This document shows positions 1 through 64,000 of a stretch of DNA of 64,000 nucleotides, in pieces. The position numbers and the translations under genes were made by a program. The DNA comes from Malacoraja senta (Eukaryota). The stretch lies in the NCBI GenBank assembly GCA_038087875.1, contig CM075977.1:84196001-84260000 (forward strand), read 5' to 3'. Within the stretch, counting starts at the first letter, position 1. Every line of letters starts with the position of its first letter. Below the pieces are notes generated by a model. That model was not told where the DNA came from, did not search any database, and saw only the letters and a program-made list of their open reading frames with translations.

Positions 1-850
1 GCTCTTTGGCCCAACTCGTCCATGCTCACCAATATATCCCATTTAAACTACTCATTTACCTTCATTTGACTCATATCTCTTTAATTCTTTCCTAACTATG
101 TACCTGTCCAAACGTCGTTAAATATTATTATTGTATCTGCCTAACCAACTTCTTCTGGCAATTCGTTCCATATACCCACCTGTGTGGAAAAAGTTGCCCC
201 TCGGGTTCCTATTAAATCTTCCTCATCTCATCTTCAACCTATGCCATCGAGGTGTTGCCTTCCCTATCCTAGAAAAAAGATTCTGAGCATTTATCCTATC
301 AACTCTCCATATGATTTTAAACACCTGTATAATGTGACACCACAGCCTCCTGCACTTCACGTCCTAGACGGCTTAATCTCTCCCTATAGCTCAGGGTCTC
401 AAGTCATGGCGACATCCTTGTAAATCTTCTCTGACCCTTTTAACATTAATGGCATCTTGGATGACCAAAACTGAAGACAACACTCTAAGTTTGGCTTTGT
501 ACATCTGTACCATTACGTTCCAACTTTGATACTCAATATGCTGACTGATGAACGTCAATGTGCCAGGAGCCTTCTTCACCACCCTATCTTCCTGGGACAC
601 CACTTTCAGGGAACTATGTACTTGTAGTCCTAAATCCTTATGCTCTACGACACTTCCCTAGGCCCTATCATTCACCGGCCTTGGTTTAACTTCCCAAAAT
701 GCAACACCTCACACTTATCTGAATTAAACTCCATTGTTCGATTTCTCAGCCGACTTGTCCAGCTGATCAAGATCCTGCTGTAATTCTTGATAACCATCTT
801 CATTGCCTACAATACCACCTATTTGAGTGTTATCACTGACTTGGAGTAGG
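1..850 (-). mobile_element. Decayed CR1/HER1-type LINE 3' fragment (RT C-terminus and 3' UTR)
   Basis: Minus-strand remnants DNTQIGGIVGNEDGYQELQQDLDQL (region after YADD) and IEYQSWNVMVQMYK match CR1 ORF2; many stops and frameshifts. Confidence 0.8.
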
Positions 851-1604
851 TTCCCTCCAATGAAATGAATGGAAGGAAAAAATTGTAGATTTTGTGAAAT
901 GCACTCAATCCTAATTGCTGTCTTCACTCCGCTCAGGCAACGTCTGATACCCAGGGAGAAATGAGCAAAGCCTACAAAATGATCAGTTTTGTTCCTTTGT
1001 CTGATCGAGGGGTATAATCAAAGGAATGTTCAAAGAGGGATCTGGCAGAGGCTTACAGAATAGAACGGCCTCTGTTATATTGACTAACTTTGCACAAACC
1101 CGAGACTGAAGTGCGAAAGTTTGTTTTAATTTATTTATTTGTTACAGCCCAGAATTCATTGAAAGGTTTTGGCGTAATTATAAGTTAAATAGAAACTCAC
1201 AACTCTTATCTTTTCCAAGAAATGTCACGTCATCCACTATATGTATTTACATCTCTGTGTCTGGGCAAATATTCATATATATACACCTGAATTTACATGT
1301 AGCAGAGTTAATTCCTAAGATTTCAGGAGTCCAATGGTAATTTTCTTTCCCTAATGGTTCTCATTAATAAATGCTGAATATGACCAAAGTGCTGATGGTA
1401 TCTGTCCATTATCTATCTCAAATATCTACATCCACCACGAAAAACATCACTACCCCATTTCCTCAAACTTCTCATGTGTTAGGAAGTACCAAATGGCCAG
1501 GAAGTCCGTCCCATTGAGTATTCCCCCATTTTGCATCATGACTGGCATTGTGATAAATGACAAGCCACAAAGAGACTGGAGTCTGAAGGCTCCCGACCCC
1601 AAAC

Positions 1605-1940
1605 ATCATAAGATAATCTGATAAGTGCAGAATTAGGTCATTTGGCCCGTCAAGTCTACTCCGCCATTCAATCATGGCTGATCTATCCCTCCCTATCTAC
1701 CCCATTCTCCTGCCTTCTCTTCATAACCTCTAACACCTGTACTAATCAAGAATCTATCTCTGCCTTAAAAATATCCACCGACTTGGCATCCACATCCTTC
1801 TAAGGCAAAGAATTCCAGATTCACCACCCTCTGACTAAAGAAATTTCTCCTCATCTCCTTCCTAAAAGAACGTCCTTTAATTCCGAGACTATGACCTCTA
1901 GTCCTGGACTCTGCCACTAGTGGAAACATCCTCTCCACGT
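1605..1940 (-). mobile_element. HER1/CR1 LINE 3' end
   Basis: Same 3' UTR (tcaagtctactccgccattcaatcatggctgatcta) as copies near 4345-4680, 5025-5165, 23277-23350, 25520-25600, 53170-53280 and 61575-61750. Confidence 0.85.
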
Positions 1941-2009
1941 CATTTGTCCATTCCCTCTACAATTGCTACCTGACCCATTGGGCTCCCCCAGCTCTTTGAT
2001 TTTGCTCTG

Positions 2010-2098
2010 AGACTTATTTTATGTAAAGCACTTTGGTTTCAAGGCGAGTTGATTTAAACGTGCTATATAAATAAAATTTACTTACTTACTTACTTACT
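2010..2098 (+). mobile_element. L2-type LINE/SINE 3' tail with (TTAC)n
   Basis: tgtaaagcactttgg...aaacgtgctatataaataaaat followed by about 5 TTAC units, a typical fish L2 terminus. Confidence 0.65.
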
Positions 2099-2404
2099 AG
2101 ACTGGAACTATTAAATGTAAACGGTCTTTTACATCCTAGCAGTAAAATCTCTCCAAGCTCAAACTACATCAGGTTTTTACACTCTTTTAAGAACAAAGAT
2201 AACAGCGGGTGATTCAATAAATTCCAATAGCTTACAATGACATTGTTTACTTCAATATTTAGAGTTTGACAAATGGTTCTAGTGAATCATATATTTTAGC
2301 AGGGGAGCACACTGAAACTGACTCGGCACATTTTCAAACACTTTTGTAGTGACAAACTAATTTGCATGGATGGTCTAAAAGATTCTGAGGACGGACACCC
2401 AAAA

Positions 2405-3601
2405 TCCAACGGGATCCCACCACTAGTCACATCTTCTTCTCTCCACCTCTTTCTGTCTTTCGCCCCTCCGCAACTCCCTAGTTCACTCATCCCTTCCCAC
2501 CCAAACCACCCCTCCCCAGGTACCTTCCCCTGCAACTGCAGGAGATGCAACACCTGTCCCTGTACCCCTCCTCCCTCAACTTCAACCAGGGACCCCGACA
2601 GTCCTTTCAGGTGAGGCAGGGGTTCACTTGCACCTCCTCCAACCTCATCTACTGTATCCGGAGTTCCCAATGTGGCCCCCTGTACATTGACGACTATGTT
2701 TAGACTTGGCAATCGTTTTGTTGGACACTTACGCTCAGTCCACCTAGGCCTACGCAATCTCTCAGTTGCCAAACATTTTCCATTCCCATTCCCACACTGA
2801 TCTTTCCGTTCTGGGCCACCTCCATTGTCAGAGTGAGGCCACACGCAAATTGAAGGAACAGCACCTCATATTTCGCTTGGGCAGCTTACAACCCAGTGGT
2901 ATGAACATTGACTTCTCAACATTGACAAGAAACTCCTGCATTTCTTTCCACCCGCCCATCTCTTCCCCCCTAGTCATCCTACTAGCTCCTCTGTTCACAT
3001 CCTGAATGAATAAATGAATGATACTTTGTTATTACATGTGTCATGTTGCAGCGAGACTCTTTGTTTTGCTTACACAAGTATGCAAAGAGTCGCCACAGAT
3101 AGGACGCCAACTGTTATAAAATATTCCATTTGGCCACTTAGTCCCCAATGGTCCCTCTTTGTTCTCGGCGACCCCCCACCCCCTCCCCACCCCCTGTCCC
3201 CATTTGTTCTCAGGGCCTCCCCCCTCACCCTTTGGGGTGCTCTTTTGATCTCGGTGGTCCACCAACACCAGGTCCCTCTTTGTTCTCGACGGCGCGTCCA
3301 GTGCCCACGTGGGCCCATCCGACCTCCGGCACTCACATGGGCAGGCCCGTCCAACCTTTCCATGTCGATAGCATATCTTCCCTAGACAACCATAGGCCAT
3401 TATGGACTACACCCTTCCTGCAGTTATCCGTTGCCGGCACTGTTTCCCTCTGTCCTTCTCTATCTTTCAGTCTAGAGAAGGGTTCCAACCCGAAACATCA
3501 CCTATCCCTTCTCTCCAGAGATTCTGCCTGACCCGCTGAGTTACTCCAGCATTTTGTGTCTATCTTCAGTATAAACCAGCATCTGCAGTTCCTTCCTACA
3601 C
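2405..3601 (+). mobile_element. Penelope-like element 3' part (GIY-YIG region and pseudo-LTR), interrupted by another insertion
   Basis: Remnants PGTFPCNCRRCNTCP and HSHTDLSVLGHLHCQSEATRKLKEQHLIFRLGSLQPSGMNIDFS; pLTR with a degenerate hammerhead motif near 3470-3500. Confidence 0.85.
3003..3365 (-). mobile_element. Short non-autonomous element with Rex1-like 3' tail, nested in the PLE
   Basis: (TGAA)n-like tail, GC-rich body and internal repeat ggtccctctttgttctcg; a related tail occurs near 46225-46325. Confidence 0.55.
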
Positions 3602-4035
3602 CCAAATTTAATTTAGTGAGGGTTAATTCTCTGGGTAAAAATATTCCCATTATTAATGGACAGAAGCAGATATATCTGTGACCATGATAAAGTGACAGAA
3701 TATTCTGATCTAGAATCTTTCTTGATATCAGCTATAATGGTGTGAAATATCTGAGCTGAAGATGTCTGACGCCTCATGTCTGACGCCTCGTTTGGTGTAG
3801 GCTAAATAACATTGCTCTATTGGTTTATGTTTGGCTGATGCATACGAGAACATCTCAGGGTCATGTCAGCTTGCAAATCGCATCTCTCAAACAGCCTGCC
3901 TCCTGCTGTGAGCCAGTAGCCTTTGTTTAGTAGATAGCTTTGTTTGCTTACAAAACTGTCCTTTTAAATTCAAAACAGAATACTGTTTTAGTTTACATTT
4001 GAACAGGGATTTTTAAAGACTGATTCTTGTTGGTA

Positions 4036-4216
4036 ATGTGTAGGATGGAACTGCAGATACTGGTTTAATCCGAAGATAGACACAAAAAGCTGGAGGAACT
4101 CAGCGGGACGGGCAGAATCTCTGGAGAGAAGGAATGGGACCCAAAATATCACCCATTCGTTCTCCACAGAGATGCTGCCTGTCCTGCTGAGTTACTCCAG
4201 CTTTTTGTGTCTATCG
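4036..4216. mobile_element. PLE pLTR-derived fold-back insertion
   Basis: Inverted arms (gatagacacaaaaagctgg...cagctttttgtgtctatc); direct repeat tcttgttggta at 4025-4035 and 4217-4227. Confidence 0.85.
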
Positions 4217-6294
4217 TCTTGTTGGTATTAATGCCTGCTGCCCCCTGAATTCCTAAAGAATGTCCGTGTCTAACAGCCCAGGACAACTGGAAAGGGAAAT
4301 GAGGCAAGAGAAGACAGCACAAATGATTTCCCATGTTGGTGTTGTCATAAGTTCATAAACACATAAGTGATAGGAGCAGAATGAGGCCATTCGGCCGAGC
4401 AAGTCAACTACACCAATCAATCATGGCTGACCTATCTCTTCCTCTCAACCCCATTCTCCTGCCTTCTCCCCATAATCCCTGACAACTGTACTAATCAAGA
4501 ATCTGTCAATCTCAGCCTTAAAAATATCCACTGACTTTGTCTCCACAGTTTTCTGTGGCAAAGAATTCCACAGATTCACCACCCTCAGACTAAAGAAATT
4601 CCTCCTAATCTACTTCCTAAAAGAACGTCCTTTAATTCTGAGGCTATCCTCTCCACATCCACTCTATCCAAGCCATTTGCACTTGCTTTACATGAGAACA
4701 TTAAAACATGTCAATGGGAATAGGGCTGCTGACCACTCTGGCTGCTTGATCATTCCATTTGATTATGGCTGATCTGCCCCAAATCTCAACTCATTTTCCA
4801 CGCCTGCTCCCCACCAAGCCCAAGGTGCTGATATTTCAAATATTTATCTTCTTATTTCAATGCCCCCCCCCCCCCCCCCCCAGTTACCTCATGGAAGAGA
4901 ATTCTACAGGTTGCTCCCTCCACTGGGAAAAAAGGTATTTTTTACATTTCACTAAATGAGCTCTGCACAAGAGTGGAGCGGATGTTTTGCTTGAAACCAT
5001 AACTAAATTTGGTGTGATTTCTGTGAGTGCAGGACAGAAAGGGTGACAGGGGTTATGTGGATAAGGCAGGAGAATGGGGTTAGGGAAAGATAGATCAGCC
5101 ACGATTGAATGGCGGAGTAGACTTGATGGGCCAAATGGCCTAATTCTGCTCCTAAAAGAACATGAAAAATTCTTGAGTCGCATGTCAAATTACTCGACTG
5201 CAATTAGACTCTTCCCTGAAAAGTCATGACATTAAAAAAAACTACCGCATACATGGGTAGATCTGACCATGAAGTGATTGTACTTTTAGTCTCAGTGTAT
5301 GAGGTCTTGAGGTGAGTATTGAATATCATGGCAAGTGTTTTAAAAGATCGAACAAATGAGTTCTAGGTCTATCAAGTGTATACGTGGTGATTGCAAAGGG
5401 ACATGGTAGTTCCAACTGGTGACTTCAAAATACCTCCTTCAAAACGTGGATGCGTGAGCCTTTATGAAATCTCTGGATACGTTTTACCTTCAAAATATCA
5501 CCTTTTGGGCTTGCAAAATCAGACATAAAATGCTTCCAAGTTTCTCTGCACTGAAACACTGGGCTTTGAAATTCGATAGCAAACCCAGTTTTGATTATTC
5601 GTTTCTGATGTTAGTGGTTAGTTTGGTTTGGAAGACTTCAATGAAACTGCGGGTAAAAGACCTCAACACATGTGCAATTTGAAACAGATGAATAAAACTA
5701 TGTATGATGATTGTAGATTATATAGTAAATCAGAGGCTGAAATGCATTAATTTTAAAGCATTGAAAAGAGCTGATTACAACCTAAGTTAGATGACACAAT
5801 GTGCCAATTAGAAACAATGGGCACTGGAGATATCAAAGAAGGGAAAGCATATTATTACATAATTTCTGGTAATGTCAGCATATTTTCTTTTTGGCTCTAC
5901 TGGTATTTTTTTTTAAATGATCCATAACTGTTGTTAAATCTTTAATGATAAAGTAAGAGAATGCTCCCATTCAAAAGTGCAATATTCCAACAGCTATGTT
6001 CTCTCTTTCAAAATGCGCTGTCTGGTGTTACGATAATTCAAGTTGCTTCATCAGTCTGTTTTGTATGCGATTGAGTCTTTCAGCAAGTAATGAATTGCAA
6101 ATCCTTGGGTGGTTAGATCAAATCTCAAACTCTGGGAACCTTTCCACCTTCACGCTCTTCCACACGCAAGCTGCCTCATGTGTTTCTGATCTTTCTTTAC
6201 TCTCTCTTGTCATTTCCGTGTTCCAGCCTTATCACCAGCCCTTCCTAATGTTGATGTGATTGAAATGGCTCACAAAGCAAGTACATTATGTATA

Positions 6295-6656
6295 TAATGT
6301 GTATAATATCATGAGAGGATTAAATCGGGTAGATGCACAGAATTTCTTGCCCAGAGTTAGTGAATCAAGGACCAGAGGAAATAGGTTCAAGGTGAAGGGG
6401 AAAATATTTAATAGGAATCTGAGGGAAAACGTTTTCACACAAAGGGTGGTGGGTGTATGGAACAAGCAGCCAGAGGAGGTAGTTGAGGCTGGGACTATCC
6501 CAACGTTTAAGAAACAGTTAGACAGGTACATGGATAGGACAAGTTATGGACCAAGCACAGGCAGGTGGGGATAGTGTAGCTGGGACATGTTGGCCAGTGT
6601 GGGCAAGTTGGGCAGAAGGGCCTGTTTCCACACTGTATCACTCTATGACTCTATGA
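6295..6656 (+). mobile_element. CR1-type LINE 3' fragment
   Basis: VYNIMRGLNRVDAQNFLPRVSESRTRGNRFKVKG...FTQRVVGVWN is a CR1 ORF2 C-terminus; (actctatg)2 tail. Confidence 0.85.
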
Positions 6657-7137
6657 ATCTAATATTTACAATCATGTATATCATGTATTAGTACTCTGCC
6701 TAATATTAATAAGATCTTTGGTTTCCTAAACAGCATGAGACTGGAATTCAACTCTCAAACGGTTATGTTCTGGGCCATTTTATGGCAGAAAATATGATAT
6801 TTTGAAGTATTGATGGAATATAATGTACATTGGGGAAAAATCACCATTTAGAATTATTGAAGGAATGGAAATCACCATGGCTAAGATATGGGGATGAATA
6901 TTACCATCACTTTTGATGAGAGATAAAGTTATGCACTGGGTAACCAGCATTAAATGTAGCAGTGGTGCAAGAGGTGCTGGGTGAACTCGTTCTTGCACAT
7001 GTGGTTCTCTTGGCTTCATTTTTGGGGGGAAATGCGGTCCTTATTATAAAGATGTTGAATTAGCGGGTGAGATAATGAAGTTCATCCCTTGGGGCTGTAG
7101 CTTTGAAGAAGTACTGCATTTAATAATCCGAGTAATG

Positions 7138-7530
7138 TTATTGAAACATATAAGATTGTTAAGGGCTTGGACACGCTAGAGGCAGGAAACATGTTCCCGA
7201 TGTTGGGGGAGTCCAGAACCAGGCGCCACAGTTTAAGAATAAGGAGTAAGCCATTTAGAACGGAGACGAGGAAACACTTTTTCCCACAGAGAGCGGTGAG
7301 TCTGTGGAATTCTCTGCCTCAGAGGGCGGTGGAGGCAGGTTCTCCGGATGCTTTCAAGAGAGAGCTAGATAGGGCTCTTAAAAATAGCGGAATATGGGGA
7401 TATGGGGAGAAGGCAGGAACGGGGTGCTGATTGGGGATGATCAGCCATGATCACATTGAATGGCGGTGCTGGCTCGAAGGGCCAAATAGCCTACTCCTGC
7501 ACCTATTGTCTATTGTCTATTGTCTATTGT
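7138..7530 (+). mobile_element. HER1 LINE 3' fragment
   Basis: LEAGNMFPMLGESRTRRHSLRIR...AVSLWNSLPQRAVEA; (ctattgt)n tail. Confidence 0.9.
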
Positions 7531-7577
7531 TATGCTCCTGAAGTCAAAGTGATAATATGATTCACCACACAAGCTTT

Positions 7578-7890
7578 ATAGAACAGTATAGCACGGGAAC
7601 AGGCCGTTCGAGCCATAATGTCTATGTCCTATATGTAGAGAAGTTAAGCTAATTTCCTCTGGCCGCATGTGATCAATATCCCTCCATTCCCTGCATATCC
7701 ACGTGCCGATATAAAAGCCTCATAAATGCCACTATTGTATCTACCTCCACATCACCCCTGGCAGTGCATTCCAGGCACCCACCACACTGTGTAAACTTAC
7801 CCCACACGTTTGCCCCTCTCACCTTAAATCTCTGACCTCTAGTCCTTGAGGTTTCCACCCCGGGGAAAACAATTCTAACTCTCTGCCCTT
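7578..7890 (-). mobile_element. CR1-type LINE 3' fragment
   Basis: METSRTRGQRFKVRG...DTIVAFMRLLYRHVDMQGMEGY. Confidence 0.8.
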
Positions 7891-9447
7891 GAGTAAATAT
7901 TGTGGTGTTTCTGTAATATTATTACACGTATCTAATGATGTGCTCTTCCATGACTGACCATATTGTCTTTGCAGTGAACGTATCTCGAGGATTTAGGAAA
8001 ATTCTGCATTTTTGATATAATATTTATGGTGTAAATATTTTTGAAGACTAATTTGTTCAGTGACCAAACCAGGATAGAGAGCCAATGTGAGGACCCAGAT
8101 TGATTTCTCTCTCTCGAGCTTACCAGAATGAGTCAGGACAGCTGCAGCTGTCAGCCGGACAGCTTGACATAGTTTGGCTGATGGGGCCTGTAATTTTCAA
8201 ATGTTCCAGGCCCAGGATCAAGCCCTGGAGGAGCAAGCCAAAGGGGTATCATGGCAGGTTTATGGCAGCCTCTGGTCTTCCTGCAGAATAAAGTTGAGCA
8301 ATCCTGTCTCTTCCAACTCCACAGGAACAAATGTTTGGAGTGTTTTTGCAACTGGCCACGTCACTCGCTTTAAGAATTAGACTTACGAAGAATGGAAGAT
8401 TCCTGCCAATGCTGGCTTTGGTGGGAGAAAACAGCTTTAGGAAACAGATCTGTTATGGCTCAGGAGACACAAGTAGTTATAAGTGACCCAAATCCCCATC
8501 CAGAACAGGTATGGAACTGGCTTTCTGTTTAACGTGTAGAAACAAGGAACTGCAGATACTGGTTAATACACAATTGGATGCAAAATGCAGGAGTAACTCA
8601 GCAGGTCAGACAGCATCTCTGAAGGACATGGATAGGTGACGTTTCATATTGAAACCTTTCTCCAGAGATGCTGCCTGACTTGCTAAGTTCCTCCAGCACA
8701 TCGAGTCCTTTTCTGTTAAAAATGTTGAACCTTGAACCAGTTCCACAGATGAATGAGGCTATGGTGAGCATCCCCCTAAATCTCTTCTCCTCACCCTCTC
8801 ATGCTCTCAATTGCTTTCCTTTAATCTAAGTCATTACAGCACATTCAGTTAGCTCTCTTAGCAAGTATTCTTTGTCTGGAGGCAATTCATCTGCATAAAT
8901 TGCATCTTCCTTATACAGCAAACATGAGCTGATGATGGTCGAGGAAAAGAAAAGGAAATTCTTCTTAGTGTGGGACAAGCTGAATGACTTTGGGAGGATT
9001 TAAACTTCTGACTGAAAATTATTCACTCTAACATTCCTTTGAGCATCCTTTTCAATCAAAGCTGGCAACAATCACAAAATAAAATCCATCACTTCCGTTC
9101 AAAGCTGTTATGATAGACGGTCTGTCATGATATCAGGAAGATGCCTCATTGTTGAAAATATGAGAGGAAATCAAAGTGCACAAGAGATTAGACCTTTGTG
9201 TGGCAAATCTGTTCCACAGGCAACACCAGACTCGCAATAACACGTATTAGATCCTGGTGACTCAGCTAATGGGCTAATTAAATGTTGGAAACCGTTATAG
9301 TTCTCTGGTCACTGCGTAAAACGGACTACAGTATACTGTTCCCATGGGCTGTATATTTACAAAGTAAAAATTAGCAAAATTACCCACCTTGCACACCGTG
9401 GAGCCATTCACTCATTAACACCACTGACCCATTCTCCTCATTCACAA

Positions 9448-9663
9448 TGTGCAGGAAGGAACAGCAGACGCTGGTTTAAACCGAAGATAGACACAAAAAG
9501 CTGGAGTAACTCAGCGGGTCAGACAGCATCTCTGGTGAAAAGGAATAGGTGGATATTTGAGCCGAAAGGGGTCTAAAGAAGGGTCTTGACCCGAAACATC
9601 ACCTATTCTTTATCTCCAGTGATGCTATCTGACCCGCTGAGTTACTCCAGCATTTTGTGCCCA
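9448..9663. mobile_element. PLE pLTR-derived fold-back insertion with 15-bp TSD
   Basis: Inverted arms; tctcctcattcacaa at 9433-9447 and 9664-9678; hammerhead-like motif near 9570-9603. Confidence 0.9.
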
Positions 9664-9805
9664 TCTCCTCATTCACAAAGATGGTTGGAAACTTATCTTC
9701 TTATGGATTCATTTGCAAGTCCAGCAGTAAAACTGGTCTGCACATACAATGCACAGACTCTACCCCAAATCAATGGCATTCGAGATCCCATTTACATCAA
9801 AGGTA

Positions 9806-10230
9806 GATAGACACAAAAAGCTGGAGTAACTCAGCAGGGCAGGCAGCACCTCTGGAGAGAAGGAATGGGTAATGTTTCGGGTCGCGACCCTTCTTCACAC
9901 CAGTCAGGGGAAAGTGAAACGAGAGATAGAGACGATGATGTAGAGAGATATCGTAGAGTCGGAGAGCAGGAGGAATCGGAGAGGGGGAGCAGCGAGAGAG
10001 GTTGTACTCTCTCTTCAGAGAGAGTACAACCTCTTCAAAGTAGACATACCTTGAGGAGGTTTTGCAGTGGAGCAGACAAAATGTGTAGGAAGGAACTGCA
10101 GATGCTGGTTTAAACTGAAGATAGACACTAAAACTTGGACATAACTCAGCAGGACAGGCAGCATCTCTGGAGAGAGGAATGGGTGATGTTTTGGGTCGAC
10201 ACCCTTCTTCAGACTAATCAGGGGAAAGGA
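9806..10230 (-). mobile_element. Partial tandem PLE pLTR-tail-pLTR unit
   Basis: Two same-orientation pLTR copies (about 9806-9950 and 10083-10230), each with a hammerhead-like motif; possible TSD catcaaagg. Confidence 0.75.
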
Positions 10231-10909
10231 TCATCAAAGGAGGTTGATTTACCACCACCCAAAACAGATGATCACACTGGCCACTCACAATGTGCCACTT
10301 TCAAAATGTTGATGACTGGAAGCATGGTGTTAACTAACACCACGGATCCTATTTTGAGGCAGTTAGTAAGTACAATCATACATGCAGCCACCTATTGTAC
10401 CATTTAAAATAATTAAAGGATTTTAAAATATAAACAGAGAGAATCTATTTTCTGTTGTGGAGGAATCAAGAATATGATCTGTCCTGCCCCACCTCTCTCC
10501 CAGCTCTCTTCACCCCCCCTGCTCCCACCTTCTACAATCACTCTGAAGAGAAGTCCCGATCCAAAACGTTACCTATCCATGTCCTCCAGAGATGCTGCCT
10601 GACCCATTGAGTTACTCCAGCACTTGGTGTCTTTTTTTTAATAAACAAGCAGTCTGCAGTTCCTTGTGTCTACAAGAATCATCAGGCTTGAAGCCCGTAA
10701 GACCACAAGCAGCATTGAACATGGTGGAGTAAGGGGTGAGGAGGAAGCAGTGGAGCAAGTGTGTTGCTGGAGAAAAGGAAGGGACACTGGGAAAGATCTT
10801 TGCAGCTTCTGAGAATACATTAAATGGAGTTTGCCATTCAGCCCTCCAAGACTGCTCCACTTTTGAATTACTCATCTTAGCTGACTTCTGCCACAACTCC
10901 ATCAACCAA

Positions 10910-11218
10910 TATTGATTTCACTAACTTCAAGTAACCCTTGCTTTCCCTATCTCTCCGACTAGTTCCCCGACTAGCTTCACTGTCCTCCTGATTAAAATTT
11001 ACTGATTGTATACCTCCCCTCAGCTAACAATGATCCATTCTACATTTCCTTATCATCATCTGCTTTGATCTGTCATTTTCACACCTTACCCTTCCATATC
11101 TCTCGTCTCCCTCTCCCCTGACCCACAGTATAAAAAGGATCTCGACCCGAAACATCACCCATTCCATCTTTCCAAAGATGCTGCCTGTCCCGCTGAGTTA
11201 CTCCAACATCTTGTGTGC
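10910..11218 (+). mobile_element. PLE 3' end / pLTR
   Basis: Starts at the ORF end (attgatttcactaacttcaagtaa) and runs through the pLTR; degenerate TSD catcaacca. Another pLTR lies near 10480-10673. Confidence 0.75.
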
Positions 11219-12049
11219 ATCAACCAGTCTTGGTTTGGAAATTCAAAGGATTATGAATGTCAATGATGAGATATTCAGTTGAAACAGATTTTTGGAGAAG
11301 AAGTTCTAGAGTTCTCCTGGCCTTCACACGAGAGGGCGATTTCTGACATCACACCTATTATATCACACTGATCTTTTATTAAGGGTTCAAGCTATCCTTT
11401 TTTAAATCTCCGTCATCAGACGAAACAGCTTCTCTCTATTTACTCTTCCCAATCCTTTAATCACTTTAAATGGGCCCATTACACTCCCTTTTGATCTAGT
11501 ATGCTCAAAGCAACACGTTGGCCTGCATAAAGTGGCCTCATAGTTTAACTCTTTAGCCCAGCAATCATCCTGGTGGATCTTTAAAGTCTGGCATCAAACT
11601 CTCCACCTCCTCGATATACACACCTCTCCCCACTATCCACGGAACCTATATAACCTTCCTGGTGAATAGTACTGAATGCAGTGCTTTAAGTGGTGTTGCA
11701 TTAACAGAAGATCCATCTCACTTTGTGATATAAGCCAACATCACCTTGGAGTTTAATTTTTTTGCACTGGTTCAGTAGTGATTTCTGTACCTCAATATTT
11801 AACCTTCTGAACTCTTCCACAGTTCCCCTGCATCTCGCTTTATGAGAATACATAGGTTTGAAGTGGATGAGCTCAAATGTCTCCAAAGGGAACACTTGCT
11901 ATACCTTTGCCCATCAATTTTCATATTCATATTATGCTTTATTTGCAAGTTCATTAATATTATAAACCCCCCCCCCCCCTCTCTCCTTCTTTCCTGTGTC
12001 CCACATGATGGACACTCATTTCCCCCTTTCCCCTTCTTCCCATCCCCTT

Positions 12050-12915
12050 TAAGGATGGGGGGATTCCCCCCAAATCCAGGGGCACCGTCGAGTATGGCTG
12101 CCCTGCCAGCAGCTGTTAGTCTTTTCACCCTTTTTTTTTATTTTTAGTGAGTTAAAAGTGTTTGTTTTTGAGGTCTTTTAGTCTTTTTATGTGGGGGATT
12201 GGGGGGGGAAGGGGGAAACTATTTGTCTCAGTCCCTACCTGGTCGGAGATGCGGCTTTTCTCCGAGCCGTGTTTTCGCCCCTTCCTCGCGGCCTACCAAC
12301 AGACTGGAGCGCCGTTTCCTGCCGGGACCGGCCAGGACTTCAGCTTCGGCAGCGGCACAGCGCTGAGGCACCATCGTGGAGCGGGCGATGCCTTACCCGG
12401 GTCGCCGTGCGGTAAGCTCCGGAGTGCTGAGACCGCCGACTCCAACATCAACAGAGCTGCGGTCTGCGGTGCTTCCAGCCGCGGGCGGCGCTGAGCTTTA
12501 AACACCGCGGAGCCTGGGATCTCACAACGAGATCGCCAGAGTCTGAGCTCCGACCAGAGCGGCCCGTGGACTTCGGGAGCCTAGGTCTCCGGGGAGGAAG
12601 CGGCCGCTCCAGACAATCCAAGCCGCTGAGAGCGTTCACCCGACGCCAGAGCTTCACCATCCGGCGAGAGGGCCTGAAGCATCGGGCTGCCGTAGCCACG
12701 ACTGCGGAGGCCTCAATAAGCCCGACTATGGGTGAACAGGGGACGGGGCTGGACTTTTGATGCCTTCCCCCACAGTGGGAACCATTGTGGGGGGATGTTT
12801 TATGTTTACTGTTAAATTCTTTGATGTTGTGTCTTAGCTTTATTTGTGTGCTGCATATTTCACTACACCAATTGGTGTATGTGATAATAAATATCCTTTG
12901 TATCCTTTGTATCCT
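12050..12915 (+). mobile_element. GC/CpG-rich non-coding element with Rex1-like 3' tail, nested in a pLTR remnant
   Basis: Ends atttcactacaccaattggtgtatgtgataataaa + (tatcctttg)n; CpG-rich body; no tRNA A/B boxes or credible ORF seen. Confidence 0.6.
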
Positions 12916-13154
12916 ATATTCCTCTGGGTTCATATTTCATGCGTCTACTCTCCTTATCTCACACTTTTTGTCTATCTCTGTCCTTTGTCCAACTGTTTGC
13001 CAATCAAATCCCCCCCATCCTTCACCTGTATCCACCTATCACTTGCCAGGCTTTGACCCACCCCACCTCTCTTCCAGCTTTCTCTCTCCTATTACAGTCA
13101 GTCCGAAGAAGGGACCCAACCCGAAACATCGCCTGTCCATGTTCTCCAGAGATC

Positions 13155-13585
13155 AAGTGTCAAGAATCATGAGTGTTTCATTGCCATATGTTCCAAAACG
13201 GACCATTGAAATTCTTAGTTGCAGCAGCACAACAGATATGTTAACGTATTATTCTGTAAATACCATAATAAACAACAACAAAAAGTTCAGTATACATATT
13301 AACAAAACGAACAACTGATATTAGTGCAAAGACATGAACAATGCCCCCATCTATATAGTTTGAAGATTATTTGGAGTTGTAGTGTATATTTAAACAGTGT
13401 ACACTGTTTAAATATTCTGTTGTGCTGCTGCAAGTAAGAATTTCATTGTTCTATCTGGGACATATGACAAAAAAACACTCTTGACATTTGACTTTTGACT
13501 CTTATTAGCCTGATGGTTGTAGGGAAGAAACTGCTCCTGAACCTGGACATTACCGTTTTTAGGCTCCTATTCCTAGTTCCCGATG
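13155..13585 (-). mobile_element. Rex1/Babar 3' end with a nested opposite-strand Rex1 tail (about 13400-13502)
   Basis: RNRSLKTVMSRFRSSFFPTTIRL C-terminal motif; tails in both orientations. Confidence 0.75.
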
Positions 13586-13586
13586 A

Positions 13587-14318
13587 CATAAACATAAACA
13601 TAAACATGAAACATAGGCGCAGGAGTAGGCCATTCAGCCCTTCATTATGATAATGGCTGATCATCCAAAATCAGTACCCTGTTCCTGCTTTCTCCCCATA
13701 TCCCTTGATTCCATTAGCCCTATGAGCTCTATCTAACTCTCTCTTGAAAACATCCAGTGAATTGGCCTCCACTGCCTTCTGTGGCAGAGAATTCACAACT
13801 CTCTGGGTGAATAAGTTTTTCCTCATCTCAGTCCTAAATGGCCTACCCCTTATTCTTAAACTGGGACCCCTGGTTCATAACTTCCCCAAAATCAAGAACA
13901 TTTTTCCTGTATCTAGCCTGTCCAATCCCTTAAGAATTTTATATGTTTCTATATGATCCCCTCTGATCCTTATAAATTCCAGTGAATATAAGCTCAGTCG
14001 ATCCATTTTTTCATCACCTGTTAGTCCCACCAGGCTGGGAATTAACCCGGTGAACCTATGCTGCACTCCCTCAATAGCAAGAATGTCCTTCCTCAAATTA
14101 GGAGACCAAAACTGCACACAATACTCCAGGTGTGGTCTCACCAGTGTCCTGTACAACTGCAGAAGGACCTCCTTTGGCCTATACTGAAATCCTCTCGCAA
14201 TGTCCGACATGCCATTAGCTTTCTTCATTGCCTGCTGTACCTGCATGCTTATGTTTAGTGACTGATGTACAAGGACACCCAGGTCTCGATGCACCTCCCC
14301 TTTTCCTAATCTGACACC
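13587..14318 (-). mobile_element. HER1 LINE 3' fragment
   Basis: RLGKGEVHRDLGVLVHQSL...LQLYRTLVRPHLEYCVQFWSPNLRKDILAIEGVQ (CR1 ORF2); (acataa)n tail. Confidence 0.92.
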
Positions 14319-14669
14319 CTTGTATGCAGCAGGAGTGAAATACCTCCGACGCTTCCTACGCGGCTGCCCCATCAGTCATCTACTACCTCTTCTGCACTTC
14401 CCACATAGGCCCTAACAGCCACCTCAGAACCCACAAATCTGGTGCAGAGCAAATTATCCTCCATCCCAAGGGTCAGCCTAAGAAGAAGAATGTCTGGAAA
14501 TTAGGTTTCACCCTCTTTTGGTTTGCTAAGTATGTGTTGCATATGGCGCTCATGCCCAACTGCAAAAAATTATGAAATACGAGGAAAAAATCTGCTGAAG
14601 ACTGTACATGGTATCTCATGCTGCAGGTGGATCTGTGTAATCCCTGTCATTAGCTGCACATGCTATGGC

Positions 14670-15160
14670 TGCACAGATGACAGGAGTGAAATGCGAGTGT
14701 GGACAGGGAGGTGTGGGTCTCTGATGATGCTGGTTGCCTTCTTGAGGCAACAACTCCTGTAGATTCTGTAGATGGTGGGGAGGTCAGTACCTATGATGAA
14801 CTGGGCAATATTCACCACTTTTTGCAACTTTCTTTGTTCCTGGGCATTCGAGCTGCTGACCTGGGTGTGATGCAACCAGTCAATATGCTCCCTACTGCAC
14901 ACCTGTAGAGCTTCTGGAAAGTATACTTTGACATATCGAATCTCTGCAATTTTCTTCGGAAGTAGAGTCGTTGATGGGCTTCCTTTATGATTGCCTCAAT
15001 GTGCTGGGTCCACGACAGATCTTCAGAGATATCTTCAACCATGATTTTACATTTTTGACTCTCCCCATCACCATCTCGTTGATGAAGACAGGTTTATAGA
15101 TCCATGGCCTTAGTCTTCTAAAGTCAATAATCAGTTCCTTGGTTTTATTGACATTGAGAG
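14670..15160 (-). mobile_element. Rex1/Babar LINE fragment
   Basis: ISEDLSWTQHIEAIIKEAHQRLYFRRKLQRF...YRCAVGSILTGCIT. Confidence 0.85.
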
Positions 15161-15855
15161 CTGCCTGACCTGCTCAGTTACTTCAGCACTTTATGTGTTT
15201 TATTGTAACCCTGCATCTGCAACTCCCTATGTCCTTAGAATCATAGATAGGTTACCTTTCCATGTTCCCAGCACCTGTTCCGTAGGCTTCCAAGCCTAAA
15301 CTTTTAAGTGCACATCCACATACTTCTTGAATACTGTTCGTAACCCAACTTCATTTATTCTCTCAGGCAATGCATTCTACAAGGTACTTGCCACTCTCTG
15401 GGTAAAGAAAATCCTCTTCATATCCCCTATAAATCTCTTCCCCCTTTACCCTAAATGCATGTTCTCTAGTGTTATCTAACTCTGATATGAGGAAAGGTTT
15501 TGTGCAATCTCTGCTATCTATACCCCTGATTATTATATCTACCTCAGTCATGTCCAATCTTAATCTTCACCACTCCAGTGAGAGTAGGCATAGTTTCTCC
15601 TCATAAATGATCTTCTCCATCTGAGGCAACATCCTAATGAATCTCCTCTGCACTCTCTCTAGCACTGTCACACCCTTCCTAAAGCATGGTGACCAGAACT
15701 GCATGCATTACTCCAGTTGAGGTCTGTCCAATGCCCCGACAAATGAAGGCTGCTCTTATTCCCTTATGCCTTCCTAACCATGCTGCCACCTACAAGGGTC
15801 CATGAACTTGTACTCTAAGGTCCGTCTAATCTTCAAAACTCCCTGCTGCCTTTCT

Positions 15856-16470
15856 CAATGGTCAATGGTTCTTTATTGTGACATGTACAGATGTACAGTG
15901 AGATTTTAGTTTTGCATATAATTCAGTAAAGTATTGCCATATCTAAGCACAATCCCTGAATAGTACAAAGTGTATAGAAATAGTCTTTTGAGACCCCATG
16001 CAAGAGTCGCCAGGTTTTGGTGCCGTTTACAAAGTCCAGTCTGGACCGTGCACCATGCGGTCTTCTGGAACAGCGCCCGATCCAGGCGAGCCCCAGGCTG
16101 CTGCAGGGCCTCCAGCCGTCACCTCCATCTGGATCGTCCAGTGAACCGTCGTTCCTCTCCTCGCCCGGTCAACTTCAGCCTTTGTGCCCTGGGGGCACCT
16201 CCCGCAGCCGATCCTAAGGGCACAGAAGGTAAGACCCTGGTTCATTCTCTTACCAGACATTGCTCTCGCGTGCTCCATTGTCGGCTCCCTCCGTCCTCCT
16301 CTCTGGTTCTCCAGTCCTCGGAGGGTGAGCATTGGGCGGCTTGGCAGCATCCCTCTGCAGTCCTTCCATACGGCCGCACAGACTCCCGGTCATTCCAGTC
16401 GTCTGATACCTCACTTGTGTCCAGCAAAAACATTTCAGCCAAAGCCCATCAATCTCTTTCCTTGCCTCCT
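15856..16470 (-). mobile_element. GC-rich non-autonomous element with Rex1-like 3' tail
   Basis: On the minus strand ends atctcactgtacatctgtacatgtcacaataaagaaccattgaccattga; GC-rich non-coding body. Confidence 0.55.
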
Positions 16471-17220
16471 TAGCAGCCTGGGTTAAATCACAACTAGTCC
16501 TGGATATTTATCTACCTTTAAATCTGCTAAGACATTGATTACCTCCCTTTAGGTAACCCTTTAGGAGACCTTCACTAGACATATAACTCCCGCTTCATCG
16601 AATTATCCAACTATAAAGAGTGTTTCCTTTGAGAAAACGAATGAAAAGTATTCATTTATGACGTCACATGCACCTTCCTCAATTTTATAGAACGCTCTAT
16701 CTTAGCACCTACTGTCCGCTTTATTGATTATGTGGTACCACATGCCTACCTTGATCGGCAGATGGATCAGCAGTTATGTCATCATGCTCTGAAACTCTTT
16801 GGTTTTGATTTCTCTTCGCATATAAAGATTTTATTGGAAACATACTCAAGATGCCAACAAATGCCTTTAAAATCAGAGTAAATAACTCACTGATTTAAGA
16901 TACATGGTTACAAAATAAATTAACAAAAATGTTACTAAAGTTTATAACTGTAATTTCTCACAGTCTTGGGCAGAGCTTTTGCCACACCAACTGTGACCAA
17001 GCTGTAATGCATCGCAGTAGCAAGGTTTCTATGTACAACTGTGGAAGTTGGTAAGGCTTACCAAACTTCCCCAGTTTTGTTTTAGAAATACTGTGTGGAA
17101 ACCAAGTCCACACCAACCGATCTCCCGCAAACTAGTTCCATGTTATTCCACTTTCTCATCCTACACACTAGGGGCTATTTACAGAAGCCAGAAAACTACA
17201 AACCTGCACACCTTTGGAAT

Positions 17221-17525
17221 GGGCAGCACAATGGCACAGCAGTAGAGCTGCTGCCTACAGCACCAGAGACCTGGGTTCGATCCTGTCGACGGGTGCTGTC
17301 TATACGGAGTTTATATGTTCTCCCTGTGACCGTGTGGGTTTTCTTCAGGTGCTCCGGTTTCCTCCCACACACAAAGATGTAGGTTAATTGCTTCACTAAA
17401 ATAGTAAATTGTCCCTAATGTGTAGTATCTTGTTGGTGTTGAGATAGTGTTAGTGTATGGGGAGATTGCTGATCGGCACACACTCGGTGGGCCGAAGGGC
17501 CTGTTTCCGCACTGTTTCTCTAAGG
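17221..17525 (+). mobile_element. HE1-type tRNA-derived V-SINE, abutting an opposite-strand SINE half (about 17075-17220)
   Basis: A box tggcacagcagtag, B box gggttcgatcc, V-core ggtgctccggtttcctcccaca, CR1-like tail gggccgaagggcctgtttcc. Confidence 0.9.
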
Positions 17526-18689
17526 TCTAACAGCAGGAAAACTATCACTTAAATTGACCGTTTCATTATGGACTATTGTTGAAAATTGCACAATGGCCTG
17601 CAGCCTGGTAATATTGGGAGAGACCACAGACCTCGGTGTATTATGGGAGTACAGGTTTCCCTTCAATTAAATGAACAACTTAATTTCTTTTTTGCCAACC
17701 TCAACTGTAAGAGGCTAGAGTGAAATAAAACAGGAAGAAGCAGGGCCACACAGAAACACAAAAGTCAATAAGGCTTCCAAGGTTGTTAAATAAAACTCCC
17801 CATCATCATCCTGCAACGTAAGCACATGGAAATGCTGAACCAGAAAAGATTCAATCTTAAATATTTTTGCTTTAACTCTTTCGTGGCTGGGTTATTTTTC
17901 TGTGGAATGATCACAGTGGGCACGAGGCACCAGTTATGCTGTTGAAAGATTCCACTGAGTGTTTGCCGGACCATAGGGCCAGTTGGACAGCTAGCAACCA
18001 TGGAATTTTGGATTGAGATCAAGCAGTTAAGAAAAATAAAAATGCCTGTAAGTGGATACTTTAATGCAGTAGAAATTCAAACATTGTGTTTTACTGCAAG
18101 AGAAGATGTTTGGCTTGGGTAAGGCACATGGAATATATTTGAACAACAAAGGCCACACTTAGCAGGTTCATTTATCTGAACTGGCAGCCTNNNNNNNNNN
18201 NNNNNNNNNNNNNNNNNNNNNNNNNNNNNNNNNNNNNNNNNNNNNNNNNNNNNNNNNNNNNNNNNNNNNNNNNNNNNNNNNNNNNNNNNNNNNNNNNNNN
18301 NNNNNNNNNNNNNNNNNNNNNNNNNNNNNNNNNNNNNNNNNNNNNNNNNNNNNNNNNNNNNNNNNNNNNNNNNNNNNNNNNNNNNNNNNNCAACTTCTAT
18401 AACTGCCTTCCATATTTCAGGCCAATCTGTTGGACTGGGTGGTGCACAACACCTTGGATGTGCAGGCTGTGACTCTAATTATTCAAAGTCCTCAAAACAA
18501 GCAACATCAATGTTTTTATTTGTGTATTCATCTTGGCTACATGGATTTCTCAAAGCAGAAACCCATAAGCATTTGACAAACTGGAGTTGTGATTGGAAAA
18601 TATGTTTCTAAGTACAATACAATACGGTTTATTCGTCACATTGCACATAAAGTGCAAGTGAAATGAATTTGCCAGCAGCGGTACAAGTA

Positions 18690-20101
18690 ATCGATGCTCA
18701 AAGCTACTCTCTTACTGTGGTGTGTGCAAGGATGTGGTCATTATTTTGAAAAAACACTACCCTGCATCGCTGTGATTTTTGGCCATCTTACTCACAGTCC
18801 TCCTCCGCTGAGCCAGCCCCGAGGATTTATCCCATCGATGAAAAATAAAAGTTATGAGTGTTTTAAAAAACTTGAGATCAGCTGATTGGTCCTCTCGCAT
18901 GTCAATCACTGCAATGAAGGTAACGCCCCTTCTGGGGGGGGGGCAGGACTATAAAACCCCAGATGCCTGGACGTGAGTCTGTCACTCTGCAAGATCGCGA
19001 GGGAGAGGCCACGACTGTCATTCTAAGCTGTGAATTAACTGAACTGTGAGTCTGCAATGTACTTGCAATAAATAATTTGTTAGCCCTTAATGACAATGCC
19101 ATGAGTTGTTTGGCCTGCTGCCCTGTCTGTGCTTGAAAGTGCAATGTTTAATTGGAAATGAAATGAAATGAAATGACAATGCCATGAGTTGTTTGGCCTG
19201 CTGCCCTGCCTGTGCTTGAAATTGCAATGCTTTATTAGGTCCGACTGTGTTTGGAAGGAATAAATGCTTTATTAGGTCCGACTGTGTTTGGAAGGAATAA
19301 ATGCTTTATTAGATCCGACTGTGTTTGGAAGGCATAAATGCTTTGTTAGGTCCGAGTGTGTTTGGAAGGAATAAATGCTTTATTTGGTTCGACTGTGTTT
19401 GTAAGGAATAAATGCTTTATTAGGTCCGACAGTGTTCAGTCCAAAAGTCTCGCTTATTTCGTGACTTCCGCTTAGTGGACAGGTCACGCTGATTGCTTAA
19501 TTTCTGGTGAGTGCAGAGGTCACGCTGATTGCGGAAGTGCCGCTGACTGCGGAAGCCCTACAGTGGAAGGTCGTGCTNNNNNNNNNNNNNNNNNNNNNNN
19601 NNNNNNNNNNNNNNNNNNNNNNNNNNNNNNNNNNNNNNNNNNNNNNNNNNNNNNNNNNNNNNNNNNNNNNNNNNNNNNNNNNNNNNNNNNNNNNNNNNNN
19701 NNNNNNNNNNNNNNNNNNNNNNNNNNNNNNNNNNNNNNNNNNNNNNNNNNNNNNNNNNNNNNNNNNNNNNNNNNNNNNNNNNNNNNNNNNNNNNNNNNNN
19801 NNNNNNNNNNNNNNNNNNNNNNNNNNNNNNNNNNNNNNNNNNNNNNNNNNNNNNNNNNNNNNNNNNNNNNNNNNNNNNNNNNNNNNNNNNNNNNNNNNNN
19901 NNNNNNNNNNNNNNNNNNNNNNNNNNNNNNNNNNNNNNNNNNNNNNNNNNNNNNNNNNNNNNNNNNNNNNNNNNNNNNNNNNNTGTGTGGGAGGGTGGAG
20001 GGTGTGTTTTTATTGGAATTGGTGGAGAGGTGGAATAGTGAGTTGGGGGACCAGCCCCCCCCCATGTGAAGCTGGGACCCAACGGGTCCAACTTAGTCTA
20101 G
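18690..20101 (+). mobile_element. Non-autonomous Helitron (5' terminus lost, spans an assembly gap)
   Basis: 3' hairpin gggacccaacgggtcc (20074-20089) followed by CTAG at 20098-20101; 5' region similar to that of the Helitron at 32102-33498; continuity across gap 19578-19983 is inferred. Confidence 0.7.
19227..19436 (+). repeat. 37-bp minisatellite, about 5.7 copies
   Basis: Unit atgctttattaggtccgactgtgtttggaaggaataa starts at 19227, 19264, 19301, 19338, 19375 and 19412; no spacers. Confidence 0.95.
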
Positions 20102-23099
20102 CACACTTTAAATGGGAAGCAAATTGGCAGAGAAAGAGTATTTGCTGCGAGTCCCAATCTGACCTCCTGTGCCTACTGTGTAGATGTTGCATGTTTTCCC
20201 TGTGACTTGCGTTTATTCCAGGTGCTCGGGTTTCTTTCCGTATCCCAAAGATATGCAGGTTGGTTGATTGTGTCTGAAGAAGGGCCCTGACACATCTGCA
20301 ACAACTCTCTGCCATTTTAGGGAGTTTCCTGACTGCCTTGTTACTAGCAAGGTGGGACAAAGGACTTGTCCTATGTTGTAGCACTCTGACTCCATGAAGC
20401 GCAGGAGGATGAAGGGTGATCTTATAGAGGAATGAGAGGAATATATCAGGTAGATGCACAGAGTCTCTTGCCCAGAGTAGGGGAATCGAGGACCAGAGGA
20501 CATAGGTTCAAGGTGAAGGGGAAAAGATTTAATAGGAATCTGTGGGGTAACTTTTTCACACAAACGGTGGTGGTGTACGGAACAAGTTGAAGGCAGATGA
20601 AGGTTCCTTGAATTGAACAGACACTAGACCTACCAGGGAATATTTGAACTGAGGACTGATCATCTGAATAGTACACAGGATTCTCACTGGCAAAACGAAG
20701 CCCATCATGTGAGCTTTTTCTTTTGAAGAGAAACATAATTTCAGTTTTGAACACCTGCCACATTATTTAATCCTCCAAAGAAAGTGTGGTCAGTGGAAAG
20801 CTTGGTCAGCACACAAGAGAGAAAGAAGCGGAAAGATCGGGTGAAATGAAGATAATAAAAGACTTGCGAGTAGCATAAATACGGTTGGGTGAAATTACCT
20901 GAACTTTGCTGTAAATTCAATGTAATTTTTGGATTAAAAACAGCACAAGCATTCACTGAGGATCCAGATTCCTGGGTAGTGATTATCTTACAATGACAGA
21001 TTTGTTGAAATGAAAAGTCACTTACTTGATGGTTGGCAGTGAAAGTGAATTAGTATTTACAAGGACTATATAACTGCATCTATATAGATATATTATGACT
21101 TGCAACAGTAACAGCAGATTGAAAGAGTATAGAGTGAGAATCATGTGTAATAGAGCAGTTTATATCTAGTTTACATAATGCATGCCTTTACTTAGAAGTA
21201 AAATAGCAACTGCAGTCATCTTAAAGCTGAAAAAATTAGATGACATATTCAAATTGTATACCTTTGAATTATATATTGCATGAAATACTCTGTAATTGGT
21301 GAAACCAACATAGAATGATTATTTCAAAGATATAATTTTGTAAATAAAAGGAAATAACGTACATTGATGTGAAATGCCATAAAATACATAAAAGGAACCT
21401 GGAATTGTGATTGGATTTCTGAATTGTCCCTTTTATTTTCTTCTGTTGTTTTCTCATTGTGCTCTTCCTTTACTGAAAGCAGTAAATATTCTACAATGGC
21501 GATAATTCACCATTGTCTCTGTTTAGTAGGACTAGACAATGAATGTGAGTGGTCTATTTGGTCATGAATTACTAATGGTCAAGTGTAATCTTGATTGTTG
21601 TACTTGGAACCAAACAGAGGAATTGAAGTATTTCAAAGAGATGCATTGTTTGAGGACTGGAATTTTTACCAATGATATAAACACTAAAATTATGATGCAC
21701 AAAGTGCAAATAGTACTGTCTGTTTTCATGGCTGGAAAAGCAGTGACAACGGTTAATACTTTCTGAAGTTAACGAATATACATTGAGCACAGATCCTTTT
21801 ATGGAAGTGTTTGAGAAAATTAGGAATGTGAATTTTCCTTTTATTTTTAGATGTGGTGCAAAATTAATACTATGATTCAGTAAGTGTAAATACACATGTC
21901 ACTGCCTTCATAGTAATCTGCTGAATCCATCCCAGCTGCTTTAAAAGTCAAGTATTTAGCAGCATGCCTTCACAGATGCTCCACTGTGCTGAGGTGAGGT
22001 CCATGGTCTGTCTGATGCACCCGTCTGGTGCCGTCAGTCACTGGACGTAGGATGCAGAAACTGACCCGCCAACACTGATCTGCCAACTCACCACAGAGTC
22101 AGTTTTGACTTAGAAACGCACTTTAAAAAGTTTATCACACTTCATCTGAAAAATACTCAACTGCATGTTTCCTCCTTTACATCACTGAGCTGAATCTGTT
22201 CTGTTGTAGATGTATTTCCACAGGAATTGTAATCGGGTTGACTGACGCTCCAGTTGCCTTTCTCCGATTGAGTATTAATATGAACTGCCCCACATTTTGT
22301 CATGCCATCCTTCCTGCTCAGTGCCTGAAAGGGACTTAATCCCACTAACGTCCTCTTCTGTCCTGCTCATTCACCTATCATTGGTCTAAAAGCTCGACAA
22401 TCCGTAGTGATTTCCTCTCTCGGCTCTTTGCTCAGAGATGAGAGAGGTTCTTACCATACAAAGTTGTGTTACTGCAGGTGATCTTGGCTTCACCTCAAAC
22501 TTTGACCCAGTCTCTATATTCCTGGCTTCTCTTGAAATCTGTTCACTTTACCGAGACCCCCTTCACCCCAGTGGCCACATTCCCTGTGGGGTGTTTATTG
22601 TCAAATCACAGCTTGGTTCCTGTCTTTACTCCTCTAATACTTTCTACCCTCCTTTAGGCACCTCTCGTTCCTACCCCTCACATCCTCCAAGATCTTCTAT
22701 TTCCCGTTGACAAAAGTTAAATTATGAGCTGCTTGGGCCGGCTTATGCAGGGACAAGAAAACGGAATGTGAATGCATGCCAGAGGAAACCTAAGATTTGT
22801 TTAGAGTGCCTAGAGGAAATTAAGTAAAATAATAATTGCAGTTATTTTATTAAGTTTGCGCAAGTTTATCTATTTTGAGACTTCTGGCTCGGCACTTAAG
22901 ACTGAAGATAAATGGCTCTGCATTCAAATTGGGCACATGTGGTTTGTTTCAACATTCCAGCGTGGTTCATATCTTTCCAAACAACATTTAAAGCAAATTC
23001 AGACATTGTGTTCCTTCCCACAGAAGTATGTTTTGAGAATAGGTCATATCATTATTCTTTTTGGGGATTTTCCCCGCTTTTTTTTGTTGGTTACGTCAA

Positions 23100-24130
23100 A
23101 TGGTCCTTGTCCCTGGCATAGACTGGCCCTATCCCACAACTCTTTCTCTGCCTCATCAATGACTGCAATGGGGCTAAGGCCTGCACCCGTGCAGAACTCA
23201 TGGACTTCATTATCCTCACCACTAACTTTCATCCTGCCCTCAAATTCATCTGGACTATCTCAGACGCCCCTCTCCCAGATCAGCCATGATTGAATGGCGG
23301 AGTTGACTTGATGGGCCAAATGGCCTAATTCTACTACTATTCCTTATGACCCTTTTCTTGATCTCTCTGTCTTTAACACCGGAGCAAGACTATCAACTGA
23401 CATCTACTACAAACCTACCAACTCCCACAGTTATCCTCCCACCCTACCTCTTGTAAAAATGATATCCCCCTCCTCTCAATTCCTCTGTCTCTGCCACATT
23501 TGTTCCCAAGATGAGGCTTTCTGTAGGATCCCACAGTGTAGATGTCCTCATTCTTTAGTGTATGTGGTTTCCCCCATAGCTATCATAGATGGATCCCTCG
23601 CCCACAACCCTTTTGGTTCCTGGAGGTCAGCTCTCACTTCCTTGCTCCCCAGACACAACAAGGACAGAGTTTCCCTGGTCTTCACCTTTCAGCCCACCAG
23701 CCTCCGCATCCAACACATCATCCTCCAACATTTCCATCACCTCCAACGTGATCCCACCACTAGTCACATCTTCCCACCTCCACCCCTTCCGTCTTCTGCA
23801 GAGGCCACTTCCTCAGCAACTCCTTGGTTCACTCATCCCTTCCCACCCAAACCACCCAGGTACTTTTCTCTGCAGCCACAGGAGCTGTAACACCTGTCCC
23901 TATAGCTCCTCCCTCGACTCTATCCAGGGACTTCAGTAGTCCTTCCAAGTGAGACAGAGGTTAATATGCACCGCCTCTAACCTCATCAACTGCATCTGGT
24001 GTTCCCGACGTGGTCTCCTGTACCTTAGCGAGATCAAGCGTAGTCTCAGCAACTGGTTTGTCGATTCCCATGATGATTTTTTTTGTCCTTGGGCCTCATC
24101 CATTGCCAGTGTGTGGCCACACGCAAATCG
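23100..24130 (+). mobile_element. Decayed Penelope-like element (RT C-terminus and GIY-YIG) with nested HER1 tail
   Basis: SQFLCLCHICSQDEAF, RHNKDRVSLVFTFQPTSLRIQHIILQHF, RQRLICTASNLINCIWCSRRGLLYLSEIKRSL. Confidence 0.85.
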
Positions 24131-24214
24131 TTCCAGAGTTGCTACCTGACCTGCCAACTTAGTCCAGCATTACTTTGGTATAAACCACCATCTGCCTCTT
24201 ACATGTACTTACTC

Positions 24215-24715
24215 CAGTTCAGTTTAGTTTTTTGTCATGTACCGAGGTACAGTGAAAATCTTTTGCGTGCTAAGCAGTCAGCGGAAAGACAATACATGAT
24301 TACAATCGTGCCATTTACAGTGTATATATACATGATAAGGAAATAACGTTTAGTGCAAGGTAAAGTCAGTAAAGTCCGATCAAAGAGGAAATCACAAGTC
24401 TGAAGAAGAGTTTCGGCCCGAAACATTGCCTATTTCCTTCGCTCCATAGATGCTGCCTCACCCGCTGAGTTTCTCCAGCATTTTTGTCTACCAAAGCCCG
24501 ATCAAAGATAGTCTGAGGGTCATCAATGAGGTAGATAGTAGTTCAGGACTGCTCTCTAGTTGTGGTAAGATGATTCAGTTGCCTGATAACAGCAGGGAAG
24601 AAACTGTCCCTGAATCTAGAAGTGTGCGTTTTCACACTTCTATACCTTTTGCCTGAGGGGAGAAGAGGGAGTGGCTAGGGGGGTGCGACTCATCCTTGAT
24701 TATGCTGCTGGCTTG
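24215..24715 (-). mobile_element. Rex1/Babar-type 3' end with nested pLTR (about 24386-24491)
   Basis: Tail gtttagtttttgtcatgtaccgaggtacagtgaaaa; nested pLTR flanked by aaag(t/c)ccgatcaaaga; same family near 53790-54048. Confidence 0.7.
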
Positions 24716-25149
24716 TGTTGTATAATTCAGGAAATAAGCAGATGGTGTTATCATGCAAATGATTGATATATTGTATCACAGTTGTCTTTCTATTTTAATA
24801 GAAATCTCAATACATTAAAAATATATACTATAGATCCTGGTTTAGAAGAAATGTACACAGTTGTATTAAATATTTCTGTAGTGACATCAGCCAAGGTAAT
24901 TTTGAGGCTGTGATTTTCATGGGGTAGCAGAATCCCATTTAGCATTGTATTTCCTGGATATTCTCTCCCTGAACACACTGAACCTCAGAAGGTTTCCTTT
25001 CTGCCAGTGATTCAGTTTCACAACCTGACCTTCCGCTAATCTCCAAAGACGAGTGTGACTTGCTCTCCCGCGCATGTGTATACCTGGGCAGTGGGTTACC
25101 CACAAACAGCATGGACATGGATGTATGCCTTTGGCTGTAGTGATGGGCT

Positions 25150-25355
25150 TCTTCTTCTTATTATTATTATTATTATTATTTCGTGTCCATCAAATGTTGA
25201 CATTGCTGTCATTGTCCGTCCTGAAAAGGACGCAAGCTTCCGGCGACAATCAGTCGGAGTCATCACTTGTTGCAATAGATGATGGTGGTAGCAGAATTAG
25301 CTCGGGATACTTCCAGTTTCCAGCCCCGCGACGTGGACGCTTCTGCTATGGGGCC
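25150..25355 (-). mobile_element. Short non-LTR retroposon with 5' HDV-like ribozyme and (AAT)n(AAG)n tail
   Basis: TSD agtgatgggct at 25139-25149 and 25356-25366; microsatellite tail 25150-25181; CpG-rich structured body. Confidence 0.85.
25289..25355 (-). ncRNA. HDV-like self-cleaving ribozyme
   Basis: Minus strand parses as P1 GGCCCC / A / P2 TAGCAGAA / P3 GCG / L3 TCCACGT / P3' CGC / P1' GGGGCT / P1.1 GG / AAA / P4 CTGGA-AGTA-TCCCGAG / J4/2 CTAA / P2' TTCTGCTA. Confidence 0.85.
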
Positions 25356-25767
25356 AGTGATGGGCTCGTCAGGGAATTATTAGAAATGTGATTAGGTCCA
25401 AGTTGGCAGTGAGTGGTCCCAGATGCAAGAAGGTTGAGAAACCTTTACTCAAGAAGATGTTATCTTTGCACAGTCATCTATTTTTTTTTGCTATTAAAAA
25501 GAGGGATTAAGAGATGTAGAATAGATCAGCCATGATTGAATATCAGAGTAGACATGATGGGCCGAATGGCCTAGTTCTGCTCCTATTACTTATGAACATA
25601 ATACCAACATTGCATTTCTGGAGGTTTTTAGATGACCATTGTTGGACCTGAATATCTATAGGTTATTAGTCAAGAGATCTGGATTATTAGTCCAGTAATA
25701 TAACAACCACACTGCCATAAAATGGGAACTGAACTCCTTCCATGGTCCCAAGTCTATTTTGCCCTCT

Positions 25768-26062
25768 AGTTTAGTGCGAAACAGGCCCCTCGGTGCACCG
25801 AGTCCGCACCGGCCAGTTATCACCCCATACACTAGCAATGTTCTGCACACTAGGGACAATTTTTTACAATTTTACTGAAGCTAATTAACCTACAAACCTG
25901 TACATCTTTGGAATGTGGGAGGAAACCGGAACACCTTGAGAAAACAAAAGCAGTCACGGAGGAGAACGGACAAGCTCCATACAGACAGCCCCCGTAGTCA
26001 GGATTGAGCATGGGTTTCTGGTGCTGTAAGGCAGCAACTCTACTGCTGCGCCACCGTGTCAC
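25768..26062 (-). mobile_element. HE1-type V-SINE
   Basis: Minus-strand head gtgacacggtggcgcagcagtagagttgctgcc; V-core (plus strand tgtgggaggaaaccggaacacc); CR1-like tail. Confidence 0.88.
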
Positions 26063-26535
26063 CCTAACCCTAACCCTTCACTTGAACACTACGCTGCCAA
26101 AAAAAAACTATGATCTAATTTTTATTACCAATTACGGACAAAATAATGTCATTGTTACGGAACATGTGAAGAAAAGAGCAATGCATTCCAAGAACCGCTG
26201 CTAAAATTAAAAGGCTCAAACACGAGCGTAGAAAGTAGAAGTTGTGAAATGGGAGTAAATTCCTGCTTGCGCAAACTACTGTCACAGCTTAACTGTTCAT
26301 TCAGGAATGCCAAAATGTGATAACGTGCTTTTCTTAAAAGCATTTTGAATATAAACATGTGATGTTAAATCTGACAATGTTGGCGTCATCAAATGCTGTA
26401 TCAATGACTAAAGCCAATGATGGGTAGTACCGAACTATGCAGTATGATTGAGTCTGCGTTTTGTCCCGAGTGGCTTTTGGGCAATTGAAGTAAATTTGTG
26501 TCATTTTGTAGACTGAAATATGGAAATTAATCAAC

Positions 26536-27030
26536 TGAAGATAGACACAAAATGCTAGAAAAACTCAGCGAGTCAGGCAGCATCTCTGGAAAAATGGGAT
26601 GGGTGACGTTTCGGGTAGGAACCCTTTTTCTGACTGAAAGATAGGGGTGGTGGGGGGGATGGGGAAAAAAGGCAAGAAAAGGTCAGTACAAAGGGCTGAC
26701 AACAGATGGCTTCTTGAAGGATGGAGTCTATAATGGCTCATTGAAGGCTGTGGAAGATGTGCTAATGAGAAGGATACAAGGATGTGAACAGTGGAACTTG
26801 TAGGATGACTAGGGTGGGAGAGAAAGGGGGGGGAGGGGGGGATGCAGGAGGTAATTGAAATTAGATAAATCAACATTCACCTGGGTTGTAAGCTGCGAAA
26901 TGTGAGATGCTGTTCCTCCAATTTGAATGAGACCTCATTCTGACAGGGAGGCCCAGGACACAAAGGTCGGAATGGGAAGGGAGTTAAAATGTTTGGCAAC
27001 CGGGAAATCGAGTCGGCCAAGGTGGACTTG
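26536..27030 (-). mobile_element. PLE 3' fragment and pLTR
   Basis: pLTR followed by the reverse complement of the EEQHL...LQPR coding end. Confidence 0.75.
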
Positions 27031-27311
27031 TTTCGCCACAGTCTTTGTCACAGGACAGTTTATGGATATAAACATGAAGGAATATTAATTAATTTGATAT
27101 CAAGACTACTTTACCAATTTTGATTTTAAGAAAAAGAGGAATCATAAAATTAAAATTGATATCATATTCATAAATCACCATCAGACTTGTTTATCCGTAT
27201 CTAATCACCTGCCGGAAAAGCCATAAAGGGGTAAACTACAAAGGGATAAACAGTGATGTACCTCTACTGGTGCAGACGTTCACAGGAAGGGGGCACATAT
27301 TAAGTATCTGA

Positions 27312-28598
27312 AGCAGCATCTATGGAGCGAAGGAAATAGGCCACGTTTCGGGTCGAGACCCTTCCTCAGACTGATGTGGGGGTGGGGGGGGGGGCAGGAA
27401 GAAGAAAGGAAAAGGTGGAGACAGTGGGCTGTGGGAGAGCTGGGAAGGGGAGGGGAAAGAAGGAGAAAGCAGGGACTACCTGAAATTGGAGAAGTCAATG
27501 CTCATATCGCTGGGGTGCAAACTGCCCAAGCGAAATATGAGGTGCTGCTCCTCCAATTTATGGTGGGCCTCACTCTGGCCATGGAGGAGGCCCAGGACAT
27601 AAAGGTCAGATTCGGAATGGGAGGGGGAGTTGAAGTGCTGAGCCACCGGGAGATCAAGTTGGTTATTGCGAACTGAGCGGAGGTGTTGGGCGAAGTGATC
27701 GCCAAGCCTACGCTTGGTCTCACCGATGTCGAGCAGCTGACACCTAGAGCAGCGGTGCAATAGATGAGGTTGGATGAGGTGCAGGTGAACCTCTGCCACA
27801 CCTGGAAAGACTGCTTGGGTCCTTGGAGTCAAGGGGGGAGGTAAAGCGACAAGTGTAGCATTTCCAGCGGTTGCAAGAGAAAGTGCCAGGAGAGGGGGTG
27901 GTTTGGGTGGGAAGGGACGAATTGACCAGGGAGTTACAGAGAGAGCGGTCTCTGCGGAAAGCCGAAAGGGGATGAGATGGGAGGTGTGGCCAGTGGTGGG
28001 ATCCCGTTGGAGGTGGCGAAAATGTCGGAGGATTATTTGTTGTATGTGACGGCTGGTAGGGTGGAAGGTGAGGACAAGGGGGACTCTGCCCTTGTTACGA
28101 GTGGGGGGATGGGGAGTGAGAGCAGAGTTACGGGGTATAGAAGAGATCCCGGTGAGAGCCTCATCTATAGTAGAAGAGGGGAACTCCCATTCCCTAAAGA
28201 ATAAGGACATCTCCGATGCCCTGGTTTGGAATACCTCATCCTGGGTGCAGATATGGCATAGACAGAGAAATTGGGAGTAGGGGATGGAGTCGTTACAGGA
28301 AGCAGGGTGGGAAGAAGTAGTTTATACCCCAGTGGTATGAACATTGACTTCTCCAATTTTAGGTAGTCCCTGCTTTCTCCTTCTTTCCCTTCCCCTTCCC
28401 AGCTCTCCCACAGCCCACTGTCTCCACCTCTTCCTTTCCTCTTGCCGCCCCCCCCCATCCCCAAATCAGTCTGAAGAAGGGTCTCAACCCGAAACGTCAC
28501 CTATTTCCTTCGCTCCATAGATGCTGCCGCACCCGCCGAGTTTCACCAGCATTTTTGTCTACCTTTGATTTTCCAGCATCTGTAGATCCTTCTTAAAT
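27312..28598 (-). mobile_element. 5'-truncated Penelope-like element with inverted pLTR and 15-bp TSD
   Basis: ORFs 27476-28210 and 27502-27801 carry GIY-YIG motifs (NLIYC...LLDIGETKRRLGDHFAQHLRSV...EEQHLIFRLGSL); inverted pLTR 28320-28598; atattaagtatctga at 27297-27311 and 28599-28613. Confidence 0.92.
28468..28503 (+). ncRNA. Minimal type I hammerhead ribozyme motif (best-preserved copy)
   Basis: CTGAAGA (28471-28477) + extra A, helix II GGGT-ctca-ACCC, GAAAC, GTC cleavage triplet; helix I is only about 2 bp in this copy. Confidence 0.65.
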
Positions 28599-29159
28599 AT
28601 ATTAAGTATCTGATCATTTCAATGCACATTTCAATGAGCTGGGTTACTTTCTATCAATTGACTGTTTAGAATTCTATTATTACATTTATAAATGTAATAT
28701 GCTGCAAAATAAATTCCATATGACGGGGTTAACATGCTGATCAAATCTTACAAAAGAACCTATCTTCCAGCAACCTAATGCAACTCAACATTGCTGTCAA
28801 TATATATTCTTCACTTTCACAAATCAAAAGTTTGATTTGTTTCTGGGAACAAAGTATGCAGCAAGCCAAGCACGCTATGTGTTTCCTCTGGGCACTTTGC
28901 TTTCTTCCCACACCACAAAGAAATTCTGGTCGGTATGTTATTTGGCCACTGTAAATTGCCACTGGTGTAGATGAGTGGTGGAATCTGGACGAGGAAAGTT
29001 CATGAGAATGTGGGCAGGAGAAGTTACAGGGAAAATTAGTGAGGAATGGAAATGCCCAGGGAGCTAGCATCATCCCAAAGGACCAAATGGCCTCCTTTTG
29101 AGGTGGACAAAGAAGGGAGCAATCAAAATGTTTGGGCCAGGTTCAATGGGAGGGGAATA

Positions 29160-29830
29160 CAAGGAACTGCAGATACTTGAACCTTGCATAGAACACAAAG
29201 TGCTGGAATAATAGTGGGTCAGGCATCATCTCTGGAGGACATGGATAGGCAACGTTTCAGTTCAGGACCACCTTTCGGACTGATTGTAGTGGGATTGTAG
29301 TGTAGCTGGCAAAGAGGTGTGGGTGAGACAAAGCCTGACAAGTGATAGGTGAATACAGGTGAGGGTTTTTGTTTTCATTGGCAGATGGGTGGACAAAGAC
29401 TAGAAAGGAAAAATTAACAAAAAGTTGACAAAAGAGTGTTGATAAGGAGAGAAGAGGAGTGAAATATAAAGCCTGAAGCAGGGCTATAGGAGGAAGGGGA
29501 TGGGTGGGTGAGAAAGAGGGTGGGAGAGAAAGAGGGTGGGATAGTGGGAGAATGGTTGTGCATGGAGGGAGAAGAGAAAAAAAAGATGATGGGTGTTAAC
29601 TAAAATTGGAGAATTCAATTGGTGCGCACCCATTCTCTGACAAACCCACCCCATTCCCCTTTTATCTTCTTTTCATCTCTAGCCTTGCCAGGCTTTGTCC
29701 CGGTCCCATCACTCTCTCCCTTTGCCATAATCAGTCTGAACAAGGCTCCCAACCCTAAACGTTGCCTACCCATGTCTTCCAGAAATGCTGCCTGACCCAC
29801 TAAGTTACTTGAGCATTTTGTGTTCCTTGA
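29160..29830. mobile_element. Older PLE pLTR inverted pair
   Basis: Minus pLTR about 29160-29612 followed by plus pLTR about 29630-29830. Confidence 0.7.
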
Positions 29831-32101
29831 TAGGAGGTAGAAAGGGAATGTTTTGGTGTCATTTGCAATCCAGGGAGCAGGGAGATGGGTGGCTCAGGGC
29901 TAGGAACAATCAAAGGGAAAGGTAAGAGCTGGGGCAATCAGTAGATATTTCGGCAACTGTGTAGGATGGGCGAGTAGGATATGGTGACTGGTGACTGGAT
30001 TGAATGTAGTAACTGGATTGAAATGATTAAGCTTTAAAGAATACAATTTTATTACATTTTGCAAGAGTAGATGTGTAATCCTCAAAAAATGTGTCTTATG
30101 TGCTAAGATAATGGAACACTTGGAAAGAAATCCAAGTCGGTTCATGGAAAATGTAAAAGAGGTAATGGGAAGTGACACATCAAGCATTAACATTTCCAGC
30201 TTATCTGATATGGATATCGTGCATGAATTTGTGCTTACTTAGAGATTAAGCAATATTGAATGGTTTTGAATTGCAAGACTCACATGGAGTCGGTGATCTG
30301 AAAGCATTTTCATACCAAACATAGATAACGGAGTTCTGAATTTAACAAAGTACATTGTGGCATCGTAAAAATAACGTCTGTCCTTGGGGAAAGAACTCCA
30401 TGAATAACTACTGTATTTAAAGCTAAACAACCAAATATTCTGCAGGTTTGATCTCCTGGGTAATTTTTTTAGCTCAGAAAAGGACATTCGTCCAAGAATT
30501 GAGATATCTTGTTGCAACTGTTCATGATGTTGATGAGGCCACATTTGGAGTATTGTAGGAAGATCTGATAATCAAGCTATATGAAAGATGCCATTCAGCT
30601 GGAAAGGGTGAGAAAAGATTCACAGGGATGTTACCAAGGCTGGAGTTAAAAGGAGGGACTGCATAGGCTGGGGCTTTTTAATTTCAAATAATTTCACTGC
30701 ACCCAGCTAGGTACAAGTGACAATAACGTATCATGGTAATCATCATCATATTCTGACACTGTACCTCTGCTTGCAAAATGATTCCTGTTTACTCTGTTCA
30801 CTGTCATGTTCCTTAGAGTCTGTGGTGCTGTGTGATCCAACCTCAGTCAATCACATGCTTAGCATCCTGTAGATGAACACTTTACTGCACCTCCCAGAGA
30901 TGTAATAACACTCAGCAGTTTTCAGGAACAACATTGCACTATAATTGTAGGCAATAGGTTTCAGCTGTGCCAGCAATTTGCATAAAGACAAGTCACATAT
31001 GTTACACATAAAGATATATTTTTAGTTTCATATCCCACTCCAGTTTATTATTTAATTATTTGCAGTTAGGAAACATCTGGTGAACTTAACTGATTTGACA
31101 AAGTAAAGAGCACACTGAGAAAAGCGGCATTAAAAAGAAGAACATCGACTGCAGGCTTGATTGCCAGGGTATTTGTTTTAAACTCGGAGATCTATCTGAA
31201 AAGCCACATCTAATGTACCGTTAATTTGGTTGAAAGATCAAATAAAAATATTTAGTACATAGTTTGGTCAATGCAGAAATTACCATTTCATGTCCCCTAA
31301 CTTCTAAGATGTTTTCTGAAGGATAGAGAGATGTTGTACATCTTCACTGTACATGGAAAGGCTGAATGGCATATAATTGCTCACTCCAAAGAACTGTAAA
31401 TCAAAGGAATTATAATGAATGAGTTTAAATTCTTGCAGACATTTGTGAATTTCTTAGGAGCCATGACAAGGGATCTAGCCTTTCCTGACAACATCCAAGA
31501 GCGTAGCAGTTTGTTTCCTCCTGCAAAATGTAACGGTCCCCAGCTACAGGGAGACACAAGGAATTACAGATGTTGGAATCTTGAGCAAAGCACACATTGC
31601 TGGGGTAATTTAGCGGGTCAAGCAGCATCTCTGGAGGACATGGGTCAGCAACATCATCCATTCCCACCACAGACGCTGCCTGACCCGCTGAGTTACCCCA
31701 GCAATTTGTGTTTAGTCCTAGTTACTGAGAATCTGACTGAAAATGTTCACACTAAACCTTACAAGATGACACAGCATCTGAGAAAACATTAAAGAAAGCA
31801 AAATGCTGAAAATCCTCATCAGGTCAGGCAGAAGGGTTGCCTCATCAGGGTCAGGCAGCACAGTTGAAGCGAGGGTGATCATCTCATGTTCATGACCTCT
31901 CATCAGAACAGATAAAAATACGATGCCTGGGGTTCATTCTGTGCCTAACATTTAGCGTGAAGAAGTGACGGAAGTATTATGTAATCCCACACTGACACTG
32001 ATGGAAAGCCATAAATATCATCATTGGGATTTATCACAGGGATGTGCCTCCATTGCCAGCACAGAATTTTTTCAGACGCTTTATTCCATTTTTATATATA
32101 A

Positions 32102-33498
32102 CTAGACTAAGTGGGATCCGTTGGGTCCCAGTCACACAGGAGGCCTGGTCCCCCAATGCAACCCATTCCCCAACGCAATATTCCACCACTCACCTGTTCC
32201 CCCAACGCAAACCGTTCCCTCAACGCAATATTCCACCACTCACTCATAGCCCCTAACTGCACAGGCACAGCTCATTTCCCCTCATCCCCGAGCACTCCCT
32301 CCCCCTCCTCTTCATGTGTGGGAGGGGAGGGAAGTGGTGTGTGTGGTGGGGGGGTGTGGGGTGGGAGGGGAGGAGGGGTGTATGTGGACGGGGAGGTGTA
32401 GGGGGGGAGAGGGTGATGTGGGGGGAGGGGGGTGTATGGCGGGGGTGTATGGCGGGGGAGATGTGTATGTGGGCAGGAGGGGAGGATGGATGTGGGAGGT
32501 GGGAGGAGGGATGTGTGGTGGAGGGTGTGTGTGTGGGTGGGGGGAATGTGTGGGGGCGGGGGGTTGTGGGGGGGAGGGAGTTGTGAGGGGAGAGGGGTTT
32601 GTGGGCGGGGGAGGGGGGAGTGAGCTCAGAGAAAAGATGGGGAGGGGGGAGGGAGCCAGCGAGGGGGACCAGAGGGGTAGTGGCTGGAATTGGCGGTGAG
32701 ATGGGAACTCACAGCGGGCGCTGGTCACTGGTCGTTCTCCTCCGCCGGGATCAGAGTCTCCACTTTCCGTTTGGCGACAGCGGCGACATCTCCGACTCCG
32801 GGCTGGGCTGGGTCTCCGATGCTGGGCTGGGTCTCCCACGCTGGGCTGGGTCGGGTCTCCGACGCTGGGCTGAGTCGGGTCTCCGACGCTGGGCTGGATC
32901 TCCGACGCTGGGCTGCTTGGGGCTGGGCTGCTTGGGGCTGGGCTGCTTGGGGCTGGGCTGCTTGGGGCTGGGCTGCTTGGGGCTGGGCTGCTTGGGGCTG
33001 GGCTGCTTGGGGCTGGGCTGCTTGGGGCTGGGCTGCTTGGGGCTGGGCTGCTTGGGGCTGGGCTGCTTGGGGCTGGGCTGCTTGTGGCTGGGCTGCTTGG
33101 GGCTGGGCTGCTTGTGACTGGGCTGCTTCGGGTCCCTCCAAAAATTGTGTCCGGTTGGAAACCTCCGCCGGCCATTCTCAGCTCCAGTAAAGACGCGATG
33201 GCGCAGGAAGGGACGGACCGTCCCGGTGAGTGACGGGGGAAGAGACTAATCCGCGCGGCGCTGAACGGCAGGAGAAGAGATCGATCTGTGCATGCGCGGT
33301 TTTTAAGATTTTTTAAACCTCGCTAAATGTTGCGACATTTAACCGATCGGAACGAAACTTGGTGCAATCGCAGCATAGGAGAACGGTGAGTGAACTGGCG
33401 AAAAATTGTAGCGCTATCGCAAACTGTTTTTGCACAAATAGAAAGACCGCACACACCCGAAGATAACTAGATCAGAGTTTTAGTTATGTATAGATAGA
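32102..33498 (-). mobile_element. Complete non-autonomous Helitron
   Basis: Minus strand starts A|TCTATCTATACATAACTAAAA (33498, or 33494) and ends with hairpin gggacccaacggatccc (32129-32113) then CTAG|T at 32105-32102; no TSD; inserted between A and T. Confidence 0.85.
32907..33128 (+). repeat. 15-bp minisatellite (gctgggctgcttggg), about 15 copies, inside the Helitron
   Basis: Directly visible; preceded by related 20-25 bp units (gggtctccgacgctgggctg). Confidence 0.95.
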
Positions 33499-34399
33499 TT
33501 TCTCAATGCCAGGAGCTCTCCATTCTGAGAGCAGCCATGTCCCTATGTGACTGATGTTACTGGCGCAGTAGAGTTTCCCAGAGGATATAGATGATTAAGT
33601 AAACGTCATTGTCCAGGTCGACCAAAAAGTGAAAACTATCCCTGTGGAATACCTTCCCAGGTCTATTATACACATGGTCTGATGATTAAATATACTGTAG
33701 CATGAGTGCTTAACCGAGTGTGAAGTGGACAACACTGGGCCGTCAGTGTGAAGGCTGTGCAAGTGATTGCTGACTGAGCGATTCTTACATCAGGAGCTCA
33801 AAACGGGCCGTGCTCAGGATATCAAAGCATCAGAGCAAACGGACATTATGTTCATGTGATATGAATTAAATGCGCAGGCCTTATGTAATTGATATTACAA
33901 ATGAATTAAATATGTAATTCATTATGAATTAAATATGAATTATATTTAATTCATATGTAATCTGAAGCAAATAACTCAAGAAATTATTCAAAATTATGAC
34001 AATCTATTAAATCAATGCACTAAACCTACGTCCTCTAGTTTTTGGGGGAAGGTTTCCTATTATCTACCCTGTCTATGTCACTTATTGTATACTGTATACC
34101 TCTTATCAGGTCCCCTCTCTGCCTCTTCAACTCCAAGCAAAACAAACCCATCTTATCAGTCTCTCCTCATAAATGCAATGCTCCATGCCACACAGAATCC
34201 ATGTGATACACCACTGCACCCTCAACAGTGGAATCTCACCTTTCCTATAGTGTGACGATCTACTCAAAGCCATGCATGAATGCTTCTGGTAGAAATTCAG
34301 GACAGTTTCATTTAATTGGAGAAGTATTACTTGGAATTGGAGCATTCATTACTCATGCCATTGCATTATAATTGACCTAAGCAGAATATGTGCTGTTCT

Positions 34400-35670
34400 T
34401 TAAGATCCCACCACCAGTCATATCTCTCCATCCGTAACCCTTTCCACTTTCCAGAGAGTCCAATCTCTCTGCAGCTCATTGGTTTGCTCATCCCTTCCCA
34501 CCCGACCCGCTCCCTCCCAAAGGCACTTTCCCTGCAACCCAGGAAATGTAACACCTTTCTCAACACCACACCAGACAATAGGTGCAAGAGTAGGCCATTC
34601 GGCCCTTTGAACCAGCTCCGCCATTCAATGTGATCATGGCTGATCATCCACAATCAGTACCCCGTTCCTGAATTCTCCCCATATCTCCCGCGGTGCTGGC
34701 TCGAAGGGCCGAATGGCCTACTCCTGCACCTATTGTCTATTGTCTATTGACTCCGCTATCTTTAAGAGCCCTATCTAGCTCTCTCTTGAAAGTATCCAGA
34801 GAACCGGCCTCCACCGCCCTCTGAGGCAGAGAATTCCACACTCACAACTCTCTGTGTGAAAAAAGTGTTTCCTCATCTCCATTCTAAATGCCTTACCCCT
34901 TATTCTTAAAGTGTGGCCCCTGGTTCTGGACTCCCCCAATATCGGGAACATGTTTCCTGCCTCTAGTGTGTCCAAACCCTTAATAATATTCTATGTTTCA
35001 ATAAGATCCCCTCGCATCCTTCTAAATTCCAGAGTGTACAAGCCCAGCCGCTCCATTCTCTCAGCATATGACAGTCTCGCCATCCCAGGAATTAACCTGG
35101 TGAACCTACGCTGCACTCCCTCAATAGCAAGAATGTCCTTCCTCAAATTAGGGGACCAAAACTGCACACAATACTCCAGGTGTGGTCTCACTAGGGTCCT
35201 ATACGACTGCAGAAGGACCTCTTTGCTCCTATACTCAACTCCTCTTGCTATGAAGGCCAACGTGCCATTCGCTTTCTTCACTGCCTGCTGTACCTGCATG
35301 CTTACTTTCATTGACCTTCTCTCACACTTCCATCCAGGGTCCCCAGCAACCCTTCTAGGTGAGGCAGATGTTCACGTGCACCTCCTTCAACCTTGTCGAT
35401 TGCATTTGTTGCTCCCAATGTGGCCTTTACATCAGCAAAACCAAGCATAGACGAGGCCATTGTTTTGCTGAACACGCACTCTATCCACCCAGGTCTGTTG
35501 GATCTCCTGGTTACTAACCATTCTAATTCCATTTCCCTTTCCCACACCAACTTTTCTGTCCTTGGCCTCTTCCATTGCCAGCGTGAGGCCACACATAAAA
35601 TGGAAAAGCAGTACCTCATTTTTATAGTTTACAACCCAAAGGTCTGAACACTGAATTCTCCAATTTCAAG
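34400..35670 (+). mobile_element. PLE fragment split by a HER1 insertion
   Basis: PLE sequence stops at ...cctgcaacccaggaaatgtaacacc (about 34555) and resumes near 35312 (catccagggtccccagc...gtgaggcag). Confidence 0.7.
34572..35311 (-). mobile_element. HER1 LINE 3' fragment
   Basis: MKVSMQVQQAVKKANGTLAFIARGVEYRSKEVLLQSYRTLVRPHLEYCVQFWSP...LYTLEFRRMRGDLIET. Confidence 0.93.
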
Positions 35671-38600
35671 TCCCTCCTCTGCCTTCTCTACTCCAAGGTA
35701 AACAAATCTATCTTATCCAGTCTCACCTTATGAATGAAATGCTCCATCCCAAGCAAAATGCTAGTGAATCTCCACTGCACTCTCCACACTGTAATCACAC
35801 CCTTCCTATAGTTGTGAGCAGGACTGTACACAGTTTTCTTGCTATGACCAAAACAATGTTTTCTATGCTATACCATAACCTCCATGCTTTCATGTTGTGT
35901 GCCTCAGCTAATGATGGCTGATATCCCATATGCCTTCTAAACCACCTTATCTGCCTGTGCTGCCACCTTCAAGGCTCCCTGGCCTGTACATCAAGGTCCC
36001 CCAGTTCCTCAATACACCTTGGCGTTACAAATCATTGCGTATGTTCTGCCCTTGTTAATCATCCCAAATGCATCACTTCACAATTATCAGGAATACCTTC
36101 CACCTGCCTTTGCTTGATGCATTTTGCCAACTGATCAATATTTTCCTGTGGTCTATGAATATCTGCCTCATTATAAGCAATGTCCCCATTTTTTGTGCCA
36201 AGCTTACTAATCAAACCTCCTATTTCCCACAACCAGACTGTTTATGCAAACAGTAAAGCTTCCAGCATCTTGTGTTCAACTGAGAAAGCAGATGTGGTTA
36301 ATGCCTCGTCCAGCAGATAAGGCCCATGGCACTGCACTGAAGCAACAGATGCATTTTTTTGCTTTCAAGCCTCCAAGTAGGACTTGAATCCATAACTGTC
36401 TCAGAGTGACAGCGCCATTAACTGTCCCCACAGACAACATTTGCATTGTTGAAAAAATCCTAATACTCTAGTGAACCTTAAATTCTTAAAGTCATTCTCC
36501 AAAAAGGTCTTGAAATCTTCACTGTGCTGTAACTAACAAGCTGCTAAGCCATTAAACGCATTGATGCTATTGCAAATCTCTGAACTATATAGACTTGGGG
36601 ACATTGNNNNNNNNNNNNNNNNNNNNNNNNNNNNNNNNNNNNNNNNNNNNNNNNNNNNNNNNNNNNNNNNNNNNNNNNNNNNNNNNNNNNNNNNNNNNNN
36701 NNNNNNNNNNNNNNNNNNNNNNNNNNNNNNNNNNNNNNNNNNNNNNNNNNNNNNNNNNNNNNNNNNNNNNNNNNNNNNNNNNNNNNNNNNNNNNNNNNNN
36801 NNNNNNNNNNNNNNNNTATATTGGTTACAAATTCTGACATGCTGCTGCAAGTAAGAATTTCATTGTTCTATCTGGGACATATGGCAATAAAACAGTCTTG
36901 ACTCTTGACATCTGTTCTGAGGTAAAAACTTGCGTTCTCTTGACTGTGGTCTCACAATGGGGGAGGATTATGTGCTGCAGTGGGCATATCCACATTGGTA
37001 GACTTTTGAGAATATTGAATGGCAATCTTCTGTTGCACAGTATCGGTGCATTCAGGTGACAGATCTTTTATGGGAATATCTTCCTTGGGGATTTAATCAT
37101 TCTGAAGTAATGGAAATCACAGGCAGATGATGAGACTAAAAGGGCCAATGAGCTCATTGAGAGAGTGTGAGGTAAGAATTTGAGCTTTTTAATAGCCTGA
37201 AGGCGCTATCTTGGTTTTTAAATCAAATTGTGTGTGACCAAAACTATTCAATTATTATGTTGTTGCTGAGACCATATTTTTTTACCATTTAAAAAAAAAA
37301 TCCTGTTTATTTTATATTATTCTGTTTATTTTAGTTGAAGAAAAAGATGTAATTTCCAAATCACATCCATATGGTGAGCCTAACTTTAGGTGCAATTTTA
37401 ATTTCTGTCCGCAGTAGGCCCATTTTGTTTTAGCACTGTACTTTTAAAATGGATTGATTCACAGCAGTTTACATGCTAAAAATCAGTGTAGCTTGAGACC
37501 CACTGTTATATCTGACATAACTAATTCCAGGTCTGTTTTTCAGTTGCCTTAAAAACAAACTGAACAGAGAGGAGGAATCCCAAGGGTCCTGCCATTTGGT
37601 GGAAGCTTTCTGTTGATATTAAATAGGGGAAGCACATGGGTCGTCATCTGTTTTTACAAGTGGAAACTGGGCCTTCATGTGTTTGTACAAGTGAAAGGTG
37701 GTTTCAAATATCTAGCCTGTTGCTGGCTGGGAACAGCTATTCATTGTGGAGAAGTAAAAAGCAACCACAGTAATGTTGCTGAACTGAAGACATTTATGTC
37801 TTATTTGGGTTCTTGCTTGTACTATCAAATCCAAACCACTGATATCAAACATCCTTACAAATTATTACAGGCAATTGTTTCAGAAAGAAAATAAATATTT
37901 GGATTTCAATGTTAATTCTGCCTGTTCCACTACATTTTCAATCTAATGGAAAAGATTATCCTCCGAGGAAAACATGTAGGACAGTCTCTGTATGTTCAGA
38001 GCACACATTATTAAAACCCCATTCAGATTACATAGGATATAAAATGGATGGAAGGACAACTTTACATTGTGTCTGCTCTGTGCTGACAAAGGCTGTTGAG
38101 AAATTGGATCATATATTGTCAAGTTATAGACATGCAGCACAGAAACGGGGCCCTTCAGCCCAACTTCCCTATGCCGAGCAAGATGCCCTCTCTATACTAG
38201 TTAGTGTAGGAAGGAACTCCAGATGCTGGTTTAAACCGAAGATAGACACAAAATGCAGGAGTGTCTGAAGACACTCTGAAGACACTCTGAAGAGTCTTGA
38301 CGTGAAATGTCACCTATTCCTTCTCTCCAGAGATGCTGCCTTCCCTGCTGAGTTACTCTGTTTTTTTGTGTCTATCCTCTCTATACCAGTCCCATCTACC
38401 TGCAATTGGTCTATTCCCTCTAAACATTTTCTCTCCATATTCCTGTCTAAATGTCTTTTAAATATTGTTATAGTACCTTCCACAACTCCCTCCTCTGTCA
38501 GCTTGTTCCATATACAAACCACCACCCTCTGTGTGAATTGGCACAAAACAATATTACATTCATTAAATGGGAAGATTTGTATTATTCCATCTTTTTTTGT

Positions 38601-40769
38601 AAACATAATTGAAAATTGTGGACTTACTGTAAGTTACACAAACTCTGAGGTCCTCCTTATATCTGATGAGCTAGTCCTTAGCGAGGACTTAACATGCACA
38701 ATGATATCCAGTAACATGGAAAACAGTTTGGGGATTATTGTTCAAACATTGGGGCACAGGTGCAGTCGAAGGTCTTTACAATGCTTGTGAGGCTTGTTTC
38801 AGTATTATTTCAATAGTCACCTTGTCACATGCACAGAGATGCAATGAAATGCTCCGTTTTGCTTACAATCGAGTAAAATCACACTATACATGAGCACAAC
38901 CATGCGTATTTAATGGAGTATAATGATTGTAGTATAAGAGTCCTTATGTTTTCTGGCACCATCTAGTAGCTTTCAAGTATCAATTTCTTCAAAATATCAT
39001 GTCTCATCTTGGCCTTAAAGGCCCATTGTCCCTGTGGTGGCGAGTCTGAAGAAGGTTTTTGACCCGAAACCGTCACCCCTTCCTTCTCTCCAGTGATGCT
39101 GCCTGTCCCGCTGAGTTACTCCAGCATTTTATGTCTGTCCCTGTGGTGGTGATGGATCGGTGATGTAGTGGTTGGTCGGGCCTAGCGATGTTGCCTGTGG
39201 TGTCCACTATCAGGAATCTGTCTTGGCCAGATACTCTTTCAGCGATTCAGTGTTCTTTCCTTATTCTTCCTTAAGTGCTCCATCCTTGATTATGACCCCC
39301 TAATCCTTGCAGTTTTATGAACCTCACCCACTTTCAGCCTGATCGTCCAACCAACAGATTGCCAAGCCAATCTCCTGACCAAATCCCCTTGAGCCCTAGC
39401 AACCAACATTTACTGTCACCAATTATTGTGAAGGTTTTTTAAAATAAATTAATTTAGATGTATTACGCTAATGTAAAAGCTCACTGCTGTGCTCTTCACA
39501 TCAAAAAAATGTTTATATAACACTCATGGTTACAGTATTATATTTACTCTCCCAGATGTTACCTGATTGAATTTGAGACCCAGTATTTCTTCTGTATTGC
39601 CCTTTTATTGAGCTGTCATAGTATATACAATAAATTATCAAATAAAAATGTGGTGTTGTGGCAATCTATATTTATGGTGTAAATACAAGTAAGCACATAT
39701 GCACATGAATAATAATTCAAGCTGTAAATTAAGTAAGAAAGAGCAGTTTAAAGAATTCAAATTTATGGCATTTAAATTGCTTGCAACAGATGGAACAATC
39801 AAAGTCTTCCCAACTAATGAATGTAAGATTGGTTCGCTCCCATGATATTATCAAGGTTTTCTTAATTATGTAAAATAATGTTACAAGTCGTTAACTGCTG
39901 CATTCATACTGTTAAATTGCTTCATTGAATCGGCATGGGTAACATTAATGAATTGCCACAGGACTTCAGTCATTAATTTGTAATATAGGAATAAAGTCTT
40001 CTGATTCTGCAGCACAACATTGTGATCTTGTTCCATTATAGAACCTACTATGAAGACGGGAACGAGGCTGATAATAATATAATCATATCTTGTTGGAGGT
40101 TTCAATTCCATCCACTCCTTTCACCCTACTGAAGTATAATCTTATTCAACAATCTTAGATTATGAAATGAGACAATAAAGTAATTAAAAGTAAGTTTAAA
40201 TCTAAATGCAATAGTATTAAATAATGATTGCTTAAATAAAGTCCCCCATATACACAAAAGCAGTTCTCACGTAAGAACATAAGAAATAGAACCAGGAGTC
40301 CACTATAAAACCCCTGAGTTCTGTTCTGCCTTTCAACAGGATTGTGGCTGGTCTATATACAAATGACAGACAGGCATTGTTCGAAGCAGTCTGGTGAAAC
40401 TTTGCAGAATTCCCTCTAAGTATTTCCTTTTTTCAAAAAAAGAGACTAAAATTGGACCCTAAACATCCCCCTTTCCTTCTCTCCAGAGATGCTGCCTGAC
40501 CCGCTGAGTTATTCCAGCATTTTGTTTCTATCTTCTCTCTGGTCCACTGGGTGTGTTGTCACTGAGGCTCTATATAATGATAGTTAGACATCCTTACTTG
40601 CAATAAAGGCCAATAAACCACTTGCCTTCATAATTGCTTTTAAAGAATCTTTGCATCCTCATCAACACTTACATTCACATTAGTTCCATGTCATTAGCAA
40701 ACGTGAAAATTAAACATTTGATCTTCAGCCAAATCGTTGTTATACTTGTTACTGGCACTAATTTCATTT

Positions 40770-40976
40770 TTGTAGAAAGGAATTGCAGATGCTGGTTTAA
40801 ACCGAAGATAGACACAAAAGTTGGAGTAACTCAGCGGTTCAGACAGCATCTCTGGAGAAAATAAATAGGTGACGTTTCGGGTTGAGAAGGTCTGAAGAAA
40901 GGTCGACCTGAAATGTCACCTATTCCTTTTCTCCAGAGATGCTGTCTGACCCAGTGAGTTACTCCAGCATTTTGAT
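40770..40976. mobile_element. PLE pLTR fold-back insertion with 13-bp TSD
   Basis: actaatttcattt at 40757-40769 and 40977-40989; CTGAAGA core at 40892-40898. Confidence 0.85.
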
Positions 40977-41189
40977 ACTAATTTCATTTATTTCCTTATT
41001 CGCATTGGAGTCTTGGTTTCCAATTATTTCCGAAAGGCTAGTTGTGTCTTATGTGAAGACAAATGCAAAGTATTTATTTAATTCCACTGTCATTTATTTA
41101 TTCTCTATTGTAAATGCTCTCATTTCTGCGATGGGTTCGCATGTGCATTCACTTTTTTTACAGCTCTGTACCAGTTAATAATTTTATTC

Positions 41190-41422
41190 AGAGAAAGACA
41201 CAAAGTGCTGGAGTAACTCAACAGGTCAGGCAGCATCCCTGGAGAACATGGATAGATGATATTTCAGGTCGGGACCCTTCTTCAGACTGAAGATTGGTCT
41301 TGACCTGAAATGTCTCCTATCCATGTTCCCCAGGGATGCTGCCTGACCTGCTGAGTTATTCTGAGTAGACAGCATTTTCTGTCTTTCTTTGGTAAACCAG
41401 CATCTGCAGTTCCTTGCTTGTA
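41190..41422. mobile_element. PLE pLTR fold-back with abutting arms
   Basis: Arms meet at cttcag-a-ctgaag (about 41280-41292). Confidence 0.8.
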
Positions 41423-42029
41423 CAATAATGTAATACAATTACTTATTTTCCTCTCTTATACACTTTTAATACTTGGCCATCAGTTTTGTACTATTGTATA
41501 CTACTGGAATAAAATAGGCAACATTCCAGTTATTCTTTTCCCAATTCCCTGCACTCTGCTGAAAGCTGTGCCCATCTTTACTGATATTTCATAATGCAGA
41601 AGTCTGCTGGAAAATGTTCACGAGCCGCTTGTCAAACAGCTATTTGACATACACAGATGCCATGTTTGTAAAACAATATCAAAGTTGGGTTGCTCCAATT
41701 GCCCCCTGATTTGCCAAAGCCCACATTCTAAGAACACCTGCACTCTATTCCTCTATGCTCAAACCTGTGGGAGGTAAAAACTGCACTATATTCTTCTTTG
41801 TTTTTGTGCCATTACTTAAGGAATTGTCATAATTTACACAATATTGTATTCAATCTTATTCAGACCTGGGTCTTAACTACAACTTCATTCTTTCTGAATT
41901 CTGAGCCCTTGGGTACAAAGCCAGGTTTTCTTCTCTATATTTTTGTTCTGCCAACAGCTATTGATCTCTTCTCATTCTCAATGGACTATCAGGGTTCCTT
42001 TACTCTTATAACATAGATGTACGGATGGA

Positions 42030-42730
42030 TCTTGGGGTTCCCGTCCATTGCTCCCTGAAAGTGACACTTGTAGAGTGGCAAATAAGGCGTATGATATGCT
42101 TGCCTGCATTGGTTAGGACATTGAATATAAGAGCCAGGAGGTCATGATGCAGCTTTATAGGACTTTGGTTAGGCTGCATTTGAAATATTGCATGCAGTTC
42201 TGGTGGTCCCATTACAGGAAGGACATGGGGGGGGGGGGGGTGGCTTTGGACAGGGTTCAGATGTGACCGGAATGCTGCCTGGATTAGCATGTGTTGGCTC
42301 CAAGGACAGATTGGACAAACTTGGATTGTTTCCTCTGGAATGCTGGAGGTTGAGGAGACATCTGGTAGAAGTGTATAACATTATGAGAGGCATAGATAAG
42401 GTAGACAATCAGAACCTATTTTGCCAGGGTGAATAAAAGGCTAGAGGGCATATCTTTAAGCTGAGATGGGATAAAGTTTAAAGGAGATGAGCAAGGCAAG
42501 TTTTTTTCCCCACAGAGATTCGTGAGTGCTTGGAACATGCTGCTAGGTGTAGTGGTGGAGGCAGATATGATAATAGCATTTAAGAGGCTTTTGGATAGAC
42601 ACGTGGATATACAGGGAATGGAGGGATATGGATCATTTGCATACAGATTAATTTAGTTTATCTTGGCATCATGTCCGGCACAGATATTGTCAGCCGAAGG
42701 GCCTGTTTCTGTGAAATACTGTTCTATGTT
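42030..42730 (+). mobile_element. CR1-type LINE 3' fragment
   Basis: DRLDKLGLFPLECWRLRRHLVEVYNIMRGIDKVD; CR1 3' UTR. Confidence 0.85.
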
Positions 42731-43824
42731 CATTATACCTTATAAAAACTTCTGTGTAATGTCTAGGTATTTAAAATTGTTACTGTTTTTCTCTGAAATG
42801 TATGAAACAGTGTACTTCCATTTATTACCACTTAGTACGATTATTGCAAATTTTCTCTTCTGTGGCCTAACTTTGACTGTTGTAAGTTCTTACAGAGTCA
42901 CAAGTTGCTATTTTGATTTTCAGCAAATCCTGATATTGTTCCTTCAATGATATTTAAGGTATCTTTTTACGATTCCAGTAACAAATGCACCACTTACCAC
43001 ATATTTGCAGTCTGAGAAGCAGATTTTCATTCTTACATTTTTATTTCTAGATTGCAAACATATCATGATCCACGTCACCACATCTCCTTTCACTCTTTTG
43101 CCAAATCATAAAAATGTTATGTGATATAGTGGTATAAATAATTAATGAAATGAAACTAAAATAGTAGCAAACGCAACATTTATCTCTTTGTCTTTCTGTA
43201 TGTATAAATTGTTATATTAATTGACTTCAAGTCCATTTATTAAATTAATGAATTAGTTGCAGATTTCAGTCATTAATTAAAAAGGGAAACAAGACTATTG
43301 TGATTCTCCGGGGCCTATCAACTCAATCCCATTCTGTTACAGTAATGGACTAATCACATAACTCCGGTTTATTTTCCATCTCATGCTCTCATTCTCATTC
43401 AGTACAGGAGCTGTAATCTAAACCTACTCAATCTTCTTGGAAAGTATGCTTCTAGGGTTGAGGATGAAACTAGTAAGGCAGGATTTATCACCAATCTCAC
43501 TGGCCCTGGGAACTCATGCAATTTTTGTGAAGATCCCTAAAACAGTATTTGGGAATTTTAAGATTCTGTCCTGGAAAGTAGAAGGAGAATGATGTATGTT
43601 AAAGTTAACAAGTCACATGATCTGGAGATGAACCTGCAGATACTGGTGTTTGCATGACATTGTTGTTCTTGTCTTCTCAATGATAGAGTTCAAATGAGGG
43701 AGACTGTGCTGAATCAACATTAATGACGGTGCAATGCATCATACAGAATTTACACACTGCAGCTACTGACTGTAAAAATGTTGGTTCCTCCCAAAACAAA
43801 ACAAGATTATAACATTTGAAAGAA

Positions 43825-44125
43825 AGGTGGGTGACTCAGTGACACGACTGGTAGAGTTGCTGCTTGGTTGCTGTGTGTGTGGAGTTTGCAAATTCTCCTT
43901 GTGACCATGTGGGTTTCCTACAGGTGCTCTGGTTTCCTCCTGTCATCCCAAAGATGTGTGGGTTTGTCAGTTAATTGTTTAAAACATGTTTACAAAAAAT
44001 TGCTCCTAATGTGCAGGGAGTGAGTGAGAAAGTGGGATAACATAGAACCATTGTGAACTGGTGATCGATGATCGGCGTGGAATCGATGTGCCAAAGTGCC
44101 TGTTTACATGCTGTGTCTTTAATAA
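43825..44125 (+). mobile_element. V-SINE (internally deleted)
   Basis: Head gtgactcagtgacacgactggtagagttgctgc; V-core gtgggtttcctacaggtgctctggtttcctcc. Confidence 0.8.
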
Positions 44126-47100
44126 AAAAGGAATCTATTCTTATCATCTACTCATCCATCCCTGGTGTAGAAAAACATGTTATAAAGAATCATTGTGAAG
44201 CCTAAGGTCCATGCACCAGCAAACCTGGACTTTCCTATTTGTTGCAAAGTCACACTCACCATGCTATTGACTGAGCTTGGCTACACTTGAGGAGTGTATA
44301 GAAGTTCCTCCAGGATGTAGCCTGGGATGAAGAATGTCAGAGGAGAGCTGGATAGATTGGGGTTGTTTTCCTTGAAGTGGACAAGGCTGAGGGGAACCGA
44401 TTGCGGAATATTTTGTTTTTCATCCAGATGGTAGTTGGAACCGGGAAGGTATTGGCTGAATGGCTTGTAAGTTCAGGTACTCCCACAACATTTAAAACAT
44501 ATCTGGATGCACTCTAATCACAAAGGCATATAAGGCAAGGGACCGAGTGCTGAGTAAATGGGAATGGTATAAATGCTTTATGGTTGGCATGCAACAGTGG
44601 GCTGAAGGCTCTATGTCTCTAATATATGACCCTATGACTCTATGACGCACAATGGATGCATCTGTTGGCCAGGCATGGTGTTTACGGACCAGCAGTAGGG
44701 AACAGTATTTGACCAGTTGCGCAATCTGAATAAGTCTTCCTGTTGCCCAACACTTGGTGACCTGCCCATTTCTTCATTTCCTTCGTACATGAAAAACAGA
44801 TCTCAAAAACTAATTGGCAGCGGATCTCAATATGAAGCAAGATCTTTCTGCAGGGATCAGTCTTGTGGCTTTTCCTTGTGATGTCCCGCAATGCCAATGC
44901 CCCAGATGTGTTCAATTTACCCAATGATTGTTCCACCCCTTTGCTTAACAGTGAATGTTTAAATACTTTATATTTTCCTTTATTCTTTATATATATATTT
45001 ACATCTTTATTTATATTTAACATTAAAAATGTAATAATTCTCCACAATAATGAGATTTATCAGCAGTATCACAATTTGCACAAGGGCACAGAAATTGAGC
45101 AAAACTATTCAAGGTGAGCCAAAGAAATATTGCTAAACACAATTGGGACATCTCTAGATTTGATCCAGAATTCATTAATTAATGAAAATGGTCTAGGAAA
45201 GGGGGCTTGGTAGTAAAACCAAGTCTGGAGCAAATCAGAACTGCACAAATCAGAAACTCACAAGTGTGCATGCACTTCCATGGAGCCTGCATCCTGAAAG
45301 GTTCAAGGTCAGGATAACAAATGAAATTTAGCCACGTAAAGATATTTTAATACAAGGTAGACACAAAATGCTGGAGTAACTCAGCGGGACAGGCAACATC
45401 TTTGGAGAGAAGGAATGGGTGACATTTCGGGTTGAGACCCTTTTTCAGACTGGTTATGGTCATGTTCTAAGGAGCATTTTAACTAGAGGATAGAGTCAAA
45501 GATGCTTAGAGATTCCAACGTCTCCTCACCAGGCAGTTGATAACAGGCATGGGTGATTAATATTGGAAGAACATAGAAATCTGCTGGTCGTAGGACTGGA
45601 AAATGTTACACAGATGATGAATGAAGCCATGGAGGGGTTGGAAACATGGATGGAGTATTTTAAAACTGAGACATGCTGGACCAGAAGCGGATGGTGTTCA
45701 GAAAGCTCACGAGCATGAGTAAATTGCTGTTAGTCTGAATAGAGACAGTAGGTGTTTGAATGAGTTCCAATTTATAATGAAATGAATTAGGAATAGGATT
45801 AGGCAGTTGACCCTCGTCTAGCATTTAATAAAATCATAACTCTTATTGTGTAAAAGATGTAACCTCAACTTGGCATTCCTTATCAACATTTGTAACCTCT
45901 CGTTCCCTTGCTTATTAAGAATCTATCTGCTTCTGCCTTTAAAAAATCCAGACCTCTGCGTCCACTGTCCTTTGCAGATGCAAGTTCTAACAGTTTGTAA
46001 CATTGGTATTGCTTGGCACAACCTTGTTGCTGATATGTATCCAAGAGCACTGTGAAGAGGTGGGAGCTGCTTTCAAAGCATCACTTCAAAGAGTAAATTG
46101 GTGCTCAAGGGAGACAATCCTCCAGAGGCTGGAAGCCTATCGGATAGACTAGGTGATCTTTTCCCACTCTTTTTGATGAGTTTCAGTGAATACTAAGAAT
46201 TAGCAATGCAAACTTCTTGATGTATGAATGATACATTATTATCACATGTGACATGTTGCAATGAAATTCTTTGCTTTGCATGCCATGCACGAAGTTTGCA
46301 AAGAGTCGCCACATATAGGGCACTGATATAACCTCACGTATTACCTCACATATTAATATCCATTACTTCACAAAGGTATGTGTATTTTCCCTTGTAAAAG
46401 TAAGTTCACAATCATAGTTAATCTTTCATCTCCTAAAATTTGGCTTCCAAGTCTCAATATATTTATCTGAATCATCCACTTCTGGATTAGTTTGCTTGAT
46501 AATCTAGGCAGGATAGATCTCCTCTGAGAAGAGTAAAGATTCTTCTCATGTCGTGTAACAAAGCTGTCCCTGGAGTGAGCCAGGGAAAACCTGGAACAGA
46601 TGATGCTTTCTGGAGGAAAATGACTCACAGAATGAGCAATTACCATTATCGTGCAAAAGACAAGTTAAAGGAAAGATTGTGCAAAATCCTTGCATTTTTT
46701 TGGTGTTCATCTGAAAACTTGGCATAAACAGTACAACAGATCAGATACAATAATAAACACTGAGGCAATCAACAGTAAAATGTATTTAGTCATATTATTT
46801 ATAATACATTGGGAAATCAATGTGAAACTGAATTAAATCTATTGCCATCTCTCAGACATGTTTTCTGTGAAGCATTAGAATCAGTGTGGTAGAGGGTGAC
46901 CCGATAAATAAATCTCAAAGCTCATGAGAACAGTTAAAATGGGATACCGGTCAATGTTAGGAATCATGCTCTGGCAAGAATTAGCTAATGCCAAGATCAC
47001 AATCATCATTATATTTGAAATCTGTCATGAATGAACAGGATCTCTGAAACTTAAATGTAGCAATGAACTCCTCGGGGGAAAATTTTCTGACATTTCATTA

Positions 47101-47943
47101 CATAAACTCTTTGAATTCACAAGGAGTGTGTTAAGGTTGATTGATTTTTTTTCTTCTTCTGGGCATTAAGAGTTTACTATTTATTTTGGCAACATGGCAA
47201 TGGTGTCCAAGGATTCAGCCCCACTTTCAGCCAATAATAATGGAGAAAGGCAGTAATGTATGTTATGTAATGTACGTAAGATTTCCCGAGGCAACGAGGG
47301 AACCCATTGCAGTAAATGATAATGGACTCATCTGTGTTGGTCAGAAGACATTGTAACCAATATGAATCATTGTATTCCAACTGAGTATGCACCACATTAC
47401 GTATTCAGACTTAAAAAATACATTTCCTATTAATAAGGTTTTGTGTGAACTGAGTATTTGAATCTAACCAACCTTTGATCCAAGTCAAGTCAAGAGATTT
47501 TTATTGTCATGTGTCCCAGATAGGACAATGAAATTCTTGCTTGCTGCAGTAAAACAGAATATGTAAACGTAAAGAAGAACAGGAGATAAAAGTTCAGTGT
47601 GTCCATATAGCATAGACCATATATATATATATACACAATAAATAAACAGATAAAGTGCCATAGTAATAATAGACTGTTGTTGTTCAGAGCTTGTTTGATG
47701 TTGTATTTAATAGCCTGATGGCTGTGGGGAAGAAGTTGTTCCTGAACCTGGATGTTCCAGATTTCAAGCTCCTGTACCTTCTTCCTGATGGCAGCGGTGA
47801 AATGAGTGTGTGACCAGGATGGTGTGGGTCTTTGATGATGTTGGCAGCCTTTTTGAGACAGCGACTGCGATAGATCCCTTCGATGGTGGGGAGGTCAGAG
47901 CCGATGATGGACTGGGCAGTGGTCACAAGTAGATGTGCCTTCT

Positions 47944-49449
47944 TTATAATTGCATCAGTGTGCTGGGACCAGGAAAGATCTTCGGAATTATGCACGCCCA
48001 GGATTTTAAGTTTTTTACCCTTTCCAACATCGTCCCGTTGATATAAACGGGATTGTGGGTCCCTATCCTACCCCATCCAAAGTTCACAATCAGTTCCTTG
48101 GTTTTGCTGATGTTGAGAGCCAGGTTATTGTGCTGGCACCATTTGGTCAATCGGTCGATCTCACTTCTATACTCTGACTCATCACCATTAGTGATTCGTC
48201 CCACAACAGTGGTGTCGTTGGTGAACTTGATGATGGAGTTTTTACTGTGTCCGGCTACACAGTCATGAGTATAGAGTGAGTACAGCAGGGGGCTGAGCAT
48301 GCAGACTTGAGGTGCTCCTGTGCTGATTGTTATCGAGGATGAAACGTTTCCACCAATACGGACAGACTGTGGTCTGTGGATGAGGAAGTTGAGGATCCCA
48401 TTGCAGAGCGATGTGCAGAGACCCAGATCTGAGAGTTTGGTAACCAGCTTGGAGGGGATGATGGTATTAAATGCCGAGCTGTAGTCTATGAACAACAGCC
48501 TGACATACGAGTTTTTGTTGTCCAAGTGGTCCAGAGCGGAGTGGAGAGCCAGTGAGATTGCATCCACCGTTGATCTGTTGTGGCGGTAAGTGAACTGCAG
48601 AGGGTCGAGGTTCTTGTCGAAGTAGGAATTGATATGCACCGTAATCAACCTCTCAAAGCACTTCATCACCACCGACGTTAATGCCACAGGTCGATAGTCA
48701 TTGAGGCACGTCACCTTGCTCTTCTTGGGCACCGGTATTATTGATGCCCTTTTAAAGCAGGTGGGAATATCAGACCTCAGAAGTGAGAAGTTGAAAATGT
48801 CTGTAAAATCTCCAGCCAGTTGGTCTGCACAGGTTTTGAGAACACGGCCGGGTATACCATCAGGTCCAGGTGCTTTCCGAGGGCTCATCCCCCTGAAGGA
48901 TCTTCTGACATCGGCCTCTGTGACTGTGACTGAAATACCATCATGGCGAATGGGGGCTCGGGAAGGCACATCAGTGTTCTCCCTATCAAAGCGTGCGTAA
49001 AACACATTGAGCTCGTCAGGGAGTGATGCTTCGCTGACATTTGAGCTGCCTCCTGATTTCGCCTTGTAGGAGGTGATGGCATTCAAGCCCCGCCAGAGTT
49101 GCCGAACATCCGTCTCATCCTCCAGCTTGGAGCAGAAGTCCCTTTTGGCCTTTTTGATGGCCTTACCATGGTTGTATCTGGACTTCTTGTAGACCACTGT
49201 ATCTCCAGACCTGAATGCCCGAGATCTGGTCTTTAGAAGAATGCGGACCACATGGTTCTGGTTAGGAAACACTCGGAAAGTTTCTGTTGGGACGCAGTCC
49301 TCCACACATGTCCTAATGAAGTCTGTAACGACTGTGGCGTATTCATGCAGATCCGTTGCTGAGTCCTTGAACATTATCCAGTCTACAGACTCCAAACAGT
49401 CCTGGAGTTGTTCCTCTGCCTCCCCCGACCAGCTTTGTGCAGTCCTCAC
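47944..49449 (-). pseudogene. Rex1/Babar reverse transcriptase domain (defective)
   Basis: KAPGPDGI, NDYRPVALTS, LFIDYSSAFNTI, TGAPQVC; catalytic FADD reads FTND; frameshift near 48000 and internal deletion near 47928. Confidence 0.93.
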
Positions 49450-50249
49450 CTCTGGGGTGCGCTCTTCAATTGCTGCCTGTAGACAGGGAGCAGCAGCACC
49501 GCAGTATGGTTGGATTTACTGAAGTGAGGGCGAGGGATAGAATGATAGGCGTCTTTGATGGTCATGTAGCAGTGGTCGAGGGTGTTTGATCCTCTGGTGT
49601 TGCAGGGGACATGTTGGTGGTTGTTAGGGAGCGATTTCTTCAGGTTGGCTTTGTTGAAATCCCCGGCAATGGTGGTAAATGCCTCGGGGTAAGCCGTCTG
49701 GTGCTTGTTGACCATGGCGTGCAGCTCCCCCAGTGCCAGATGTACATCAGCCTGGGGTGGGATGTAGACTGCGGTCAGGATGATGGAGGTGAATTCCCTT
49801 GGTTGGTAGAAGTGGCGGCACTTCACCGCCAGATGTTCGAGGTCTGGGGAGCAGGAGTTAGATAGAACTGCCACGTCTGAGCACCACGCAGAATTGACCA
49901 TGAGGCAGACACCCCCTCCTCTCCCTTTCCCAGATGCCAGTGTATGGTCCATGCAATGGATGGAGAAACCTTCAGGCTGGACTGCTGAGTCTGGGGAGCT
50001 GGGGGTGAGCCATGTCTCTGTGAAACAGAATACAGAGCATTCCCTCAGCTCACTTTGGTAAAGCAGCCTTGCCCTTAAGTCCTCCACCTTGTTTTCAAGG
50101 GACTGTACATTGGCCAGTAGGATGGTAGGGAGAGAGGGCCAAAGTCCCCTGCGCTTCAGTCTTACTTGTAGTCCTGCCCGACGACCACATTTCCGTACTC
50201 CATGAAGGCTTCCTCGCTGTTTACAGGTACAGTACTTGCGAGTCTCCAC
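49446..50249 (-). pseudogene. Rex1/Babar apurinic-like endonuclease domain
   Basis: LLANVQSL, FCFTETWL, GRGGGVC, AVYIPP, IAGDFN, NTLDHCY and SNH (for SDH); frameshift to the RT at about 49447. Confidence 0.92.
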
Positions 50250-52566
50250 GAGGTCGGGGATTCCCCTGCGATCGGAAATTCCCTTACAGTCAGCACTTCC
50301 AGCACCGTTGCTGCTGGGAGATCCTGCCCGACGGCCTCGATTCCGGATTCCATGAAGGCCTCCCTGGTGTTTCCAGGTACAGTACTTACTGTACCTGCGT
50401 GCCTCCGCGAGGTCGGGGATTCCCCTCTGATCGGGAATGCCCTCACAGTTGCTACCTCCGGGAGATCGCAGTAGCGCTAATACATTTGTGTGTTAGCAGC
50501 TCGCTACTTACATCGCTGGTTTCTGCAGGTTCTTTAATACATGTGAGCTCAGAAATACTATATTTGAAGATTTTCTGTTGTGCTGGCAAAATGTCGCTGC
50601 AGGTAGCTGCCATCTTGGATTTTTTTTTTAATGTTTTAATCCAAATCCAAAATATGTGGCAATAAGCATGCAAATTGGACATTTTAATCACTGTTTAAGG
50701 AAATTGTGTTATAGAATGCCCAATATTATGGTTGAATTAGTTGTAGTGGCATTGAATTGTCAGAGTTTTCCTTTTGTTGCAGGTCTTGTGGTAAATTTAG
50801 GCTTAGTCCCTCTTATAATTATGGTTATGCCAAGATTGGAATAGAAGGCTTTAGAGATACAATGTGGAAACAGGTCCTTTGGCCCACCAAGTCTGCACCG
50901 ACCAATGATCACCCCGTACAGGTGAGCTAACATGATCCTACGCACTAGGGACAATTTTTTGCAACTTACTGAATCCAATAACATATAAACCTGTACGTCT
51001 TTGGAATGTTGGAGGAAATTGGAGCGCCCACATAATATGAACAAGGCATACCCTGTCCTCGTTAAGGATGAGAGCATGCCTTCTGCCCAACCTCTCCTCT
51101 ATGTGGTCCTTGTCACTACCATGTGACCACCTAGCCAAACTGTCCAAAGCCATGCTCCGTAGTCAGAACCTTCAGGTCCAAAGGTGGTTGAGATAATCAA
51201 TGATGATTAGTGTCCAGAATGGAAACTCACCAAACTTCCAACTCTCAAGCAATGGCCACCGGGAACACCTCATTAGAACAAGATGATGATGCAGGAAAGC
51301 ACTGGACCATGAAAAGTACCAGTGCAAGATGTATCAAAAAGTAATCTACTTGCTCCAAACAGTTTAATCTGATGACTCTAATTAGCGATTGCTGAAATCA
51401 GAAGTGAGTTCTTTAAGTTTCTTTGTGATAGATAAATATCAGACCCTCAGCCCATTGATCGGATCGCTGAACTGTTTAGAACTAAATGCACAGAGGTCAG
51501 TATAACAGGTTGCCAATATTCTTACATATGTTTAGTGCTGGCAAACCAAAGATAAACTTCTTGTCTTTCAGACCCGAAGGGTCTAAAATTAAAAAGACTC
51601 ATATGAGGAAAGACAGTATTCAAAGCATGTGTTTTATTTTCATCTTCGCAGTTCCTTTCAACATTAATTGGGTGTATTGAATGTAATGAGCTCTTAAGCA
51701 AGCATGAGTATTGTGCAGAAGTCTAAAACAAAACACTCCAGAGCCTTGAAATGTCATCTGCATTTATACGAGCATTAATGTTGTCTGTTTACAGCAAGAA
51801 AGAACATGATCCACTTGCAGATGTCTGTTATAATCACTCTCAATAACTCAAAGGAAAGACAACAGATTCTGCATATTTAAAATCAAACGCAAGCATCTGG
51901 AAAGAAAATTGAACAGCTTCTGTGAAAACCATCAACAGTCTGGCACATTTTCAATCAGGCAGTAAATATTTTTTTGTGAAGATAGACACAAAATGCTGGA
52001 GTAACTCGGCGAGACAGGCATCTCTGGAGAGTGAGAGTCGGGGGAGAGGGAATCTAGAGATATGGAAGGGTAGGGTGAGAAAATGACAGATCAAAGCAGA
52101 TGTTGATTAAGGAAATGTAGAATGGTTGATTGTTGGCTGAGGAGAAGGTGACAACAAAGCATACAATCAGGAAAAAATAATCAGGACAGTGAAACCAGTC
52201 AGAGAACTAGGGTGGAGGAGGGACAAAGAGCGAGGGAAAGCAAGGGTTTCTAGAAGTTGGAGAAATCAATATTCTTACCGCAGTGTTGTTAGCTGCCCAA
52301 GGGAAATATGAAATATTTTCTTGTTTTCTGTGTCAGTTAATATTATCCCCACTTACTTCTCTACAATCATGATGATCAAAGCTTATGGTGTGCTCCTGCC
52401 ATTCTGAATGATTTTTCTGTGATGAGTAGACACTTGCAGAGTTAAATGAAGTGGCATCTGCCAGCTTTTGACTCACTGAAAACGACAACAAATTTCTCCA
52501 TTGAGGTCACCAAATTTAAATGAAAGGCTGTCACTTCAATATCTGACTGAGGATTCTGTTTACCTG

Positions 52567-52735
52567 AAGGTAGACAAAAATGCTGGAGAAACTCAGTGGG
52601 TGAGGCAGCATCAATGGAGCGAAGGAATAGGTGACGTCTATTCCTTCGCTTCATAGATGCTGCCTCACCCGTTGAGTTTCTCCAGCATTTTTGGCTACCT
52701 TCGGTTTTTCCAGCATCTGCAATTCTTTCTTAAAC
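52567..52735. mobile_element. PLE pLTR fold-back insertion with 14-bp TSD
   Basis: attctgtttacctg at 52553-52566 and 52736-52749. Confidence 0.88.
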
Positions 52736-52794
52736 ATTCTGTTTACCTGGATTGCCTCTGAAAACTCTTCCTCACTAAGGAGAAATTGAGTGTA

Positions 52795-53280
52795 CAAGAA
52801 TGATCCCAGGAATGAGTGGGTCAACACATTATGAGCATTTGACGGTACTGGGCCTGAACTTGCTGGAGCTTAGAAGAATGAGGGGCGGACCGCATTCACC
52901 ACAGAACTACAGAATAGTGAAAGGCTTGGATAGAGTGGATGTGGAGAGGATGTTTCATCTAGTGGGAGAGTCTAGGAGTAGAGGTCTTAGCCTCAGAATA
53001 AAAGGACCTTCATATAGGAAGATGAGGAGGAATTTATTTTAGTCAGAGGGCGGTGGATCTGTGCAATTCGTTGCCACAGAAGACTGTGGAGGTCAAGTCA
53101 GTGGATATATTTAAGGCAGAGATAGATAGATTGTTGATTAGTACAGGTGTCCAAGGTTATGGGGAGAAGACAGGAGAATGGGGTTAGGAGGGAGTGATAA
53201 ATCAGCCATGATTGAATGGCGGAGTAGACTTGATGGGCCGAATGGCCTAATTCTGCTCCTATCTCTTATGATCTTATGAG
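52795..53280 (+). mobile_element. HER1/CR1 LINE 3' fragment
   Basis: MIPGMSG...LELRRMRG...YRIVKGLDRVDVERMFHLVGESRSRG; (tcttatga)2 tail. Confidence 0.88.
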
Positions 53281-54569
53281 TTTCCAGATCCAGCCCCCCT
53301 TTCCGTTACTACTAGGCTTCGTCCAACGTATCTTTCCATGGTGCACTTGATGCTTGCTGACTCATACTGGCACCCGTGAAACAAGTCCTCATTTAAATTT
53401 GTATCCTTATTGTTTGTTTTATTATGTTATCTATTGACTACTGTGTCTGAAGAAGGGTCTCGACCCGGGAACGTCACCCATTCCTTCTCCCCAGACATGC
53501 TGCCTGTCCCGCTGAGTTACTGCAGCAGTTTGTGTCTATCTTCGGTGTTTAGGGACCTGTTGTGCTGCTGCAAGTAAGAATTTCATTGATCCGTTTCGGT
53601 ACATATTGTCAAATAAATACTTGTGAGTCTTGACTCTCACTGTCAAATCCTGCATTGTCTATTTCCTGTCTACCTCAGTGATTTCTCCCAGCCTTACCAC
53701 CCTTCAATGTATCCGTGCCCTTCTAATTCGGGCCTCTTGTGCCATCCTCTTTTTACTTATTCCATCACTTGCAGATGTCTTTTTTACTCAGTTCAGATTA
53801 GTTTATTGTCACATGTGCCGAGGTACAGTGAAAAGCTTTTATTTTACGTGCTAACCGGTCAGTGGAAAGACAGTACGATTACAATCAATCCATTCACAGT
53901 GGACAGATACATGATAATGGAATAACGTTTAATGCAAAATAAAGCCTGTAAAGTCCGATCAAAGATAGTCCAAGGGTCACCAATGAGGTAGATAGTAGTT
54001 CAGGGCTGCTCTCTGGTTGCGTTAGGATGGTTCAGTTGCCTGATAACATCAACTATCATTTCACCACATTCGAGAATTCTCCATTTTCTTCCATTGAAAT
54101 ACATTTAGAGATTCGACCAAGATATCAACGCTAATTTCTCTTTATGTGATTCGGTTCAATTTAGTTTGATAACACTGTGGTGAAATGCCTGGGAATCTTA
54201 GATTTTGCTTTTCTTGATTGTGTCATATAAATTGCCTAGCAAAGAAAGGCACCATATTTATTTTGAAAGATGGAAGGTATTGCGGACTGTAGAAATAACA
54301 GAGTTTGAGATTCCTTTGCTGTTGCATGTACTAAATGTGAAAGGTAGCAGCACACGTCTTGGTCCTGCTGCTAAAATGTTCGTTCCATTGACATGAGAAG
54401 AGATAGTAATCAATAAGGTAAGTTTCAGAGACACAAATAACTGCAGACGCTGGAATCGTGCATAGAATGCAAAGTGCAGGAGCAAATCAGTGAGTCAGGC
54501 AGCATCGCTGGGGAACCTGGGTTGGGATACTCCTTCAGACTGATTGTAGTATGGGAGGGGGAGAAAGCT

Positions 54570-55075
54570 GGTGGCCTTGGCAATCCACTTCAACCAATAC
54601 CTGTTGCATGCCTCAGCCCCTCTGAACCAGTTCCCCAGCACCTTCAGGTAAACAGACCTTATGGTGAAGTGGACAGAAGATCGGTCGGGCCTGTTTCCAA
54701 AAAGCATGCCCGTGTTCTTCTTGCGGTTTACTCTGGCACCCAGTGCCAACTCAAACTGGTCGCAGATGCTGATCAATCTGCAGACTGACTGTAGATCTGA
54801 CCAAAAGTGGGCAACATCATCCATATGTAGGGATGATTTGGTCTGAGTGCCCGCACTGTCTGTCAACGTCATCACTCTTATGCTCTTTTCCTTCCCGATG
54901 GATTCATCAAAGAGTTCCATGCAACACACAAGATAGGGGGGAGTGGGCAACCCTGCCTAACGCCAGATTTGATGGGGAAGCTATCCATTTCCCACCCTTT
55001 GATTTGGTCTACATTGCAGACATCAGGTTCAGAGTTGTCTCTGCTTGGACAGACAATTTCCAGGGATTGTTCAAA
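54570..55075 (-). pseudogene. Tx1-clade LINE reverse transcriptase fragment
   Basis: SFPIKSGVRQGCPL and SLHMDDVAHF...ICDQFELALGARVNRKK...YLKVLGNWF. Confidence 0.8.
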
Positions 55076-55086
55076 GGAATACAAAG

Positions 55087-55903
55087 CAAGTCAAGTCAAG
55101 AGAGTTTATTGTCATGTCCCAGATAGGACAATGAAATTCTTGCTTTGCTGCAGCACAACAGGATATTGTAGTCATAAATACAGATCAAATCAGTGTGTCC
55201 ATATAAAATAGAATATATATATACACACATCAGTAAACAGATAAAGGGCAATAGGTTGTTATAGTTCAGAGTTTGTTTGAAGTTGTGTTTAATAGTCTGA
55301 TGGCTGTGGCGAAGAAGCTGTTCCTCAATCTGGATGTTGCAGATTTCAGGCTCCTGTACCTTCTACCTGATGGCAGCAGAGAGATGAGTGTGTGGACAGG
55401 ATGGTGTGGGTCCTTGATGATGCTGCCAGCCTTTTTGAGGCAGCGACTGCGATAGATCCCCTCGATGGTAGGGAGGTCAGAACCGATGATGGACTTTTTG
55501 CAGCCTTTTCTGCTCCTGGACGCTCAGGTTGCCGTACCAAGCCACGATGCAACCGGTCAGCCTGCTCTCTACTGTGCACCTGTAGAAGTTCGAGAGAGTC
55601 CTTCTTGACATACCGACTCTCCGTAATCTTCTCAGGAAGTAGAGGCGCTGATGTGCTTTCTTTATGATTGCATCAGTGTTCTGGGACCAGGAGAGATTTT
55701 CGGAAATATGCACGCCCAGGAATTAGAAGTTCTTGACCCTTTCCACCATCGACCCGTTGATATAAACGGGACTATGGGACCCCATCCTACCTCTTCCGAA
55801 GTCCATAATCAGTTCCTTGGTTTTGCTGGTGTTGAGGGACAGGTTATTGTGCTGGCACCATTTGGTCAATCGGTCGATCTCTCTTCTATACTCTGACTCG
55901 TCC
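55087..55903 (-). mobile_element. 5'-truncated Rex1/Babar LINE, same family as 47481-50620
   Basis: DESEYRREIDRLTKWCQHNNLSLNTSKTKELIMDF; HISENLSWSQNTDAIIKKAHQRLYFLRRL; same tail; possible TSD atacaaa. Confidence 0.92.
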
Positions 55904-56618
55904 ACATCATACAAACTATAGGGTACACCTCACATTTGAGTTGTGTTTACTTGTTATACATCATTTTGCCCTACTTGCAGAAGAGTACTGGGATATTTTA
56001 AATTTGAAATACACATTTATTAAAGCACCCAGGTGTGTCCCAGTTCCGGTTTGCATGTAAGTAAATAATTATGCAGCCGAGAATTCTGATCTTCCTGGCC
56101 CTGAAGGAAAATAAAACATATTAATCGTTTAGACCTGTTCAGATCCCTGGCTTCCTGCCCTGGCTGTCATAGTGAAATTGCAGTCCCACTTATAAATGTA
56201 TCTGTATAAAACAAGACCCATACAGCTTTGAAAAAAAAACATGCCCAAAGAAAAACTCCCTGTCCTTTGACTCAAACAGAACCTGATCCATCAATGGTGG
56301 CCAGTATACCCAGTAATGGGGTGCTCTGGATTTCTACAAGAGTGGAGCAGAGCATTATCAGTCTGTCAAATCCCCTAAGGAAGGATTCTAATTCTTTGTA
56401 ACAGATTACCCCTTACATAGCGCAATGGGGATTCTGTGAGGATGTAAGGCTGGAGGGGCTTATTTCAGTATGAATGAATAACTGTACTTTCAGAATCATT
56501 CTTTTGCATGAGAGATACATTTATAACCCTGTGAGCACACAACAAAACTAAACCAATGGTTAGCTGAGGATGTGCAGAGAAATTCAATCAAAGAGAAAAT
56601 ATTTGAGTAGGTACAAAA

Positions 56619-57237
56619 CAAGAGCAGAACTCGCTATCAAAACATGGAGGGGACGGGGGACACACTTTTTTGGCGTCCGCACACTCACACACATGCGCGC
56701 GAGGCTTCGGAGGCTCAATCCAGCGCTAAATGCAGCTCAACTCTACCTGTCTCACCGGGTTAACTACAGCCGTGTCTGGACTGACGGGATACCAGTGCTG
56801 CTTCTCCACGCTGGCCATATTTCCCGCAAGCCCAGGCAGGTTCACCTGGCGGGACAGGCAGAGTTGAGCTGGGTTTAGCGCTGTTTCTCTGCGCTGGCTG
56901 TGGGCCAGGGGGCACAGCTCACGTCTGACTCCTGACCTCTCTGGCCACCCGTCTCAGGGGGGGGCACTCGGGACAGCACCGGAGACCCGGCCGGGATTGA
57001 TCCTGCCTGCGGATGAGGCGCAGGTCTGTGCCACGTCTAGCTTCCTCCAATCGCCGCACTCTATCCTCAGTCCCACCCCCACTCCTCCCTCCTCCAATCA
57101 TCGCGCCCTCGATCATCAGTCCAACCCCCACTTTAAAATACGGATCACAAAAACTTCGGGGGGATGTCCCCCACCACTCAAAACATGGGGGGGGGGACGT
57201 GTCCCCTCTGCCCCCCCCCCCGGGTTTTCCGCCCCTG
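56619..57237. mobile_element. Non-autonomous hAT-type DNA transposon
   Basis: 8-bp TSD gtacaaaa at 56611-56618 and 57238-57245; imperfect TIRs CAAGAGCAGAA / (rc) CAGGGGCGGAA; subterminal ggggacac / gtgtcccc motifs. Confidence 0.8.
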
Positions 57238-58519
57238 GTACAAAATAATCACATCTGAAGTGAATAGTAGTAGGTACTGTATCAGATTTAATTGTAGGCA
57301 GTAAATTTTACTCCCTGATTGAACAGAAGAGCAAAGTAAAAAGGGATTGTGAATTGGTGAGGCATTGACAGCAAAACCCTAATCTCTATGTCTGAAGACA
57401 AAGTGCCATTGAGGGTTGTACAAGGTAGATTTTGGGTGGATTTTGTTGATATGACGTGCTTAAATTCTATTAGACTTCATCATTTCCTCGCAGTTGCTGG
57501 AGTTACTATTTGGGAATGGTACTAAAACTGAATTGGTAGAAGTGATAAATTGTTTATATTAGAATTAAAGGTGCTACAGCAGACTTGTCTGCTGGGCCTC
57601 GTGAAAGAAATGGGGGCGGCATTACTAGAATGACTTGCACCTCCTTGAAATCTGTGATTGTTTCGATGAATTGGAATATATCCCATGTGATACCAATATA
57701 AAAAAATAAGCAGCAAATCAAAATCAGGCTCTTGGAATGGTTATAGCTTTTTAATTATATTTCAGTTTTAGGGAACTCAATAATAGGAATCATTGGTTTG
57801 GAAAGAGTAGAGGTTATTGTGAAAAAAACTACATGATTTCTGGGAAAGGAGGTTCAAGATGTTGGGTTCAATGCCTGAATATTATCAGTGCATTATGCAA
57901 ATATAATATAATTTATTTCCTCTGATTAGATGCTGCCCAAATTACTGCAAAATATAGTTGCGTTTTGAGTAACTGTGGATGATATTAGGTTGGAATACGG
58001 AATCAGATGCTTTTGTGAATCAAATGTGAACTTGAACTTGTTTAGAAGGAAGATGATCATTAAAGACAGCAGTTCTGATGAGGCTGATCACTGGAAGAGT
58101 TTGCAGTTCCTTGAGCTATTTGCTGCTTTCAACCATTTTGATTAATGATCTGGGTAAAAGAATCTGGGCAATATTCCACACATTTGTTGATGACATAAGT
58201 TCGACAGAATATACAGTACACAGATGAAGCCAAGTAAGTTGGGGTATTTGGCTCTAGCATGGTGAATAAGTGAAGTTTTGATGCATTTGGACTGGTGTAT
58301 TCTAGCTTTGTGTTGGACTTCCTGTTCCATGCTGCTGAGTGGGAGTAGATTTGTGGGTTAAAGTTGATGAAATATATTACCAGCTGTAGCAAAAACAAGT
58401 AGAAAATTATGATGCACAACATAAACACTTAAATATAAAACTAGAAGTGCAATTGCACAAGACCTTGATTTAACTGAAGTGAAAATACTGTAATTGGTTT
58501 TGGTTACTTCACAATTAAA

Positions 58520-58864
58520 TGACAATAGACAGGTGCAGGAGTAGGCCATTTTTGGTCCTTCAAGCCAGCACCGCCATTCAATGTGATCATGGCTGACCAT
58601 CCCCAATTAGCACCTCTTTCCTGCCTTCTCCCCATATCCCCTGACTCCGCTATCTTTAAGAGCCCTATCTAGCTCTCTCTTGAAAGTATCCAGAGAACCG
58701 CCCTCTGAGGCAGAGAATTCCACAGACTCACAACTCTCTGTGAGAAAAAGTGTTTCCTCATCTCCGTTCTAAATGGCTTACTCCTTATTCTTCAAATGTG
58801 GCCCCTGATCAGGAACATGTTTCCTGCCTCTAGCGTGTCCAAATCCTTAACAATCTTATATGTT
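58520..58864 (-). mobile_element. HER1 LINE 3' end
   Basis: Reverse complement of 7138-7530 with small deletions. Confidence 0.9.
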
Positions 58865-58924
58865 AAATGGATATCATTAGCCTGGAAATGGACAGTTAAA
58901 GGCCATTTGATTAATAACTAGTGT

Positions 58925-59920
58925 TATTAGCTATGCCTCAGTGTAGCACCAATTTTTCTGAATTAGAAGATTGAGAGTTCAAGATCCATTTCAAAGACTT
59001 GGCAAAATAACTGGCCCAATTTTTTTTGTAGCAAGGAACTGGTTTAAACCGAAGGTAGACATTATAAGCTGGAGTAAGAAAAGGAATAGGTGATGTTCCG
59101 GGTCGTGACCCTTCTTCAGACTGAGAGCCAGGGGAAATGGAAGCAAGAGATATAGATTATGAGATAGAGGGATATAGAACAAATGAATGAAAGATGTGCA
59201 AACAAGTAACAATGATCAAGGAAACCATCCATAGTTAGCTGTTAGCTGTGTGAAAACTACATACAGATGGAGGAAAAGCTCGTTGAGGTGGGGGGGGAGG
59301 GGAACGAAGGTGAGGTCTCTGTTGAGGACAGACTGTTCTGTTTCCGACAGAGGTCGGGGGGGGGGGATATGGTGAAGACACGACACGATGGTGAAGTCTG
59401 TATGACTCGTTTTCATCTAGCCCACAACTAACAATGGACTATTTACTTGATCATCGTTACTTTTTTGCATATCTTTCATTCATTTGTTCCATATTTCTCT
59501 ATCTCTTCGTCTATATCTCTCTTTTCCCTTTCCCCTGACTCTCAGTCTGAAGAAGGGTCTCGACCCAAAACACCACCTATTCCTTTTCTCCGGAGATGCT
59601 GTCTGATCAACTGAGTTACTCCAGTTTTGAGTGTCTTCCTTGGGCCAACATTTCTCTGAGTGCATGCTGCAGTGTCAGGGGAGCCTTCTGTGGAATATGC
59701 TATTAAAGCAAGAACACATGAACCCTCTCTGTTTGACATTAAATATCCAATGGAAAATAAAGTTTATCAATAAAGTTCTCTCCAATGTCTTGGCCAACAT
59801 GCTTTCTTCTAGCAGTATTAAAACACATATTATTTGACCATAATTACATTGCTGCATTTAAGCCACTTCATTAGCTGTTATGGTCATGAAAGGCTGTATA
59901 TAAATACAAATCTTTCTTTT
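58925..59920 (+). mobile_element. Old Deu-type SINE split by a PLE fold-back
   Basis: tRNA-like head near 58925-59020; body near 59645-59920 (gttctctccaatgtcttggccaaca, attacattgctg); tail gaaaggctgtatataaatacaaatctttc. Match is from recalled consensus. Confidence 0.55.
59028..59638. mobile_element. Long PLE fold-back with an ORF N-terminal fragment as spacer
   Basis: Arms about 59060-59270 and 59400-59635; spacer encodes (minus) IPPPRPLSETEQSVLNRDLTFVPLPPHLNE, resembling the PLE N-terminal L-S-x-G-L-x-F-x-P motif. Confidence 0.8.
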
Positions 59921-60494
59921 TCAATGGGCTTTTAGATATCACTAATTATTGGGGATTGTGGGTGTTTTACTCTTGAAAAGCAGTACAATGGTGATATGAA
60001 GAGATTAGTTCTGTCTGAGTGAATGGATTATTTGAGCCAGAGAGGCATGCGATGTTTCGGGGTTTTGGTACAAAAGCACATTTAGGCTTGCTGCCAGAAA
60101 GTACTTTTATTCTCAGAGAGTCATCTAACTCTACATTAGGTTGCCTTTGAATGTGTCAAATGGTTGGCATGTCTTTAAAGGGAGGTAGATTGAGTAATTG
60201 GCTTTCCAAAAGTTATAGAATATGGAGAATAAGGAGGTGGGTGGTGGTTCGTAATGCTATCTGTATCAGTTACTATAAGCTCCTGGAATACGCATTGGTT
60301 TTCCAGGGGGGGGGAGGGGGAGGGGAGAAGGGTGGGGAGGCAGAAGATGAATTTCCTGAGTTTATTCCCTTATATTATATTCTGCTTTTGTCCTCTTATG
60401 TTTTTATGTTTGGTCTGTTCATGCTGTGCACAAAATTTCAATTTCAAATAAGTCAGGCTTGACAATCCAAGATGTCTTTCCTGGTTCCATCTTT

Positions 60495-61160
60495 TAGTTT
60501 ATTTTAGAGATACAGCACGGAAACAGGCCCTTTGGCCCACCGAGTCTGGGCCGACCAGCAATCCCCCCGCACATTAACACTATCCCACACACACTAGGGA
60601 CAATTTACATTCATACCAAGCCAATTTACCTACATACCAGTCTTTGGAGTGTGGGAGGAAACCGAAAATCTCAGAGTAAACCCACGCAGTCATGGGGAGA
60701 ACGTACAAACTCCATACAGACAGCACCCGTAGTCTGGATCGATCCCGGGTTTCCAGTGCTGCAAGCGCTGTAAGGCAACAACTCCACTGTGCCGCACTTG
60801 TTGTTAGTAAAAGAAAATAGTGAAAGGGACTTATCTCATTCTGAAGCTACAATAACTATTTAGTTTGGAGATACAGCATGGAACCGGCCCTTTCACCCAC
60901 CGATTCCATGGTGACCAATAATAAACACCCTTTAATGCCAATGCTATGCATTCCCATTTCTCATCCATTCCCTACACACTAGGGGCAATTTACAGGTACC
61001 AATTCACCTACAAACCCACCTGTCTTTGGGATGTGAAAGGAAACCAGAGTACCTGAAGGAAACTGGAGCACCTGGAGGGGACCCATGTAGTCACAGGAAG
61101 AAAATGGAAACTCCACACAGGCACCACCCAAGGTCAGGATCACTACCAGCTGTGCCACTG
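60495..61160 (-). mobile_element. Two tandem V-SINEs (about 60495-60797 and 60860-61160); a third on plus at about 61200-61475
   Basis: V-core gtgtgggaggaaaccg and CR1-like tails. Confidence 0.85.
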
Positions 61161-62109
61161 TTCTTACTCAGTTAAAATCAAATGTGCACCTCATGAATAG
61201 TGCTGCAGTAGGTAGAGCCATTGCCTCACAGCTCCAGGGATCTGGGTTCAATCCCAACCTCTGTTGCTTTCTGTGTGGAGCTTGCACGCTTTCCCAGTGA
61301 CCCTCTGTGCTTCAATTTCCTTCAAAGAAGTGTGGTCAGTGGCTATTGTAAATTTCTCCTAATGTAGGTGAGTGATGGGAGTGACTTGTTGGGCATGTGA
61401 GGAAGAACAAGTTACTGGGAGATGTGGGGGAATGCATATGATGGGTGACACAGAGAGCTGGCTTAGGCTTGGTCAAATGTCTCCGCCCGTATCATAAGGA
61501 AATGCGTGATCCCATTGTGTGACACATGACTGAAATTGGATCAATGAGTTTATCATTGCTATTATCAGACAAAACCATAAGACATAGGAGCAGAATTAGG
61601 TGATTCGCCCCATCAAGTCTAATCCACCACTCAATCATGGCTGATCTATTTTCCCCTCTCAACCCCATTTTTTTTTTTGCCTTATCCCTGTAATCTTTGA
61701 TGCCCTTACCAATCAAAAACCTATTAATCTTCACATTAAAAATACCCAACTCCCTGGCTTTACCTCTCCCTACCACTAAGCTTTTCTTGCCTTGTGCTCT
61801 TTTATTTTTGGCAATTTGTTCTTCCCCCAGATGTAATCATTATACTATTGGTGTACATTCCTCAAAGCCAAACTGTGCACTTCCTTAGCTACATTTCTCC
61901 ACCACCCTATTGTAGATGAGATATGCATGTGCCTTTAACATAGTGACCTCATACCTACTAACCACTCCCCATATCACAAGTATATCTACAACCTCCCCAC
62001 CCACAGATCGCTCTCTAGTTCCTGTGACAGACCACGTACAGCTAGTGCTATGTGTAATGCTCCAGTATGAATAAAGATAGTAAAGTAACGACGCCTCGTT
62101 ATGAAACCT

Positions 62110-63111
62110 TTACATGGTGTCAGAAGTGGGATGGAACGGAAGGGGCGGAGGAGGAGCAGAACGTTGCATGTCAGGACGGACGGGCAGAGCAACGCCCTGA
62201 CGCGAAACAGGCAGTGGGGGAGCAAAGGGATCCGCGGCAGGAGGACGCGGCTCGTTGACGAGCCGAAGGTGCTGGCGGGACCGTCGGTAAATGGCTCCAG
62301 CGTGGTCGACGAAATAGGACCTGGGCGACCCCGCAGAGCCGACGACAGTAGCGAGCTTGGAGTGACCGGGAACGGTCTGCATACGGACAACTTGACCGGG
62401 GAAGAGGCGCGGCAGCGGGTGGCAGGACCTGTCATGGGAACGCTTTTGGACGTCGTGCCTGAAGGCAATGCGTTTCTGAACCGCCGCAGGTGGGAGGATG
62501 GAGGGTATGAGGGAGCGCTGGGCCACAGGGAGCGGGAGTCTGGTAGCGCGAGACATGAGCCGCTGAGCAGGTGAACCCATGGCAGAGTCGCGGGAAATGT
62601 TCCGAAGGTTGAGGAGGGCCAGATGGAAGTTGGAGTTAATGCCACCACACTGTTCCAACAGGTGCTTAGCACTGCTTTGCGGGTACTCCGGGCTGCTGGT
62701 GAAATGGCGGAAGTTCCATCTGGAAGCGAACGCTTTAAACTCGGAGCTCGTGAACTGGCTGCCATTGTCCGACTGCAGGCTTGCCGGGGGGCCAAAAGTG
62801 GCAAAATGAGGGTACAACCTGTCGATGACGGCCGAAGAGGTCATGGAATGCAGCCGGTCGACCACAAACCAGCTGGAGTAGGAGTCAACGAGCACCAGGA
62901 AATGTTTGCCCCGCCACTCAAAAATGTCAGTGGCAAGCGCCATCCAGGGCAGTTCGGGCGCGGGCTGCTGTAGAAGCGGCTGACGCTGCTGATGGGGGGC
63001 GAGGCTGTTGCAGGTGGAACACGAGGAGACCCTCTCCCGGATGTATTTGGCCATGTCACCATTGTATTTGCCTGTCGTTTCGAAGAGGAAAGATGTAGAT
63101 GAGATATGCAT
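62110..63111 (-). pseudogene. Gypsy integrase fragment, antisense to the element, catalytically incomplete
   Basis: CSTC (HH of the Zn finger absent), PW...ATDIF, LVDSYS, SDNGSQFTS, SSPEYPQS|SAKHLL (NGxAER missing), C-terminal PRSY...YRRSRQHLR. Confidence 0.9.
62115..62132 (+). promoter_or_regulatory. Primer-binding site complementary to tRNA-Leu 3' end
   Basis: TGGTGTCAGAAGTGGGAT is the reverse complement of ATCCCACTTCTGACACCA, a vertebrate tRNA-Leu (CAA/CAG) 3' end. Confidence 0.9.
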
Positions 63112-63361
63112 GTGCCTTTAACATAGTGACCTCATACCTACTAACCACTCCCCATATCACAAGTATATCTACAACCTCCCCACCCACAGATCGCTCTCTA
63201 GTTCCTGTGACAGACCACGTACAGCTAGTGCTATGTGTAATGCTCCAGTATGAATAAAGATAGTAAAGTAACGACGCCTCGTTATGAAACCTTTACACCT
63301 ATCTCATTACTCCTTTACGATATTGCCTGAGGTTATCTCCCTGTGGCCGCATAGGTTTCCT

Positions 63362-63456
63362 CTGGGTGCTCCGGTTTCCTCTGGATGCTCCGGTTTCTTC
63401 TAGGTGCTACGGTTTCCACTGGGTGCTCCGGTTTCCACTGGGTGCTCTGGTTTCCT
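63362..63456 (+). repeat. 19-bp x5 tandem expansion of the V-SINE core
   Basis: Unit ctgggtgctccggtttcc(t/a) inside a V-SINE remnant (about 63335-63480). Confidence 0.9.
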
Positions 63457-63542
63457 CCGACACCCCAAAGACGTGCAAAACCTGAGGAGAATTTCAGGAA
63501 AATGACCCAAAATGTGGTAATTGCGGTAACATTTGGCAATAT

Positions 63543-64000
63543 GATAAGATAAGATATACCTTTAATAATCCTTTGCAGGAAATTACAATGCCACGACAGC
63601 TTCAAGACATACATAACACCACAAATAGCTTCCATACTTAACAAGTTAAAATACAAGTTAAAATACAAGTTAAAATACAATTAATTTTTAAAAAGTGCAG
63701 TTATTTATGCGCATTGTATAATCTTATCGCAGCTGGTAAGCAGGACTTCCTATGTCTCTCCGTTTTGCACATTGGTGCAATCAGTCTCTGACTGAAGCTG
63801 CTGCTCTTGATCACCTTCAGGGCATGGAGTGGGTGAGTGGGGTTGGTCATTATAGAAACCAGTTTTTTCAGTGATCTGGCCTCTGCCACCTGCTGGACCG
63901 TTCGTTGCTCAGCCCCGACCACTGAGCCGGCCTTCCTGATCAGTTTGTCCAGTCTGTTTTTGTCCGCTATGCGAGCGCCATCTCCACAACAGGCCACCGC
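63543..64000 (-). mobile_element. 3' end of a second Rex1/Babar family, running off the window
   Basis: DKNRLDKLIRKAGSVVG...IMTNPTHPLH...SSFSQRLIAPMCKTERHRKSCLPAAIRLYN; (gataa)n tail. Confidence 0.85.

What the first reader, a model, noticed from the sequence alone, without database searches (positions are those of the whole stretch)
61906..63302. Young mini-LTR element carrying only an inverted (antisense) integrase
Seen: identical LTRs and an intact TSD indicate recent insertion. PBS, PPT and AATAAA all define plus orientation, yet nearly all of the 979-bp interior (about 62140-63057) is integrase coding sequence on the minus strand; gag, protease and RT are absent. Known: Gypsy pol is normally sense to the PBS, and TRIM-like elements move in trans. 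Inference: its LTR transcript is both a packageable genome and about 900 nt of antisense RNA to the autonomous helper, so it could act as a mobile silencer (dsRNA/piRNA source) or a defective-interfering element.
Basis: partly seen in the sequence, partly recalled or inferred. Interest (0 to 1): 0.75.

Follow-up and report, generated by a model that had tools for sequence, protein, structure and literature searches.

The report
Mini LTR element with backwards integrase
A 1.4-kb retrotransposon remnant in a skate-like genome has correctly oriented ends and priming sites but carries only a dead integrase fragment facing backwards; it is most likely a recent copying accident, and no evidence shows a new kind of silencer.

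Summary
Two identical 204-bp LTRs (61911-62114, 63094-63297; TG..CA ends) sit inside a 5-bp duplication (CCTAT). An 18/18 match to the complement of the tRNA-Leu(CAA) 3' end abuts the 5' LTR. A 12-nt polypurine tract abuts the 3' LTR. These fix the element on the + strand.

The interior is a 919-nt integrase fragment on the minus strand (62148-63066), with at most 15 unassigned bases on each side. It has no stop or frameshift, but it lacks the His pair of the zinc finger, the C-terminal tail and, through an in-frame 9-residue gap, the catalytic glutamate. There is no gag, protease or RT.

Undepleted CpG and identical LTRs indicate recent origin. My best reading is a non-autonomous Ty3/Gypsy derivative made by a strand-transfer error in reverse transcription and integrated by a helper's integrase.

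The "mobile silencer" idea is therefore untested. Earlier unchecked notes of this scan report other aberrant Gypsy insertions elsewhere in this genome, including a pol fragment fused to tRNA-Leu in the wrong orientation.

The parts
61906..61910 (.). Left copy of the 5-bp target-site duplication, CCTAT
   Evidence: Read directly; identical to 63298-63302
61911..62114 (+). 5' LTR, 204 bp, TG...CA. It has a TATA-like TATATC at 61982-61987 (inferred) and AATAAA at 62070-62075
   Evidence: 100% identical to the 3' LTR; motifs read
62115..62132 (+). Primer-binding site, 18 nt, complementary to the 3' end of tRNA-Leu(CAA) including CCA
   Evidence: 18/18 match to the tRNA-Leu(CAA) probe printed in PMC7997516. 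It starts at the first base after the LTR
62133..62147 (.). 15 unassigned bases, either the end of the inverted proline-rich integrase tail or a leader remnant
   Evidence: Lies between the PBS and the last tblastn-aligned integrase codon
62148..63066 (-). Integrase-derived fragment. It runs from the CxxC half of the zinc finger through the DD(E) core to the proline-rich tail, is open in frame and is catalytically incomplete
   Evidence: Pfam rve E 8e-14; BLASTP/tblastn to P0001, P0030 and P0005; alignment A1
62673..62674 (-). Site of the in-frame 9-residue gap, where relatives have NGLAERAVR including the DD35E glutamate
   Evidence: Gap in the BLASTP alignment to P0001. The nearly invariant N, G and E columns of A1 are absent in the window protein
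62110..63111 (-). 333-aa open reading frame. Its ATG lies in the reverse complement of the 3' LTR, it runs through the PPT, integrase fragment and PBS, and its stop lies in the 5' LTR
   Evidence: There are 0 stops in this frame; shuffles of the interior give an open frame in 0.025% of trials
63067..63081 (.). 15 unassigned bases between the integrase fragment and the PPT, probably native pre-PPT sequence
   Evidence: No homology beyond 63066
63082..63093 (+). Polypurine tract GAAGAGGAAAGA abutting the 3' LTR
   Evidence: Read directly
63094..63297 (+). 3' LTR, 204 bp, identical to the 5' LTR; AATAAA at 63253-63258
63298..63302 (.). Right copy of the target-site duplication, CCTAT
   Evidence: Read directly

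Best explanation
This is a real, recently integrated, non-autonomous derivative of a tRNA-Leu-primed Ty3/Gypsy-type retrotransposon of a skate-like genome. It keeps only the cis parts needed for reverse transcription and integration: two LTRs, an 18-nt PBS and a 12-nt PPT. Between them it carries about 0.92 kb of the family's (or a sister family's) integrase gene in reverse orientation. Most likely origin (inferred): a strand-transfer error during reverse transcription. In the simplest version, plus-strand strong-stop DNA, which ends exactly at the 18th PBS base, was extended on sense RNA in the integrase tail instead of on the minus-strand PBS copy. It thereby synthesised antisense integrase. 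Its 3' end then paired with a minus strand that had stopped just past the PPT, and both ends were filled in to give a linear DNA with two complete LTRs. An equivalent version is a double template switch of the minus strand onto an antisense template. A helper's integrase then pasted this cDNA into the chromosome, producing the 5-bp TSD. The integrase fragment cannot be catalytically active. The open frame is what a very recent copy of an active gene would show and is not evidence of selection. On present evidence the element is a by-product, either one-off or low-copy, and not a demonstrated regulatory device.
For: Shown: identical direct LTRs, TG..CA ends and a 5-bp TSD. PBS matches the tRNA-Leu(CAA) complement 18/18, flush with the LTR. 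PPT is flush with the 3' LTR. The integrase fragment lies on the opposite strand at 62148-63066, with at most 15 nt to spare on each side. It lacks the HH half of the zinc finger, the catalytic E and about 100 aa of C-terminal tail that relatives carry. No other pol homology exists in the element or the window. Interior CpG o/e is 0.88 against 0.38 for the window. Zero LTR differences give an upper age of about 4-15 My depending on rate. The left junction at or within 15 nt of the 18th PBS base is where plus-strand strong-stop DNA ends (established retroviral reverse-transcription scheme; my knowledge). Leads only, unchecked: the same genome has notes of fold-back Gypsy insertions with clean TSDs (s1-195530, s1-175031, s1-170640) and of a Gypsy pol fragment fused to 32 nt of tRNA-Leu 'in the wrong orientation' (s1-187713).
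Against: The mechanism is inferred from anatomy alone. The parent sequence is unknown, so microhomology at the two junctions cannot be examined. Both junctions lie tightly against the PBS and PPT. That would also result from selection for a minimal transposing element, or from insertion of a fragment into a pre-existing TRIM. Copy number is unknown, so a propagating family is not excluded. It is not shown that the LTRs and the integrase fragment come from the same family (LTR GC 43%, interior 60%). The best protein relative is only 70% identical, so no candidate helper has been identified.
Confidence: 0.55

Rival explanations
1. It is one member of a propagating non-autonomous family. The inverted form is repeatedly transcribed from its LTR, packaged and mobilised in trans. 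Its genomic RNA, being antisense to helper integrase mRNA, may feed dsRNA/piRNA silencing or act as a defective-interfering genome.
For: All cis requirements are intact and minimal: LTRs, PBS, PPT and an AATAAA in sense. The interior is stripped to within 15 nt of the PBS and PPT, as expected for a streamlined parasite. Identical LTRs and a TSD show at least one integration. The antisense relation to integrase is a direct consequence of the anatomy.
Against: There is no second copy in the 64-kb window. The earlier-findings index returned no look-alike for the LTR, though the operators warn that this blank means little. No protein above 70% identity exists among 5.8 billion clusters, and the exact ORF is absent from the collection. 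So neither sibling copies nor a close helper are visible. There are no RNA or small-RNA data. One integration is equally explained by a dead-on-arrival cDNA.
Confidence: 0.27
2. A pre-existing TRIM-like shell (LTR-PBS-about 30 nt-PPT-LTR) captured a foreign integrase fragment in random orientation. The fragment possibly came from a different Gypsy family. Capture occurred by template switching to a co-packaged RNA or as filler DNA.
For: Only 15+15 unassigned bases remain besides the PBS and PPT, which resembles a minimal TRIM interior. GC differs sharply between the LTRs (43%) and the insert (60%). Transduction-like capture of extra sequences in one or a few copies, in either orientation, is described for LTR elements (PMC11963269).
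Against: No such shell has been observed, and the window holds no other LTR copy. The left junction may be flush with the PBS, because proline-rich tail homology plausibly runs to 62134 (my reading). That would leave no TRIM interior on that side.
Confidence: 0.1
3. The minus-strand 333-aa ORF is expressed from antisense promoter activity in or beyond the 3' LTR. It would yield a truncated, catalytically dead integrase that interferes with the helper, as a dominant-negative restriction factor.
For: The frame is open through the whole interior, with an ATG 18 nt inside the 3' LTR. The gap that removes the catalytic E is in frame. Antisense proteins are known in retroviruses and some LTR elements (PMC11963269).
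Against: An open frame is expected for a very young copy. The extra 15-19 and about 12 non-integrase codons at the ends had roughly a one-in-three chance of being stop-free (my rough estimate from the roughly 5% share of stop codons, not computed). An in-frame gap has a one-in-three chance. There is no expression or conservation evidence. Loss of half the zinc finger and the tail argues for an arbitrary fragment.
Confidence: 0.04
4. The structure arose after integration or in the computer. Either a normal element suffered a DNA-level inversion plus deletions, or the assembly is wrong.
For: Inversions in nested TEs are noted elsewhere in this genome (s1-140632; unchecked).
Against: This would need two or more breakpoints to fall by chance within about 15 nt of the PBS and PPT while the LTRs stayed identical. 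Direct identical LTRs cannot by themselves cause an assembler to invert the interior. The 1.4-kb element is shorter than a typical long read.
Confidence: 0.04

Closest known systems
TRIM / SMART / LARD non-autonomous LTR retrotransposons
   Same: Two LTRs, with a PBS and a PPT at the ends of the interior. It has no working mobilisation proteins, presumably depends on a helper in trans, and has a 5-bp TSD (definition in PMC10886601).
   Different: At 1387 bp it exceeds the usual TRIM limit of under 1000 bp and is far below LARD size. Its interior is neither non-coding nor a sense-strand deletion remnant; it is a pol fragment in reverse orientation. Family status (many copies) is not shown.
Transduction-like capture and extra ORFs (aORFs) in LTR retrotransposons and retroviruses, including antisense genes such as HTLV-1 HBZ
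   Same: Extra sequence lies between the LTRs on the antisense strand and carries an open frame. [quoted passage not shown]
   Different: Here the antisense sequence is the element family's own kind of integrase, not a host or accessory gene. It replaces gag-pol rather than accompanying it.
Aberrant reverse-transcription products integrated into chromosomes (fold-back or snap-back cDNAs; strong-stop mis-transfer)
   Same: Clean TSD and intact LTR termini around an internally rearranged cDNA. Unchecked notes report fold-back Gypsy insertions in this same genome (s1-195530, s1-175031, s1-170640).
   Different: Those have inverted LTRs or one LTR. This one keeps both LTRs direct and inverts only the interior, which needs a different pair of strand switches.
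Antisense-based copy-number control and defective-interfering genomes (Ty1 antisense RNAs and truncated Gag; antisense TE fragments in piRNA clusters)
   Same: An LTR-driven transcript here would be antisense to a helper gene. This is the raw material of such control (my knowledge; not tested).
   Different: In the known cases the antisense RNA comes from internal or host promoters or from fixed clusters, not from a mobile mini-element. No RNA evidence exists here.

Membership tests
LTR retrotransposon (structural definition) | Direct long terminal repeats with TG...CA ends | tested here: met
   204/204 identical, TGTAG...TTACA
LTR retrotransposon (structural definition) | Short target-site duplication flanking the LTR pair | tested here: met
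   CCTAT on both sides
LTR retrotransposon (structural definition) | tRNA-complementary PBS after the 5' LTR and a PPT before the 3' LTR, on the same strand | tested here: met
   18/18 to the tRNA-Leu(CAA) complement; 12-nt purine run flush with the 3' LTR. The opposite strand has neither
Ty3/Gypsy (Metaviridae) lineage | pol order RT-RNase H-IN and Gypsy-type integrase | tested here: inconclusive
   The element has no RT. Its integrase relatives carry RT_RNaseH plus H2C2 plus rve domains (P0008, P0015, P0044) and names such as 'Gypsy retrotransposon integrase-like protein 1' and 'K02A2.6-like'. No phylogeny was made
TRIM | Total length below about 1000 bp | tested here: not met
   1387 bp without the TSD; limit as given in PMC10886601
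TRIM | No functional mobilisation proteins; interior bounded by PBS and PPT | tested here: met
   Only a truncated, E-less integrase on the wrong strand
TRIM | Dispersed multi-copy family mobilised in trans | not testable with these tools
   One copy in the window.
Catalytically competent retroviral-type integrase | HHCC zinc finger and complete D,D,35E triad | tested here: not met
   The fragment starts after the two His residues. D63 and D115 are present, but the NG..E columns are absent through a 9-aa gap
Antisense silencer / piRNA or dsRNA source | Sense-strand LTR transcript and derived small RNAs complementary to an active helper | not testable with these tools

The most novel reading that the evidence does not exclude
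The inverted-integrase mini-element is a transposing family whose packaged genome is itself a 0.9-kb antisense RNA to its helper's integrase. Each new insertion would then add a helper-directed dsRNA/piRNA source: a self-spreading, helper-dependent silencer that throttles the very element mobilising it.
Probability: 0.06. Interest if true: 0.8.

Novelty: new variant of a known kind. Interest (0 to 1): 0.35.

Why it matters
If this is a one-off, it is a clean natural record of a rare reverse-transcription error: direct LTRs are kept and only the interior is flipped. Together with the other aberrant Gypsy insertions noted in this genome, it suggests an unusually error-prone or very active tRNA-Leu-primed Gypsy lineage in skates. 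If it is a family, it would be an unusual case of a non-autonomous LTR element whose own genome is antisense to its helper. That bears on how parasites of parasites and small-RNA defences arise. Nothing here yet supports the second reading.

Tried and rejected
- Minus-strand orientation of the whole element: rejected. After the reverse-complemented LTR there is no TGG-type PBS, and the far end is pyrimidine-rich, so there is no PPT.
- A larger minus-strand Gypsy element continuing into the flanks: rejected. tblastn of all 68 fetched relatives finds nothing outside 61900-63310.
- A paralogous empty site in the window to confirm the insertion boundaries: none spans the junction. Only the upstream flank is a dispersed repeat.
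An exact LTR-end plus PBS pattern in metagenome contigs gave 0 hits. The findings index by sequence was blank. The exact ORF is not in the protein collection.
- P0030 (L. erinacea) as a near parent: rejected. It is 58-65% identical by tblastn over frameshifted pieces. By eye it is about 80% identical in its in-frame stretches.
- tRNA genes in the window to check the PBS directly: none found. A published tRNA-Leu(CAA) probe was used instead.
- Literature precedent for an inverted pol or integrase interior in a non-autonomous LTR element: none found in the (absence from this library only).
- The costly all-against-all protein search, structure prediction and complex prediction were not used, because no claim here rests on them.

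Full report
**Observation**

- The repeat finder and blastn give two 204-nt direct repeats at 61911-62114 and 63094-63297. They are 100% identical (E 9e-105) and are the only copies in the 64-kb window.
- The repeats begin with TG and end with CA, and are flanked by CCTAT at 61906-61910 and 63298-63302.
- Directly after the 5' LTR comes TGGTGTCAGAAGTGGGAT (62115-62132). A full-text search found this string at the start of an oligonucleotide designed against mouse tRNA-Leu(CAA), 5'-TGGTGTCAGAAGTGGGATTCGAACCC... (PMC7997516). The site is therefore an 18/18 complement of the tRNA's 3' end including CCA, the length expected for a primer-binding site. The chance of this at a fixed position is about 1e-11.
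- Directly before the 3' LTR lies GAAGAGGAAAGA (63082-63093), a polypurine tract.
- Each LTR has AATAAA about 40 nt before its end on the + strand. The reverse strand has no AATAAA, no TGG-type PBS and no purine tract in the right places.

The + orientation of the cis signals is therefore robust.

**Interior**

The 979-nt interior (62115-63093) has 60% G+C, against 43% for the LTRs and the window.
- On the minus strand it is a single open frame. The ORF runs from 63111 to 62110 (333 aa), with its ATG 18 nt inside the reverse complement of the 3' LTR and its stop inside the 5' LTR. Shuffled interiors are open in a given frame in 0.025% of trials.
- Pfam finds the integrase core domain rve at residues 62-144, E 8e-14.
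- The word-based protein search returns 54 relatives. The best is a Leucoraja erinacea protein at 70% identity over 281 residues, E 1e-137. Others are named 'Gypsy retrotransposon integrase-like protein 1' or 'K02A2.6-like', and several carry RT/RNase H domains upstream of the integrase.
- tblastn places integrase-derived DNA at 62148-63066. Besides the 18-nt PBS and 12-nt PPT, this leaves only 15 unassigned bases on each side.
- No gag, protease or RT similarity exists in the element, and no Gypsy pol similarity exists anywhere else in the window.

**State of the integrase**

Alignment with ten relatives (A1) and with P0001 shows three defects.
- The fragment begins after the two histidines of the HHCC zinc finger, so only CxxC is kept.
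- An in-frame gap of nine residues sits where relatives read NGLAERAVR. This removes the glutamate of the D,D,35E triad. The two aspartates are present.
- The fragment stops in the proline-rich tail, about 100 residues short of the conserved ...RTRSGR..P..RY end seen in P0005, P0029, P0034 and P0040.

It cannot be an active integrase. It has no frameshift or stop, which is what a very recent copy of a working gene would look like. The stop-free non-integrase codons at its ends and the in-frame gap are each events of roughly one-in-three probability. The first of these figures is my rough estimate, not computed. The open frame alone is therefore not evidence of selection.

**Age**

Zero differences between the LTRs give a 95% upper bound of about 4-15 My, depending on the substitution rate assumed. 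CpG observed/expected is 0.88 in the interior, against 0.24 in the 2 kb upstream and 0.38 in the window. The insert has therefore not undergone the methylation-driven CpG decay of its surroundings. 'Young' is justified in that sense.

**What it is**

It is a non-autonomous LTR element, most likely of Ty3/Gypsy ancestry, integrated by an integrase supplied in trans. Intact TG/CA ends and a 5-bp TSD support this.
- It works like a TRIM or other small non-autonomous LTR element, but at 1387 bp it fails the usual TRIM size criterion (PMC10886601).
- Whether it belongs to a multi-copy family is unknown.
- Its peculiarity is the orientation of its only coding-derived content.

**How it probably arose (inferred)**

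Both junctions lie within 15 nt of the two priming sites. The left one may be flush with PBS base 18, since the proline-rich tail of relatives plausibly aligns up to 62134 (my reading). Plus-strand strong-stop DNA ends exactly at PBS base 18 (established retroviral scheme; my knowledge). The proposed sequence of events is:
1. The strong-stop 3' end was extended on sense RNA in the integrase tail instead of on the minus-strand PBS copy.
2. It therefore synthesised antisense integrase.
3. Its new 3' end paired with a minus strand that had stopped shortly past the PPT.
4. Fill-in of both ends gave LTR-PBS-(inverted IN)-PPT-LTR, an integration-competent linear DNA.

A double switch of the minus strand onto an antisense template gives the same product. 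Such a cDNA integrated once would show identical LTRs and a TSD without ever having transposed as such.

Unchecked notes of this scan report other aberrant Gypsy insertions with clean TSDs in this same genome:
- fold-back forms (s1-195530, s1-175031, s1-170640);
- a Gypsy pol fragment fused to 32 nt of tRNA-Leu 'in the wrong orientation' (s1-187713);
- a 213-bp capture with an inverted tRNA-Leu PBS (s1-140824);
- a young gag-less Gypsy element (s1-206972).

I could not read those loci. They are leads that make an error-prone, active tRNA-Leu-primed lineage plausible.

**Rivals**
It is distinguished only by copy number and RNA data.
- A TRIM shell that captured a foreign integrase fragment would explain the G+C contrast and the tiny native interior.
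- An expressed dominant-negative integrase is permitted by the open frame but unsupported.
- Post-insertion rearrangement or mis-assembly would need improbable breakpoints.

**What could not be done**
No statement about long-read support, copy depth or transcription is possible.
- A metagenome scan for the LTR-end plus PBS string was blank.
- No protein above 70% identity and no exact copy of the ORF exist in the protein collection. This says only that this family is not represented there.
- Literature searches found no precedent for an inverted pol interior in a non-autonomous LTR element. They did document antisense extra ORFs and few-copy transduction-like captures in LTR elements (PMC11963269).

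**Verdict**

I class it as a new variant of a known kind, a small non-autonomous LTR element with an inverted integrase remnant. It is most likely a product of a reverse-transcription strand-transfer error. Interest is moderate (0.35). It would rise sharply if sibling copies with the same breakpoints and LTR-driven antisense RNA were found.

Noticed in passing
window 25290-25366 (-): Rfam match to the CPEB3 (HDV-like) ribozyme family, 36.9 bits against a gathering score of 35, full model length. It lies inside the stretch that a first-stage note (s1-206902) calls a ribozyme-headed short retroposon.
   Followed up: partly
window 47944-50249 (-): Two adjacent long ORFs of a LINE-type retrotransposon. 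One has an RVT_1 reverse transcriptase domain (E 7e-23). The other has a weak, sub-threshold endonuclease/exonuclease/phosphatase domain match (E 9e-4).
   Followed up: partly
window 63335-63476: A tandem array of about six to seven 19-nt units (GGTTTCCTCTGGGTGCTCC-like) lies 33 nt downstream of the element. A partially complementary 62-nt stretch lies at 61022-61083.
   Followed up: no
window 61572-61766: The sequence just upstream of the insertion is a dispersed repeat. It has 72-85% identical copies at about 1.6, 4.4, 5.1, 23.3, 25.5 and 53.2 kb of the window. The mini-element therefore landed in or beside older repeats.
   Followed up: no
P0001 and P0040 (relatives from other genomes): Several related proteins look like internally deleted pol or gag-pol fusions. 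In P0040, RT runs straight into the integrase C-terminal part. P0001 has a gag-like N-terminus joined to integrase. Deleted derivatives seem common in this lineage.
   Followed up: no
window 18191-18390, 19578-19983, 36607-36816: Three runs of N.
   Followed up: no
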